Virus record (IMG/VR): IMGVR_UViG_2703718810_000005 | Coordinates: 1 to 50,143 of that record | Length of the DNA stretch: 50,143 nucleotides | DNA from: a virus | Lineage: Duplodnaviria; Heunggongvirae; Uroviricota; Caudoviricetes | Reading direction: 5' to 3' (one strand) | In this document: positions 1 to 50,143 of the stretch, one piece after another | Position numbering within the stretch: position 1 is the first letter of the stretch | Layout of the letters: each line of letters opens with the position of its first letter | Notes under the pieces: generated by a model | What the model saw: only the letters and a program-made list of their open reading frames with translations | Told to the model about the DNA's origin: nothing | The model's database searches: none | Position numbers and translations under genes: made by a program

Positions 1-906
1 ATACAGCGCCCACTTGTCCACATCCGCCGCCCCCAGGCGTTTTCCCATGCCGTAGCGCGGGTGGGTCAGCATGTCCCACAGGCACCAGGCCGGGTTATTG
101 CTGTATGCCGGTTTCAGACTCCCGTCCCAGATACCGCTGTAGGTGCGTTTTTCCGGGTCATAGTTTGACGGCACCTGAATGATGCGGCCGCGGATATGGT
201 AGTTCACCACCATCTGCTGGCCACCGAACTGCTCCGCATCCACCTGCAGCCCCACAATGGCCGTGTTCGGGTAGCACTGTTTCACATCGATGATTTCGGT
301 GTATGACGACCACAGCGTTCTGTTCTGCAGCTGGTCCGTGGTGCTGTCCGCCGTCACCCTGACCATCCGGATATTAAAGGGGCGCTCAGGGAGATTATTC
401 AGAATCACCGACGTCAGGTACTGCGAGGTGGTCTTGCCGTTAATGGTGACATCCTTCTCCGTCACCCAGTTACCGTTACGCTCAAGCTGAATCAGCAGGC
501 GGACAGAAGAGGGATTACGGTCACCCTTTGAGGTGGTCTCCACCAGTGACTGCACCCCGAAGGTGACCCGCAGACGGTCAATGTTCGCTGACGTGATGGT
601 GCGCGTCACCGGCTTTGCCTTCGTCACCTCCACACCCAGTGCGGTTTCTGCCCCGGAGGACTCAAAGCCTTCCGGCGGTGTCTGCTCCTGCTCCCCGGCA
701 CGCCAGACGGCGGTCACACCGTGTATCACGGGATTACCGTCCGTGTCCGTCAGCGGGGTTTTGTTCACCAGAATACTCTGCAGTCCCTTCACCGGACCTT
801 CCACCGGTCCCTCACCAATGGCATCAATCACGCTCATCATCTGCGTGGATTTGAGATTGTCCTTCGCCTCACGCGGTGTGTGCCCCTTGCCGCCCCCTTT
901 ACCCAC
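1..906 (-). CDS. J: Tail tip/host specificity protein J, N-terminal ~300 codons (3' end lies outside window)
   Basis: Reverse-strand translation gives ...GKGGGKGHTPREAKD... and ...PRYGMGKRLGAADVDKWALY, matching lambda gpJ N-terminus; apparent GTG start at 906 preceded by GGAGAGGGGGA; open to window edge. Confidence 0.85.
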   Translation of the reverse strand, partial: MGKGGGKGHTPREAKDNLKSTQMMSVIDAIGEGPVEGPVKGLQSILVNKTPLTDTDGNPVIHGVTAVWRAGEQEQTPPEGFESSGAETALGVEVTKAKPVTRTITSANIDRLRVTFGVQSLVETTSKGDRNPSSVRLLIQLERNGNWVTEKDVTINGKTTSQYLTSVILNNLPERPFNIRMVRVTADSTTDQLQNRTLWSSYTEIIDVKQCYPNTAIVGLQVDAEQFGGQQMVVNYHIRGRIIQVPSNYDPEKRTYSGIWDGSLKPAYSNNPAWCLWDMLTHPRYGMGKRLGAADVDKWALY

Positions 907-952
907 TCTGTCCCCCTCTCCTGTCTGATGTCTGATGTCTGAATCTGTTTAT

Positions 953-986
953 GCCCAAAAACAACAGGCACCCCGGAGGGTGCCTG
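953..986 (-). terminator. Candidate intrinsic terminator just upstream of J
   Basis: 9 bp perfect stem caggcaccc/gggtgcctg with 4 nt loop, followed on minus strand by TTGTTTTTGGG. Confidence 0.4.
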
Positions 987-1114
987 TGTCATGACGGAAT
1001 AAAATTTCTGAAATTCTTCACATTTCTGCAAATTGCCTGTAGCCGCAATAATGACGCTGCGTTACTTTTTTGATGCCTGAAAAATAACTCCATAACGTTA
1101 ATCTTCATCGTTCT

Positions 1115-1150
1115 CTCCCGCAGCTCCGCTGACTCTGCGGGATTTTTTTA
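1115..1150 (+). terminator. Intrinsic terminator of repeat unit 1
   Basis: cccgcag...ctgcggg stem followed by TTTTTTT. Confidence 0.6.
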
Positions 1151-1341
1151 TCCCTTAAACCCGGCCTGATATTTTCTGTCCTCTGCCACCGATATCCCGC
1201 AGCCCCTTCCTGTGAATAAAAATTCTGAATTTATTCACATTTCTGCAAATTACCTGTGGCACTCATAATCACCATACGTTACAATTCGCCCGCTGATTAC
1301 AGGCAATAATCAAAACTACTCCTTAAGGTGACTATTCGTTT

Positions 1342-1380
1342 CTCCCGTCAATATCCAGGTGTATTACGGGAGATTTTTTA
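1342..1380 (+). terminator. Intrinsic terminator of repeat unit 2
   Basis: ctcccgt...acgggag stem followed by atTTTTTTa. Confidence 0.55.
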
Positions 1381-1569
1381 ATTCCCCCCTCAGTATCACG
1401 GACATTACTGACGCCACTCTGTCGCCAGAGACGAATGTACGGGATAAATAAAAACTCTGATTTTCTTCACATTTTCAGTCATTCTCCGTGGCAGAGTGCA
1501 TTCCGGCAGGTTACAGTTTCTTCGGGTCAATAAAAATAAAACGCCAACAGGTTAGTCAACATCGTTCTC

Positions 1570-1604
1570 TTCCCGCAGCACGGAGTACTGCGGGATTTTT
1601 TTAT
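1570..1604 (+). terminator. Intrinsic terminator of repeat unit 3
   Basis: cccgcag...ctgcggg stem followed by TTTTTTT. Confidence 0.6.
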
Positions 1605-1788
1605 CCCCTGAACCCGGCATGATGCCTTCTGTCCTCTGCCACCGATATCCGGCCCCTCCCTTCCCGTGAATAAAAATTCTGAGTTTATTCACATTTCCGC
1701 ACACTGACTGTAGTGCTCATAATCACGCTGCGTTACAGTTCATCTGCCAGAATAATGAAAAATTCCTTAAAGTTAATCTTCGTATCTC

Positions 1789-1824
1789 TTCCCGCAGGCG
1801 CCGAACACTGCGGGATTTTTTTAT
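1789..1824 (+). terminator. Intrinsic terminator of repeat unit 4 (abuts 3' end of gene I)
   Basis: cccgcag...ctgcggg stem followed by TTTTTTTT. Confidence 0.6.
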
Positions 1825-1826
1825 TT

Positions 1827-2507
1827 TCATCCCCGCCCGATAACCACCACTTTCCCGTCACCGCCCTCATCACGGGTGCTGATGTCCTGGGATATCCGTC
1901 GTGAACCAACCAGCATTTCACCGTAAGGCACCGGCACCGGATTCCCCTGAGCAATCATGTTGTCCAGTGACGAAAAATACGTGTTCTGTCTGCCGTTATC
2001 CGTGCTTTTGTACTCCGGCGTCTTTGCCTTCGGGGCCAGCATCTGGGCCACACCACCCAGTATCATGCTGGCACCCAGTGAGAACAGCATCGTGGTGGCA
2101 GTCAGCCCTCCGGCACTCAGGGCTGCGCCCCACAACGCCATCGTTGCACCGGCGGTGAAGAAAGAGCCCACGATGGCTGCAGCCCCCAGCACCACCTGAA
2201 AAACACCATTTCCCCCGGCCCCTGCCAGCCTCGGTACAATATGAATCACGGCCCTCCCGCTCAGCGGTTCATGAAGACGGGCATACACCGCCTCCGGCGC
2301 GGTATCCTCACCGGCAATACGTATCTGATACCAGCCTTCGTTCATCTGACAGCGGAATCCCGGCACCTGCAGCGACAGGGCACGGATGGCCTCCGCTGCC
2401 GTGTTCACATACAGGCTGATGCGGCGACCAAATCGTTGTAAATCCCCGTGAAGGCAGATGCGGACCAGTGGCGGTGACGCCAGACAGAATGCGTTCGTCG
2501 TTGCCAT
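1827..2507 (-). CDS. I: Tail assembly protein I
   Basis: 226 aa; MATTNAF...ICLHGDLQRFGRRI...QNTYFSSLDNM matches lambda gpI; overlaps K 3' end by ~100 nt as in lambda. Confidence 0.9.
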   Translation of the reverse strand: MATTNAFCLASPPLVRICLHGDLQRFGRRISLYVNTAAEAIRALSLQVPGFRCQMNEGWYQIRIAGEDTAPEAVYARLHEPLSGRAVIHIVPRLAGAGGNGVFQVVLGAAAIVGSFFTAGATMALWGAALSAGGLTATTMLFSLGASMILGGVAQMLAPKAKTPEYKSTDNGRQNTYFSSLDNMIAQGNPVPVPYGEMLVGSRRISQDISTRDEGGDGKVVVIGRG

Positions 2508-3148
2508 TTCTCTGAATACCTCTCCCGTTTACTCAGTTGTTCAGGTATATGGTGAAGCAGCTCACCGTTGCCACAGTAAATGGCGGCATGATTCGGCACC
2601 GATGCGCCAAAGCAGCACAGCAGGATATCGCCTGCCTGTGCAGAGGACAGGGACACCCGGCAAAAGCCGGTGGCCTCCATATTGTCCAGGTACAGGTTCT
2701 GGCCGTTGCGCCACCAGTCATCCTCGCGGTGAAAATCCGGCATCTCAATCCCCGCCAGATGGTATGCATCCCGGAACAGGGTGTAACAGTCCGTCACACC
2801 GTGTTCAAAGCGCCGTCCGGTCAGGTGCGGCACACAGCGGAACCGGTGAATTTCACCCCGGCAGACCAGCCACCAGGGCAGGGCACTCTTTATCTGCAGC
2901 CGCCGGTCCGCCTCGCTCAGCCAGGGCAGACCAGCGGGATGACTGTGGACCAGCGCCACAATCTCCCCCTGCATCTGTGCCTGCAGCCAGTCTTCCGGCG
3001 CAATACGAAAATACGCCTCCGGCTCTGCGGAGATATTCACGCAGGACTGGTACCGTTCGCCCTCCGGGGTGCTTATCACGAAGCCGCACGACTCCGCAGG
3101 CGCACACCGCCGGGCATGCGCCAGAATCACTGATTCAGTCTGTGTCAT
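2405..3148 (-). CDS. K: Tail assembly protein K
   Basis: Starts MTQTESVILAHARRCAPAESCGF, HSHP and ...TDCYTLFRDAYH motifs as in lambda gpK; six-frame ORF extends upstream to 3409 but ATG at 3148 follows L; internal start possible. Confidence 0.85.
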   Translation of the reverse strand: MTQTESVILAHARRCAPAESCGFVISTPEGERYQSCVNISAEPEAYFRIAPEDWLQAQMQGEIVALVHSHPAGLPWLSEADRRLQIKSALPWWLVCRGEIHRFRCVPHLTGRRFEHGVTDCYTLFRDAYHLAGIEMPDFHREDDWWRNGQNLYLDNMEATGFCRVSLSSAQAGDILLCCFGASVPNHAAIYCGNGELLHHIPEQLSKRERYSEKWQRRTHSVWRHRHWSASAFTGIYNDLVAASACM

Positions 3149-3158
3149 AAAACGGGAT

Positions 3159-3857
3159 TTACTGCGAAAGTTTATTAATGGAAAGGAAACCGCCGAAATT
3201 AGCCACCATGCCGCGCATCTCACACCCGCGCATGCATTTACTGCATCTGTCCTTCCGGATATCCGTGGTGGGGTTGTCGAACTCATCCGCCACTGCCGGA
3301 CCGTTATACCCGCATTCATCGCCCCGGTAATCCCACATACAGGTGTTCGCCAGCATGATGCGACCGGGAAACAGCACACCGTCCGTCTCCGTCGGTGTCG
3401 CCAGCACAAACGAGGCCGTCATGGCCGTCAGCGCTGACATCTGCTCCACCACCCAGCGGTCCGTCAGCTCCTGCTCCGGGTCTGCCTCAGGATTGCCTGC
3501 CACAAAGTTCACCGCATCCAGAAAACGCGCATACACCCGGCGACGGACCACCGTGGCCCCCACCAGGCTCTGCAAATCCTCCGCCATCCCGGTGGCAAGG
3601 CCAAACAGATTGGACACCGTCAGCGACGGGCGGGCACTGCTGCCCTTTCCGTTCATCTCAAAGCCGCTGCCCTCAATCGGGTAGGCCTGATATTCACGCC
3701 CCTGCCAGGTCACCGGCTCCCCTTTTTCATTCAGCTCATTGCAGAAAAAATACCGCTCACCGCCCTGCAACGTCAGGTCGATTTCCCAGAGCACCACCCG
3801 CGGTGACTGCTCTGACTTAACCGACTCGTTCAGGCTTTCTTCGTGAATATCCTGCAT
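3159..3857 (-). CDS. L: Minor tail protein L
   Basis: 232 aa, MQDIHEESLNE...VVLWEIDL like lambda gpL. Confidence 0.9.
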   Translation of the reverse strand: MQDIHEESLNESVKSEQSPRVVLWEIDLTLQGGERYFFCNELNEKGEPVTWQGREYQAYPIEGSGFEMNGKGSSARPSLTVSNLFGLATGMAEDLQSLVGATVVRRRVYARFLDAVNFVAGNPEADPEQELTDRWVVEQMSALTAMTASFVLATPTETDGVLFPGRIMLANTCMWDYRGDECGYNGPAVADEFDNPTTDIRKDRCSKCMRGCEMRGMVANFGGFLSINKLSQ

Positions 3858-4186
3858 CAGTTCACCACCTGCTTAAACTCCGCGCTGAACTCAACGCGCA
3901 ACATCCCGACCCGCGCAGACCACCCGGCACAGGTCACCTTTATCTGCCGGTATGCATAGGGTGGCTTCCACAAAAATGCCTTCCAGCCCCCGTGCTCTGC
4001 CAGGAACGCTTCCAGATGCCGGGCCTCCTCCCGGCTCACGGAAAGCATCACCCGGTATGTTTTCAGGTCAGCATTCAGCCCTGCCGCCATACGCTGTGAG
4101 TACCCGTCACCAAAACGCACTTCACGCACCGACGGCTGCGAGTTCACCTCCATATCCGGCTTCACTTTCCAGCGAAAGGTTTTCAT
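3857..4186 (-). CDS. M: Minor tail protein M
   Basis: 109 aa, MKTFRWKVKPDMEV... like lambda gpM; ATGA overlap with L. Confidence 0.9.
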   Translation of the reverse strand: MKTFRWKVKPDMEVNSQPSVREVRFGDGYSQRMAAGLNADLKTYRVMLSVSREEARHLEAFLAEHGGWKAFLWKPPYAYRQIKVTCAGWSARVGMLRVEFSAEFKQVVN

Positions 4187-6759
4187 CGCCCGCTCCCTGA
4201 TAACATACCGCCATCACGCAACTGCAGCCGGAGCTCATCCTGCGCCCCCTTGCGGGCCATGTCATACACCGCCTTCATCAGCTGCGGCCCCGCCTGTCCG
4301 TTGATACCGTCGTTCTGAATCACCACGTGATTGTTCTGATTAAAATTAATACCTTCCGCCCGCCGCATCTGCGCCGGACTTCCGGCACCACCCACATAAC
4401 CACCTTCCGCATAGCCGCGCATCAGGCGGTAAAGATTCCCCACACCTATCCGGCTGGTTGCCTCCTTCGTGAAGACAAACTCCCCGCGGTGAACTATCCC
4501 CGCAGGCTCATATTTGCCGCCCGTGCCCGTAAATCCGCCGGTCGCAAAATGAAAGTTCGCTGCCGCAGCCTGAATGGCTGTCCCCGTGGAAGCGGATGCG
4601 CCAGCACCACCAATGGCTCCCCCGATGGCGCTGCCGATACGCCCGACAATGCCCACCATGGCCTGTTTAAGCAGGATTTCTGTCATCATGGACAGCACCG
4701 AACGGGTGAATCCCCGCCAGTTCTGTTCACTGCCGGTCAGCATCGCCGCCATATTCTGTGCAATACCGTCAAAGGTCTGCGTGGCCACACTTTTAACCTG
4801 CGAAAAACTGTCCGTCGCACTTTCCGCCCACTCGCCCCAGCCGGACTTCAGCCCGGCCAGCCAGTCACCGCGCAGCATGTCTTCATCCGCCCATGTCTGT
4901 TTCAGTGCCCCGGTGACCCGGGCCAGCGCCTGCGGATTACCGCCATACATGTCACGAAGACGCTGCGCTTCAGACTCCCGCTGCGCCTGACGGTCAGTGA
5001 GACCGCGGGCTTTTGCGCTGATGGCGGCCTGCTTCGCGCTCTGTTGCTCTTCAAACCGTGCTGCCTGCTGTGCAAGTTCATTCAGGCGTTTCTGGTGCTC
5101 CACCTTGTCGCCCAGCTCAGCCAGCTGGCGTTTGTACTCCAGCGTTTCTTTCTCATGAGCCAGCAGGGATTTTTCCTGCCCGGATAACTGCCGTTTCGTT
5201 GCGGCCTCTTTCAGGACCGCATACTGACTTTCCGCTTTCCATAAATCACGGCGCTGCTGGCTGATTTTCTCATTCGCACCGCTGTGCTTCTCCAGCGTCC
5301 GGAGCTCAGTTTCAAGCGCCAGCAGGGCTGCATGCGCCCGGTCTTCCTGACGCTCACCGGCAGACACCTTCACACCTGACGGCTTTTTCAGCGTCGATTC
5401 ATAATCCTTTTTTGCCGACGCCATCAGCGTGTTGTAATCCGCCTGCAGGATTTTTCCGTCTTTCAGGGCCTTATTCAGCTCTTTCTGACGGGCGGTATAT
5501 TTATCCAGCGGCGTCTGCAGGCGCTCATACGCCTTCTGCGCCTCTCCGGTATACTTCAGCTGTGACGCCTTACGCTCAGCCCGGTCCCTTGCCGCCAGTT
5601 CACCGGCTTTTTCCATATCCGACTGCAGCGTTGCCGCCGCCAGCCCCAGACGGGCATTTTCCCGGTCATCCCATGCACCCTGAAGGTTGGCCCGGAACGA
5701 GGCGGTTTTACCGCGGCGCTGGCTCCGGCTCTGGTACCACTGCCATTTTTTATCCGCCTCATCAAATGCCTTCTGCGCACTGGCGAGCATGTCCGCAGAA
5801 GATTCCGGACGACCGATATCCAGAATGGCATCCCACATCGATTTGAACGCCTTCCCTGTTTTATCCGCCCAGGTTTCCAGCGTCCCCATGTTCTCTTTCA
5901 GGCGGCGGGTCTGCTCATCAAAGCCTTTCGTGGCAATATCGTTCGCCGCCTGTAAGGCACCGGCCTCGTCTCCGGAACGCTGCAGCTGAGCAACATACGC
6001 AATCTGCTCTGCCGTCACGTTGCGGAACTGGCGTGCCATCGCAGTCAGCCCCGACGTCGGGTCGGTGGTCAGTTTTCCGAAAGCCTCTGCAACCTTGTCC
6101 ACCTCCACACCGGAGGCAGACGCAAAACGCGCCACACTCTGGTTAATGGCATCAAACTGTTCACCACCACGCACACCGGCACTGACCAGGGCTGCCAGTG
6201 ACTCTCTCGCCTGGTTAAACGTCAGCCCTGCTGCCTGCCCGGCTCTTGAGAGAGTCAGCATACGATCGGCAGTCAGTCCGGACTGATTACCGGAAAGAAC
6301 CAGGGTTTTATTAAACGCTGAAAGCGTGGAATCTCCCTGGTACCAGGCGTACACCAGCGCACCTGTCGCCACCGCCAGCGAGGTGACCCCGACCATCGGC
6401 AGGGTGATCGCACCGGCGAGCCCCCTGAACATGGGGATCATCCCGCCGAAGGAGTCCTTCACCTGACCGCCCTGTTGCAGCAGGATCAGCCAGGGATTCT
6501 GACCACCGGCAAGCTGCGTGGCGATATCCGTAAACTGTGCAGGCAGGGTTCGCATGGCCGCTTTATACTGCCCGACGGACATCCCGGCTTTTTGTGCAGC
6601 CAGCGCCTGACGGCTCAGCCCCTGCTCAACAGCACTGGCGGTTTTTCTGGCGTCAGTCTCCAGTCCTGAAAAATGACGCCTTACGCGGGTCATCTGCTCA
6701 TCGAAACGGACCGCATCCAGACTCAGGTCAATAACAAGATCACCAACCGGCTGGGACAT
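4183..6759 (-). CDS. H: Tail length tape measure protein H
   Basis: 858 aa, position and size as lambda gpH, long coiled-coil central region, Gly-rich C-terminus. Confidence 0.9.
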   Translation of the reverse strand: MSQPVGDLVIDLSLDAVRFDEQMTRVRRHFSGLETDARKTASAVEQGLSRQALAAQKAGMSVGQYKAAMRTLPAQFTDIATQLAGGQNPWLILLQQGGQVKDSFGGMIPMFRGLAGAITLPMVGVTSLAVATGALVYAWYQGDSTLSAFNKTLVLSGNQSGLTADRMLTLSRAGQAAGLTFNQARESLAALVSAGVRGGEQFDAINQSVARFASASGVEVDKVAEAFGKLTTDPTSGLTAMARQFRNVTAEQIAYVAQLQRSGDEAGALQAANDIATKGFDEQTRRLKENMGTLETWADKTGKAFKSMWDAILDIGRPESSADMLASAQKAFDEADKKWQWYQSRSQRRGKTASFRANLQGAWDDRENARLGLAAATLQSDMEKAGELAARDRAERKASQLKYTGEAQKAYERLQTPLDKYTARQKELNKALKDGKILQADYNTLMASAKKDYESTLKKPSGVKVSAGERQEDRAHAALLALETELRTLEKHSGANEKISQQRRDLWKAESQYAVLKEAATKRQLSGQEKSLLAHEKETLEYKRQLAELGDKVEHQKRLNELAQQAARFEEQQSAKQAAISAKARGLTDRQAQRESEAQRLRDMYGGNPQALARVTGALKQTWADEDMLRGDWLAGLKSGWGEWAESATDSFSQVKSVATQTFDGIAQNMAAMLTGSEQNWRGFTRSVLSMMTEILLKQAMVGIVGRIGSAIGGAIGGAGASASTGTAIQAAAANFHFATGGFTGTGGKYEPAGIVHRGEFVFTKEATSRIGVGNLYRLMRGYAEGGYVGGAGSPAQMRRAEGINFNQNNHVVIQNDGINGQAGPQLMKAVYDMARKGAQDELRLQLRDGGMLSGSGR

Positions 6760-7204
6760 ATCTCACACCTCCGGAAATCCCCGCAGAAGCCATCATTAAT
6801 GCGACATCATCCTCGCTGACATCCACCACATCCGCAGAAGGTGAAATATCGCCCCCGCCCTCCCCGCCGAACCGGACGCCTCCGGCAAGTCCTGCCGCTT
6901 TCTGCATCAGCATGTCTTCCTCATCCGGCCTCTCCGTCTGCGCTTCCTCACGCCGGGGGACAAGCAGACTGAAATCCGAGGGATGCATATCCGGATCGTA
7001 TAAAAACAGGCTGAGTACGGCGTACGTCAGCCCGGAAAAATGCATATCCAGCTGGGTATCGTGAAAATAATGCGTGCGGTAAAAACGTCGCCAGTCGGCA
7101 TATTCGGTGGATGTCATCCCGGCAAGCATGGCGCGCCAGTCGGGTCTCCCCATCTCACGCGCCAGTCTGAGGGCAAAGTTCAGCTCGCCGTCGAAGACTT
7201 TCCC
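6740..7204 (-). CDS. T: T segment of tail assembly chaperone G-T (reached by -1 frameshift from G)
   Basis: ORF in -1 frame relative to G, beginning at slippery heptamer G GGA AAG (7198-7204) and ending at 6740. Confidence 0.8.
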   Translation of the reverse strand, partial: GKVFDGELNFALRLAREMGRPDWRAMLAGMTSTEYADWRRFYRTHYFHDTQLDMHFSGLTYAVLSLFLYDPDMHPSDFSLLVPRREEAQTERPDEEDMLMQKAAGLAGGVRFGGEGGGDISPSADVVDVSEDDVALMMASAGISGGVRYVPAGW

Positions 7205-7611
7205 GCAGAAAAATCATCATCAGTCAGCGTGTTATTTTTCGCCACTTCAGTAATATCAGTATCCGGACGAACAGCTTCGATCATCCCGGACAGGCACAAC
7301 ACCACGTCTTCCGCCCGGGCAATGGCATCGGCAGGCCAGGTGGTGAGCACTTCCTGCTCTATCTTCATCACGGCCTCATTCATTGACGGTGACTGCGTTT
7401 TCTGTGGATGGTTATGCCACAGGGACATCGCCACCAGAAACGCGCCGGTTCTGACGAGATCTTCCACGCTTACCTGCAGGTTGCCGCTGGATTCTGCCTG
7501 TTCTGCACGCCGTTTCAGAAGGGCAAGATGCTCGATACGCTGCAGCGCAGACAATTCGGAAAGCGTGACAGACACACCGTTATATTCAAATTGTTCTGTT
7601 TTCAGAAACAT
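7180..7611 (-). CDS. G: Tail assembly chaperone G
   Basis: 143 aa, MFLKTEQFEYNGVSVTLSELSALQRIEHLAL... like lambda gpG. Confidence 0.9.
   Translation of the reverse strand: MFLKTEQFEYNGVSVTLSELSALQRIEHLALLKRRAEQAESSGNLQVSVEDLVRTGAFLVAMSLWHNHPQKTQSPSMNEAVMKIEQEVLTTWPADAIARAEDVVLCLSGMIEAVRPDTDITEVAKNNTLTDDDFSAGKSSTAS
7198..7204 (-). promoter_or_regulatory. Programmed -1 ribosomal frameshift slippery site (GGGAAAG)
   Basis: Minus-strand GGGAAAG in G frame as G GGA AAG, 5 codons before G stop; identical heptamer and position to lambda G-T. Confidence 0.8.
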
Positions 7612-7624
7612 GTATTACCTCCGT

Positions 7625-8377
7625 TTACCCTGCAGCGCCCGCTTCAGTAACGGTGACTTCAGCCACTGCGGCGAACTGACCATTTCCGCTCACCACAGGG
7701 ATCTGCACCTTACCTGTCGCCACGCCGTTTACCGTAATTGTCATATCTTTCACACTAATGGTGGCTTTCGACGGATCGGCGGAAACCGCTCTGAACGTCT
7801 TGTCGGTTGCACTTTCCGGCTCAAAAGAAACCGTCAGGGTGGTTGTTTTCCCTTTTGCCACCGTACCGGATGTAGGCGTCACCTTAATCGCACTGACCGG
7901 CGTAATTTTGCTGCGTTCTTCCGCTACAGAAGGTTTACCCACGTTAGTGACTTTCACCGTGCGGGTGATCACTTCTTTCGCCGTCACGGCCTTACCGATA
8001 CTGCTGACCCAGCCACGAAACACATCCACCGTGCCATTCGGAAAACGGATTTTATAGGCCCGGACATCGCCGCTTTCAAACCAGCCTATAAGCCCTTTCT
8101 GACCTTCCTCTCCCGGTTTCCAGGCCAGCGTAAAACTGGTATCACCTGCAGATTTCTGCCCCTGCCCGGTCGCGGTCCAGTCTGCGTCTTCATCATCCAG
8201 GTAGTTATCATCGTAGGATTCTGCCGTCATCTCGCCCGGCGTCAGATCCTTCACCTTAGCCAGTCGCTGCCAGTCAGCGTCTGACAACGGGTTTGCATAA
8301 GCATCACCCTTGCCGTTGTAAACCCACAGAGTGGTACCGGCACCTTTTACTGGCTCCAGGGGATTTGGTGTTGCCAT
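7625..8377 (-). CDS. V: Major tail protein V (with C-terminal Ig-like domain)
   Basis: 250 aa, ...[12 protein letters not shown]...[17 protein letters not shown]... like lambda gpV. Confidence 0.9.
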
Positions 8378-8384
8378 ATCGTCC

Positions 8385-8780
8385 TCACATCTCGTATGTA
8401 ATGGAATAAGTCAGATCTGCAGAGCTCCATAACGCCATATCGTCATCACGACGATACTCATAGCCCTGCGTAACCATCGTGGTAATCAGTCCTGCCAGTG
8501 CAGGGATCGCAGTCATCGCCGGATAAATCCGGCTTTCCATCCACTGATCGAGCTCCGAATCAGGTACCTGTGCCGGTAAAAACACCTCAATATGCAGTGT
8601 GGCCCGCCAGGTATCTGCATCCAGCTCTTCACCGGTATACTCTGCATCCGTCAGATAAACCGCGATCGCAGGAAAATCCTCTTCGTCAAAAACAACGGGG
8701 CGACCATCAAACAGCGTCGCCCCGTGTTCATGCTGCTCGAGTGCATCCAGCACTGCGGCACGAATGTCAGTGTGTTTCAT
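8385..8780 (-). CDS. U: Tail tube terminator protein U
   Basis: 131 aa, position and size as lambda gpU. Confidence 0.85.
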
Positions 8781-9352
8781 CGTTTTATCGCAATCCTCAG
8801 TTGTTGTTTCAGCGCGTATGCCAGTTCTTTAGGCAGGCGTTCACGCCGGATACGGTCAACATTCTCATCAAATGCCTGTTTCAGTGGGGCCGCCATCGGG
8901 ATTTTCACCACCTGAATGGGAAGGCGATTACGCTTTTTCCTTCCCTTGTCGTCATTGCCCTCCTCATATCTGGCCTGGGGAAGACGTTGCATAACATGCC
9001 AGCGCCCATTATTTAATCGCTGGATAAATGCCCGCTGATAACGATGCTGACCGGCTTTAAGTATGCTGTTCGGGCGACGCCCCAGCATCCTGATCCCCAG
9101 CTTAATCACAGGGAGATCACCGCGGTTAACGATAATTCTGGCATTCGGATTTCTGACCGTCGCCCGTTTCAGTCTGGACCGTTCCTTAACCAGTTTCCGG
9201 CGAACCTTTGTCTCCCGGGCAACCTGTGATGAAGACTGATTAATCGCCGTTGTGGCCACGCGGTTAATGGCCATTGCTGAAGCCGCCGGAATGGCGTTTT
9301 TACGAACCCGGCTCAGATTGTCAATCGCCTGATCAAGCCCTTTTATCGCCAT
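8777..9352 (-). CDS. Z: Tail completion protein Z
   Basis: 191 aa, MAIKGLDQAIDNLSR...RIRRERLPKEL like lambda gpZ. Confidence 0.9.
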   Translation of the reverse strand: MAIKGLDQAIDNLSRVRKNAIPAASAMAINRVATTAINQSSSQVARETKVRRKLVKERSRLKRATVRNPNARIIVNRGDLPVIKLGIRMLGRRPNSILKAGQHRYQRAFIQRLNNGRWHVMQRLPQARYEEGNDDKGRKKRNRLPIQVVKIPMAAPLKQAFDENVDRIRRERLPKELAYALKQQLRIAIKR

Positions 9353-9367
9353 AATTTCACCCTGCGT

Positions 9368-9721
9368 TTATCGTCGCCGGTTAACTGCGGGTGGTTGACC
9401 ACGGTTGAGCCAGAGATAACAGCTGCCCCCGTCATCCGGAGAAACACGATCCACCCAGAATATCTCACCATTAATGGTCAGCGTGTCACCACGCCGCACG
9501 GCACGAACCGTATCCGTCCGCACAAATAATGACGGGCTGCTTCCTTCAATACGGACCCCGCCACCGGCAAACCCCAGCGACTCCGGATCGTCAAAAACCC
9601 CCTGAACTTCGCTGCCACACTGTGCCCCCGAGGTGAACTGCGCACAGAGCCCCATCACTTCAACGATCGTACTGTCTACCCCGGCGAGGGCAGCATCAAA
9701 GGCATTCTGAAAATCACGCAT
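9368..9721 (-). CDS. FII: Head-tail joining protein FII
   Basis: 117 aa, ...GVFDDPE...VRIEGSSPSLFVRTD...FWVDRVSPDDGGSC... like lambda gpFII. Confidence 0.9.
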   Translation of the reverse strand: MRDFQNAFDAALAGVDSTIVEVMGLCAQFTSGAQCGSEVQGVFDDPESLGFAGGGVRIEGSSPSLFVRTDTVRAVRRGDTLTINGEIFWVDRVSPDDGGSCYLWLNRGQPPAVNRRR

Positions 9722-10097
9722 ATTCAGCCGTTCCGTGCTGTATCATGGCCGTTGCCAGTGATGATGGCACCAGAACACGCATCCCCCGTAACGCCAGCTC
9801 AACGGGACGACCTGTCTCCGGGCAATACCCCATTACTTGCAGGCACTTCCGTACCCGGACGGCTTTAACATCATCCGGAGCATCCGTGTTGTTCAACTGC
9901 TCACCATCGTCTGTGTGATTTTGATCAGCCCCGCTCTCATCAGAGTGCATAATGCCCTCCGGGGAAACAGCAAGCTCCTCTTCCCACTCAGACACACGTT
10001 GAGCAATATCCGCAGCACTCCCCGACATATCCGCCTCGCGCCCCAGCAGGTCAGCCAGTTGACGAAGACGATTCAGATTTTCTTCTTTTGTTGCCAT
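9714..10097 (-). CDS. FI: DNA packaging protein FI
   Basis: Position between E and FII; start chosen at MATKEENL, preceded by AGGAGG (six-frame ORF extends to 10145). Confidence 0.75.
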   Translation of the reverse strand: MATKEENLNRLRQLADLLGREADMSGSAADIAQRVSEWEEELAVSPEGIMHSDESGADQNHTDDGEQLNNTDAPDDVKAVRVRKCLQVMGYCPETGRPVELALRGMRVLVPSSLATAMIQHGTAEYA

Positions 10098-10148
10098 CTC
10101 AGCCTCCTGTGAAAAAAGACACGGGGGCATTTCGCCCCCGCTCACGGA

Positions 10149-11177
10149 TTATTTCACCTGTACCACCACAAACTCATCCGGATCCGGCAGCACCATCAGC
10201 GGAGCGGACTGCGTCATGGTGAATTCACAGGACGGATCGCCCACGGTCAGCCAGTGTTTCGGGTAACGGGAAGAAGCCACCACTCCTTCAGACAACGCCT
10301 GTGCATCCTTAATGGCACCATAGCAACGAATCCCCTCTGCCGCCGTATTCCCCAGCACCAGCATGCCCTCCGGCAGATAACGTTTTTCGGTACCGTCCTC
10401 TGCCACATAAGACGTTTTCGCCACCACAATGGCCAGATCGCCGTAATACCCCTTGAAGGACACCACTGCGCCCAGATCTTTCACTGCCGTTTCGAGTTGT
10501 GAATTTGAGCCGCGACGGGTATCCAGTTTTTCGCGGAACAGCTTAAAGCCATTCAGCAGACGCCAGACCGTACCGTCCATAATGGCGATATTCACAAGGC
10601 CGCTGGCCTGATCGCAGTAGAGGTCAATATCATGCGTCGGATCAAACGTATCACGGTCCTGCTCAGACCATTTTTTACCGTCAGCCTGCTCAATGTTATT
10701 TCCTTCAGAGCGCCCGAAATCCACCTCGACAGTATCAAACTGATCCCCTTCCATGGTGTATTTGCCATACAGCACGGCATTCACCGCCTGCATTTCTTCC
10801 ACCTGGACAATGGCGTGCTCTTCCTGTTTGAGGTTATCGGTAATGATACGCAGACGACGGTAGGCCGGGTCGTTCAGCTGAGCCGGATCTTCACCAGGAA
10901 GGCGCTCAACCGCCTGCTGGTAATTAAATTCGTGTTTGGGCTTGACGTAGCCCGGACGTAACACGCGGGTTTCACCACCACGATGACGCAGCACTTTTCC
11001 TTCAACAACCGGGGAGACATAGGCTGCCACCGGCGTTTTTCCGGTAATTTTGTCCAGCATCACCTCTTCGGTATGGAAATTCACCGTACGGCGGAAAAAC
11101 AGTTCCAGAAACAGCGCACGAAATTTCACTTTTTGTTCGGTATAACCGAGTAACTGGCGGGTCGTAAACAATCCCAT
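10149..11177 (-). CDS. E: Major capsid protein E
   Basis: 342 aa, ...PGYVKPKHE...EEMQAVNAVLYGKYTM...KEKLDTRRGSNS... like lambda gpE. Confidence 0.95.
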   Translation of the reverse strand: MGLFTTRQLLGYTEQKVKFRALFLELFFRRTVNFHTEEVMLDKITGKTPVAAYVSPVVEGKVLRHRGGETRVLRPGYVKPKHEFNYQQAVERLPGEDPAQLNDPAYRRLRIITDNLKQEEHAIVQVEEMQAVNAVLYGKYTMEGDQFDTVEVDFGRSEGNNIEQADGKKWSEQDRDTFDPTHDIDLYCDQASGLVNIAIMDGTVWRLLNGFKLFREKLDTRRGSNSQLETAVKDLGAVVSFKGYYGDLAIVVAKTSYVAEDGTEKRYLPEGMLVLGNTAAEGIRCYGAIKDAQALSEGVVASSRYPKHWLTVGDPSCEFTMTQSAPLMVLPDPDEFVVVQVK

Positions 11178-11234
11178 AAATCAGTTCCTTTCATTAAGAA
11201 ATCAGTCAGGCCAACGCAGTGGCCTGATAACGTG

Positions 11235-11582
11235 TTACGGCAGCGCCGCGTGACTCAGGGCTGTGCCGACAAAGGCGTTTGCCTTTTTGTGTTCATCCAC
11301 ACGTTCAGGCCAGCGGATTGCCTCCGTCGCAAAGGTCCCCGACTTGTAATAGGTCAGCACCGTCTCTGTGCCTTCAAGCGGCAGTACCAGTATGCCAGCC
11401 GCACTACCGGCTTTCTGTCCATCCCAGACCACCAGTTTCCCGGTGGCTTCATCCAGCATCAGGGGCGTCAGAGCCGGTGTTGCAGAAGAAATCCCGCTGC
11501 TGCCTGTGGCGGTATGAGCCGGATCATTACCGGCAAAAATACGTACTTCCGCACGCTGTTCAGTGATGGTTTTCGTCACCAT
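11235..11582 (-). CDS. D: Head decoration protein D
   Basis: 115 aa, ...NDPAHTAT...TPLMLD...YKSGTF... like lambda gpD. Confidence 0.9.
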   Translation of the reverse strand: MVTKTITEQRAEVRIFAGNDPAHTATGSSGISSATPALTPLMLDEATGKLVVWDGQKAGSAAGILVLPLEGTETVLTYYKSGTFATEAIRWPERVDEHKKANAFVGTALSHAALP

Positions 11583-11618
11583 TTTGTTAAAACCTCATAT
11601 TGATGGTCAGCACTGACT

Positions 11619-13124
11619 TCATGGCATGGCCATGAGCATTTTCACGTCCGCATCACCGTCTGCTGACGTCTGTGACACGCCACCCCGCACCGCTGCCGGT
11701 GAATGATTCGCCATGAAATGTTCAAACAAGGCGGTTGTGGATGCAGAGACCGGTTCGGCCTTACCTGATCCCGCAGCCAGCACAGCCCGGGCGTTCTCCA
11801 CGGTCATTCCCGGGCAGGCCGCCAGTTTTTCAGCCTGCGCTTCTGCCCCTTTTGCCTCATCCAGGGCCATGATCTGATCACGAAGTGAGGGCCCGGCATT
11901 CGCCTGCGGTGAGGCAGCGAGGATCGGGCGGGCTTTTTCCACCGTCATCTCCGGCATCGCCGCCAGCGTTGCCGCCAGTTGTTCACGACCTTTCGCTTCT
12001 TCACACGCCATAATGCGATCGGCTTCACTCTGCGCGGATGCCACCGGCTGCTGTGGTGCCGCCGCGGCCAGAATCGCCCGGGCCTGTTCAATGCTCATGC
12101 CCTGTTGTCCTGCCAGCATCGTGGCAAGCTGTTCACGTCCTTTCGCTTCCTGACACGTCAGGATCCCCATCACTCGCTGGTTCTCCTGCGCGGCAGCTTC
12201 CGTTGCAGTTAATTGCGGCATAGTGCCTCCTGTATCATGAGTGTTCAGCGCCGCAGCCATCACGCTGATGGCATCCGACGCATTGATTAATTCATCCGCC
12301 AGTCCGGCCTTAATAGCGGACTGACCTTCAAAAACGGCAGCCTCTGTCCCCGTGACAGCTTCCACAGACAGCCCCGTATACATCGCCACTTTTTCGGCAA
12401 ACATCCGGTGCGCCGCATCAACCCGCTGCTGCATGTCCTGACGCACCTCTGCCGGTAAAGCTTCAAACTGATTGCCATCCACCTTGTGCGCCCCGGCATA
12501 AATCAGCGTGATATCCACCCCGGCCTGCGCCAGATGACCGGCATAGCTGACATGGCTCATCATCACGCCAATGGAGCCGATACGGGATGTCTGGGTAACC
12601 AGCCGTCGGGAGCAGGCCGACGCCAGCAGCATGGCTGCAGAACAGGCCGTGTCATTGCACAGTGCCCAGACCGGCTTCTGCTGACGGAGGCGGTAAATCA
12701 TGTCAGCGCAGTCAAACGCGCCGGCGGCCTGCCCGCCAGGACTGTCAATGTCCAGCAGTACGCCCCGCACCTGGCTATCTGCCATTGCCTGCTGAAGACA
12801 GGCGACAATGCCGTCATAGCCTGTCATTCCGGAAAATGGCCGCATACCGCCCAGCCGGTGCACCAGCGTGCCGGTCACCGGCAGTACAGCAATACCGTTC
12901 ACCACCCGGTAAACACGGGCCGGTCGTTTACCTCCGGCCATGTACTCGTCCGTTTCAGCCAGCATTCCGGGAGCATCAAGCTGTACCTGCTGTTGTGGTA
13001 CCGAAAGACTTGCTGCCCCCATCTCGCGCCCGAGCGCGCAAAAGAAAACCCGCGCATAGGCGGGCTCCAGAAGCAGCGGTTCATTGAATGCTGCGGCAAT
13101 AATGTGTGAAAGATTACGTCTCAC
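11619..13124 (-). CDS. C: Head maturation protease C with in-frame scaffold (Nu3-like) C-terminal region
   Basis: 501 aa, S49/ClpP-like core (...LLDIDSPGG...) as lambda gpC; C-terminal third has three tandem ~38 aa repeats. Confidence 0.9.
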   Translation of the reverse strand: MRRNLSHIIAAAFNEPLLLEPAYARVFFCALGREMGAASLSVPQQQVQLDAPGMLAETDEYMAGGKRPARVYRVVNGIAVLPVTGTLVHRLGGMRPFSGMTGYDGIVACLQQAMADSQVRGVLLDIDSPGGQAAGAFDCADMIYRLRQQKPVWALCNDTACSAAMLLASACSRRLVTQTSRIGSIGVMMSHVSYAGHLAQAGVDITLIYAGAHKVDGNQFEALPAEVRQDMQQRVDAAHRMFAEKVAMYTGLSVEAVTGTEAAVFEGQSAIKAGLADELINASDAISVMAAALNTHDTGGTMPQLTATEAAAQENQRVMGILTCQEAKGREQLATMLAGQQGMSIEQARAILAAAAPQQPVASAQSEADRIMACEEAKGREQLAATLAAMPEMTVEKARPILAASPQANAGPSLRDQIMALDEAKGAEAQAEKLAACPGMTVENARAVLAAGSGKAEPVSASTTALFEHFMANHSPAAVRGGVSQTSADGDADVKMLMAMP

Positions 13125-14706
13125 GTGGTGTTGTCTCCTCTTCCGGCCTGCGACTCTCCGCTATCTGCTGCTGATACGCCTGCGCTATCCACACCGGATG
13201 TGAGAGTCCGGCTTTTTCCCGCTCTGCAGATTCCCTGACCTGCTGGCGGAAAATGTCCTGATAATCCTCGCCCATCAGCGCCAGCTCTTTCTCATACGTG
13301 CTCAGTCCGGCCTCAATGCGCATCACTGATTCCTGAACCTCCTTGAGCCCGTCAATGGCCATTCTTCCGGCTCCAATCCACTCAGCCCGTGACCAGGCTG
13401 ATCGCGCCTGATAAAAATCAAAACGTGCCCGTGGCGGACGAATAATCCCCCGAAGAAGTGCCTCTTCCAGCCAGCAGGAAAACATCTGCGTGGCCAGCCG
13501 GGACGCAATAAATTTTCGCCGCCCCATAAAATAGCGCCACGACTCATTGGCGGATGCGCGGGCACTTGAATAACTGACCTTCGAGTAATCACGGGACAAC
13601 TGTTCGTAGGAAACGCCAAGACCGGCGGCGATATACCGCAGCAGCGCCTGTTCAAGCGCCGAAAATCCATTGTCTGAATCCTGCGCGGTCTGAAGTTTCA
13701 GATCATCACCGGGGAAAAGGTGCGGAATTTTGACACCGCCCAGCGTCACGCTATTCGTGTCATACCAGGTGGAGAACTTATCCAGAATATTAATAAGCGG
13801 ATTATCCTTCTGCCCCTGCGGCGCACCGGCGATATATTCAAAGGCCTTTTCGGTATCAAGGTCACTTTCAATCGTCGCTGCATACATCGCCTTCACTATG
13901 GCCGACTGAAGCTGTGTTGCCTGCAGGGAATCGAGCATCTTCAGCCGTTCCATTACGCTGTAAAACTGATTGGCCCCACGGGTCTGCCCGTCCTCCACCG
14001 GCTCGAAAATATGCAGCATGGCCGGACGCCCGGTGGGAAGTTCACGCGGGATCCGTTCCCATCGTCCACTCCCGGAGAACGGAAAATCATCCTCACAGAT
14101 ATGGTACGCAACGGCACGGCCATATCGATCGACCTCCACACCGGCCCGCAGAAAACGGTTCCCCATACCGTGTCCTGGCGTGTCCACCCGTTTCGGACTC
14201 ACGGCTTTAAAACGCGTACGAAACAGTTGCGTGCTCTCCGTATCCCAGACCGGCTGCACAAAGATTTCGCCGTTAAACGCATGAACGCCCACACCTTCAC
14301 GGATAAATTCCGTAAACGTGCGTTTCCCTTCCACGTCGATCTCGCCAAACATCCCTTCGGCGTATTCCGACCAGGCCGCCTCCACCTCATCGACAAAACT
14401 TTTTGCCGCAGTCTCCCGCATCCCCAGCCAGCGCCAGTTCGGACGGTAGCTGATCAGAAACATATGCCCGACAATATGATCCTTATGCAGGGCCACCGCA
14501 TTAGCCGCTATCCCGTTATTGCGCACCAGATCATCTGCCCGGGCATTCCCCAGACGCAACGCAGGCAGCAGGGCTGCATCGGCACTCTGCGCCGGTGGCA
14601 ACCACTCCGCCATTTGCCCGCCAAATCCTGCGCCGCCCCCGTTGTAGCTGAGACTCTCACGAAGCGGAACGCCGTTCACATCAATCAGGACAGGCGTTCG
14701 TTTCAT
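13114..14706 (-). CDS. B: Portal protein B
   Basis: 530 aa, ...GNARADDLVRNNG...RGANQFYSVMERLKMLD... like lambda gpB. Confidence 0.95.
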   Translation of the reverse strand: MKRTPVLIDVNGVPLRESLSYNGGGAGFGGQMAEWLPPAQSADAALLPALRLGNARADDLVRNNGIAANAVALHKDHIVGHMFLISYRPNWRWLGMRETAAKSFVDEVEAAWSEYAEGMFGEIDVEGKRTFTEFIREGVGVHAFNGEIFVQPVWDTESTQLFRTRFKAVSPKRVDTPGHGMGNRFLRAGVEVDRYGRAVAYHICEDDFPFSGSGRWERIPRELPTGRPAMLHIFEPVEDGQTRGANQFYSVMERLKMLDSLQATQLQSAIVKAMYAATIESDLDTEKAFEYIAGAPQGQKDNPLINILDKFSTWYDTNSVTLGGVKIPHLFPGDDLKLQTAQDSDNGFSALEQALLRYIAAGLGVSYEQLSRDYSKVSYSSARASANESWRYFMGRRKFIASRLATQMFSCWLEEALLRGIIRPPRARFDFYQARSAWSRAEWIGAGRMAIDGLKEVQESVMRIEAGLSTYEKELALMGEDYQDIFRQQVRESAEREKAGLSHPVWIAQAYQQQIAESRRPEEETTPRET

Positions 14707-14909
14707 AACCTCACTCCCAGCGGACGACGGCGACGTCGGGTTGTCCCCAGTACCGACTCCGCATCATTGATCGCCCGGTTAAGCTCATCCAGAGAAGCCG
14801 CCGTATATTCAATTCTGCGACCATCTTTCTGGACAGACACCACCCGTTTACCGGTTAATAAATCAAGGCGCGCCTGACGCAGCGCCTGTAGTTCAGCGAC
14901 TGTAACCAT
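14703..14909 (-). CDS. W: Head-tail joining protein W
   Basis: 68 aa, ...LLTGKRVVSVQKDGRRIEY... like lambda gpW. Confidence 0.9.
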   Translation of the reverse strand: MVTVAELQALRQARLDLLTGKRVVSVQKDGRRIEYTAASLDELNRAINDAESVLGTTRRRRRPLGVRL

Positions 14910-16821
14910 TCACTCCTCCGGACAGCTTCGCTGCCAGTTCTTTAAGGGTTGGCCGGGTCGTCTCTTCTTCCCGGGATTTTGCCAGTACAGCCAGATCAAG
15001 CTGCCAGCGTTGCACGGACACACGTAATGCCGCATAGGCATACACCAGGCAGTCCAGCGCTTCGTTACGCCGCTTTTTGTTATCCCACAGCAGACGCATC
15101 TTTCCTTTTTCCCACTTCTCCACAAGCTCTTCCGCGACCAGTTGCTGCGCCTCTGTCTGCGAAAAAATCTCCGGATCATCAGGAAAACGGATGGCATACG
15201 ACGTGGCTTCATCCGCAGGCGTGGGATCGGCTTTCATACGGGCATAGAGAATTTCTTTTGCGGTGTCCGTCCCCACTTCACACAGATACACGCCCCGCTG
15301 ATTGCGGGTTTTCGGCATGGTGATCACCGGCTTGCCATAGACAGATGCGCCTTTTACCGGCAGCACCCGGAAAACACCGTGTTTTTTTGACCTCTGATAG
15401 ACAATTTCACCATCGATCCCCCCGGTGTCCCAGCAGACACGGGAAATGGTCATTTCGGTTCCGTCTGCATGGCAGTATTTTTTGTTGATCGCCGCATCCA
15501 CACGTAACAGCGTCTCTTCCTCATCGGGACGGCCCATAATGATGATTTTATCCACCAGAAAAGCTTCCTCTCCCGGTGCCCATCCCCAGACATACATCTC
15601 AAAACGGTTTCGCTGCGAGTCAATGCCCGCCGTCAGATAAACCACCCGGGCTGGCACCGCCGCCGTGTAATGCACGACCTTATCCATCAGTACCTGGTGA
15701 TCGAGTTTTTCGCCCACGGCCTCTTCCCAGGTCTCGCCCAGCGTGGTGTTCACAAAGGTTTTCAGGCCGTTGGGATCTTTCAGTGCATCCAGCCAGTCAT
15801 AGACTATCTGTACCCAGGTGGTGAACGGACTGTACGCCGTCCAGATATGGAACGTGATGGAGCGCGGCGGCGGAATTTCATTATCCGCGGCGCTGAAAAA
15901 CGTCAGACCGTCACGGGTCCACATCCCCGTGTTTTCACAGATCCACCGCCCGTTGCTCTGGTCAAGCTCAGACTGATGGATCACGCAGCCATGATGTTCA
16001 CAGAGGTAGAAAACGCTTTCGGGGCTGTCCTTCTCCCATTTAAGGCCAAAAGGCGTGGATTCATCGCCAAATTTCAGATACTGCTCCTCCCCACAGTGTG
16101 GGCAGGGCACATAAAAACGCATGAAATGCGCCGACTCGTTGGCCGCTTTTTCGATCTGGCAGGTGCCTTTGATTTTAGGCGTCGAGCCGCGAATGGATTT
16201 GGGCCATACAGAGCCCTCAATACGTTTATCCCCAAGCAGGGTTGGCGAACCCTCTTTTTCGACATCCGGTTCGAACGAGGAAAGTTCGTCATAGCAGACC
16301 ACGTCCACGGATTTTTCACGGTAGTTTTTAGCGGCAGCCCCGCCCAGGCACCAGAAGCCCACGCCCGATGAAAAACGTTTCAGCGTGAGGGTATTATCAC
16401 GATGTTTACGCCCAAACCACGGTGCAAGATCGAGTAAAACCGGCACATCCCTGATCGTGGGTTCCACATGAGATTTCATAAAATCTTCAGCAGCAGAATC
16501 CGTGGGCTGGAAAAGAAGGCTGTTGCGTGATTTATGCTCAATAAAATAAGCCTCCACTCCCAGCAACATCTTTGTATAACCAACACGGGCAGATTTAATC
16601 AGATTAACAGTGCGGATCCGGTCATTCCCCATGCTGTTCATGATGGCAACCTGAAACGGCAGTGTTTCCCACCGCCCCGGGGTGTAAGATGACTCTTTCG
16701 GAAGGTAATAATGTCGATCTGCCCACTGAACTGTCGTCAGAGGGACAGGAATTTTTAGCGCAAGGAGGCCGGTTGCTATCGCTCCTGCAGAATTAGCCGC
16801 CCTCAGTTCGTCTGAAATCAT
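14893..16821 (-). CDS. A: Terminase large subunit A
   Basis: ...[20 protein letters not shown]...[20 protein letters not shown]... like lambda gpA; ATG at 16821 (MISDEL) by spacing to conserved block; ATGs at 16839 and 16863 also possible. Confidence 0.9.
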
Positions 16822-17341
16822 CAATCCACCTGCGCACATTCTCACCGGCTTCAGAAGCCACATCGGATGCTTTCGCGATTTCAGTTTTCACAGCATCAAG
16901 ATGTACGGGTGATATATCAGGGTATTTACGCTGCAGTGTCTGAGGGACACGGACAAGGATCCCTGATATATTCTGTGCCACTCGCTGAAAGATGTAGGTA
17001 AATAACTCCGTCTCGAGGACAAGGCCTTCCTCACGAGCATTTTTCAGCTCCTGTGCATCGGCCTGTGCCTTCGTCAGTCGGTAACGTTCGTAATCAATGG
17101 TGCCGGGCTGAAGGTCTGATTCGCTGGCAGCCCTCAAATCCTCGATCTCTTTACGGAGTTTTTCGTTTTCAATATCAGCTTCCCTCTGCGCATACCACTG
17201 AATGGCAGCAGTTGTATCAAAAACTGATTCAGTCCCTTTCCCTCCACCAGAAACTAGTGGTAACCCCTGACTCTGCCAGGCGGTGATGGTCCTGACATCA
17301 ACGCCAAAAATATCGGCCAGTTTTTTCTTATTGACGTTCAT
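16793..17341 (-). CDS. Nu1: Terminase small subunit Nu1
   Basis: 182 aa, [26 protein letters not shown]... like lambda Nu1. Confidence 0.9.
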
Positions 17342-17510
17342 ACACTCCCCCGGGAACCAGAAAGGATCTGAAAATGGCGTTTTCGGACAAAAACAGCCTT
17401 TGTCAGATCCTTTTATATTTTTAAAATTCTATTGATAATCAATCAGTTAAAAAGAAGAAGAACGGATCTGATTTTTCCCTAAAAATTTTCATAAATAGCG
17501 AAAACCCGCG

Positions 17511-17522
17511 AGGTCGCCGCCC
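17511..17522 (-). other. cos site: 12 nt cohesive-end sequence (cosN core)
   Basis: Minus strand reads GGGCGGCGACCTCGCGGGTTTTCGCTATTTATGAAAATTTT..., the lambda left-end sequence; lies 170 bp upstream of Nu1. Confidence 0.85.
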
Positions 17523-18003
17523 CGTAACGGCCCGGATCGCCGGAAAGGACCCGTAAAATGATAATGGTTATCAGTTGCAACAAAATCCAGTTTCTTCCAC
17601 CATCGCACCGGACCAGCGACCATGAGGGGACAACGCCGCGCTCCGTTAACGCGGTAAACCCCGGTGTGTATCGTTTTTGATTATCCCCGCACACTCTCGC
17701 AGAGGAGTCTCCCTGTCGGGCTGCGGTCTCTGTTAATGCAGGAATACGGCGACGATACGGCGCATGGCTATGTCAGGCTGAAATGCCTTTATCCGTTAAA
17801 AAGGATATCAATTAAGTTATCCCGTGTAGGGTATAAGCCATTGTCGAGACCACTCATTGAATGGCCTCTGCAATAACCGATGTCTTTCCATCAGTCCGCC
17901 ACCACAAAGAATCTTTTTTGCCATAAGGCTGGAGGTTCATCTTTCAGTGGCTGCCAGTGTTATTTCCCCACTTACTGGCTTGGGTTGTTTCGCGGTACTG
18001 CCG

Positions 18004-18546
18004 TTAATTGATGAGTCCGGGGATTACGGTTTGCCCGTGCTGTTCAAGGCGTTCAATTCTAGCCAGCAGCTGTGGCTTCTTAATTTTGCCCCAGCGATTT
18101 AGCAGGCGACCTGACATGCTGGCAACATCCTTCTCTTTCATGTACTCCAGCATTACGGCATTTCTCTCTTCTTCAAATTGACGATGACCAACCTGAAGCA
18201 TGGCGTACATCCAGTTAAATGCGTTGATGTAAGCAATTTTGATACGCATTGCTTCTTTTTTGGTGTAGGACATAACCAAAAGCATCAACCCATCCTTGCG
18301 GAGACGGTAGAATTTTTGCGGCTTACCATTCTGTAACTCATTGTTTTTATAGCAAAGCTCAAAGTTGAGCTTTGTATCAAACTCAGGAGGGCAAGCTTCT
18401 ATGGTTCGTTCAATGTCACGAACTACGTTCTTCGGCAGCTTTCCAAATGCTTTTGCCACCATAAAAGAATCTGTAACCGGATCGTTGTTTGCCACAAAAA
18501 TCAGATCTCGAAAATCGATGCCGTTAACGATAGTTGGATAATTCAT
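18004..18546 (-). CDS. Rha-family phage regulatory protein
   Basis: N-terminal ...PVTDSFMVAKAFGKLPKNVVRDIERTIE... typical of Rha domain; start at MNYPTIV preceded by AAGGTG. Confidence 0.65.
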   Translation of the reverse strand: MNYPTIVNGIDFRDLIFVANNDPVTDSFMVAKAFGKLPKNVVRDIERTIEACPPEFDTKLNFELCYKNNELQNGKPQKFYRLRKDGLMLLVMSYTKKEAMRIKIAYINAFNWMYAMLQVGHRQFEEERNAVMLEYMKEKDVASMSGRLLNRWGKIKKPQLLARIERLEQHGQTVIPGLIN

Positions 18547-18693
18547 CAGTGCACACCTTTTAGTGATGAACCTTGTCACACAGGATTCCGGCCCACAGAA
18601 AGGCACCGATCACCAAACCGGCATCCTCAAGGGTCATCCTGAAAGGTTCTGTGTTCATAAGTCGCGCGTGTGAAGCGCGTTTACTGCGTACAT

Positions 18694-18716
18694 AAAAAAG
18701 CCCCGCATCGCGGGGC
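18694..18716 (-). terminator. Intrinsic terminator downstream of Rz/Rz1
   Basis: Minus strand gccccgc-gat-gcggggc followed by TTTTTT. Confidence 0.6.
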
Positions 18717-18748
18717 TCATTAAATGGACTTTGTGATTTGCAAAAAAA

Positions 18749-19192
18749 TTATTTCAGGCATTGCGTCCTGATGTATTCCTGCAGGTAGTTAACCTGCGCG
18801 GTTATCTTGTCGATTCCACTTCTGAGACGGTAATAATTGAGTTCAGCATCTGCTGTAAGTCCTGGGCTTTCTCCATCGCCCATGCTGCTGGCTCCGGTCG
18901 TTGACTTTGCACAGGTGGCGGCGACTTGCAGGCGCTTACGACCAGCAGAAACATCAGCACGGAGACTTTCGATAGTCGCATTAGCATCAGCAAGCTCCTT
19001 TGTGTATCTGGCGTCAAGTTCTGCTACATCACGTTGCCGCTTCTGCATATCATCGATGATGGATGTGGCTTTATCGCGCTGCTCTTTGTAGGCGATGGCG
19101 TTATCACGGTAATGATTCAGCCCCAGACTAAGCACACCACAGACCACCAGCAGAATAACGGTAAACGCGGAAATAATTCGGTTTATGCTCAC
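18749..19192 (-). CDS. Rz: Inner-membrane spanin Rz
   Basis: N-terminal TM segment then ...[14 protein letters not shown]... and coiled-coil, typical Rz; GTG start at 19192 inferred (six-frame ORF runs to 19285). Confidence 0.75.
18802..18987 (-). CDS. Rz1: Outer-membrane lipoprotein spanin Rz1 (embedded in Rz, +1 frame)
   Basis: Signal peptide with lipobox ...LLVVSAC followed by proline-rich mature region; fully inside Rz in another frame. Confidence 0.65.
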
Positions 19193-19337
19193 CCCACCAG
19201 CCCTGCCGAACTCAACGCCATCCAGGCTATGGAAAGAAAAAGAGCAACCATCATTAGCGAAAATGAAACGTCGACAATCACACAAATGGTCTTTGTCAGC
19301 GTTATGATTTTATCCGATATCATTAGCCACCTCTCCA

Positions 19338-19910
19338 TCAATCCGCCTTTGTTATTTTCCCTTTGCCTGTATCAGCCAGGACAAAATCAATCAGCAGATT
19401 CGCTTCGTTTATCAATGTGCGGATTTTTGATACATGCGCAGCTTTAACCTGTTTCCACTCATTCAGCCCGGTAGCAAACACACTGACAATGTTTTTATCC
19501 CGTTGCATGTCAGCGCAAGCCTGATTGAGTTCTTCCATCACGCTCATTTGACGAGGATTAACGACAAAACCCTTCGTCCAGTATTCATAGAGAACATCGT
19601 CGCACTCTTCCTGATACTGAATGACTCTGTCGCGGATTTCAGGTTTAACTTTATTTGGGTTGATGGTTTGCAGCCAACCTGCAAGTTTACGTAAAGCAAG
19701 ACAGATAACCAGACGACGCTGAGTATCACCGGGGAGCTGAATCATCATTTCGATGATGCAGGTCTTAAATCTCTCCATCAATTTGCGGTGTTGAGACTGC
19801 CAGGTCATACCCATTCCCTCAACGACAGGTTTCATGGGAACGTATGGTTCGCCGTTATGGTTAACCACATAAAGAGAATCGCCGTGAAACGGCACGGTCA
19901 TCATATTCAT
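19338..19910 (-). CDS. Putative phage antirepressor-like protein
   Basis: 190 aa, N-terminal ...VPFHGDSLYVVNHNGEPYVPMKPVVEGMGM... resembles antirepressor N-terminal DNA-binding domains; AAGGA RBS; sits between endolysin and Rz. Confidence 0.45.
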   Translation of the reverse strand: MNMMTVPFHGDSLYVVNHNGEPYVPMKPVVEGMGMTWQSQHRKLMERFKTCIIEMMIQLPGDTQRRLVICLALRKLAGWLQTINPNKVKPEIRDRVIQYQEECDDVLYEYWTKGFVVNPRQMSVMEELNQACADMQRDKNIVSVFATGLNEWKQVKAAHVSKIRTLINEANLLIDFVLADTGKGKITKAD

Positions 19911-20184
19911 CGGTTATTTCCTTTTAGTGATGAACCCTGCGCACAGGAATAACCAGCCCAAAGAGGGTTAACCAGACCACTGCCGGTTATCCACCAGGGC
20001 TCATCCTGAAAGGTTCTTTGGTTTATTTACGCTTGTGCGAAGCGCAGAAATGACAAAGGCACCATTACGGTGCCTCTGCGTGAAACAATGTTCCTGACTT
20101 TATTCACTTAGGTTTTGCCAGTTCGCAGGATTTCGTGTTATCCGCCCGCGTTGGCCAACATCATTTTTCAGCAAAATATTCTGC

Positions 20185-29176: not shown

Positions 29177-29566
29177 TCAGGCAGCTGCACCCGCCGTTTT
29201 CTCGTACTTACTGATAGTGATCTCGACCTTCCCTTCCGGGATAACCGGTCCCCACTCCACCAGCATTCTTTTCACCTGACTGTCGTCTTCCCACACCCCC
29301 GCGTGGGTCAGGGCGTCAAACAGCGCCTTGTTATAGTTGTCCAGATCGCGGATCCGGTTATCCGGAGGAAACAACACGATCTCCACTGAAGCAGGTGCCG
29401 ACGTTGGTTTCGGCAGACGACGTAACTGCTCAACTATTGCTGCGCACGCCGCGCTCTGGAATTTTCGCCCCGCCGCGCTTATCAGGCTCTTACCAGCAAA
29501 CGCCCCTTTGTTGGGGTTTCGCCAGTACGTGTTCACGCTGGGCGGAAAAGGCAGGATCAGCTTCAT
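29177..29566 (-). CDS. rusA: Holliday junction resolvase RusA family
   Basis: 129 aa, ...LPFPPSVNTYWR...DLDNYNKALFDALTHAGVWEDDSQV... RusA signature. Confidence 0.8.
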   Translation of the reverse strand: MKLILPFPPSVNTYWRNPNKGAFAGKSLISAAGRKFQSAACAAIVEQLRRLPKPTSAPASVEIVLFPPDNRIRDLDNYNKALFDALTHAGVWEDDSQVKRMLVEWGPVIPEGKVEITISKYEKTAGAAA

Positions 29567-29889
29567 ACTTTCAGACCCCTCTCATGTAACCAGTGGGTTG
29601 CACGCAGCCTTGCGTTTTCCTCACCGGCAAGCAGTGCGCGGATAATCCCGACCGCCTCGCTGTCGTCGTCCTTCACCGCGGTATGAAGCGTTATCCCCCG
29701 GGCCACGCCACGCTTTATCGTGATGACGCCTTTTTTCTCCAGTGCGCGAAGATGCTCCACCGCTGCATTCACTGAACGGTATCCCAGCATGGTTGCCACC
29801 TCCTGATTGGTTGGCGGAAAGCCACGCTCTTTCTGATAAGAAATCAGCATATCCAGCACCTGCTGCTGGCATTGAGTTAACGTCGTCAT
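29563..29889 (-). CDS. LexA-N-terminal-like winged-helix DNA-binding protein
   Basis: 108 aa, ...QQQVLDMLISYQKERGFPPTNQEVATMLGYRSVNAAVEHLRALEKKGVI... resembles LexA DNA-binding domain without peptidase domain. Confidence 0.55.
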   Translation of the reverse strand: MTTLTQCQQQVLDMLISYQKERGFPPTNQEVATMLGYRSVNAAVEHLRALEKKGVITIKRGVARGITLHTAVKDDDSEAVGIIRALLAGEENARLRATHWLHERGLKV

Positions 29890-30539
29890 GCCGCCATCTC
29901 CCTGACCAGTTTTTCCGCCTGCTGGCGAACCTGCGCCAGAAAGGCCTCACCACATGCCTCAAGTTCATCGCGCCCGATGTAGCTGATTGCCGGTCCCTTC
30001 CAGGTCTTGTCGAAAACAGCAATAGCACCAGCGAAGAAAGCGCCTGTCGGTACCTGCTTCTCGTCTTTCGGGATAAACCAGACAGGCAGTTCAAAACCAA
30101 TACGCCCGCGAATAAAAGCAATATGATCTGCATCTTCCGGCCACCACACTTCGCTGGTGGCAGCTTTAATCAGGAAAACATAGCGCCCGCCTTTATCACG
30201 CATGGCACTGGCATGCTTCATGATGTAACGCATGCCGGTGATGTATTGCCCCTCATGCTGACTGGCGCGGCTGTATGGGGGATTACCAAAGGCAGCACCT
30301 TTAAGCTCCGCAAGACGTTCTGACCAGTCATGCGCCAGCGCGTTGTCTTCCGCCGTGTAATACGCGGCACATTTGGCGTTATCACCGTCAGTGAACAGAT
30401 CCAGAACAAACGGGCCAAACAGGGTGTTAATTCCCCAGAAAATGTTGTCCGGCGTGCGCCACTGATCGCCCACTTCCTTCAGTTCATGGGCTGGTTTGTT
30501 CCGCAGTTCCACCAGCGCCTGGCAATATTTATTACTCAT
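29886..30539 (-). CDS. Phage DNA N6-adenine methyltransferase
   Basis: ...AAFGNPPYS... catalytic motif; start at MSNKY with TAATG overlap to upstream stop (six-frame ORF extends to 30572). Confidence 0.75.
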   Translation of the reverse strand: MSNKYCQALVELRNKPAHELKEVGDQWRTPDNIFWGINTLFGPFVLDLFTDGDNAKCAAYYTAEDNALAHDWSERLAELKGAAFGNPPYSRASQHEGQYITGMRYIMKHASAMRDKGGRYVFLIKAATSEVWWPEDADHIAFIRGRIGFELPVWFIPKDEKQVPTGAFFAGAIAVFDKTWKGPAISYIGRDELEACGEAFLAQVRQQAEKLVREMAA

Positions 30540-31033
30540 TAAGCCCCCACGTAATTCCCTGACAGATACCACTCTTCACCCGATGCAGCGCGCTTGCTGC
30601 TTTTCCGTAAGCACCGCTCACGACGCGCCAGAAAATTGTTTCGCTCTTGCTGGGAGTGGCTTTCACGGAATGCCGCCATCCACACCGTTGCAGCACGACG
30701 GTATAAGCCCCTGGACTCCAGTTCTTCCGCCTGGCGGGTCAGGCACAAAATCACCCGTGGATCGTTAGTGCCGACATAGAAATTGCGCACAGGTCTGGTT
30801 TCTCGAACTGGTTGTGGTTCCGATTCCTGCGCTCTCTCAGTCAGGCGCGGGAAATGTCTGCGTGTATCTCCTTCACAACGGTGAGCCACACGCCCGCTCT
30901 GACGTAACTTGCTTGCTGACTGCAGAACGCGCTGCCGTGAGTAACCTGCAAAAGCATCCGCAATGTCTCCGGAAGTACACCCCGGATGGGCTTCAATGAA
31001 TTTCTGAACGTCATTCAAAAGACTCATGATCAC
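30539..31033 (-). CDS. PerC-family-like transcriptional regulator
   Basis: 164 aa; C-terminal ...ELESRGLYRRAATVWMAAF...ERNNFLARRERCLRK resembles PerC/Pch signature. Confidence 0.45.
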   Translation of the reverse strand: MIMSLLNDVQKFIEAHPGCTSGDIADAFAGYSRQRVLQSASKLRQSGRVAHRCEGDTRRHFPRLTERAQESEPQPVRETRPVRNFYVGTNDPRVILCLTRQAEELESRGLYRRAATVWMAAFRESHSQQERNNFLARRERCLRKSSKRAASGEEWYLSGNYVGA

Positions 31034-31848
31034 CCCCTGAATCCTGCCGGGATCTGGCTGTAGTCCACGTTGTCGTAACTGGCTTTGAAGTACGGGTCCT
31101 CGCGTCCGGCTACAGATACCGCAGGAACTTCCCAGGATTCTTCGAAATGACGATCCGGGCCAAAGAACGTGACAGCCTGTTTCACAAATTGTGTGCCGCT
31201 GTTACCCATCGCAGATACCCAGCCCGCGTAGCGTTTCACACCTGCCAGCATGGTTTCGGGTTTTACCCCCTCATTCAAACGGGCTTTCCAGGCTTTGAAG
31301 GCTGCAGATTTTGAATTGCCACCAGCACGTTTGGGGTATGCCAGCCATGCCTGCTCAAACTCCGGAGAGTATTCCGATCGGTTTGAACGAACTCGCACAG
31401 ACTCATCAGCAGATGCACCAACAGCTATTGGTTCATTGACTGGTTCTTTGACTGGTTCAAAAGAGTGACTGGTTCTGGGTGAATCTCCTGCACTACCCCC
31501 TGGTGCAACTCCTGCACTACCTGGTGAATTTGCTGCACCAGATAGTGAATTATTTGCACTACCCCCTAGTGAATCTCCTGCACCATCAAGATGAAGGAGA
31601 TAGATATTACTTGAGTTACCTTTTTCACCTTTCCGGGTGACTTTTTTTACCAGCCCGGACTCACAAAGGGCCGCAATATGATTCATCACAGAACGTTTGC
31701 TAATCTCGCACTGGTCAGCAATATGCTGGTAGCTGGGCCAGCACTCACCCTGATCGCTGGCATTATCAGCCAGCTTAATCAGAACCAGTTTTCGCAATGG
31801 ATTTCCCACTCGAATTTTCATCGCTTTAACCATCAACTCCATACTCAT
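31030..31848 (-). CDS. Phage replication initiation protein (N-terminal wHTH, Gly/Ser-rich linker, C-terminal replisome-organiser-like domain)
   Basis: 272 aa; N-terminal ...LRKLVLIKLADNASDQGECWPSYQHIADQCEISKRSVMNHIAALCESGLV...; C-terminal ...EFEQAWLAYPKR...KSAAFKAWK...; iteron-like repeats inside gene. Confidence 0.6.
   Translation of the reverse strand: MSMELMVKAMKIRVGNPLRKLVLIKLADNASDQGECWPSYQHIADQCEISKRSVMNHIAALCESGLVKKVTRKGEKGNSSNIYLLHLDGAGDSLGGSANNSLSGAANSPGSAGVAPGGSAGDSPRTSHSFEPVKEPVNEPIAVGASADESVRVRSNRSEYSPEFEQAWLAYPKRAGGNSKSAAFKAWKARLNEGVKPETMLAGVKRYAGWVSAMGNSGTQFVKQAVTFFGPDRHFEESWEVPAVSVAGREDPYFKASYDNVDYSQIPAGFRG
31437..31600. repeat. Iteron-like direct repeats inside replication gene (candidate ori)
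   Basis: Three copies of tgactggttc and about five ~21 bp repeats (consensus tgGTGAATcTCCTGCACTACC) within 160 bp, coding for the linker. Confidence 0.5.
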
Positions 31849-32069
31849 GCAGCACCTCCGAGATGCTTCATGTTTTTTCCGGAGCGAAAGGCTATAAGCG
31901 GCATACTGACGCGGTAATTACGGCCCAGCGGTTCACAAATCACCTTCTGACATTCACGGTCAACCAGGCTAACACGTAGAACATGCCCTGCAGGCGTGGT
32001 GTACCACTGACCCGGACGAGGACAACGGAAAGTCTGATTGGTAAAACGTTTGAAAATATTCCGGATCAT
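31845..32069 (-). CDS. Hypothetical small protein
   Basis: 74 aa ORF with ATGA-type overlaps to both neighbours. Confidence 0.35.
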   Translation of the reverse strand: MIRNIFKRFTNQTFRCPRPGQWYTTPAGHVLRVSLVDRECQKVICEPLGRNYRVSMPLIAFRSGKNMKHLGGAA

Positions 32070-33217
32070 TTGCGCCCCCTTGCCTCTGAAGGGTTCAGCG
32101 ACAAATTTATGAGACTGGCCAGTAGCGCCGCGTCGTTGATGCGGTCATACAGACTTACAGCCAGCGGGGATTCGGCTTTTGCCAACATGGGATAAAGCTG
32201 CTGCAGCCAGACCTTGTGGATTACCGACAGGTGGGAGTAAAGCACGCTGGCGTTATCTGCGGCATCGCTCAGCGTGGATGGCTTTGAAAGCAGTTTTTCC
32301 ATCTGGTTAAAGGCATTTATGTATGCCTCTTTGAACCGGGCAGCACGTTTACCAGTGAAGCCCATGGCAAGAAACGCAAAACCGTCGCGGGTGATTTGGT
32401 AACAAGGGAGTTTGCGGCCTGATGCGTCGGTGTATTCACTTAACACAAAATTGTGTTCAGTAAATTCAGCGGAACATTCGAGGTTTCTAATTCTATCTAA
32501 AACCCGCTCATGCCGTTTAGTAAAGTAATTAGCTACTGCAAGAGATGTGGTGACAACGCGACCATTGATAATCGTGATTTCAGGGTGAGATTGGGTTGGG
32601 AGAGTAGTCATGGTGACAGCCCCTATGTTGAATTCAATGAACTCACCACCAAGGCTTTCCACGACCATATAGGTGGTGAGACGTACAGGGGTGGAAATAC
32701 CGGTCAACATAGAACCCGGCCCAACCGAAGTTGGCCCTGCACGCCCCACCATAATTTGGGCGTAACGATGCTCATGACACGAAAAAACCGCATGAGCGCG
32801 GTTGTGCTCTATATTGAATTTCGGGTTTCCACGCCCGGCCCCCGCTTTATAAGGTGCCTGAGCAGTGTAACGTCCCGGAATTGCAGAATCAATATGCTGG
32901 TGGTCCTTCACACTCAACAAAATCACGCCTGAATTTCCACAAAGGACTAAAGCACTCATGCGGGTAGTCTTTGCGAAGATAGATAACGCGCTGTGTTTCT
33001 GGCTCCCAACGAATAACATGAACATAAAGTCCTCTTCCGTCACGAAACCAGCGGTTAAGTTCCTGCACAACTCGCCCCCCACAGTCAGGTAAAGTTCTCT
33101 GTGGTTACTTACAGCCAGGTGATTTGGTAATCTGCATTCATGCCGTAACAACAGGTGTTCAGCGACGCTGACCACCAGCTGTTGCGACAAACGGTTATTT
33201 GCCGTTAAACTATTCAT
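32066..33217 (-). CDS. Rha-domain protein with ~200 aa N-terminal extension of unknown function
   Basis: 383 aa ORF; C-terminal half has Rha-like ...INGRVVTTSLAVANYFTKRHERVLDRIRNLE...; internal ATG at 32611 could be the true start of a shorter Rha protein. Confidence 0.5.
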   Translation of the reverse strand: MNSLTANNRLSQQLVVSVAEHLLLRHECRLPNHLAVSNHRELYLTVGGELCRNLTAGFVTEEDFMFMLFVGSQKHSALSIFAKTTRMSALVLCGNSGVILLSVKDHQHIDSAIPGRYTAQAPYKAGAGRGNPKFNIEHNRAHAVFSCHEHRYAQIMVGRAGPTSVGPGSMLTGISTPVRLTTYMVVESLGGEFIEFNIGAVTMTTLPTQSHPEITIINGRVVTTSLAVANYFTKRHERVLDRIRNLECSAEFTEHNFVLSEYTDASGRKLPCYQITRDGFAFLAMGFTGKRAARFKEAYINAFNQMEKLLSKPSTLSDAADNASVLYSHLSVIHKVWLQQLYPMLAKAESPLAVSLYDRINDAALLASLINLSLNPSEARGRK

Positions 33218-33771
33218 GCGTTAGTTTCTCCACAACCAGAAGCAATCGACGCCACGACGCCCGGAGCTGCACACTCGCGGGCGTTACTCTTTTCTGGAGC
33301 GCAGAAGATTTTGTAGACCAGTGCTGCATGCTCCTGGAGCTTCGAAATTGAAAGATACAGTTCGTCGTTAATTGCTGTCTTCTCATGCGGTTCCACTACC
33401 CCATCTTCGATTGCCGAACGAATCTGCTTTGAGTAACTCCCGATCTGTTCGATGACTTCCAGCAGACGCTGGTTAATATCGGCGTTGTCCACATCCTCGA
33501 CGTCAGGAAGAGACACAAAGACGCCATTTGCAGACTGCGCCACAGCGTCAGCAATGAAGTGAGTTCCACCAGCACGTTGTAAAATCATTGCCCATCCCAG
33601 CGGGAAAATCTGATCGCCATCTGCACGAAGGCGGTTGAATAATGCGTTCTCTGTTACATCCAGCCACTCAGCAGCTTCAGCGTAACCCCCCGGCAACGCC
33701 GCGATAGTTTTTCTGACAGCTTTCACGTACCACTCAGGCTGTTTTTCCACTTTCCAGTGATGATTACCCAC
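33214..33771 (-). CDS. YdaT-like regulatory protein (cII-position gene)
   Basis: 185 aa, immediately downstream of cro-like gene; ...GGTHFIADAVAQSANGVFVSLP... resembles YdaT family. Confidence 0.5.
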   Translation of the reverse strand: MGNHHWKVEKQPEWYVKAVRKTIAALPGGYAEAAEWLDVTENALFNRLRADGDQIFPLGWAMILQRAGGTHFIADAVAQSANGVFVSLPDVEDVDNADINQRLLEVIEQIGSYSKQIRSAIEDGVVEPHEKTAINDELYLSISKLQEHAALVYKIFCAPEKSNARECAAPGVVASIASGCGETNA

Positions 33772-34024
33772 GGCTTACCTCCTGTTCCTGTGGTTTAAAC
33801 CCATTCTGGTTTTGGCTAGATTGAAAACGTGCCGGATAAAGAATCTGCATTTCGCTGATTTCTCCCTTAAAAAAATTGGCCAGACGCTCTGCCAGATCGA
33901 TAGATGGAATTTGTTCCAGTCTTTCAATACGACTCAGCGTCGCTGGATTGACCTGAACGCCCGCAGCAACATGCTGCAAAGTAAATCCGTGCGCCTTACG
34001 CACATTCCGTAATGGTGATTGCAT
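33764..34024 (-). CDS. cro: Cro-like HTH repressor (XRE family)
   Basis: 86 aa, ...VRKAHGFTLQHVAAGVQVNPATLSRIERLEQIPSIDLAERLANFF...; GGAGG RBS; divergent from cI. Confidence 0.8.
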   Translation of the reverse strand: MQSPLRNVRKAHGFTLQHVAAGVQVNPATLSRIERLEQIPSIDLAERLANFFKGEISEMQILYPARFQSSQNQNGFKPQEQEVSRG

Positions 34025-34121
34025 ATAACCTCCACATATTGCGTGATGAGCATATTATTTCACGCAAATATTTTGCGCAAGTTGATTTGCTTAACGCGCA
34101 ATAAAGAAATGTAATAAACGC
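34025..34121. promoter_or_regulatory. Immunity operator region (OR-like) with divergent promoters
   Basis: Palindromic half-sites TTGCGTGA-N13-TCACGCAA and TTGCGCAA...ACGCGCAA between cro and cI; TAATAA hexamer 4 nt upstream of cI ATG. Confidence 0.65.
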
Positions 34122-34814
34122 ATGAACATAGGAAATCGAGTCAGACAACTTCGCCAGGCGAAGAACATGAAAATCGCCGATCTCGCTGAAGCAATAGGAG
34201 TGGATGCGGCGAATATCTCGCGCCTCGAAACAGGTAAGCAGAAACAATTCACTGAACAAGCCCTGAGTAATATTGCCAGGAGCTTAGGTGTTGATATTGC
34301 TGATCTCTTTACCTCAGACCTCAAAAGTAATACTGTATGTAAAAACAGTATTAGTGAGGATGTTGCGCAGGTGAAGGATGTATTCCGTATTGAAATGCTG
34401 GATGTCAGTGCCAGTGCGGGAAATGGCCTTATCCAGGGCGGTGATGTCATTGATGTGATTCATGCCATTGAATACAGAACTGATAATGCTGTATCGATGT
34501 TTGGTGGACGACCAGCAAATCACATTAAAGTTATCAACGTTCGTGGGGACAGTATGTGTCCAACCATTGAGCCAGGAGATCTCATCTTCGTTGATATCAG
34601 TATCAATCAGTTTGATGGGGATGGTATATATGTATTTGGTTTTGATGATAAAATTTACGTCAAACGACTGCAAATGATACCTGATAAACTGCTGGTAATT
34701 TCTGATAATCAGATTTACCGCGAATGGGGAATTACCAGCGAAAACGAACATCGGTTTATGGTCTTTGGAAAGGTCTTAATCAGTCAGTCACAAACCCTTA
34801 AGCGACACAATTAA
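34122..34814 (+). CDS. cI: CI-type prophage repressor (HTH + S24 LexA-like peptidase)
   Basis: 230 aa; N-terminal ...RVRQLRQAKNMKIADLAEAIGVDAANISRLETGK...; C-terminal ...GDSMCPTIEPGDLIFVD... and ...KRLQ... S24 motifs. Confidence 0.85.
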   Translation: MNIGNRVRQLRQAKNMKIADLAEAIGVDAANISRLETGKQKQFTEQALSNIARSLGVDIADLFTSDLKSNTVCKNSISEDVAQVKDVFRIEMLDVSASAGNGLIQGGDVIDVIHAIEYRTDNAVSMFGGRPANHIKVINVRGDSMCPTIEPGDLIFVDISINQFDGDGIYVFGFDDKIYVKRLQMIPDKLLVISDNQIYREWGITSENEHRFMVFGKVLISQSQTLKRHN

Positions 34815-34835
34815 CCCCCTACCTCAATATCAATT

Positions 34836-34857
34836 AGCCACCAGAAGGTGGCTTTTC
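34836..34857 (+). terminator. Intrinsic terminator after cI
   Basis: agccacc-agaa-ggtggct followed by TTTT. Confidence 0.6.
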
Positions 34858-34879
34858 ATTACCCACCAAATTGCATATC

Positions 34880-34930
34880 TCGCAATAAAAACACTTGCAT
34901 AATGCGCAACTTCATTTTATCTTTCTTTCC
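34880..34930 (+). promoter_or_regulatory. Candidate OL/pL region
   Basis: TTGCAT-N17-TATCTT with operator-like TGCGCAA/TCGCAA half-sites as in OR. Confidence 0.4.
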
Positions 34931-35354
34931 AGACATACAAACAAGGTACTAACAAAATTTGGTTGTAACACGGCGTATGGCACATGCGTCGTTAGCGGTC
35001 TGGGGACGTTAAAGGGGACAATCCACTCCTTGCTCGGGCAAACAAACCAGGTAGCCGGAATGTGCAAGTCAATGATGATGCTGATAAGACGCCTAACCAG
35101 CGTGGCGGTTCGGTTTGACACCTGGGAAGAGACCAGGGTGCAACGATGAGGGCATTTATGGAACCGCGACAAAGTGTGGTGCCGTAACTGGCTAAGTGCT
35201 CTCAGCGTTGTGGTGAATGCGCAGGCTGATGCGCGAAAGACATTGCAGCTATTGCGGAAAAGAGCTGTTCGGCGGGGCAATTAAACGCCCGTGAGAGTCT
35301 GAAATAACCGCAAGCCGGAGATCAGCACCGGTCACCACAACAGCCACTGCTTTG

Positions 35355-35400
35355 GCGGTACCAGTTTGTACACTTGCTTCCGGCTGGTACCGCTCTTTTT
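35355..35400 (+). terminator. Strong hairpin plus T-run in pL leader (terminator or regulatory structure); T-run overlaps boxA-like CGCTCTTTTTACAA
   Basis: 10 bp perfect stem gcggtaccag/ctggtaccgc with 19 nt loop followed by tcTTTTT. Confidence 0.55.
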
Positions 35401-35537
35401 ACAAAACAGAGAAGAGCATCACCGGACGACGGGCTCATAACCCAATCCATCCGGGCGGCTGCCACCGCAGGTGTTCTTCTCTGTTTTGTGGAGAAACCAA
35501 CCGACCTTGCAGGGTCGATATGATGAGGAGCAACAAA

Positions 35538-35900
35538 ATGGCTAGCGAACGCAGTACTGATGTGCAGGCATTTATCGGGGAGCTGGACGGCGGCGTATTT
35601 GAAACAAAAATCTGCGCAGTTCTCAGTGAAGTCGCTTCCGGTGTGATGAACACGAAAACCAAAGGTAAGGTCTCGCTCAACCTGGAAATCGAACCGTTTG
35701 ATGAGAACCGTGTGAAAATCAAACACAAACTCTCATATGTTCGCCCGACTAACCGCGGGAAAATTTCCGAAGAAGACACCACCGAAACGCCGATGTATGT
35801 CAATCGCGGTGGTCGCCTTACTATTCTGCAGGAAGACCAGGGACAATTACTGACTCTTGCCGGTGAGCCTGACGGAAAACTCCGCGCAGCAGGTCATTAA
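35538..35900 (+). CDS. YfdP-like prophage protein
   Basis: 120 aa from MASERSTDVQAF...; GAGGAG RBS 7 nt upstream; size and position match yfdP of CPS-53-type prophages. Confidence 0.6.
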   Translation: MASERSTDVQAFIGELDGGVFETKICAVLSEVASGVMNTKTKGKVSLNLEIEPFDENRVKIKHKLSYVRPTNRGKISEEDTTETPMYVNRGGRLTILQEDQGQLLTLAGEPDGKLRAAGH

Positions 35901-35965
35901 TATCGTTCTTAATTAACTGATTATTTATCTCATCACTGAATATCTTAATATAGTGAGGACTTATT

Positions 35966-36790
35966 ATGTCTCAGAACTTAGACGCAACCGCAATTAATCA
36001 AATCCATGCCCTTATTTCTGCTCAGGGTGTTAATGAAATTATCAGTAAGATTGGTGCCGACGCAGTGGCATTACCTGAAAATTTCCGCATTCATGATCTG
36101 GAAAAATTTAATTTAAATCGCTTCCGTTTCCGTGGTGCGCTTTCCACTGCCAGCATCGATGACTTTACCCGTTATTCTAAAGATCTTGCAGATGAAGGCA
36201 CCCGCTGCTTTATCGATGCCGATAATATGCGTGCCGTCAGTGTGCTTAACCTGGGTACTATTGATGAACCAGGTCACGCAGATAACACCGCCACTCTCAA
36301 ACTGAAAAAGACAGCACAGTTCTCTGCTCTGTTGTCTGTTAACGGCGAGCGTAACTCCCAGAAGTCACTGGCAGAATGGATTGAAGACTGGGCCGACTAC
36401 CTTGTGGGCTTTGATGCTAATGGTGACGCCATTCAGGCAACAAAAGCGGCTGCGGCAGTCCGTAAAATCACAATTGAAGCGAACCAGACTGCTGATTTTG
36501 AAGACAATGACTTCAGCGGCAAACGCTCCCTGATGGAGTCTGTCGAAGCGAAGACCAAAGACATTATGCCAGTGGCATTTGAATTTAAATGCGTTCCGTT
36601 TGAAGGCCTGAAAGAACGTCCATTTAAATTACGACTCAGCATTATCACTGGTGATCGCCCTGTACTGGTTCTGCGCATTATTCAGCTGGAAGCAGTGCAG
36701 GAAGAAATGGCTAACGAATTTCGTGATCTGCTTGTTGAGAAATTCAAAGACAGCAAAGTCGAAACCTTTATTGGTACTTTCACCGCCTGA
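35966..36790 (+). CDS. YfdQ-like prophage protein
   Basis: 274 aa, same size and order as yfdQ. Confidence 0.6.
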
Positions 36791-36917
36791 TTTCATTACT
36801 GCAAATGCCCCTGCGGGGGCATTTATGGAAACGTAATTAACTCAATAATCACCGGATGGTGAGGGCTTCCTTTTACCAGAATTCAGCGCGCTGCAGCGCA
36901 TATACGTGGAGAACAAA

Positions 36918-37454
36918 ATGTCATTTATTAAAACTTTTTCCGGGAAGCATTTTTATTATGACAGGATAAATAAAGACGACATCGTGATTAACGATATCGC
37001 AGTTTCCCTCTCAAATATCTGTCGCTTTGCAGGGCATCTTTCACACTTCTACAGCGTCGCCCAACATGCGGTGCTTTGCAGCCAGCTGGTACCGCAGGAG
37101 TTTGCTTTCGAAGCGTTAATGCATGATGCAACAGAAGCGTATTGTCAGGACATCCCCGCGCCACTGAAACGCCTTCTTCCTGACTATAAACGGATGGAAG
37201 AAAAAATAGACGCCGTAATCCGTGAGAAATACGGGTTACCCCCGGTTATGAGCACGCCCGTGAAATATGCCGATCTCATCATGCTGGCAACCGAACGCCG
37301 CGATCTCGGGCTTGATGATGGCTCTTTCTGGCCTGTACTGGAAGGTATCCCGGCAACAGAGATGTTCAAAGTGATTCCACTGTCGCCAGGCCATGCCTAC
37401 GGGATGTTTATGGAACGTTTTAACGAGTTATCGGAGTTACGCAAATGCGCATGA
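36918..37454 (+). CDS. HD-domain phosphohydrolase (YfdR-like 5'-deoxynucleotidase)
   Basis: 178 aa from MSFIKTF; ...HLSHFYSVAQHAVLC... and ...MHDATEAY... HD motifs; GGAGAA RBS. Confidence 0.7.
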   Translation: MSFIKTFSGKHFYYDRINKDDIVINDIAVSLSNICRFAGHLSHFYSVAQHAVLCSQLVPQEFAFEALMHDATEAYCQDIPAPLKRLLPDYKRMEEKIDAVIREKYGLPPVMSTPVKYADLIMLATERRDLGLDDGSFWPVLEGIPATEMFKVIPLSPGHAYGMFMERFNELSELRKCA

Positions 37455-37795
37455 ATGTTTTCGAAATGGAAGGGTTTCTTCGCGGGAAATGTGTACCACG
37501 AGATCTGAAAGTGAATGAAACAAATGCTGAGTATCTGGTGCGTAAATTCGATGAAGTACGTGCTGAGGCTCGCAACGAGGGTATTAACTATACCGCAAGC
37601 CGTCTTGCTGCGGCTTTCAATCACGGATTTATCAATAAGTCTTTACGTGAAGTTTTCGACGTTACACGCATGATTCTGTCAGCGAAAGAAGAGTTGGCTA
37701 ATGAACCACACCCGATTGATGGCCTGTCCGGTGAATATGCGGAGAAATCCCTAGAAGAATGGGCGGAACAGATTCGCAAAGGAGGCAACCAGTGA
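37445..37795 (+). CDS. YfdS-like prophage protein
   Basis: 116 aa, overlaps upstream stop. Confidence 0.5.
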   Translation: MRMNVFEMEGFLRGKCVPRDLKVNETNAEYLVRKFDEVRAEARNEGINYTASRLAAAFNHGFINKSLREVFDVTRMILSAKEELANEPHPIDGLSGEYAEKSLEEWAEQIRKGGNQ

Positions 37796-38328
37796 GCGAA
37801 ATTAATTACCAGGTACTGCGTGAGGTGGCGGAACGTGCAATTCCAGCAATGGAACGCCTGTTAATGTTGCCAGCTGATGATGATTTGTTAAGTGAACAGG
37901 AACTTAAAGATTACGGTGTGGATATTGATGCGCTCAATGCCTTCAAATTTCTGACCGAACCAGAAACCGTGCTGGCACTACTGGATGAACGGGAAAGAAA
38001 CCAGCAATACATCAAACGCCGCGACCAGGAGAACGAGGATATTGCGCTTACGGTTGGGAAGCTGCGCGTTGAGCTTGAAGCAGCAAAATCAAAACTCAAC
38101 GAGCAGCGCGAGTATTACGAGGGAGTTATCTCTGATGGGTGCAAGCGTATTGCTGAACTGGAAGCGCGGGAAGTTCAATTACCGACTCGCTACGACCTTC
38201 GATATGGACACCCGATAAATGCAGATGAGCGACAAGTCATGATACCTAAAGAAAATGGCAGTTGGCTTTACCTGATTGACCTAGAACACGCATTACGCGT
38301 CGCTGACATTCGCATCAAAGGAGAGTGA
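37793..38328 (+). CDS. Hypothetical coiled-coil protein
   Basis: GTG start overlapping upstream TGA, preceded by AAAGGAGG; central coiled-coil. Confidence 0.5.
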
Positions 38329-38329
38329 T

Positions 38330-50143: not shown

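Follow-up and report, generated by a model that had tools for sequence, protein, structure and literature searches.

The non-coding DNA between tail genes I and J of the phage sequence analyzed here (a stretch of 50,143 nucleotides, hereafter the window) carries four tandem units, each laid out like a gene for a short RNA. Most likely, these are four independently transcribed, and probably co-regulated, genes for Hfq-dependent trans-acting sRNAs that belong to the PasB/EcOnc22 family. Two names already exist for this RNA family, but its tandem stacking appears to be unreported, and it is this tandem organization that is likely to be new.

The I-J gap and its four units

The tail genes around the array are encoded on the minus strand. 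The 5′ part of the tail tip gene J occupies positions 1–906 (FNIII-A_GpJ, E = 4.7e-42), and the gene exits the window leftward; read directly from the sequence, J starts with a GTG at 906–904, and its N-terminus is MGKGGGKGHTPREAKDNL. Tail assembly gene I (1827–2507) matches the Pfam family Lambda_tail_I (PF06805, E = 2.9e-14), and the lambda-type tail gene K (2405–3409, minus strand), also recognized by Pfam, lies upstream of I. The source of the window is a Shiga-toxin prophage. The non-coding gap between I and J, estimated at ~900 bp in the initial annotation, measures 920 bp, as opposed to 60 bp in lambda.

The portion of the gap closest to J has features of its own. In the 5′ UTR of J, the heptamer TGTCTGA is repeated three times (922–942, minus strand; sequence reading), a number that differs by locus, with two to four copies in related loci. 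A terminator scan detected an intrinsic-terminator-like hairpin followed by a U-run on the sense strand of the tail operon (954–987, minus strand), with the sRNA module on one side and the ribosome-binding site of J on the other. The hairpin consists of a 10-bp stem, in which seven pairs are GC, and is followed by TGTTTTTGGG. It is kept in related loci, including a compensatory change from C-G to U-A, whose intermediates could form a G·U pair only in the minus-strand RNA. A comparable hairpin is also present in the I-J gap of lambda.

The presence of four tandem units between I and J, first described from the sequence alone, is confirmed by three methods that agree with each other. (i) A repeat finder identified a four-copy family for the 5′ block (at 998, 1215, 1447, and 1669, with a unit spacing of 217–232 bp), another for the body (at 1080, 1311, 1534, and 1755), and another for the terminator (at 1125, 1354, 1578, and 1798). 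(ii) The 28-nt block pattern AATAAAANNTCTGANNNTNTTCACATTT has exactly four matches in 50 kb, with 0.00 expected from 100 shuffles. (iii) A family profile of 74 variants, collected from IMG/VR and annotated genomes, detected units 1–4 with nhmmer E-values of 7e-43, 2e-28, 8e-33, and 2e-38, respectively, and gave no match in the window outside the four units.

All four units are oriented on the plus strand. Unit 1, an EcOnc22-type sRNA gene (998–1150), begins with the block (998–1025), in which TCTGA-N6-TCACA spans 1007–1022, and has two candidate -10 elements, AATAAT (1047–1052) and TACTTT (1063–1068). Its predicted RNA extends from about 1059/1075 to 1150 and includes a terminator at 1116–1150; the fold (-20.6 kcal/mol, z = -3.4) contains this terminator and a U7 tract. 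Unit 2 (1215–1380; block at 1215–1242) has a perfect 8-bp inverted repeat at 1212–1236, candidate -10 elements CATAAT (1264–1269) and TACAAT (1280–1285), and a predicted RNA from about 1276/1292 to 1380, whose terminator (1341–1380) forms a CUCCCGU/ACGGGAG stem. The same subtype is found as the first unit of two- and three-unit arrays. Unit 3 (1447–1603; block at 1447–1474) is the most diverged of the four: the P1 position of its -10 region reads GTGCAT (1496–1501), while TACAGT (1512–1517) is intact, and the predicted RNA extends from about 1506/1524 to 1603, with a terminator at 1571–1603. Its kin are a common single-unit subtype that has TATCAT at the P1 position. Unit 4 (1669–1823; block at 1669–1696) has a second perfect 8-bp inverted repeat (1666–1690), candidate -10 elements CATAAT (1718–1723) and TACAGT (1734–1739), and a predicted RNA from about 1730/1746 to 1823; its terminator (1790–1823) ends 4 nt from the stop codon of I. 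The -10-like CATAAT/AATAAT that the initial annotation ascribed to every unit is, therefore, found in units 1, 2, and 4, but not in unit 3.

The units are joined by short spacers of two kinds. Spacer A separates units 1 and 2 (1152–1210) and occurs again, as recovered by the repeat finder, between units 3 and 4 (1605–1664), the two copies being 89% identical; spacer B (1382–1442) separates units 2 and 3. Among the loci compared, spacer A is present only in three- and four-unit arrays, and spacer B was seen only in four-unit arrays.

The family profile defines a conserved order of elements. It starts with a ~28-nt block, AATAAAAnnTCTGAnnnTnTTCACATTT (>90% conserved), followed by C(T/C)GT(G/A)G, a -10-like hexamer, GCTGCGTTA, and a T-run, and it continues with a variable A-rich stretch, AACTCC, GTTAATCTTC, a pyrimidine tract, and the terminator. 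Identity between the units of the window is 68–82% in the promoter, 60–72% in the body, and 58–91% in the terminator. The plus-strand GC stem and T-run reported earlier, antisense to the tail operon, folds in all four units as a G+C stem of 7–9 bp followed by U6–7, and the stem variants still pair (CCCGCAG/CUGCGGG, CCCACAG/CUGUGGG, and UCUCCCGU/ACGGGAGA). In a MAFFT alignment, misalignment of the terminator arms between subtypes left RNAalifold with only three pairs, and stems are therefore listed per sequence. In the centroid folds of units 2–4 and PasB, the bodies are largely unpaired. Each unit also contains (A-R-N) runs of two to four repeats. Upstream of the terminator lies a proposed seed region, for which the family motifs are AACUCC ... 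GUUAAUCUUC. Motif 1 is ACGCC in place of ACUCC in unit 3. Motif 2 is GUUAAUCUUC in units 1 and 4, GUGACUAUUC in unit 2, and GUUAGUCAAC in unit 3, i.e., three to four positions are changed in units 2 and 3. Judged from these predicted elements, a unit is laid out as is standard for Hfq-dependent sRNAs that act in trans.

Kinship with PasB and EcOnc22–24, distribution, and origin

In EPEC E2348/69, RIL-seq identified five sRNAs encoded by prophages, among them PasB, pathogenicity-associated sRNA B (PMC8550237). It is an 83-nt, Northern-verified RNA with Hfq-dependent stability (decreases of log2 -6.8 and -2.4 in the hfq mutant) and a RIL-seq hub with 37 partners (PMC8550237). Its coordinates place it in prophage PP6, between tail assembly gene I and gpJ and on the antisense strand, and the probe used for its Northern blot is nearly complementary to the terminator of unit 1. 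The entire PasB locus, i.e., block, -10, body, and terminator, can be aligned with all four units at a mean column identity of 73%. PasB and the array thus have in common the I-J locus, the antisense orientation, and the block/-10/body/terminator plan. However, PasB is a single gene, whereas the window has four in tandem, and the bodies of the window units are only 61–69% identical to that of PasB.

A closer match comes from EHEC O157:H7 Sakai, in which EcOnc22, EcOnc23, and EcOnc24 were found as mutually homologous Hfq-CRAC peaks, with a Northern band of ~85 nt that is destabilized without hfq (PMC4104026). All three fall in the gap that separates J from I, in Sp15, Sp14, and Sp11, respectively. 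The coordinates published for them are those of an earlier version of the genome, for which we infer a shift of ~128–146 bp; for calibration, the Rfam location of AgvB1 lies 137–146 bp to the right of the published peak. After this inferred shift, all three EcOnc peaks fall on the unit body. Unit 1 is identical to the Sp15 copy at 158 of 164 positions (96%), and unit 4 can be aligned with a single Sakai unit together with the 3′ end of I. The Sakai loci resemble the array in junction, strand, and their ~85-nt Hfq-dependent RNAs, but have one unit per prophage, whereas the window has about 670 bp extra, corresponding to three further units. The join between the sequence common to Sakai and that particular to the window lies within the common terminator sequence.

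By homology, the four units, PasB, and EcOnc22–24 are one family. In the literature searched, we found no link between EcOnc22–24 and PasB, and EcOnc22 appeared in one review only. The table describing PasB gives EHEC homologs for PasA and PasD, and none for PasB (PMC8550237). A subsequent Pas survey (Zhu, Shabalina and Storz 2026 preprint) used a word size of 28 and a query coverage of at least 75%; PasB copies were never less than 28 kb apart, and Pas copies were treated as non-tandem. The longest exact word common to PasB and the array is 17 nt, and a survey with word size 28 would therefore call none of the four units PasB. Likewise, only 28 of 124 junction loci have a 28-nt word in common with PasB, which makes the tandem arrays and most subtypes invisible to such a survey. 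RefSeq has no annotation in the I-J gaps that bear arrays.

A comparison of I-J junctions across lambdoid prophages, as suggested in the initial annotation, revealed homologous units at this site in arrays of one to four. Among 123 loci analyzed with the profile, 108 have one unit, four have two, one has three (in addition to one array cut by a contig end), and eight, including the window, have four. About 1,690 of 5,426 complete E. coli genomes have some match, and four-, three-, and two-unit arrays, counted at a coverage of at least 80% of the respective array, occur in about 79, 43, and 33 of them. Arrays are, thus, rare, at about 3% of complete E. coli genomes; single STEC genomes have up to 10 matching places. 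The four-unit array is 98–99.5% identical between genomes. A junction-pattern scan of IMG/VR yielded only four-unit arrays, on 10 contigs, with none larger than four, and a collection of isolated phages held no record with the array. When one genome per species was scanned, Escherichia albertii alone was retrieved, and matches in unrelated genomes were taken as chance.

Each unit of the window is a different subtype, and the same subtype or a related form is the sole unit in other prophages. Because the units differ in subtype and related forms stand alone elsewhere, the array probably arose when different lambdoid prophages recombined at their I-J junctions, with homology supplied by the conserved block and terminator. 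A segment comprising terminator, spacer, and promoter is itself repeated within the array (1135–1287 and 1588–1741, 83–89% identity). The spacers may be remnants of the 3′ end of gene I, as their translation (RDIGGRGQKISGRV*) is suggestive of the end of the I protein (RDEGGDGKVVVIGRG*). However, the similarity lacks significance (tblastn, E = 0.63 against a very small database), and spacer A is confined to arrays.

The upstream block and candidate promoters

The most constant part of the family is TCTGA-N6-TCACA (TCTGA-N6-TCACATTT), present in 108 of 108 distinct family units, including all four here, although this invariance is partly circular, since the pattern used to collect most of the family itself contains the block. 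The internal units of two- and three-unit arrays, which were not retrieved by the pattern, have TCTGA-N6-TCACA as well, and in these units the upstream GAATAAAA is replaced. The perfect 8-bp inverted repeat described in the initial annotation (TGAATAAA-N9-TTTATTCA) is less general. It is perfect in units 2 and 4 of the window, matches at only 5/8 and 6/8 positions in units 1 and 3, respectively, and was found in 14 of 108 distinct family members. We therefore rejected this subtype-specific palindrome as the key operator of the family.

A simple sigma-70 scan flagged none of the promoters proposed earlier, because their -35 elements are weak. The family has two overlapping candidate promoters, which sequence alone does not separate. 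The upstream candidate has a -10 of the form nATAAT or TATCAT in 95 of 108 units and would center the CRP-like site described below at -44.5. The other candidate has the -10 element TAnnnT in 108 of 108 units, eleven bases downstream of nATAAT and with GTGGCN 18 bp upstream; it predicts the reported 5′ end of PasB and would center the CRP-like site at about -60.5.

CRP sites are 22 bp long, with the core TGTGA-N6-TCACA, and are centered at -41.5 in class II promoters and near -61.5, -71.5, etc., in class I promoters. The core of the block matches this consensus at 9 of 10 positions: the right half, TCACATTT, is perfect, and the left half-site has a C where CRP sites carry a G. With the nATAAT -10, the CRP-like site would be offset by 3 bp from the class II position, and with TAnnnT, by 1 bp from the class I position. 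Published chimera counts bear on the same question. For PasB, 258 RIL-seq chimeras were counted in DMEM, increasing to 1,820 in static overnight LB; CyaR changes in the same direction (4,299 in DMEM vs. 7,362 in overnight LB), and Spot 42 in the opposite one (7,925 vs. 387). The LB/DMEM contrast is confounded in that growth phase and oxygen both differ, and sigma-S and FNR reporters are also up. The shift therefore fits cAMP-CRP without singling CRP out. Overall, the four promoters are likely to have one common input, and we give the hypothesis that CRP controls the units, drawn from the sequence of the block, roughly one chance in three. Of the other regulator motifs compared, the ARG box appears to fit only units 2 and 4 and lacks its second box, and Fur, FNR, RcsAB, and Fis appear to fit poorly.

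Proposed mechanism, alternatives, and related systems

The comparative evidence supports the suggestion, made in the initial annotation, of independently transcribed short plus-strand RNAs with common 5′ control and diversified bodies; for units 2–4, transcription is deduced from homology. In general terms, each gene would have its own promoter behind the TCTGA-N6-TCACA block and produce an RNA of ~80–95 nt that ends at a Rho-independent terminator. The RNA would consist of an (A-R-N)n stretch, a body that is largely single-stranded and bears the two motifs, a U-rich tract, the terminator hairpin, and a U-tail. All four RNAs would be made in lysogenic cells, in which the tail operon is not expressed, with the common block serving as a single transcriptional input, for which cAMP-CRP is the best guess. 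Once on Hfq, the single-stranded motifs would pair with host and prophage mRNAs. Units 1 and 4 are alike in motif 2, and units 2 and 3 are changed; therefore, the array would widen the range of targets, beyond a mere increase in dose. Unit 3 may be weak or dead, since both its better -10 (now GTGCAT) and motif 1 (now ACGCC) are lost. An RNAduplex scan for targets in prophage start regions gave unrealistically long duplexes and was discarded.

How many of the four genes are active is the point on which the strongest competing explanation turns. Only unit 1, and perhaps one more, may work, with the others being decaying passengers of recombination, an account that we find possible, if doubtful. 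It draws on unit 3, with GTGCAT at the main -10 and altered conserved motifs, and on some first units of two-unit arrays, in which the -10 is ruined (AACCTT). It is also consistent with the rarity of arrays (about 3% of complete genomes) and with the 98–99.5% identity of the four-unit array, which is possibly just young. However, the block, TAnnnT, the terminator hairpin, and the U-run are retained in all four units, three array architectures arose and lasted, and units 2 and 4 belong to subtypes that, themselves or as close relatives, form the sole copy in other prophages, all of which argue against passive decay. Far less credible is the notion that the units code for small proteins instead of RNAs, which we consider most improbable. 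ORFs of 30–63 codons do overlap the units on both strands, but their position, frame, and length vary between units, the indels that distinguish subtypes are not multiples of three, and homologs act as Hfq-bound sRNAs. In line with the initial annotation, the ORF list contains no ORF conserved across the units, and none of the small ORFs tested had a Pfam match.

The location of the family raises a different question, namely whether the RNAs act mainly as antisense, in cis or on sibling prophages, against the I-J spacer of the tail-operon mRNA. Pairing would then lead to cleavage or reduced synthesis of J, and the four subtypes could hit the late mRNAs of four lambdoid lineages within a poly-lysogen. 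All family members reside between I and J, on the strand opposite to the tail operon, which agrees with such a role, as do the relatives of the array subtypes carried singly by other prophages and the STEC with up to 10 matching places per genome. We nonetheless regard it as unlikely to be the main function: the RNAs are clear of the J ribosome-binding site and of all coding sequence, the start of the unit 1 RNA being about 150 nt from the start of J; PasB meets numerous partners in trans on Hfq in cells that were not induced; and, after induction, late transcripts would be in large excess over the sRNA.

Returning to the preferred reading, of four trans-acting sRNA genes under common control, a broader but speculative version, to which we attach little probability, treats the I-J junction as an sRNA cassette site. 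The block and terminator would act as handles for swapping or stacking one to four seed-diversified bodies, poly-lysogenic STEC would thereby gain a co-regulated battery of sRNAs, and part of the role of this battery could be antisense activity against the tail mRNAs of rival prophages with the matching allele of the junction.

On the evidence above, PasB of EPEC and EcOnc22–24 of EHEC would be united in a single family whose fixed site is the I-J junction. The family is several times broader than is apparent from BLAST with PasB at word size 28, and in some Shiga-toxin prophages as many as four diverged copies follow the common upstream block. The loci with one, two, three, or four units, which have the same promoter and different seeds, offer a natural series for the duplication and diversification of acquired sRNAs, and the upstream block points to a single testable regulator site. 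This is no new kind of system, and the tandem stacking and the wide extent of the family add modestly to what was known.

AgvB and AsxR are prophage-encoded, Hfq-bound short RNAs of the same phage group. A search for a known family of the unit in Rfam, over positions 850–1950, returned none, whether the gathering score or a relaxed limit of E ≤ 10 was applied. Identity with AgvB/AsxR is ruled out, since RF02702 and RF02703 gave no match in the array even with this relaxed limit, while the Rfam models do detect AgvB in Sakai. The two also differ in location, with AgvB/AsxR in the moron region 3′ of PR′ and the array at the I-J junction. Thus, the relationship to sRNAs of EHEC prophages, which the initial annotation raised without settling, holds for EcOnc22–24, to one of which unit 1 is nearly identical, and not for AgvB/AsxR.

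In organization, the array has parallels outside phages. The LhrC1–4 genes of Listeria are tandem paralogous sRNA genes. The same is true of OmrA/OmrB in E. coli and PrrF1/PrrF2 in Pseudomonas (Zhu, Shabalina and Storz 2026). Like the units described here, these are adjacent genes on the same strand, each with its own promoter and terminator, with a common upstream control sequence and partly overlapping seeds. Unlike the array, which lies inside the late structural operon of a Shiga-toxin prophage, they are chromosomal loci of the core genome, regulated by OmpR (OmrA/OmrB), Fur (PrrF1/PrrF2), and LisR (LhrC1–4). Furthermore, the array at the I-J junction was apparently built from alleles of different phages, and not by local duplication.

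The PasB/EcOnc22 sRNA family

PasB of the EPEC strain E2348/69 (prophage PP6) and EcOnc22, EcOnc23, and EcOnc24 of EHEC Sakai (prophages Sp15, Sp14, and Sp11, respectively) are members of one sRNA family residing at the I–J junction, a link for which we found no statement in the literature on these sRNAs. The published Sakai coordinates are shifted by ~128–146 bp relative to the current RefSeq version. In the RIL-seq table for E2348/69, PasB is chimeric with an intergenic RNA (NC_011601, 743494–743512, plus strand) that adjoins pasA and lies in another prophage than PasB, which hints at RNA–RNA cross-talk among prophage transcripts. In lambda (locus L133), the antisense strand of the I–J gap (746–805) reads TTTCACATAAAAC and bears a faint likeness to the TTCACATTTT end of the conserved 5′ control block of the sRNA units, a likeness that could be due to chance or represent a remnant.

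Hairpin and heptamer repeats upstream of J

A canonical intrinsic terminator, consisting of a 10-bp stem followed by a U-run, occupies positions 954–987 on the minus strand, i.e., the sense strand of the tail operon, and is placed between the J ribosome-binding site and the sRNA module. Locus comparison found this hairpin kept in related loci with a compensatory C–G to U–A change, and the intermediate variants allow G·U pairing in the minus-strand RNA only. The 60-bp I–J gap of lambda also holds a similar hairpin and T-run. The operon carrying this terminator is read by Q-modified polymerase. The J 5′ UTR contains three copies of the heptamer TGTCTGA (922–942), varying between two and four in related loci.

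Toxin region and possible immunity module of the prophage

The prophage is of the Shiga-toxin type, with a RIP-family (StxA-like) ORF on the minus strand (25456–26412), an antiterminator Q (26910–27347), a NanS-p-like esterase (22708–24672), and, downstream of the toxin region, a minus-strand match to the sRNA STnc100 (24885–25098; 194 bits). Adjoining minus-strand matches to the C4 antisense RNA (82 bits) and isrK (58 bits), together spanning 32669–32857, fall inside or upstream of an Ash/Rha-domain ORF (32066–33217). This arrangement, which resembles the c4-antirepressor immunity module of the P1/P7 type, occurs here in a lambdoid prophage encoding a CI-like repressor (34122–34814) as well.

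Follow-up and report, generated by a model that had tools for sequence, protein, structure and literature searches.

A predicted programmed -1 frameshift site between tail genes G and T of a Stx1a-converting lambdoid Escherichia coli prophage

Tail genes and slippery heptamer

The analyzed DNA, a stretch of 50,143 nucleotides hereafter called the window, carries two overlapping open reading frames between tail genes V and H, namely G (7180..7611) and the T frame (6740..7204), both on the minus strand. All late genes of the region lie on this strand, and the gene order Z-U-V-G-T-H is that of the lambda tail. The zero-frame product of the G ORF is a tail assembly chaperone of 143 aa (15.7 kDa), which matched PF06894 in a profile search (E = 1.9e-51) and the NCBIfam equivalog TIGR01674, phage_lambda_G, with 167.6 bits (cutoff 74.45). 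Lambda gpG is 69% identical to this protein. G is preceded by a strong Shine-Dalgarno (SD) sequence, GGAGG, with an anti-SD duplex of -10.8 kcal/mol. The T segment, which is the -1 frame as it would be read after the slip (6740..7198, minus strand; 152 aa plus the stop), was delimited by translation and by profiles. The -1 frame matched PF06223 (E = 1e-13), and at full length it scored 202 bits against TIGR01715, phage_lam_T (cutoff 77.35), covering profile positions 1-110 from residue 7 onwards; lambda T is 73% identical to it. The predicted G-T fusion, complement(join(6740..7198,7198..7611)), has 290 aa and a mass of 32.2 kDa. Directly upstream of G lies V (7625..8377, minus strand), which encodes the major tail tube protein (PF16461, E = 1.9e-69; Big_2, E = 2.9e-18), in lambda the partner of the T domain. 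The tape measure gene H (4183..6759, minus strand; PF06791, E = 1.2e-69; PF09718, E = 2.5e-21) overlaps the end of T by 20 nt at its start and also has an SD duplex of -10.8 kcal/mol. By analogy with lambda, the H product would be the binding partner of G and G-T.

Elsewhere in the window, the Shiga toxin 1a A subunit is encoded at 25456..26412 on the minus strand (NCBIfam Stx1a A, 728.9 bits, cutoff 718), and an 89-aa ORF at 25177..25446 on the same strand occupies the place of stxB1a in a near-identical prophage of an E. coli ST130 strain. Because of these two features, we regard the window as a Stx1a-converting lambdoid prophage. The prophage integrase lies at 40557..41843, and the ST130 prophage adjoins a DUF72 (yecE) gene. 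A second element of low GC content was observed beyond the integrase (42300..50143; 38-43% GC vs 46-60% for the prophage). On the plus strand it encodes a large serine recombinase (42353..43876), and on the minus strand a protein containing a tape-measure domain (44814..46889), where related genomes have a baseplate protein in their annotation. At least 80% of this element was present in just 13 of 5426 complete E. coli genomes, and a satellite, a defective phage and a tailocin-like element are candidates for its identity.

The minus strand reads GGGAAAG at 7198..7204 (CTTTCCC on the plus strand), and the register of this heptamer within the G zero frame is X XXY YYZ. The original prediction had placed a G GGA AAG heptamer here, five codons before the G stop and with the T frame open in -1, and had left the strand unnamed; each of these statements agrees with our reading of the minus strand. 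The 3' end of the G ORF reads ...TCT GCG GGA AAG TCT TCG ACG GCG AGC TGA in the zero frame, i.e., five sense codons follow the heptamer before TGA, and the -1 frame, counted from the heptamer (7204), stays open for 154 codons to the stop at 6742..6740, beginning with GKVFDGELNF... In the predicted -1 slip, base 7198 would be read twice. The upstream limit of the overlap zone (7205..7222, minus strand) was evident from the sequence and its -1 frame translation: TGA TGA TGA (7222..7214) is followed by TTT TTC TGC, so that the -1 frame is open for just 3 codons upstream of the heptamer. Because of these three stops, a productive -1 shift is confined to the stretch from 7213 to the G stop at 7180 (about 11 codons), within which G GGA AAG (7204..7198) is the only canonical slippery heptamer.

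As a bare string, GGGAAAG was not enriched in the window, with 5 occurrences vs 7.81 ± 2.71 expected. Since this count was not significant, we used a geometry test, in which XXXYYYZ heptamers (Y = A/T) had to be free of stops over at least 100 codons on either side, upstream in the zero frame and downstream in the -1 frame. Only one of the 316 XXXYYYZ heptamers on both strands of the window had this geometry, the one at 7198-7204. The assignment of the slippery heptamer draws on the in-frame reading, the position in lambda, the geometry test and the conservation described below.

This lineage, unlike lambda, has a T_TTT tetramer (7213..7210, minus strand; GAT TTT TCT) within the 0/-1 overlap zone, immediately past the three TGA codons and three codons ahead of the heptamer. 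In E. coli, ribosomes are weakly prone to shift on U_UU.Y tetramers (PMC4066793), and T_TTT could be a second, minor slip site with the junction ...DDDFFCGK... A slip at this tetramer would give ...DDDFFCGKVFDG... instead of ...DDDFSAGKVFDG..., with the computed diagnostic peptide NNTLTDDDFFCGK.

Conservation of the site and a putative downstream RNA structure

The comparative set consisted of 115 sources, the window and 114 further loci (lambda, phage records ranging from 96% to 33% identity, and viral and genomic contigs). A site of the same geometry was present in 109 of them, and the other six were short or partial contigs. The site occurred in three forms, GGGAAAG (101 loci), AAAAAAG (2) and GGAAAAG (6), and the A AAG Lys codon was invariant. 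All 101 GGGAAAG sites lie five codons before the G stop, as do the AAAAAAG sites of VT1-Sakai and Stx1_1649. The same distance was found for GGAAAAG in N15, phi80, mEp043 and Enterobacter phage MStein-2023a, and the heptamer is nearer to the G stop in mEp460 (one codon) and Providencia phage PSTCR8lys (zero codons). A scan for strict X XXY YYZ heptamers near the end of G gave none in N15, phi80, mEp460, mEp043 and the Enterobacter and Providencia phages; inspection of these six phages located G GAA AAG at the homologous place. One slippery sequence appears to have been swapped for another at a fixed place, which is what selection for slipperiness predicts and argues for such selection. When the conceptual fusion was used as a tblastn query, every phage record was matched as two pieces in two frames. 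The N15 record itself marks the homologous heptamer as 'slippery sequence for -1 translational frameshift'.

The relatives among viral contigs (80 loci) had G proteins 98-100% identical to that of the window and offered little divergence; the diversity of the set came from the tblastn search on phage records. Stretches 100% identical to the window were found in prophages of E. coli ST130, from yak faeces, and OkiPb01694, from bovine faeces, and related copies in 3647 of 5426 complete E. coli genomes. A group of genome-contig matches at 69% G identity (L006-L018, L020-L022) came mostly from low-coverage contigs of unrelated genera, including Neobacillus, Oceanobacillus, Pseudomonas, Shewanella, Kitasatospora, Leeuwenhoekiella and Paenibacillus, and 12 loci carried the 107-nt site context of lambda (L001). 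Instead of genuine prophages, these 69% matches look like lambda DNA that has strayed into public assemblies (contamination), and they add no diversity. The G-T region of Escherichia phage Perceval (OV696612.1) was 75% identical at the protein level. One of the 34 distinct T sequences, from a viral contig, read ...LSLFFAIRICIPRISVC after about residue 66 of the -1 frame. This pattern indicates a one-base indel inside T, which would reflect a defective prophage or an assembly error.

Folding and pair counts outlined a putative RNA structure of about 70 nt downstream of the site (7120..7190, minus strand). In the predicted outer helix, which starts 7 nt past the heptamer, 7190..7183 is paired with 7127..7120. 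The predicted inner hairpin is formed by 7164..7149 and 7144..7129; it covers the LAREMGRPDWRAM codons and includes an internal ATG. The 98 nt past the heptamer had a minimum free energy (MFE) of -41.4 kcal/mol, with a z-score of -3.6 against dinucleotide shuffles. We also compared the native fold with 1000 synonymous-codon variants encoding the same protein in each of seven phages. The z-score was -2.4 for the window, and the native sequence was moderately more stable than its variants in six of the seven phages (z -1.4 to -3.1), the exception being the Providencia phage. Across 18 distinct sequences, 92.4% of cells were paired vs 23-42% with slid partners, and 5 pairs were changed on both sides, including a G-C to A-U exchange at columns 16/84 in the N15/phi80 group, both figures being inflated by the relatedness of the sequences and by the derivation of the structure from one member. 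Synonymous variability was not reduced in the structure zone (0.185 vs 0.187 further into T, p = 0.49), the outer helix was absent from the MFE folds of mEp460 and the Providencia phage, and an Rfam scan of 6600-7700 returned no family, with a single meaningless sub-threshold lncRNA match.

For 51% of the members of their cluster G_GGA_AAG_4 (74 genes), Sharma et al (2014) listed a hairpin at a spacing of 7 nt, with a ddG/nt of 0.020, under their threshold of 0.09, and with RVSS = N, i.e., synonymous variability not reduced (PMC4066793). In reporter assays, GGGAAAG shifted at 0.277% when bare, at 3.8% with moderate stimulators and at 43% with a strong pseudoknot (PMC4066793 supplement). Because bare GGGAAAG shifts at only 0.277%, the rate of about 4% in lambda suggests that the context contributes. 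A real, modest stimulator common to lambda-like G-T genes could account for this gap between 0.28% and about 4%, and it might also suppress spurious initiation at the buried internal ATG; that the structure at 7190..7120 is such a stimulator we consider doubtful. If there is a downstream stimulator, it is probably weak.

The start of T and rival accounts of its expression

In RefSeq, T of the identical ST130 sequence is a separate gene of 137 aa (WP_071532372.1; NZ_CP043478.1 2826540..2826953, equal to window 6740..7153). It starts at the internal ATG that encodes the Met of T (7151..7153, minus strand), and GenBank PV340551 also starts T at this codon. In PV340551.1, NC_021190.1, NC_019716.1, AP000400.1 and MW057859.1, T has differing, non-homologous starts or is named 'hypothetical protein'. 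The -1 frame of the window contains no ATG, GTG or TTG for 17 codons past the heptamer, up to ATG 7153. The codons between the site and this ATG are conserved as protein, reading VFDGELNFALRLARE in the window, VFDGELSFALKLARE in lambda and ALASELKFAMKLARE in N15, and differences from the window were distributed over -1-frame codon positions 1, 2 and 3 as 23/39/74, with the third position richest.

If T were independent and started at ATG 7153, as in RefSeq/PGAP and GenBank PV340551, the heptamer would be incidental. The 137-aa ATG ORF, with a predicted product of 15.2 kDa, does exist and is annotated so; it passes the NCBIfam T cutoff alone, with 183.4 bits, and in the public protein collection this exact protein was found on 793 contigs (G on 992). 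Its match to the T profile, however, begins only at position 12, positions 1-11 lying upstream of the ATG, and the 15 codons before the ATG are conserved in the -1 frame, within the T family profile. The anti-SD duplex at ATG 7153 reaches -2.3 kcal/mol vs -10.8 kcal/mol for G and H. Moreover, the ATG codon is Phe (TTC/TTT) in N15, phi80, mEp043, mEp460, MStein-2023a and PSTCR8lys, the starts chosen by annotators are not homologous, and the ATG would lie inside the predicted hairpin, if the hairpin forms. Such an independent T is therefore very unlikely, and ATG 7153 is probably not a start codon. In lambda, Levin and co-workers are said to have observed, in their 1993 work, gpG and gpGT as the only products. 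Translational coupling is common in phage late operons, and ribosomes that end G at the TGA at 7182..7180 could also restart at the ATG 26 nt downstream to make a separate T. The short distance from the G stop to the ATG would suit termination-reinitiation, as would the overlap of the H start with the T end, but the ATG varies among relatives, the coding sequence before it is conserved, and the persistence of a slippery heptamer at one position in three different sequences would be left unexplained, which makes this route hardly credible. A low level of independent or re-initiated T would be compatible with the sequence.

The fusion itself could in principle arise by transcriptional slippage, in which RNA polymerase stutters on a run of A. 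The six-A run of VT1-Sakai and Stx1_1649 (AAAAAAG) would lend itself to this, but the window and lambda have three consecutive A only. For polymerase slippage to be productive, the homopolymer run must be about 7 or longer. What is invariant across the relatives is the codon-register-specific A AAG and not the run length. Frameshifted products are known to arise by transcriptional slippage as well (PMC5009743), yet the lambda rate responds to thiolation of tRNA-Lys U34, a translational property (PMC3296357), and for the present site we regard this origin as practically negligible. On the sequence, T appears to have no functional start of its own, and an independent start is not plausible; the statement of the original prediction that T should not be annotated as an independent ATG-initiated gene is supported by the missing start, the SD comparison, the conservation and the T profile.

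In the record panel examined, a joined G-T CDS was annotated nowhere; the slippery site is marked in the N15 record alone, and a note in Lambda imm434 names the GT product. The exact 290-aa fusion was absent from about 15 billion public proteins. The mis-annotation is systematic, because the fusion is absent while separate T and G proteins are widely recorded. The right annotation would consist of a G CDS and a G-T CDS, complement(join(6740..7198,7198..7611)), with the ribosomal_slippage qualifier. As annotated at present, T loses 15 N-terminal T-frame residues, including 11 conserved profile positions. The practical value of the finding is this annotation correction, and biologically there is nothing new. 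As the prophage carries stx1a, the tail-gene annotation is of minor use in judging the intactness of Stx prophages and their particle production.

Predicted frameshift and comparison with known systems

With its anatomy, homology and conservation, and with no plausible independent start for T, 7198-7204 is very probably the programmed -1 frameshift site of a lambda-type tail chaperone pair in a Stx1a-converting lambdoid E. coli prophage. Ribosomes would start at the G start codon at 7611, and most would pass G GGA AAG and stop five codons on, yielding gpG. A small fraction would slip back by one base with GGA in the P site and AAG in the A site, where tRNA-Gly would re-pair with GGG and tRNA-Lys (mnm5s2UUU) with AAA, and would then translate the -1 frame through T into the 290-aa G-T fusion. 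The missed-cleavage peptide across the G-T junction was computed as NNTLTDDDFSAGKVFDGELNFALR. The peptides VFDGELNFALR and EMGRPDWR, encoded before ATG 7153 and across it, would be confined to G-T; SSTAS is the C-terminal peptide of G, and MGRPDWR would be the N-terminal one of a T initiated at ATG 7153. By analogy with lambda, the tape measure protein H would carry a coat of many gpG and few gpGT, the T part would recruit the tube protein V, and neither chaperone would stay in the virion.

The argument for G and G-T here is built on 69-73% identity to lambda, a phage in which experiments have demonstrated the frameshift (Levin et al, 1993, cited by PMC5009743 and PMC3296357). That the slip occurs in this prophage, at what rate and with what role in assembly would follow from this homology. 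The original prediction held that the heptamer confirms that the tail chaperone is made as G and G-T; both products are indeed predicted from the sequence, and the word "confirms" is too strong. The lambda G/GT slip site is GGGAAAG, at which about 96% of ribosomes keep the zero frame and about 4% slip (PMC3296357; PMC5009743); the main text of PMC3296357 gives 'GGGTTTG', which we take as a misprint since its Table 1 has GGGAAAG. Lambda tail assembly needs gpG and gpGT at about 30:1 (PMC3296357; PMC5009743), with the G part binding the tape measure protein and the T part the tube protein (PMC5009743; PMC3296357; PMC7618472). That both proteins are required for tail assembly and absent from mature virions is evidence from lambda only (PMC5009743). 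The lambda slip rate depends on the U34 thiolation of tRNA-Lys (PMC5009743; PMC3296357; PMC7618472). G_GGA_AAG is among the most shift-prone heptamers of E. coli (PMC4066793; PMC6924986), and prophage gpG clusters with GGGAAAG and AAAAAAG were listed as true cases of -1 programmed ribosomal frameshifting (PRF) in 2014 (PMC4066793). The finding is correct; it was to be expected, is already part of the literature and adds a further copy of a recoding event found in textbooks.

The likeness to phage lambda, described in the original prediction as exact, holds for the heptamer and its five-codon offset, which are identical, with both heptamers in one column of the DNA alignment. The flanks are nearly identical as well (TTTCTGC GGGAAAG TnTTCGACGGnGAGCTGA), and the two phages have in common the V-G-T-H order, the Pfam and NCBIfam families and the protein identities given above for G (69%) and T (73%). 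The differences are in detail: G has 143 aa here vs 140 in lambda, the fusion has 290 aa vs 279, and about 75 nt of G just upstream of the site (the last 25 or so residues) are strongly diverged. Going upstream from the site, the -1 frame closes after 3 codons here and after 13 in lambda. Two codons past the site, the lambda GTG that serves as the T "start" in NC_001416 is GTC in the window; hence even the nominal T start of lambda is missing in this genome.

The G/T pair of VT1-Sakai (A_AAA_AAG_25 / ECs1801; Sharma et al, 2014) is homologous: its site is also five codons from the G stop, and the T N-terminus downstream is as in the window. It differs in its heptamer, A AAA AAG instead of G GGA AAG. 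N15 (gp14/gp15), phi80, mEp043 and mEp460 share the families and the architecture, and 0-5 codons separate their site from the G stop. Their heptamer, G GAA AAG, departs from a strict X XXY YYZ and was described as "less slippery" in vitro (PMC6924986), their fusions are 35-48% identical to that of the window, and they have Phe where T of the window has the Met of the internal ATG.

E. coli dnaX and the IS911/IS3 elements differ from the window in their high rates of frameshifting and in strong stimulators of proven function, which are an SD-like element upstream, a hairpin or pseudoknot downstream, or both. At the window site, no upstream SD-like element was present in the sequence, in line with the 'N' in table S4 of Sharma et al; compared with dnaX and IS911, the window has a doubtful downstream structure only, and the expected rate is a few percent. 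In the predicted slip itself these systems are alike, as dnaX and IS911/IS3 also shift by -1 on the A AAG Lys codon, which is read by tRNA-Lys(mnm5s2UUU) (PMC4066793; PMC6924986).

Follow-up and report, generated by a model that had tools for sequence, protein, structure and literature searches.

A conserved RNA leader upstream of accessory genes in temperate enterobacterial phages, a candidate bistable translational switch

Introduction

In translational ON riboswitches, of which the adenine-sensing add element is one, an aptamer with a three-way junction competes with a helix that sequesters the Shine-Dalgarno (SD) sequence. The leader of the MS2 maturation gene and the hok mRNA are kinetic traps of co-transcriptional folding, which allow a short window of translation. 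In the alternative structures of the lambda cIII mRNA and the RNase III hairpin of the lambda N leader, translation depends on the fold that is formed or on the opening of a hairpin covering the SD. Antirepressor-type genes are controlled at the RNA level by C4/icd-ant in P1 and P7 (RF01695) and by sar in P22, where a separate or processed antisense RNA acts through short recognition helices that are compensated between related phages. In the rpoS leader, an anti-SD hairpin is opened by DsrA, RprA or ArcZ.

Here we describe a conserved cis-acting structured RNA leader of ~130 nt, two copies of which lie in a 50,143-nt phage sequence (IMG/VR record IMGVR_UViG_2703718810_000005; "the window" hereafter denotes this whole stretch). 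As in add-type riboswitches, a 5' junction and a loop-to-tail pseudoknot adjoin the strand that closes a helix over the SD, and both pairings covary; unlike these riboswitches, the leader matches no Rfam riboswitch, and its gene context of phage regulators and nucleases is not metabolic and implies no ligand. The leader resembles MS2 and hok in that a long-distance upstream complement covers the SD at equilibrium and a metastable 5' structure is predicted to appear first on the nascent RNA, but it belongs to a different sequence family found in dsDNA temperate phages, adds a pseudoknot (PK1), and conserves unpaired GGGCNG and CUG motifs for which a simple trap has no need. With lambda cIII and the N leader it shares the apparent control of lambdoid-phage regulator genes by an mRNA fold, although there is no sequence or structural homology, and the cIII switch, unlike the leader, spans the start of the coding region. 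It also resembles C4/icd-ant and sar in the putative RNA-level control of antirepressor-type genes and in its short, compensated helices, whereas its partners all lie in cis within 130 nt. Like the rpoS leader, it has an upstream strand that pairs with the translation initiation region, so that activation would consist in freeing that region; in contrast to rpoS, an internal competitor (the helices Pa and Hx) is in place, and no trans activator was found in the 50-kb window.

Results

Pfam assigned four genes on the minus strand around the leaders: an endolysin gene (Phage_lysozyme, 20185-20718), an ant-like gene (P22_AR_N and ORF11CD3, 19338-19910), an Rz-family gene (18749-19213) and a rha gene (Phage_pRha and ORF11CD3, 18004-18546). 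Because the assignments of the neighbouring genes hold, the ant-like gene does split endolysin from Rz, as a first-pass annotation of the sequence had proposed. The same annotation had described a duplicated leader before two regulator genes whose proteins differ. The duplication was confirmed by pairwise alignment, by a repeat finder and by covariance-model scores; the proteins differ in their N-terminal DNA-binding domains, but have the C-terminal ORF11CD3 domain in common. The start of rha is the ATG at 18544-18546 and not the GTG at 18606, which lies further upstream inside the leader. In almost all cassettes, a conserved SD is followed closely by an ATG.

In the pairwise alignment of the coding (minus) strand, the blocks AGAACCTTTCAGGATGA and GGTTCATCACTAAAAGG showed no difference between copies A and B, and a further block, GCGCTTC.CAC..GCG, was common to both copies on the 5' side. 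The repeat finder recovered the same two blocks (repeats D1 and D3), and each of these 16-17-mers occurs exactly twice in the 50-kb window, where 0.45 and 0.10 matches would be expected by chance with up to three mismatches allowed. The likeness extends over ~130 nt and is not limited to the RBS-proximal bases. Copy A, which precedes rha, occupies 18551-18681(-), from a 5' hairpin (H0) to just past the SD, and copy B, which precedes the ant-like gene, occupies 19915-20048(-); the covariance model scored them at 144 bits (E = 2e-32) and 98.5 bits (E = 2.8e-21), respectively. Frame-shifting indels yield unrelated peptides between the copies, which rules out the 3' end of a duplicated coding sequence. 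The extent first assigned to the leader requires correction, in that its 5' boundary is the small hairpin H0 (18663-18679(-) in copy A and 20030-20045(-) in copy B), with a terminator or terminator-like hairpin further upstream. Between Rz and copy A, a terminator scan identified an intrinsic terminator, GAGCCCCGCGATGCGGGGC followed by T6 (18694-18718(-)); between endolysin and copy B lies a predicted terminator-like hairpin, AGAGGCACCGTAATGGTGCCTTTGTCATTT, followed by an interrupted T run (20048-20077(-)). A T run of at least four within 70 nt upstream of H0 was present in 47 of 57 distinct family members, and in most of them the run follows a predicted GC-rich hairpin; these hairpins were classed as intrinsic terminators on visual inspection.

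A nucleotide search of other prophages, which had been suggested along with the original observation, revealed that the leader is widespread in temperate phages and prophages across Enterobacterales. The two copies matched 305 and 315 phage records. Viral contigs supplied more than 60 distinct copies, and in species genomes of Enterobacterales the covariance model gave 31 hits, which range from Raoultella to Photorhabdus, Edwardsiella and Yersinia. Among complete E. coli genomes, 809 of 5,426 (~15%) carry the leader, usually in several copies each. It lies upstream of the rha genes of P22 and phi80, and is also found in Stx phages, including the O104:H4 outbreak phage P13374. The genes behind it are interchangeable and belong to six Pfam types (Phage_pRha, P22_AR_N, KilA-N, AntA, ANT and HNH), and many of the encoded proteins have the C-terminal ORF11CD3 module in common. 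The presence of the same leader before at least six unrelated gene types, in differing phage contexts, supports the earlier suggestion of a portable regulatory cassette. When distant Rha loci were sought at the protein level, the only relatives retrieved had at least 90% identity. A full-text literature search, by keywords and by sequence blocks, found no published description of the leader.

The minimum-energy fold of both copies in the window is a long irregular hairpin, P1-P2-P3d (the OFF fold), in which an invariant AACCUUUCAGGAUGA(N)CCUUG pairs with CAAGG(N)UCAUCACUAAAAGG. The SD is buried in this fold because its block, UCAUCACUAAAAGG, pairs with the upstream AACCUUUCAGGAUGA. In copy A, the anti-SD strand ACCUUUCAGGAUGA (P1 5' strand, 18634-18647(-)) pairs with UCAUCACUAAAAGGU (P1 3' strand, 18555-18569(-)), which contains the SD, AAAGG, at 18556-18560; this pairing is present in the minimum-energy fold and the RNAalifold consensus and is compensated in divergent copies. 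The adjacent P2 3' strand, CAAGG (18571-18575(-)), pairs with CCUUG at 18628-18632. In the minimum-energy fold of copy B, ACCUUUCAGGAUGA (20001-20014(-)) pairs with UCAUCACUAAAAGG, SD included, at 19920-19933. P2 reads CCUUG:CAAGG in copy A versus CCCUG:CAGGG in copy B, and five of its seven pairs are changed on both sides. The fold of copy B has a minimum energy of -43.1 kcal/mol (z = -3.2); copy A by itself folds no better than shuffled sequence (z = -1.0).

The OFF hairpin was also predicted by RNAalifold on a structure-blind MAFFT alignment. Across 58 distinct sequences, 94.8% of cells were paired and 20 of 33 pairs were changed on both sides, with a covariation score of 0.170; shuffled controls scored 0.080, and sliding the partners gave no more than 0.039. 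P1 is an imperfect helix over the SD, interrupted by a bulged A and by two mismatches, C.A and C.U, an imperfection also expected of an RNA thermometer. The covariation of P1 derives from a small number of divergent lineages, on an alignment that had been fitted to this structure. Compensated replacements of AGGAUGA:UCAUCACU are AGAAAG:CUUUCU, AGAAAUGA:UCAUUUCU and GGUG:CACC. Near-consensus copies vary in the P1 3' block mainly at predicted bulge or mismatch positions, and many P1 pairs show no variation in this set because most family members are highly alike. The pattern used to retrieve near-consensus copies fixed the P1 5' strand, and P1 was tested instead on a centre-anchored scan of species genomes. 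Invariant G-U pairs are likewise part of the structure. The covariation of the leader helices supports the structured 5' UTR that had been offered as one explanation of the repeat.

In copy A, the P3-local hairpin (GCCGGU-UUGGUG-AUCGGU, 18605-18622(-)) has changes on both sides in four of six pairs. The 5' strand of P3 has two complementary partners, one local and one distal. A GG:CC extension of P3-local was dropped, being only 81.7% paired. The distal CCGG:CCGG pairing is kept in 82% and lost in GCCGU haplotypes, and was retained only as a possible alternative within the OFF state.

A second fold (ON) is built on the helix Pa, whose 5' strand, 5-7 nt directly upstream of the anti-SD, pairs with a segment of the apical region. 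Pa closes a junction that holds the P3-local hairpin and the anti-SD, part of which forms a small hairpin (Hx), and the SD-bearing 3' tail is left free. In copy A, CACAGAA (18647-18653(-)) pairs with UUCUGUG (18594-18600(-)), as indicated by anchor-based haplotypes and covariation and, for the 5' strand, by the nascent-transcript fold; in copy B, CCAAAGAA (20014-20021(-)) pairs with CUCUUUGG (19958-19965). Pa haplotypes were counted by anchors and on a trimmed alignment, the untrimmed MAFFT alignment having misplaced the Pa 3' strand. Pa was 96.5-98.2% paired, with changes on both sides in three to four pairs; its central pair was AU20/CG19/UA15/GC2 (96.5% paired) on an alignment not fitted to Pa. 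Nine complementary versions were found: CACAG:CUGUG, CUCAG:CUGAG, CCAAG:CUUGG, CCAAAG:CUUUGG, CCCAG:CUGGG, CGAGAG:CUCUCG, CGCAGAG:CUCUGCG, CACCGA:UCGGUG and GAAAG:CUUUC. Hx, weakly supported by one double change, uses the same nucleotides as P1/P2. SD sequestration by P1/P2 and formation of Pa/Hx appear mutually incompatible, with the exclusivity of Pa and P1/P2 being a geometric argument. Both alternative pairings covary, and their alternation would resemble that between the expression platform and the sensor domain of a riboswitch. The GGGCNG and CUG motifs are kept in divergent copies and, together with the junction and the pseudoknot, look aptamer-like, although most copies are too alike to separate selection from recent ancestry.

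The stem of H0 in copy A (CGCGC-UUCACAC-GCGCG) covaries (CG/UA). Its loop, UCACAC (18668-18673(-)), forms the 5' strand of PK1, and an all-against-all column scan located the 3' strand, GUGUGA (18576-18581(-)), directly 5' of the P2 3' strand. In copy B, the loop CGCAC of H0 (GCGCUU-CGCAC-AAGCG) has its partner GUGCG at 19940-19944(-), a complement that was both read directly and counted. Family-wide, PK1 joins the H0 loop to GUGNGA beside the P2 3' strand; counted on columns outside the structure of the model, it was 98.6% paired, with the central pair GC30/AU14/UA12. Nowhere inside the element are the columns more variable than at the centre pairs of Pa and PK1, which are nevertheless complementary in every case. 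PK1 is predicted to contribute about -6 to -8 kcal/mol, and we tentatively assign it to the ON state.

For a transcript ending after the Pa 3' strand, the Pa junction was the predicted minimum-energy structure in 51 of 55 haplotypes. For the complete leader, OFF was favoured by 3-17 kcal/mol, at a predicted stability of -33 to -47 kcal/mol, which would be high for an RNA thermometer. The predicted nascent 5' structure thus differs from the final fold, as in a kinetic trap. The minimum-energy structure goes to OFF ~10-15 nt before the SD is transcribed, and a purely kinetic window would therefore need slow refolding.

At the gathering thresholds of Rfam 15, a search of the whole window gave no match in either leader. 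At E <= 10, the region 18400-20200 yielded weak matches only, which centre on the upstream terminator hairpin (18639-18750) and overlap leader A by no more than its first ~43 nt. The model of the C4 antisense RNA (RF01695) matched 32669-32756 and not the leaders. A transcription attenuator was rejected, given that the OFF hairpin is followed by AAAAGG...AUG without a U run and that terminators lie only upstream of the element. Readings of the conserved blocks as CsrA or IHF sites were unconvincing by eye.

Discussion

Taken together, we consider it probable that the leader is a bistable riboregulator that controls the translation of accessory genes in the late operon, with two folds that would be alternatives rather than parts of one compact structure. 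That its output is translation we infer solely from the position of the SD within a predicted pairing. The cassette, presumably transcribed from the late promoter, sits in the late operon downstream of an intrinsic terminator and, because this terminator precedes it, would be reached mainly by antiterminated polymerase. The nascent RNA would take the ON fold first, and the Rha, Ant, KilA-N or HNH gene would be translated only while ON lasts or is stabilised; otherwise the leader would relax to OFF, leaving the gene silent. The switch might be triggered kinetically, by temperature, or by the binding of a factor or ligand.

A more far-reaching proposal, which we regard as possible but unlikely, is that the ON fold, with its H0-loop pseudoknot, Pa junction, P3 hairpin and conserved GGGCNG and CUG, is a true sensor domain. 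Temperate enterobacterial phages would then carry a new aptamer, riboswitch-like or protein-binding, that reads a host signal (a metabolite, alarmone, ion or host protein) to decide the translation of late-operon anti-repressor, Rha, KilA-N and HNH genes. Expression of rha reportedly depends on the host (IHF), a genetic observation some 30 years old. These genetics are one lead to the signal that the putative domain would read, and the leader offers a concrete, testable RNA mechanism for the dependence.

Bistability itself must be weighed against a single compact, static fold, in which Pa and PK1 would be tertiary pseudoknots, formed at the same time as the SD-sequestering hairpin and holding it shut; the leader would then damp or insulate translation constitutively and would not switch. 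Pa and P1/P2 overlap by only one or two nucleotides and thus do not compete directly for bases, PK1 looks sterically compatible with OFF given an H0-to-P1 linker of at least 12 nt, and the predicted ground state is always OFF. However, the Pa 5' strand lies at the base of a ~20-bp rod and the Pa 3' strand beyond its top, 1-2 nt from the P3-local hairpin, a geometry in which the two should be unable to meet while P1/P2 is formed; the competition of Hx with P1/P2 for the same nucleotides and the local and distal partners of the P3 5' strand, each complementary, likewise speak against one static structure, which we judge to be quite unlikely. It is very unlikely that the leader is primarily the target of an RNA acting in trans, either an antisense RNA, as in C4/icd-ant of P1 and sar/ant of P22, or a host sRNA that opens the hairpin by pairing with the invariant anti-SD block, in the manner of the rpoS leader. 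RNA control is classical for antirepressor genes, C4 and isrK-like RNAs occur in the same window, and in most copies 16 nt of the anti-SD block do not vary. Yet the 50-kb window contains no other complement of either conserved block with up to three mismatches allowed, inspection by eye revealed no complementarity between these blocks and the C4 or isrK sequences, and the invariant blocks are accounted for by their cis partners.

The same leader before many different genes might also reflect a homologous-recombination linker that serves accessory-gene swapping only and has no RNA function. One family member, L072, is a natural recombinant with its crossover within an invariant block, and the shared ORF11CD3 module could be the other joint. 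A recombination joint requires identity, however, whereas 26 of the 45 proposed pairs carry pairing-preserving changes on both sides, and G-U pairs are strand-specific. We therefore find a mere linker extremely unlikely; recombination at the leader, which marks a hot spot of accessory-gene exchange between phages, is probably a consequence of its conservation and not the cause. The shared promoter or operator that the first-pass annotation had offered as its other explanation fared worst, as did a small leader ORF, and we give both almost no credence. Morons often bring their own promoter, and many copies contain a short ORF that starts at an ATG in CAGGATGA. Nevertheless, a promoter scan found no sigma-70-like site on the minus (coding) strand of either leader, and a terminator usually adjoins the element, which leaves no room for a promoter. 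Variable positions change in a base-paired fashion, including G-U pairs that are functional on the coding strand only, and the covariance score exceeds 100 bits on the sense strand versus 23-30 bits on the antisense strand. The frame of the short ORF is broken by 1-nt indels, its products of 5-30 codons are unrelated, and its ATG is missing from 12 of 58 distinct copies.

The leader is present in much-studied phages (P22, phi80 and the EHEC Stx phages), yet it is unannotated there and has no Rfam family; for rha of P22 and phi80, it probably includes the start codons that have been published. The antirepressor, Rha and KilA-N-class genes that it may gate can affect the induction of prophages and also, in Stx phages, the release of toxin. 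With two covariation-supported folds and a pseudoknot, the leader would make a good model for natural bistable RNAs. The hypervariable, compensated centre pairs of Pa and PK1 may prevent cross-pairing of tandem copies on one transcript. Fogg et al. 2011 deal with ant of phi24B, but the leader in that phage precedes a gene annotated "d_ant", probably a different one, and their paper was therefore not taken as evidence.

A leader shared by two late regulator genes

The window represents a lambdoid, Stx-phage-like prophage, the nearest phages being Shigella phage POCJ13 and Stx2a phages of the P13374 group. Its late genes lie on the minus strand in the order holin (21816-22106), endolysin (20185-20718), an ant-like gene (19338-19910; P22_AR_N and ORF11CD3 domains), Rz (18749-19213), rha (18004-18546; Phage_pRha and ORF11CD3) and terminase. 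The gap between holin and endolysin (20844-21815) contains two ORFs lacking Pfam hits, one of 223 aa (21144-21815, minus strand) and one of 106 aa (20844-21164, plus strand), so that S and R, too, are separated by an insertion.

The first-pass annotation had described a duplicated leader upstream of rha (copy A, 18551-18681, minus strand) and the ant-like gene (copy B, 19915-20048, minus strand), and pairwise alignment bore this out: the two regions could be aligned over ~140 nt, with AGAACCTTTCAGGATGA and GGTTCATCACTAAAAGG identical in both and one more 5' block common to both (repeats D1 and D3). Both blocks have exactly two occurrences in the 50 kb, against a chance expectation of <0.5 even with three mismatches. 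A portable cassette, acting as either a promoter/operator or a structured 5' UTR, had been proposed. The cassette and 5' UTR readings are supported by covarying helices and by the many types of downstream gene, while a promoter scan of the coding strand returned no site and the promoter reading was rejected; the same scan identified a strong intrinsic terminator at 18698-18718, immediately 5' of the rha leader. A coding origin was also rejected, since the ORF starting at the ATG in CAGGATGA yields peptides of 5-30 residues that are unrelated and frame-shifted across copies, so that the similarity is not a mere coding remnant; this ATG is absent in 12 of 58 distinct copies. C4/sar-type antirepressor control was rejected for the leaders. 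A true C4 antisense RNA does occur elsewhere in the window (82.4 bits; 32669-32756, minus strand), adjoining an isrK-like RNA (57.7 bits; 32781-32857, minus strand), and the pair resembles an RNA-controlled module (P1/P7 immI-like or Gifsy-1 IsrK-like) within the same prophage. Rfam 15 contained no family matching either leader at gathering thresholds or at E ≤ 10, and searches of open-access full-text literature, with the sequence blocks among the queries, found no description of the element.

Distribution of the leader among phages and Enterobacterales

The leaders were matched by blastn in 305 and 315 phage records, including Stx1/Stx2 phages, P22-like Salmonella phages and Klebsiella siphophages, and a scan of viral contigs yielded >60 distinct copies. 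In phages, the leader is located before ant between R and Rz, before a KilA-N gene amid the tail-gene cluster or, in phage ST104, before a KilA-like gene following gene 15. Downstream ORFs encode Phage_pRha, P22_AR_N, KilA-N (+P63C or +ORF11CD3), AntA, ANT/KilAC or HNH_3 (+AP2) domains. In phi80 (77.8 bits) and P22 (55.2 bits), a divergent family member lies before the classical rha gene, and another phi80 copy precedes PHI80_66. A centre-anchored scan covering a single genome from each species, and then a covariance-model search, recovered 31 copies across Enterobacterales (Raoultella, Pantoea, Erwinia, Tatumella, Rosenbergiella, Serratia, Yersinia pestis, Edwardsiella, Photorhabdus, Citrobacter and Enterobacter among the hosts). 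The leader is present in 809 of 5,426 complete E. coli genomes (median 2 copies, maximum 8), with no annotation underneath the matches. A T run of at least 4 was found within 70 nt 5' of the element in 47 of 57 distinct copies, mostly after a predicted GC-rich hairpin, with sequences unrelated between copies; we read the hairpin and T run as a putative intrinsic terminator.

Covariation supports a hairpin over the Shine-Dalgarno and a putatively competing helix

Both window copies are predicted to fold into a long irregular hairpin (OFF; helices P1, P2 and P3d), in which ACCUUU/AG/GAUGA pairs with UCAUC/CU/AAAGGU, which holds the Shine-Dalgarno (SD), and CCUUG pairs with CAAGG. RNAalifold predicted the same SD-burying hairpin from a structure-blind alignment. 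The first collection was uninformative on P1, whose 5' strand had been fixed by the search pattern; the genome-derived, phi80 and P22 copies were informative. In Pantoea and Erwinia, GGUG:CACC replaces GAUG:CAUC; across P1/P2, AGGAUGA..CCUUG : CAAGG..UCAUCACU becomes AGAAAG-CGAGCCUG : CAGGCUCA-CUUUCU in the second Pantoea copy (phi80 is similar), AGAAAUGAGCCUUG : CAAGGCUCAUUUCU in the second Edwardsiella copy and AAAUG..ACCCUUG : CAAGGGU..CAUUU in Photorhabdus. Among 58 distinct sequences, in an alignment that had been fitted to the OFF structure, 94.8% of cells were paired, both sides changed in 20 of 33 pairs, and the covariation score was 0.170 against 0.080 for shuffles and ≤ 0.039 for slid partners. 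Where copies are near consensus, most variation in the 3' block falls on predicted bulges and mismatches.

Helix Pa is formed between the pentamer directly 5' of the anti-SD and a covarying pentamer of the apical region. Counted from sequence anchors without structural information, its strands were ACACAG/CTGTGG in 34 copies, ACTCAG/CTGAGG in 10, ACCAAG/CTTGGG in 8 and CCAAAG/CTTTGG in 6; divergent copies added CCCAG:CUGGG, CGAGAG:CUCUCG, CGCAGAG:CUCUGCG, CACCGA:UCGGUG and GAAAG:CUUUC. In an alignment not fitted to Pa, pairing was 96.5%, with a central pair of AU20/CG19/UA15/GC2. Pa crosses P1, P2 and P3d. Because its 5' strand adjoins the bottom of a ~20-bp rod and its 3' strand lies past the top, we infer that Pa and P1/P2 would be unable to coexist. 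With Pa formed, ViennaRNA predicted a three-way junction (ON) of Pa, a small hairpin Hx (UCAGG-AUGACC-CUUGA), which would tie up part of the anti-SD, and an apical hairpin, P3-local, joined to the Pa 3' strand by 1-2 nt. Hx shows little covariation, and P3-local has both-side changes in 4 of 6 pairs; the P3 5' strand has a second, distal partner (82% paired), kept in most lineages but not all.

An all-against-all column scan further revealed covariation between the variable base of the loop (UCNCAC) that caps the 5' hairpin, H0, and the variable base of GUGNGA, which lies immediately 5' of the P2 3' strand. Versions of this pseudoknot, PK1, include UCACAC:GUGUGA, UCUCAC:GUGAGA, UCGCAC:GUGCGA, CGCCC:GGGCG, UGCCC:GGGCA and, in P22, CCGCA:UGCGG. 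In columns outside any model structure, PK1 was 98.6% paired (central pair GC30/AU14/UA12), and the H0 stem likewise covaries (CG/UA). No columns within the element vary more than the centre pairs of Pa and PK1, which equal the flanks in variability and are still complementary.

A proposed two-state leader

When the transcript was cut after the Pa 3' strand, the Pa junction was the minimum-energy structure in 51 of 55 haplotypes; for the full leader, OFF was predicted to be favoured by 3-17 kcal/mol. PK1 is predicted to be worth about -6 to -8 kcal/mol, and ON and OFF would be near in energy if PK1 belongs to ON alone. G-U pairs that never vary (83:93 and 57:68 in the family alignment A7, for instance) and the gap between sense (100-154 bits) and antisense (23-30 bits) scores of near-consensus copies indicate that the selected molecule is the mRNA-sense RNA. 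The leader is very probably a selected RNA structure, and we favour, with appreciably less assurance, a bistable translational switch or riboregulator. In this model, ON (the Pa junction, probably with PK1) would form first on the nascent RNA, sequestering the anti-SD and freeing the SD, which would be buried upon refolding to OFF. The upstream terminator suggests that the cassette would be entered mainly by Q/gp23-antiterminated polymerase. How long ON lasts might be set by refolding kinetics alone, by the speed of the polymerase, by temperature, by RNase III, or by a host protein or small ligand. According to a secondary, Pfam-style statement in PMC4936722, IHF "regulates the rha gene", and in IHF-defective hosts phage growth is blocked by rha; this is a lead for the trigger, not evidence. 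In function, the leader is comparable to translational ON riboswitches, to the kinetic traps of the MS2 maturation gene and hok, to the alternative structures of lambda cIII and to the rpoS leader, but in sequence and structure it differs from all of them. Its general kind, the SD-sequestering leader with an alternative fold, is known; as an RNA family it is new and widespread, with an unusually rich architecture.

Start codons, tandem cassettes and neighbouring elements

The annotated GTG starts of rha in P22 (ORF201; L199:3576 vs 3645) and phi80 (L198:5740 vs 5776) lie inside the leader RNA, as does that of the longest window rha ORF (18606 vs 18546). Because a conserved SD+ATG, present in almost all cassettes, is located 12-23 codons 3' of these starts, the published P22 and phi80 starts are probably too far upstream. 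The phi24B gene behind the leader (L280:1632-2201) is annotated "d_ant" and is probably distinct from the ant gene for which Fogg et al. 2011 found reduced pR' activity on deletion; their study is therefore not usable for "d_ant" as it stands.

A single late transcript often carries tandem cassettes (window, L127, L132, L140, L017, L021, L023 and L198; also L065 and L121, both copies of which are near-identical to the window's two). In every tandem pair inspected, the Pa sequence differs between copies, and PK1 mostly differs too. These differences may avoid cross-pairing between copies, a reading that is only suggestive, with a chance probability of about 7%, by rough estimate, for the all-different outcome. 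Only an 11-codon remnant ORF follows the leaders at L140:4826-4949, L021:2394-2517, L017:2342-2465 and L092:8680-8803, and the PK1 loop is mutated in L021 and L140 (UCAUA vs GUGCGA), so that they look like decaying cassettes; an intact but divergent second cassette lies ~190 nt downstream. L072:2517-2647 is a natural recombinant that combines an H0 and a Pa 5' strand of the ant type seen in the window with a remainder of the Stx1-phage ant type; the crossover falls within the invariant GAACCTTTCAGGATGA block, and Pa has one mismatch.

Elsewhere in the window, the sRNA family STnc100 has a full-length match (194 bits) at 24885-25098 (minus strand). A 23-nt inverted repeat (17361-17413; 83% complementary, 7-nt spacer) lies just upstream of the small-terminase gene, neighboured by GGATCTGA repeats; the sole strong promoter-like sites, beside it, are on the plus strand.

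What the first reader, a model, noticed from the sequence alone, without database searches (positions are those of the whole stretch)
34860..35537. About 600 nt structured leader in front of the early-left operon, with no N-like antiterminator gene
Downstream of cI, the plus-strand operon begins only at 35538. The interval holds a promoter/operator-like region (~34880-34930), a 10 bp perfect-stem hairpin with T-run (35355-35400) whose T-run merges into a boxA-like CGCTCTTTTTACAA, and a long-range inverted repeat (CAAAACAGAGAAGA at 35402-35415 pairing with TCTTCTCTGTTTTG at 35476-35489) enclosing ~60 nt just upstream of the first RBS. No Arg-rich N-like ORF is present. This points to RNA-structure-based control of early-left transcription or translation, comparable in concept to N-independent antitermination.
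Basis: partly seen in the sequence, partly recalled or inferred. Interest (0 to 1): 0.65.

Follow-up and report, generated by a model that had tools for sequence, protein, structure and literature searches.

The report
Prophage early leader made of RNA cassettes
The 600-base gap after the prophage repressor gene is a non-coding leader built from three conserved folded RNAs plus a terminator, one of which (a tRNA-shaped RNA already seen as 'sRNA-17' in E. coli K1) belongs to a very widespread, undescribed phage RNA family.

Summary
The sequence features are real and at the stated places. The window is an mEp460/SfV-type lambdoid prophage. The interval 34860-35537 is the untranslated leader of its cI-controlled early-left operon (yfdP to int). 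It holds no N-like gene.

It is not one regulatory fold. It is a chain of separately conserved RNA modules, each kept by compensatory changes in relatives:
- module A (about 34965-35156), a four-helix RNA;
- motif R1 (35206-35342), a four-arm, tRNA-shaped RNA with complementary hairpin loops;
- an intrinsic terminator (35355-35400);
- module C (35401-35489), a long-stem three-way junction, followed by a hairpin before the ribosome-binding site.

R1 plus the terminator is the published 193-nt sRNA-17 of E. coli K1. Neither A nor R1 matches any Rfam family. Both are highly mobile among phages, and a 20-base core of R1 occurs unchanged across bacterial phyla.

In other lambdoid phages R1 sits between nutL and an N gene, so it does not replace N. 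No part resembles the HK639 put-like RNA. The most likely working is an RNA-producing leader ended by an attenuator or insulator terminator. A put-like role for module A remains possible. What A and R1 do is unknown.

The parts
34836..34853 (+). Hairpin after the cI stop codon (34814). It is terminator-like on both strands and marks the end of the repressor gene.
   Evidence: 7-bp stem, 5 G-C pairs, tail TTTCATTACC.
34871..34909 (.). Two operator-like 15-mers, TTGC-N7-GCAA (34871-34885 and 34895-34909). Presumed OL sites for the cI-type repressor.
   Evidence: A third copy lies at 34087 in the cro-cI spacer. Repressor binding is inferred, not shown.
34895..34923 (+). PL-like promoter: -35 TTGCAT (34895-34900), 17-nt spacer, -10 TATCTT (34918-34923). 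The start site is expected near 34930.
   Evidence: Read directly from the sequence. It is weak and was not listed. Relatives of other immunity types have TTGACA-16-CATAAT at the same place, and L339/L364 have the same TATCTT.
34965..35156 (+). Module A, a conserved four-helix RNA:
- H1 34971-34978 / 34984-34991
- H2 34995-35002 / 35048-35055
- invariant GGTAGCCGGAATGTGCAAG 35050-35068
- H3 35089-35092 / 35100-35103 with loop CUAACCA
- H4 35121-35125 / 35133-35137 with loop GAAGAGA
   Evidence: Alignment A5 of 42 sequences below 95% identity. Pair counts: 96.8% paired against 29-47% when slid, 11 of 23 pairs changed on both sides, 0 of 500 shuffles as high. No Rfam match.
35157..35205 (+). Variable linker ending in the conserved leader AAGTGCTCTCAGC (35194-35206). 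In phiV10-type phages the same leader precedes a tRNA-Arg gene.
35206..35342 (+). Motif R1, a tRNA-shaped four-arm RNA that forms the body of sRNA-17:
- P1 35207-35215 / 35333-35341
- P2 35219-35223 / 35230-35234 with loop GGCUGA
- variable arm 35235-35313
- P4 35314-35318 / 35328-35332 with loop AGAUCAGCA
- loops GCUGA (35225-35229) and UCAGC (35322-35326) are complementary
   Evidence: CM hit of 96.4 bits, E = 8e-28. Pair counts on 52 sequences: 8 of 9 P1 pairs changed on both sides, 96% paired against 27-51% when slid. P2 covaries, and there is one compensatory loop-loop change, in copies not selected by the 20-mer. No Rfam match.
35355..35400 (+). Intrinsic terminator: stem 35355-35364 / 35384-35393, 19-nt loop, then UCUUUUU. 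It is the 3' end of sRNA-17 (35206-35399).
   Evidence: The RACE 'full length' primers of PMC7719688 Table S2 map to 35206-35238 and 35368-35399. The stem covaries in L412, L259 and L168.
35401..35489 (+). Module C: a long closing stem (35401-35425 / 35465-35489) enclosing hairpin 35422-35454 (conserved loop GGCUCAUAACCCAAUC) and hairpin 35455-35468.
   Evidence: z = -7.0. All three stems are kept by compensatory changes in L115, L223, L296, L393 and L412.
35502..35517 (+). Small hairpin with loop UUGCAG, 8 nt upstream of the Shine-Dalgarno sequence.
   Evidence: Weak on its own (z = -0.7), but the stem covaries in relatives: GACC/GGUC, GGCGG/CCGCC, GCCC/GGGC.
35525..35540 (+). Shine-Dalgarno GAGGAG (35525-35530) and the ATG of yfdP (35538). 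yfdP is the first gene of the early-left operon, which runs through yfdQ, yfdR and on to xis and int.
   Evidence: PGAP annotation of a 99.9% identical prophage.

Best explanation
The interval is the roughly 610-nt untranslated leader of the repressor-controlled early-left (PL) operon of an mEp460/SfV-type lambdoid prophage. It is a chain of independently conserved RNA cassettes, not one switch.

Order of elements: PL/OL; module A; a short leader; the tRNA-shaped motif R1; an intrinsic terminator; module C; a small hairpin; then the yfdP ribosome-binding site.

A, R1 and the terminator form a mobile RNA unit. In other phages the same unit carries a real tRNA-Arg gene in place of R1.

Proposed working:
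1. Transcription entering from PL first makes the A-R1 RNA. In lysogens this would come from leak or read-through.
2. Most polymerases stop at the terminator.
3. The RNA is cut at the foot of R1's closing stem. This gives the stable 193-nt sRNA-17, which acts in trans on an unknown, conserved host partner.
4. Only polymerases that pass the terminator carry module C and express yfdP to int.

The terminator therefore acts as an attenuator or insulator that keeps early-left genes silent while the RNA is made.

Shown: the structures, their conservation and mobility, the absence of N, the sRNA and its 3' end, and the silence of yfdP in a lysogen.
Inferred: the PL start site, 5' processing, how read-through is achieved after induction, and any trans function.
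For: - Identity of the locus: 99.2% to phage mEp460. cro, cI, yfdP-yfdQ-yfdR and xis/int lie around it.
- Structures: module A, R1, the terminator, module C and the RBS hairpin are all kept by compensatory changes.
- sRNA-17: the primers of PMC7719688 place it at 35206-35399 on the + strand. The antisense Northern probe maps to 35270-35319.
- Co-transcription: their qRT-PCR amplicon spans 34956-35354, so A and R1 are on one transcript. No sigma-70 consensus lies just upstream of 35206.
- Insulation in vivo: in the wild-type RS218 lysogen yfdP has 0.49 reads while sRNA-17 is seen on a Northern. Disrupting the R1 body raises yfdP to 47 reads and yfdR from 0 to 8.5, the largest changes in their data set.
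- Cassette nature: the same 5' leader and 3' hairpin-plus-terminator flank tRNA-Arg(UCU) in phiV10, SPN9TCW and a Klebsiella phage. Relatives of this prophage swap the interior of R1 but keep P1, the terminator and module C.
- Autonomy of R1: many copies have their own -10 box and terminator.
- R1 is not an N substitute: it lies between nutL boxB and lambda-, P22- and phi21-type N genes in other lambdoid contigs.
Against: - The experimental data come from a relative (RS218), not from this window. The mutant carried a resistance cassette whose promoter could itself explain the rise of yfdP and yfdR.
- It is not known how enough polymerase passes a strong terminator after induction. An unrecognised antitermination step would move weight to the rival explanation.
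- The 5' end at 35206 could be a primary start from a non-consensus promoter.
- No partner or target of R1 or module A is known. The phenotypes published for sRNA-17 may be cis or polar effects.
- The thermodynamic z-scores of R1 (-1.9) and of the first half of module A (-0.15) are unremarkable. For those two the case rests on covariation.
Confidence: 0.55

Rival explanations
1. Module A (or A together with R1) is a cis-acting, put-like processive antiterminator RNA. It would fold on the nascent PL transcript, bind the transcribing polymerase and let it read through the 35355-35400 terminator and later ones. Transcripts that start downstream of it, or that lack it, would stop and give sRNA-17.
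For: - There is no N gene in the leader or in the first six early-left genes. Only a Q-family antiterminator is annotated in a near-identical prophage.
- Module A is the first thing transcribed after the early promoter in several immunity types, as putL is in HK022 (PMC9378689).
- A conserved terminator always lies between it and the first gene.
- In phiV10-type phages a + strand gene follows the terminator of the A-tRNA unit.
Against: - No significant similarity to the annotated HK639 putL-like RNA: local score 19 against a shuffle mean of 16-18, and 39-100 of 300 shuffles score as high.
- Module A is about 190 nt with four helices. put RNAs are about 70 nt with two stem-loops.
- In P1/P7 module A lies mid-operon, after tRNA-Ile.
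- In the RS218 lysogen a transcript containing module A exists while yfdP stays silent.
Confidence: 0.2
2. R1 is a ligand- or factor-sensing aptamer (riboswitch-like). It would set termination at 35399, or translation of the next gene.
For: - Invariant core, covarying P1 and a variable arm.
- 33 of 179 copies are followed by a terminator within 110 nt, and 61 of 179 by a Shine-Dalgarno sequence and ORF start within 80 nt.
Against: - The downstream genes are unrelated to one another: N-like, yfdP, many others, or none.
- No conserved alternative pairing with the terminator was found.
- Copies occur as tandem arrays after tRNAs in P1 and as promoter-motif-terminator units without an ORF.
- A whole tRNA can sit in the variable arm.
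Confidence: 0.07
3. R1 and module C are mainly processing and stability signals. They would be RNase P-, RNase III- or RNase E-type sites that cut the polycistronic early RNA and tune yfdP translation, as the RNase III-sensitive stem does in the lambda N leader. On this view there is no trans function.
For: - In N-containing relatives the extended P1 (GCTTTGGGGTGTGGTG...CACCACACCACCAAAGC) is the same stem as in the lambda N leader. RNase III is known to process that stem (stated from my own knowledge of Kameyama et al. 1991 and Wilson et al. 2002, not checked here).
- R1 occupies the slot of a tRNA.
- The mapped 5' end is at the foot of P1.
- Module C has a closing stem of 15 perfect base pairs or more, next to the ribosome-binding site.
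Against: - A processing signal would not need a 20-base core unchanged across phyla.
- It would not need to spread as a stand-alone gene with its own promoter and terminator.
- P1 in this window is only 9-10 bp, which is short for RNase III.
Confidence: 0.13
4. The interval encodes small proteins: the 122-aa minus-strand ORF annotated as mEp460_037, or the 84-, 36- or 25-aa plus-strand ORFs.
For: mEp460 and several phage records annotate hypothetical proteins here.
Against: - No PHROG family matches any of the four ORFs.
- PGAP annotates nothing here in RefSeq genomes.
- Substitutions follow base-pairing, not codons.
- Homologues differ by indels and by swaps of whole cassettes.
Confidence: 0.03

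Closest known systems
sRNA-17 of E. coli K1 RS218 (Front Microbiol 2020, PMC7719688)
   Same: It is the same element. The published primers, probe and RACE ends map to window 35206-35399 on the + strand, and the host prophage is likewise called mEp460-like.
   Different: The paper treats it as a strain-restricted, ArcA-controlled trans-acting sRNA with its own promoter in 34956-35211.

Here it is shown to be:
- the R1 motif plus the leader terminator of the PL operon;
- co-transcribed with module A;
- a member of a family found in hundreds of phages and many bacterial phyla.

The strongest 'targets' in the paper, yfdP and yfdR, are the adjacent downstream genes.
Lambda PL-nutL-N leader with its RNase III-sensitive stem
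   Same: Same position: downstream of PL/OL and upstream of the first early-left gene. In N-containing relatives R1 sits inside the same long stem that closes the lambda leader structure.
   Different: This phage has no N gene, no boxB and no conserved boxA. Lambda's stem has a different interior, and the R1 model gives no hit on it. Here a terminator and module C follow instead of N.
HK022 / HK639 put antiterminator RNAs
   Same: A non-coding RNA directly after the early promoter of a lambdoid phage that lacks N, with terminators downstream.
   Different: No sequence similarity to the HK639 putL-like RNA. The size and helix number differ: about 70 nt with two stem-loops, against 190 nt with four helices or 137 nt with four arms. 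Function was not tested. The HK022 put sequence itself could not be retrieved for comparison.
Phage tRNA genes and tRNA-like RNAs (for example the T4 stable RNAs C and D next to its tRNA cluster; from my own knowledge)
   Same: - R1 has a closing stem continuous with a 5-bp arm.
- It has a second arm whose loop can pair with the first arm's loop.
- It has a variable third arm.
- It replaces tRNA-Arg between identical flanks.
- It is about 15-fold enriched next to tRNAs.
   Different: - ARAGORN and the Rfam tRNA model do not recognise it.
- The closing stem is 9-10 bp or longer.
- There is no conserved 3' CCA.
- The loops differ from D and T loops.
GOLLD and ROOL large phage RNAs
   Same: Phage-borne, often near tRNA genes. 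GOLLD can enclose a tRNA (from my own knowledge). One R1 copy encloses a tRNA.
   Different: R1 is five to six times smaller and gives no Rfam hit to either family.

Membership tests
Lambda-type N/nut antitermination | An Arg-rich N protein gene as the first gene after PL | tested here: not met
   No such ORF in 34860-35537. No PHROG hit for the leader ORFs, and yfdP to the sixth gene are not N-like. No N is annotated in mEp460 or in a 99.9% identical RefSeq prophage.
Lambda-type N/nut antitermination | A nut site: conserved boxA followed by a boxB hairpin | tested here: not met
   CGCTCTTTTTACAA (35391-35404) overlaps the terminator and is not conserved in relatives. No boxB-type hairpin follows it. 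Genuine boxA and boxB sites are seen upstream of R1 in N-containing contigs.
put antiterminator RNA (HK022/HK639) | Sequence or structure similarity to known put RNAs (about 70 nt, two stem-loops) | tested here: not met
   The local alignment of the HK639 putL-like RNA against module A and the whole leader scores no better than shuffles. The architecture differs. HK022 put itself was not compared.
put antiterminator RNA (HK022/HK639) | Lies just downstream of the early promoter, and terminators follow it | tested here: met
   Module A starts about 35-40 nt after the predicted PL start. The terminator is at 35355-35400.
put antiterminator RNA (HK022/HK639) | Causes terminator read-through in cis through the RNA polymerase beta-prime zinc-binding domain | not testable with these tools
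   Needs transcription assays.
sRNA-17 (E. coli K1) | Sequence identity with the mapped RNA, on the same strand | tested here: met
   The full-length, RACE and Northern oligonucleotides of Table S2 match window 35206-35399 on the + strand.
Intrinsic (Rho-independent) terminator | G+C-rich hairpin followed by a U run. A 3' end is formed there. | tested here: met
   Stem and U run. Stem covariation. The 3' RACE end is at the U run in RS218. Termination efficiency was not measured.
tRNA / tRNA-like RNA | Recognised by tRNA models | tested here: not met
   ARAGORN finds nothing in the window. No RF00005 hit even at E up to 10.
tRNA / tRNA-like RNA | Four-arm topology with acceptor-like and T-like arms stacked and a loop-loop contact. 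Occupies tRNA slots. | tested here: met
   P1, P2 and P4 are supported by covariation, and the P4-P1 junction has zero nucleotides. The loop-loop pairing is invariant, with one compensatory case. R1 is interchangeable with tRNA-Arg. Enriched near tRNAs. The three-dimensional mimicry is inferred.
Any Rfam 15 family | Score at or above the family threshold | tested here: not met
   Nothing in 34700-35700 beyond chance-level hits with E of 1.7 or more. Nothing on R1 or module A in 13 other loci.
Riboswitch | Coherent downstream gene class and an alternative expression-platform pairing | tested here: not met
   The downstream genes are heterogeneous, or absent. No conserved anti-terminator pairing was found.
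Lambda N-leader RNase III-processed stem | Long (about 17-20 bp) closing duplex next to the first gene's ribosome-binding site | tested here: inconclusive
   Present around R1 in N-containing relatives and in lambda. In this window P1 is only 9-10 bp. Module C's stem (15 perfect base pairs within 25-nt arms) would qualify. Cleavage was not tested.

The most novel reading that the evidence does not exclude
R1, and separately module A, are undescribed, very widespread families of phage-borne structured RNAs. R1 would be a tRNA-shaped scaffold with an invariant kissing-loop core and a hypervariable, cargo-bearing arm. It would be exchanged between unrelated temperate and virulent phages across bacterial phyla. 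It would act in trans on a universally conserved host machine: tRNA-processing or tRNA-targeting enzymes, the ribosome, RNA polymerase or a defence nuclease. Module A could be a new class of cis-acting antiterminator RNA that lets PL transcripts pass the leader terminator.
Probability: 0.35. Interest if true: 0.85.

Novelty: new variant of a known kind. Interest (0 to 1): 0.62.

Why it matters
Early leaders of lambdoid phages are classic models of transcription control. Yet here 600 bases between repressor and first gene turn out to hold three conserved folded RNAs that no RNA-family database lists.

- One of them has been published as a virulence-linked sRNA of meningitis E. coli. Showing that it is the terminated leader of the prophage early operon changes how its reported 'targets', yfdP and yfdR, should be read.
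- The same region occurs in about half of complete E. coli genomes: 2665 of 5426 have a match to part of it.
- The R1 core is identical in phages of Escherichia, Klebsiella and Pseudomonas, and in genomes or metagenome bins assigned to several phyla. This points to a conserved host partner still to be found.
- R1 also sits inside the N leader of many lambda-like phages, a region studied for decades. Its role can therefore be tested directly with existing genetics.

Tried and rejected
- Rfam: window at gathering thresholds, the region at E up to 10, and 13 other loci. Nothing on the leader.
- ARAGORN on the window: no tRNA.
- RS218 record by accession: not in the collection.
- Literature search for the core sequences: no paper.
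- AgvB/AsxR anti-sRNAs were considered because P1 resembles GcvB-type CA/GU-rich sites. Rejected: they are 51-60-nt RNAs located 3' of PR'.
- Pas sRNA and genome-language-model preprints: unrelated.
- Catalogue of 10,006 phage RNA candidates (PMC10690425): no supplement is held, so I could not check whether R1 or A is listed there unnamed.
- King et al. 2011 on HK639 put: not held. The HK022 record has no put annotation, so only the HK639 putL-like RNA was compared.
- Hammerhead reading of CUGAUG...GAAA in P2: rejected, because GAAA is not conserved.
- ops/RfaH likeness of GGCGGTAC in the terminator stem: rejected, 7 of 8 core bases, by eye only.
- boxA reading of the AGTGCTCTT stretch 5' of P1: more likely a tRNA-type 5' leader or trailer remnant.
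- Extended P1 (CAGTG/CACTG) in the window: not conserved in relatives.
- The first regex for locating P4 failed and was rewritten.
- The module A context census is dominated by close relatives, so it is only indicative.
Full report
**What the locus is.**
- The window is 99.2% identical to phage mEp460 over 34815-35540.
- Gene order: cro (33764-34024, -), a cI-type S24 repressor (34122-34814, +), then yfdP (35538), yfdQ, yfdR and further genes on the + strand.
- A 99.9% identical Stx1 prophage in RefSeq shows that this + strand operon runs on to xis and int. PGAP annotates nothing between the repressor and yfdP there.
- Some part of the 726-nt query occurs in 2665 of 5426 complete E. coli genomes, and 798 of them cover at least 80% of it.

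**Checking the observation.**
- Two operator-like 15-mers lie at 34871-34885 and 34895-34909. A third copy of TTGC-N7-GCAA lies in the cro-cI spacer. Three of the four matches in 50 kb are in the immunity region, although four matches alone are not unusual.
- The promoter is a weak match (TTGCAT-17-TATCTT) that the consensus scan did not list.
- The hairpin 35355-35364 / 35384-35393 with its U run has z = -4.8. The long inverted repeat 35401-35425 / 35465-35489 has z = -7.0.
- The boxA-like string exists but is not conserved in relatives.
- None of the four ORFs in the leader matches a PHROG family, and none is Arg-rich N-like.

**A published small RNA sits in the middle.**
- A search for mEp460 in the literature led to sRNA-17 of E. 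coli K1 RS218.
- Its 'full length' primers, 5' and 3' RACE primers and antisense Northern probe (Table S2) map to window 35206-35399 on the + strand.
- Their qRT-PCR amplicon spans 34956-35354, so a longer transcript covering module A and R1 exists. This makes 35206 most likely a processed end, and no consensus promoter lies just upstream of it.
- In their RNA-seq the wild-type lysogen has essentially no yfdP reads (0.49).
- The mutant that replaces 35233-35350 shows its largest changes in yfdP (47 reads) and yfdR (0 to 8.5), the genes immediately downstream.
- I read this as a cis effect. It is in vivo evidence that the leader normally insulates the early-left genes. The resistance cassette may also contribute to the rise.

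**Motif R1 (35206-35342).**
- BLAST of the sRNA-17 body found full-length, 97-98% identical copies in P1-type plasmids and a Klebsiella T1-like phage. In many unrelated phages only the two ends matched.
- Aligning six copies showed a closing stem (GTTGTGGTG / CACCACAAC), an invariant hairpin (GAAUGCGCAGGCUGAUGCGC), a variable middle and a second hairpin (GCCGGAGAUCAGCACCGG). The two hairpin loops are complementary.
The genome hits include Gamma-, Beta- and Alphaproteobacteria, Desulfobacterota and Bdellovibrionota. They also include metagenome bins labelled Flavobacterium, Coriobacteriia, Phycisphaerales, Acidobacteriota and Nitrospira.
- On 52 sequences, 8 of the 9 P1 pairs and 3 of the 5 P4 pairs show changes on both sides. 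96% of cells pair, against 27-51% when the partner is slid. No shuffle reaches the observed covariation score.
- In copies found through module A rather than through the 20-mer, P2 covaries as well (GCGCA/UGCGC, GCACA/UGUGC, GGCGG/CCGCC, UCGCA/UGCGA). The loop-loop pair shows G-C, G-U and one compensatory A-U.
- A covariance model finds the window copy at 96.4 bits and nothing else in the window.
- The variable arm ranges from about 30 to more than 170 nt. It contains a complete tRNA in one contig (L191) and a hammerhead-like core in another.
- No Rfam family matches, here or in 13 other loci.

**Where R1 occurs.**
- In many lambdoid contigs it lies between a genuine nutL (boxA and boxB) and an N gene of lambda, P22 or phi21 type. 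There it sits inside a long stem that is the same stem as in the lambda N leader, where the interior is different.
- In P1/P7 there are two or three tandem copies after tRNA-Asn and tRNA-Thr in the C1-controlled ban operon.
- In HK620 it lies between PR'/qut and the late terminator.
- Many copies have their own -10 box and terminator.
- 19 of 185 unique copies have a same-strand tRNA within 300 nt, against 0.7% of random positions.
- One allele is 88-96% identical between Enterobacter, Klebsiella, Escherichia and Pseudomonas phages of unrelated types.

R1 is therefore an autonomous, mobile RNA gene. Because it co-occurs with N and nut, it cannot be what replaces N.

**Module A (34965-35156).**
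- The upstream 250 nt also recur elsewhere: directly after tRNA-Ile in P1/P7, and upstream of tRNA-Arg(UCU) in phiV10-, SPN1S- and Klebsiella-type podophages.
- On 42 sequences below 95% identity, four helices are supported. 96.8% of cells pair, against 29-47% when slid. 11 of 23 pairs change on both sides. One pair is AU in 21 sequences and GC in the other 21.
- Module A usually follows an early promoter at once.
- It is followed by the leader AGTGCTCTCAGCGTT and then either tRNA-Arg or an R1-type cassette. After that come a small hairpin and a GGCGGT...ACCGCC terminator. A, the cassette and the terminator thus form a unit in which R1 and a tRNA are interchangeable.
- Close relatives of this prophage keep P1, the terminator and module C but carry two other interiors in place of R1. 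One of these is a divergent R1 scoring 28.8 bits.

**Terminator, module C and the RBS hairpin.** Divergent yfdP leaders (L115, L223, L296, L393, L412, L168, L259) show the following.
- The terminator stem is retained through compensatory changes.
- Module C's closing stem and both inner hairpins are also retained, with the loop GGCUCAUAACCCAAUC conserved.
- The small hairpin before the Shine-Dalgarno sequence covaries as well.
- Two relatives lack module C and place the terminator about 25 nt before the yfdP start.

**Comparison with known antitermination RNAs.**
- HK639 carries an annotated putL-like RNA just after its PL.
- It has no significant similarity to module A or to the whole leader.
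- put RNAs are about 70 nt with two stem-loops.
- The HK022 put sequence and the 2011 HK639 paper could not be obtained.

Membership in the put family is therefore not supported. A put-like function for module A cannot be excluded. It would neatly explain how PL transcripts pass a terminator that stops other transcripts.

**Conclusion.**
- The finding is real and the leader is richer than described.
- The best-supported mechanism is an RNA-producing early leader. Its terminator both forms the sRNA 3' end and keeps yfdP to int off until enough transcription, or a still unknown read-through mechanism, overcomes it.
- The functions of module A, R1 and module C are not known.
- The element at the centre is already published as sRNA-17. 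Its family-level nature has not been described in anything I could search: a tRNA-shaped, kissing-loop core, a place in N leaders and tRNA operons, and spread across phyla.

Noticed in passing
window 32669-32756 (-) and 32781-32857 (-): Rfam C4 antisense RNA (82 bits) and isrK (58 bits) lie inside the 383-aa minus-strand ORF 32066-33217, which is annotated as a Rha/antirepressor. This looks like a P1/P7 immI-type antisense control region in front of an antirepressor, so the N-terminal part of that ORF may not be coding.
   Followed up: no
window 24885-25098 (-): Full-length STnc100 sRNA (194 bits).
   Followed up: no
L003 4013-4149, 4442-4545, 4703-4828; L209 1715-1862, 2059-2180: P1-type plasmids and P7 carry two to three tandem, unannotated R1 copies between tRNA-Thr and terB/tciA in the C1-controlled ban operon. 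They also carry a module A copy right after tRNA-Ile (ARAGORN calls it tRNA-Met, anticodon CAT) and before ban. In P7, ARAGORN also calls a tRNA-Ser at L209 1866-1952. Rfam does not support that call.
   Followed up: partly
L086 1501-1596 (HK620 16093-16188): HK620 has an R1 copy (82.6 bits) in the late leader, between PR'/qut and the late terminator tQ.
   Followed up: partly
L191 7013-7204; L092 3649-3849 (-): The variable arm of R1 can carry cargo: a whole tRNA in L191, and a hammerhead-like CUGAUGAG...CGAAAC core in L092.
   Followed up: partly
L115, L223, L259, L168 (terminator loop upstream of yfdP homologues): In divergent relatives the leader terminator has a large loop with a conserved GATAATGTTCT. 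This is a possible -10 element. It would start transcripts inside the terminator, and those would then escape termination. It is absent from this window.
   Followed up: no
window 34912-35280 (-) and 35322-35726 (-): The minus-strand ORFs annotated in mEp460 (mEp460_037 and mEp460_036) overlap the covarying RNA helices. The one tested, the 122-aa ORF, has no PHROG family. They are probably annotation artefacts.
   Followed up: partly
L084 1501-1614; L087 1507-1643: In Klebsiella T1-like siphophages the R1 copy lies next to the major tail protein gene, on the strand opposite to the flanking tail genes. This suggests an independent transcription unit.
   Followed up: no
L238, L245, L280, L314, L328 (genome contigs): The exact R1 20-mer occurs in metagenome bins labelled Flavobacterium, Coriobacteriia, Phycisphaerales, Acidobacteriota and Nitrospira. 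This could be true breadth or binning contamination by proteobacterial phage contigs. It was not resolved.
   Followed up: no
PMC7719688 Table 1 (relative of window 35538-37454): The strongest 'targets' reported for sRNA-17 are yfdP and yfdR, the genes directly downstream of the deletion. This suggests a polar or cis effect rather than trans regulation.
   Followed up: yes
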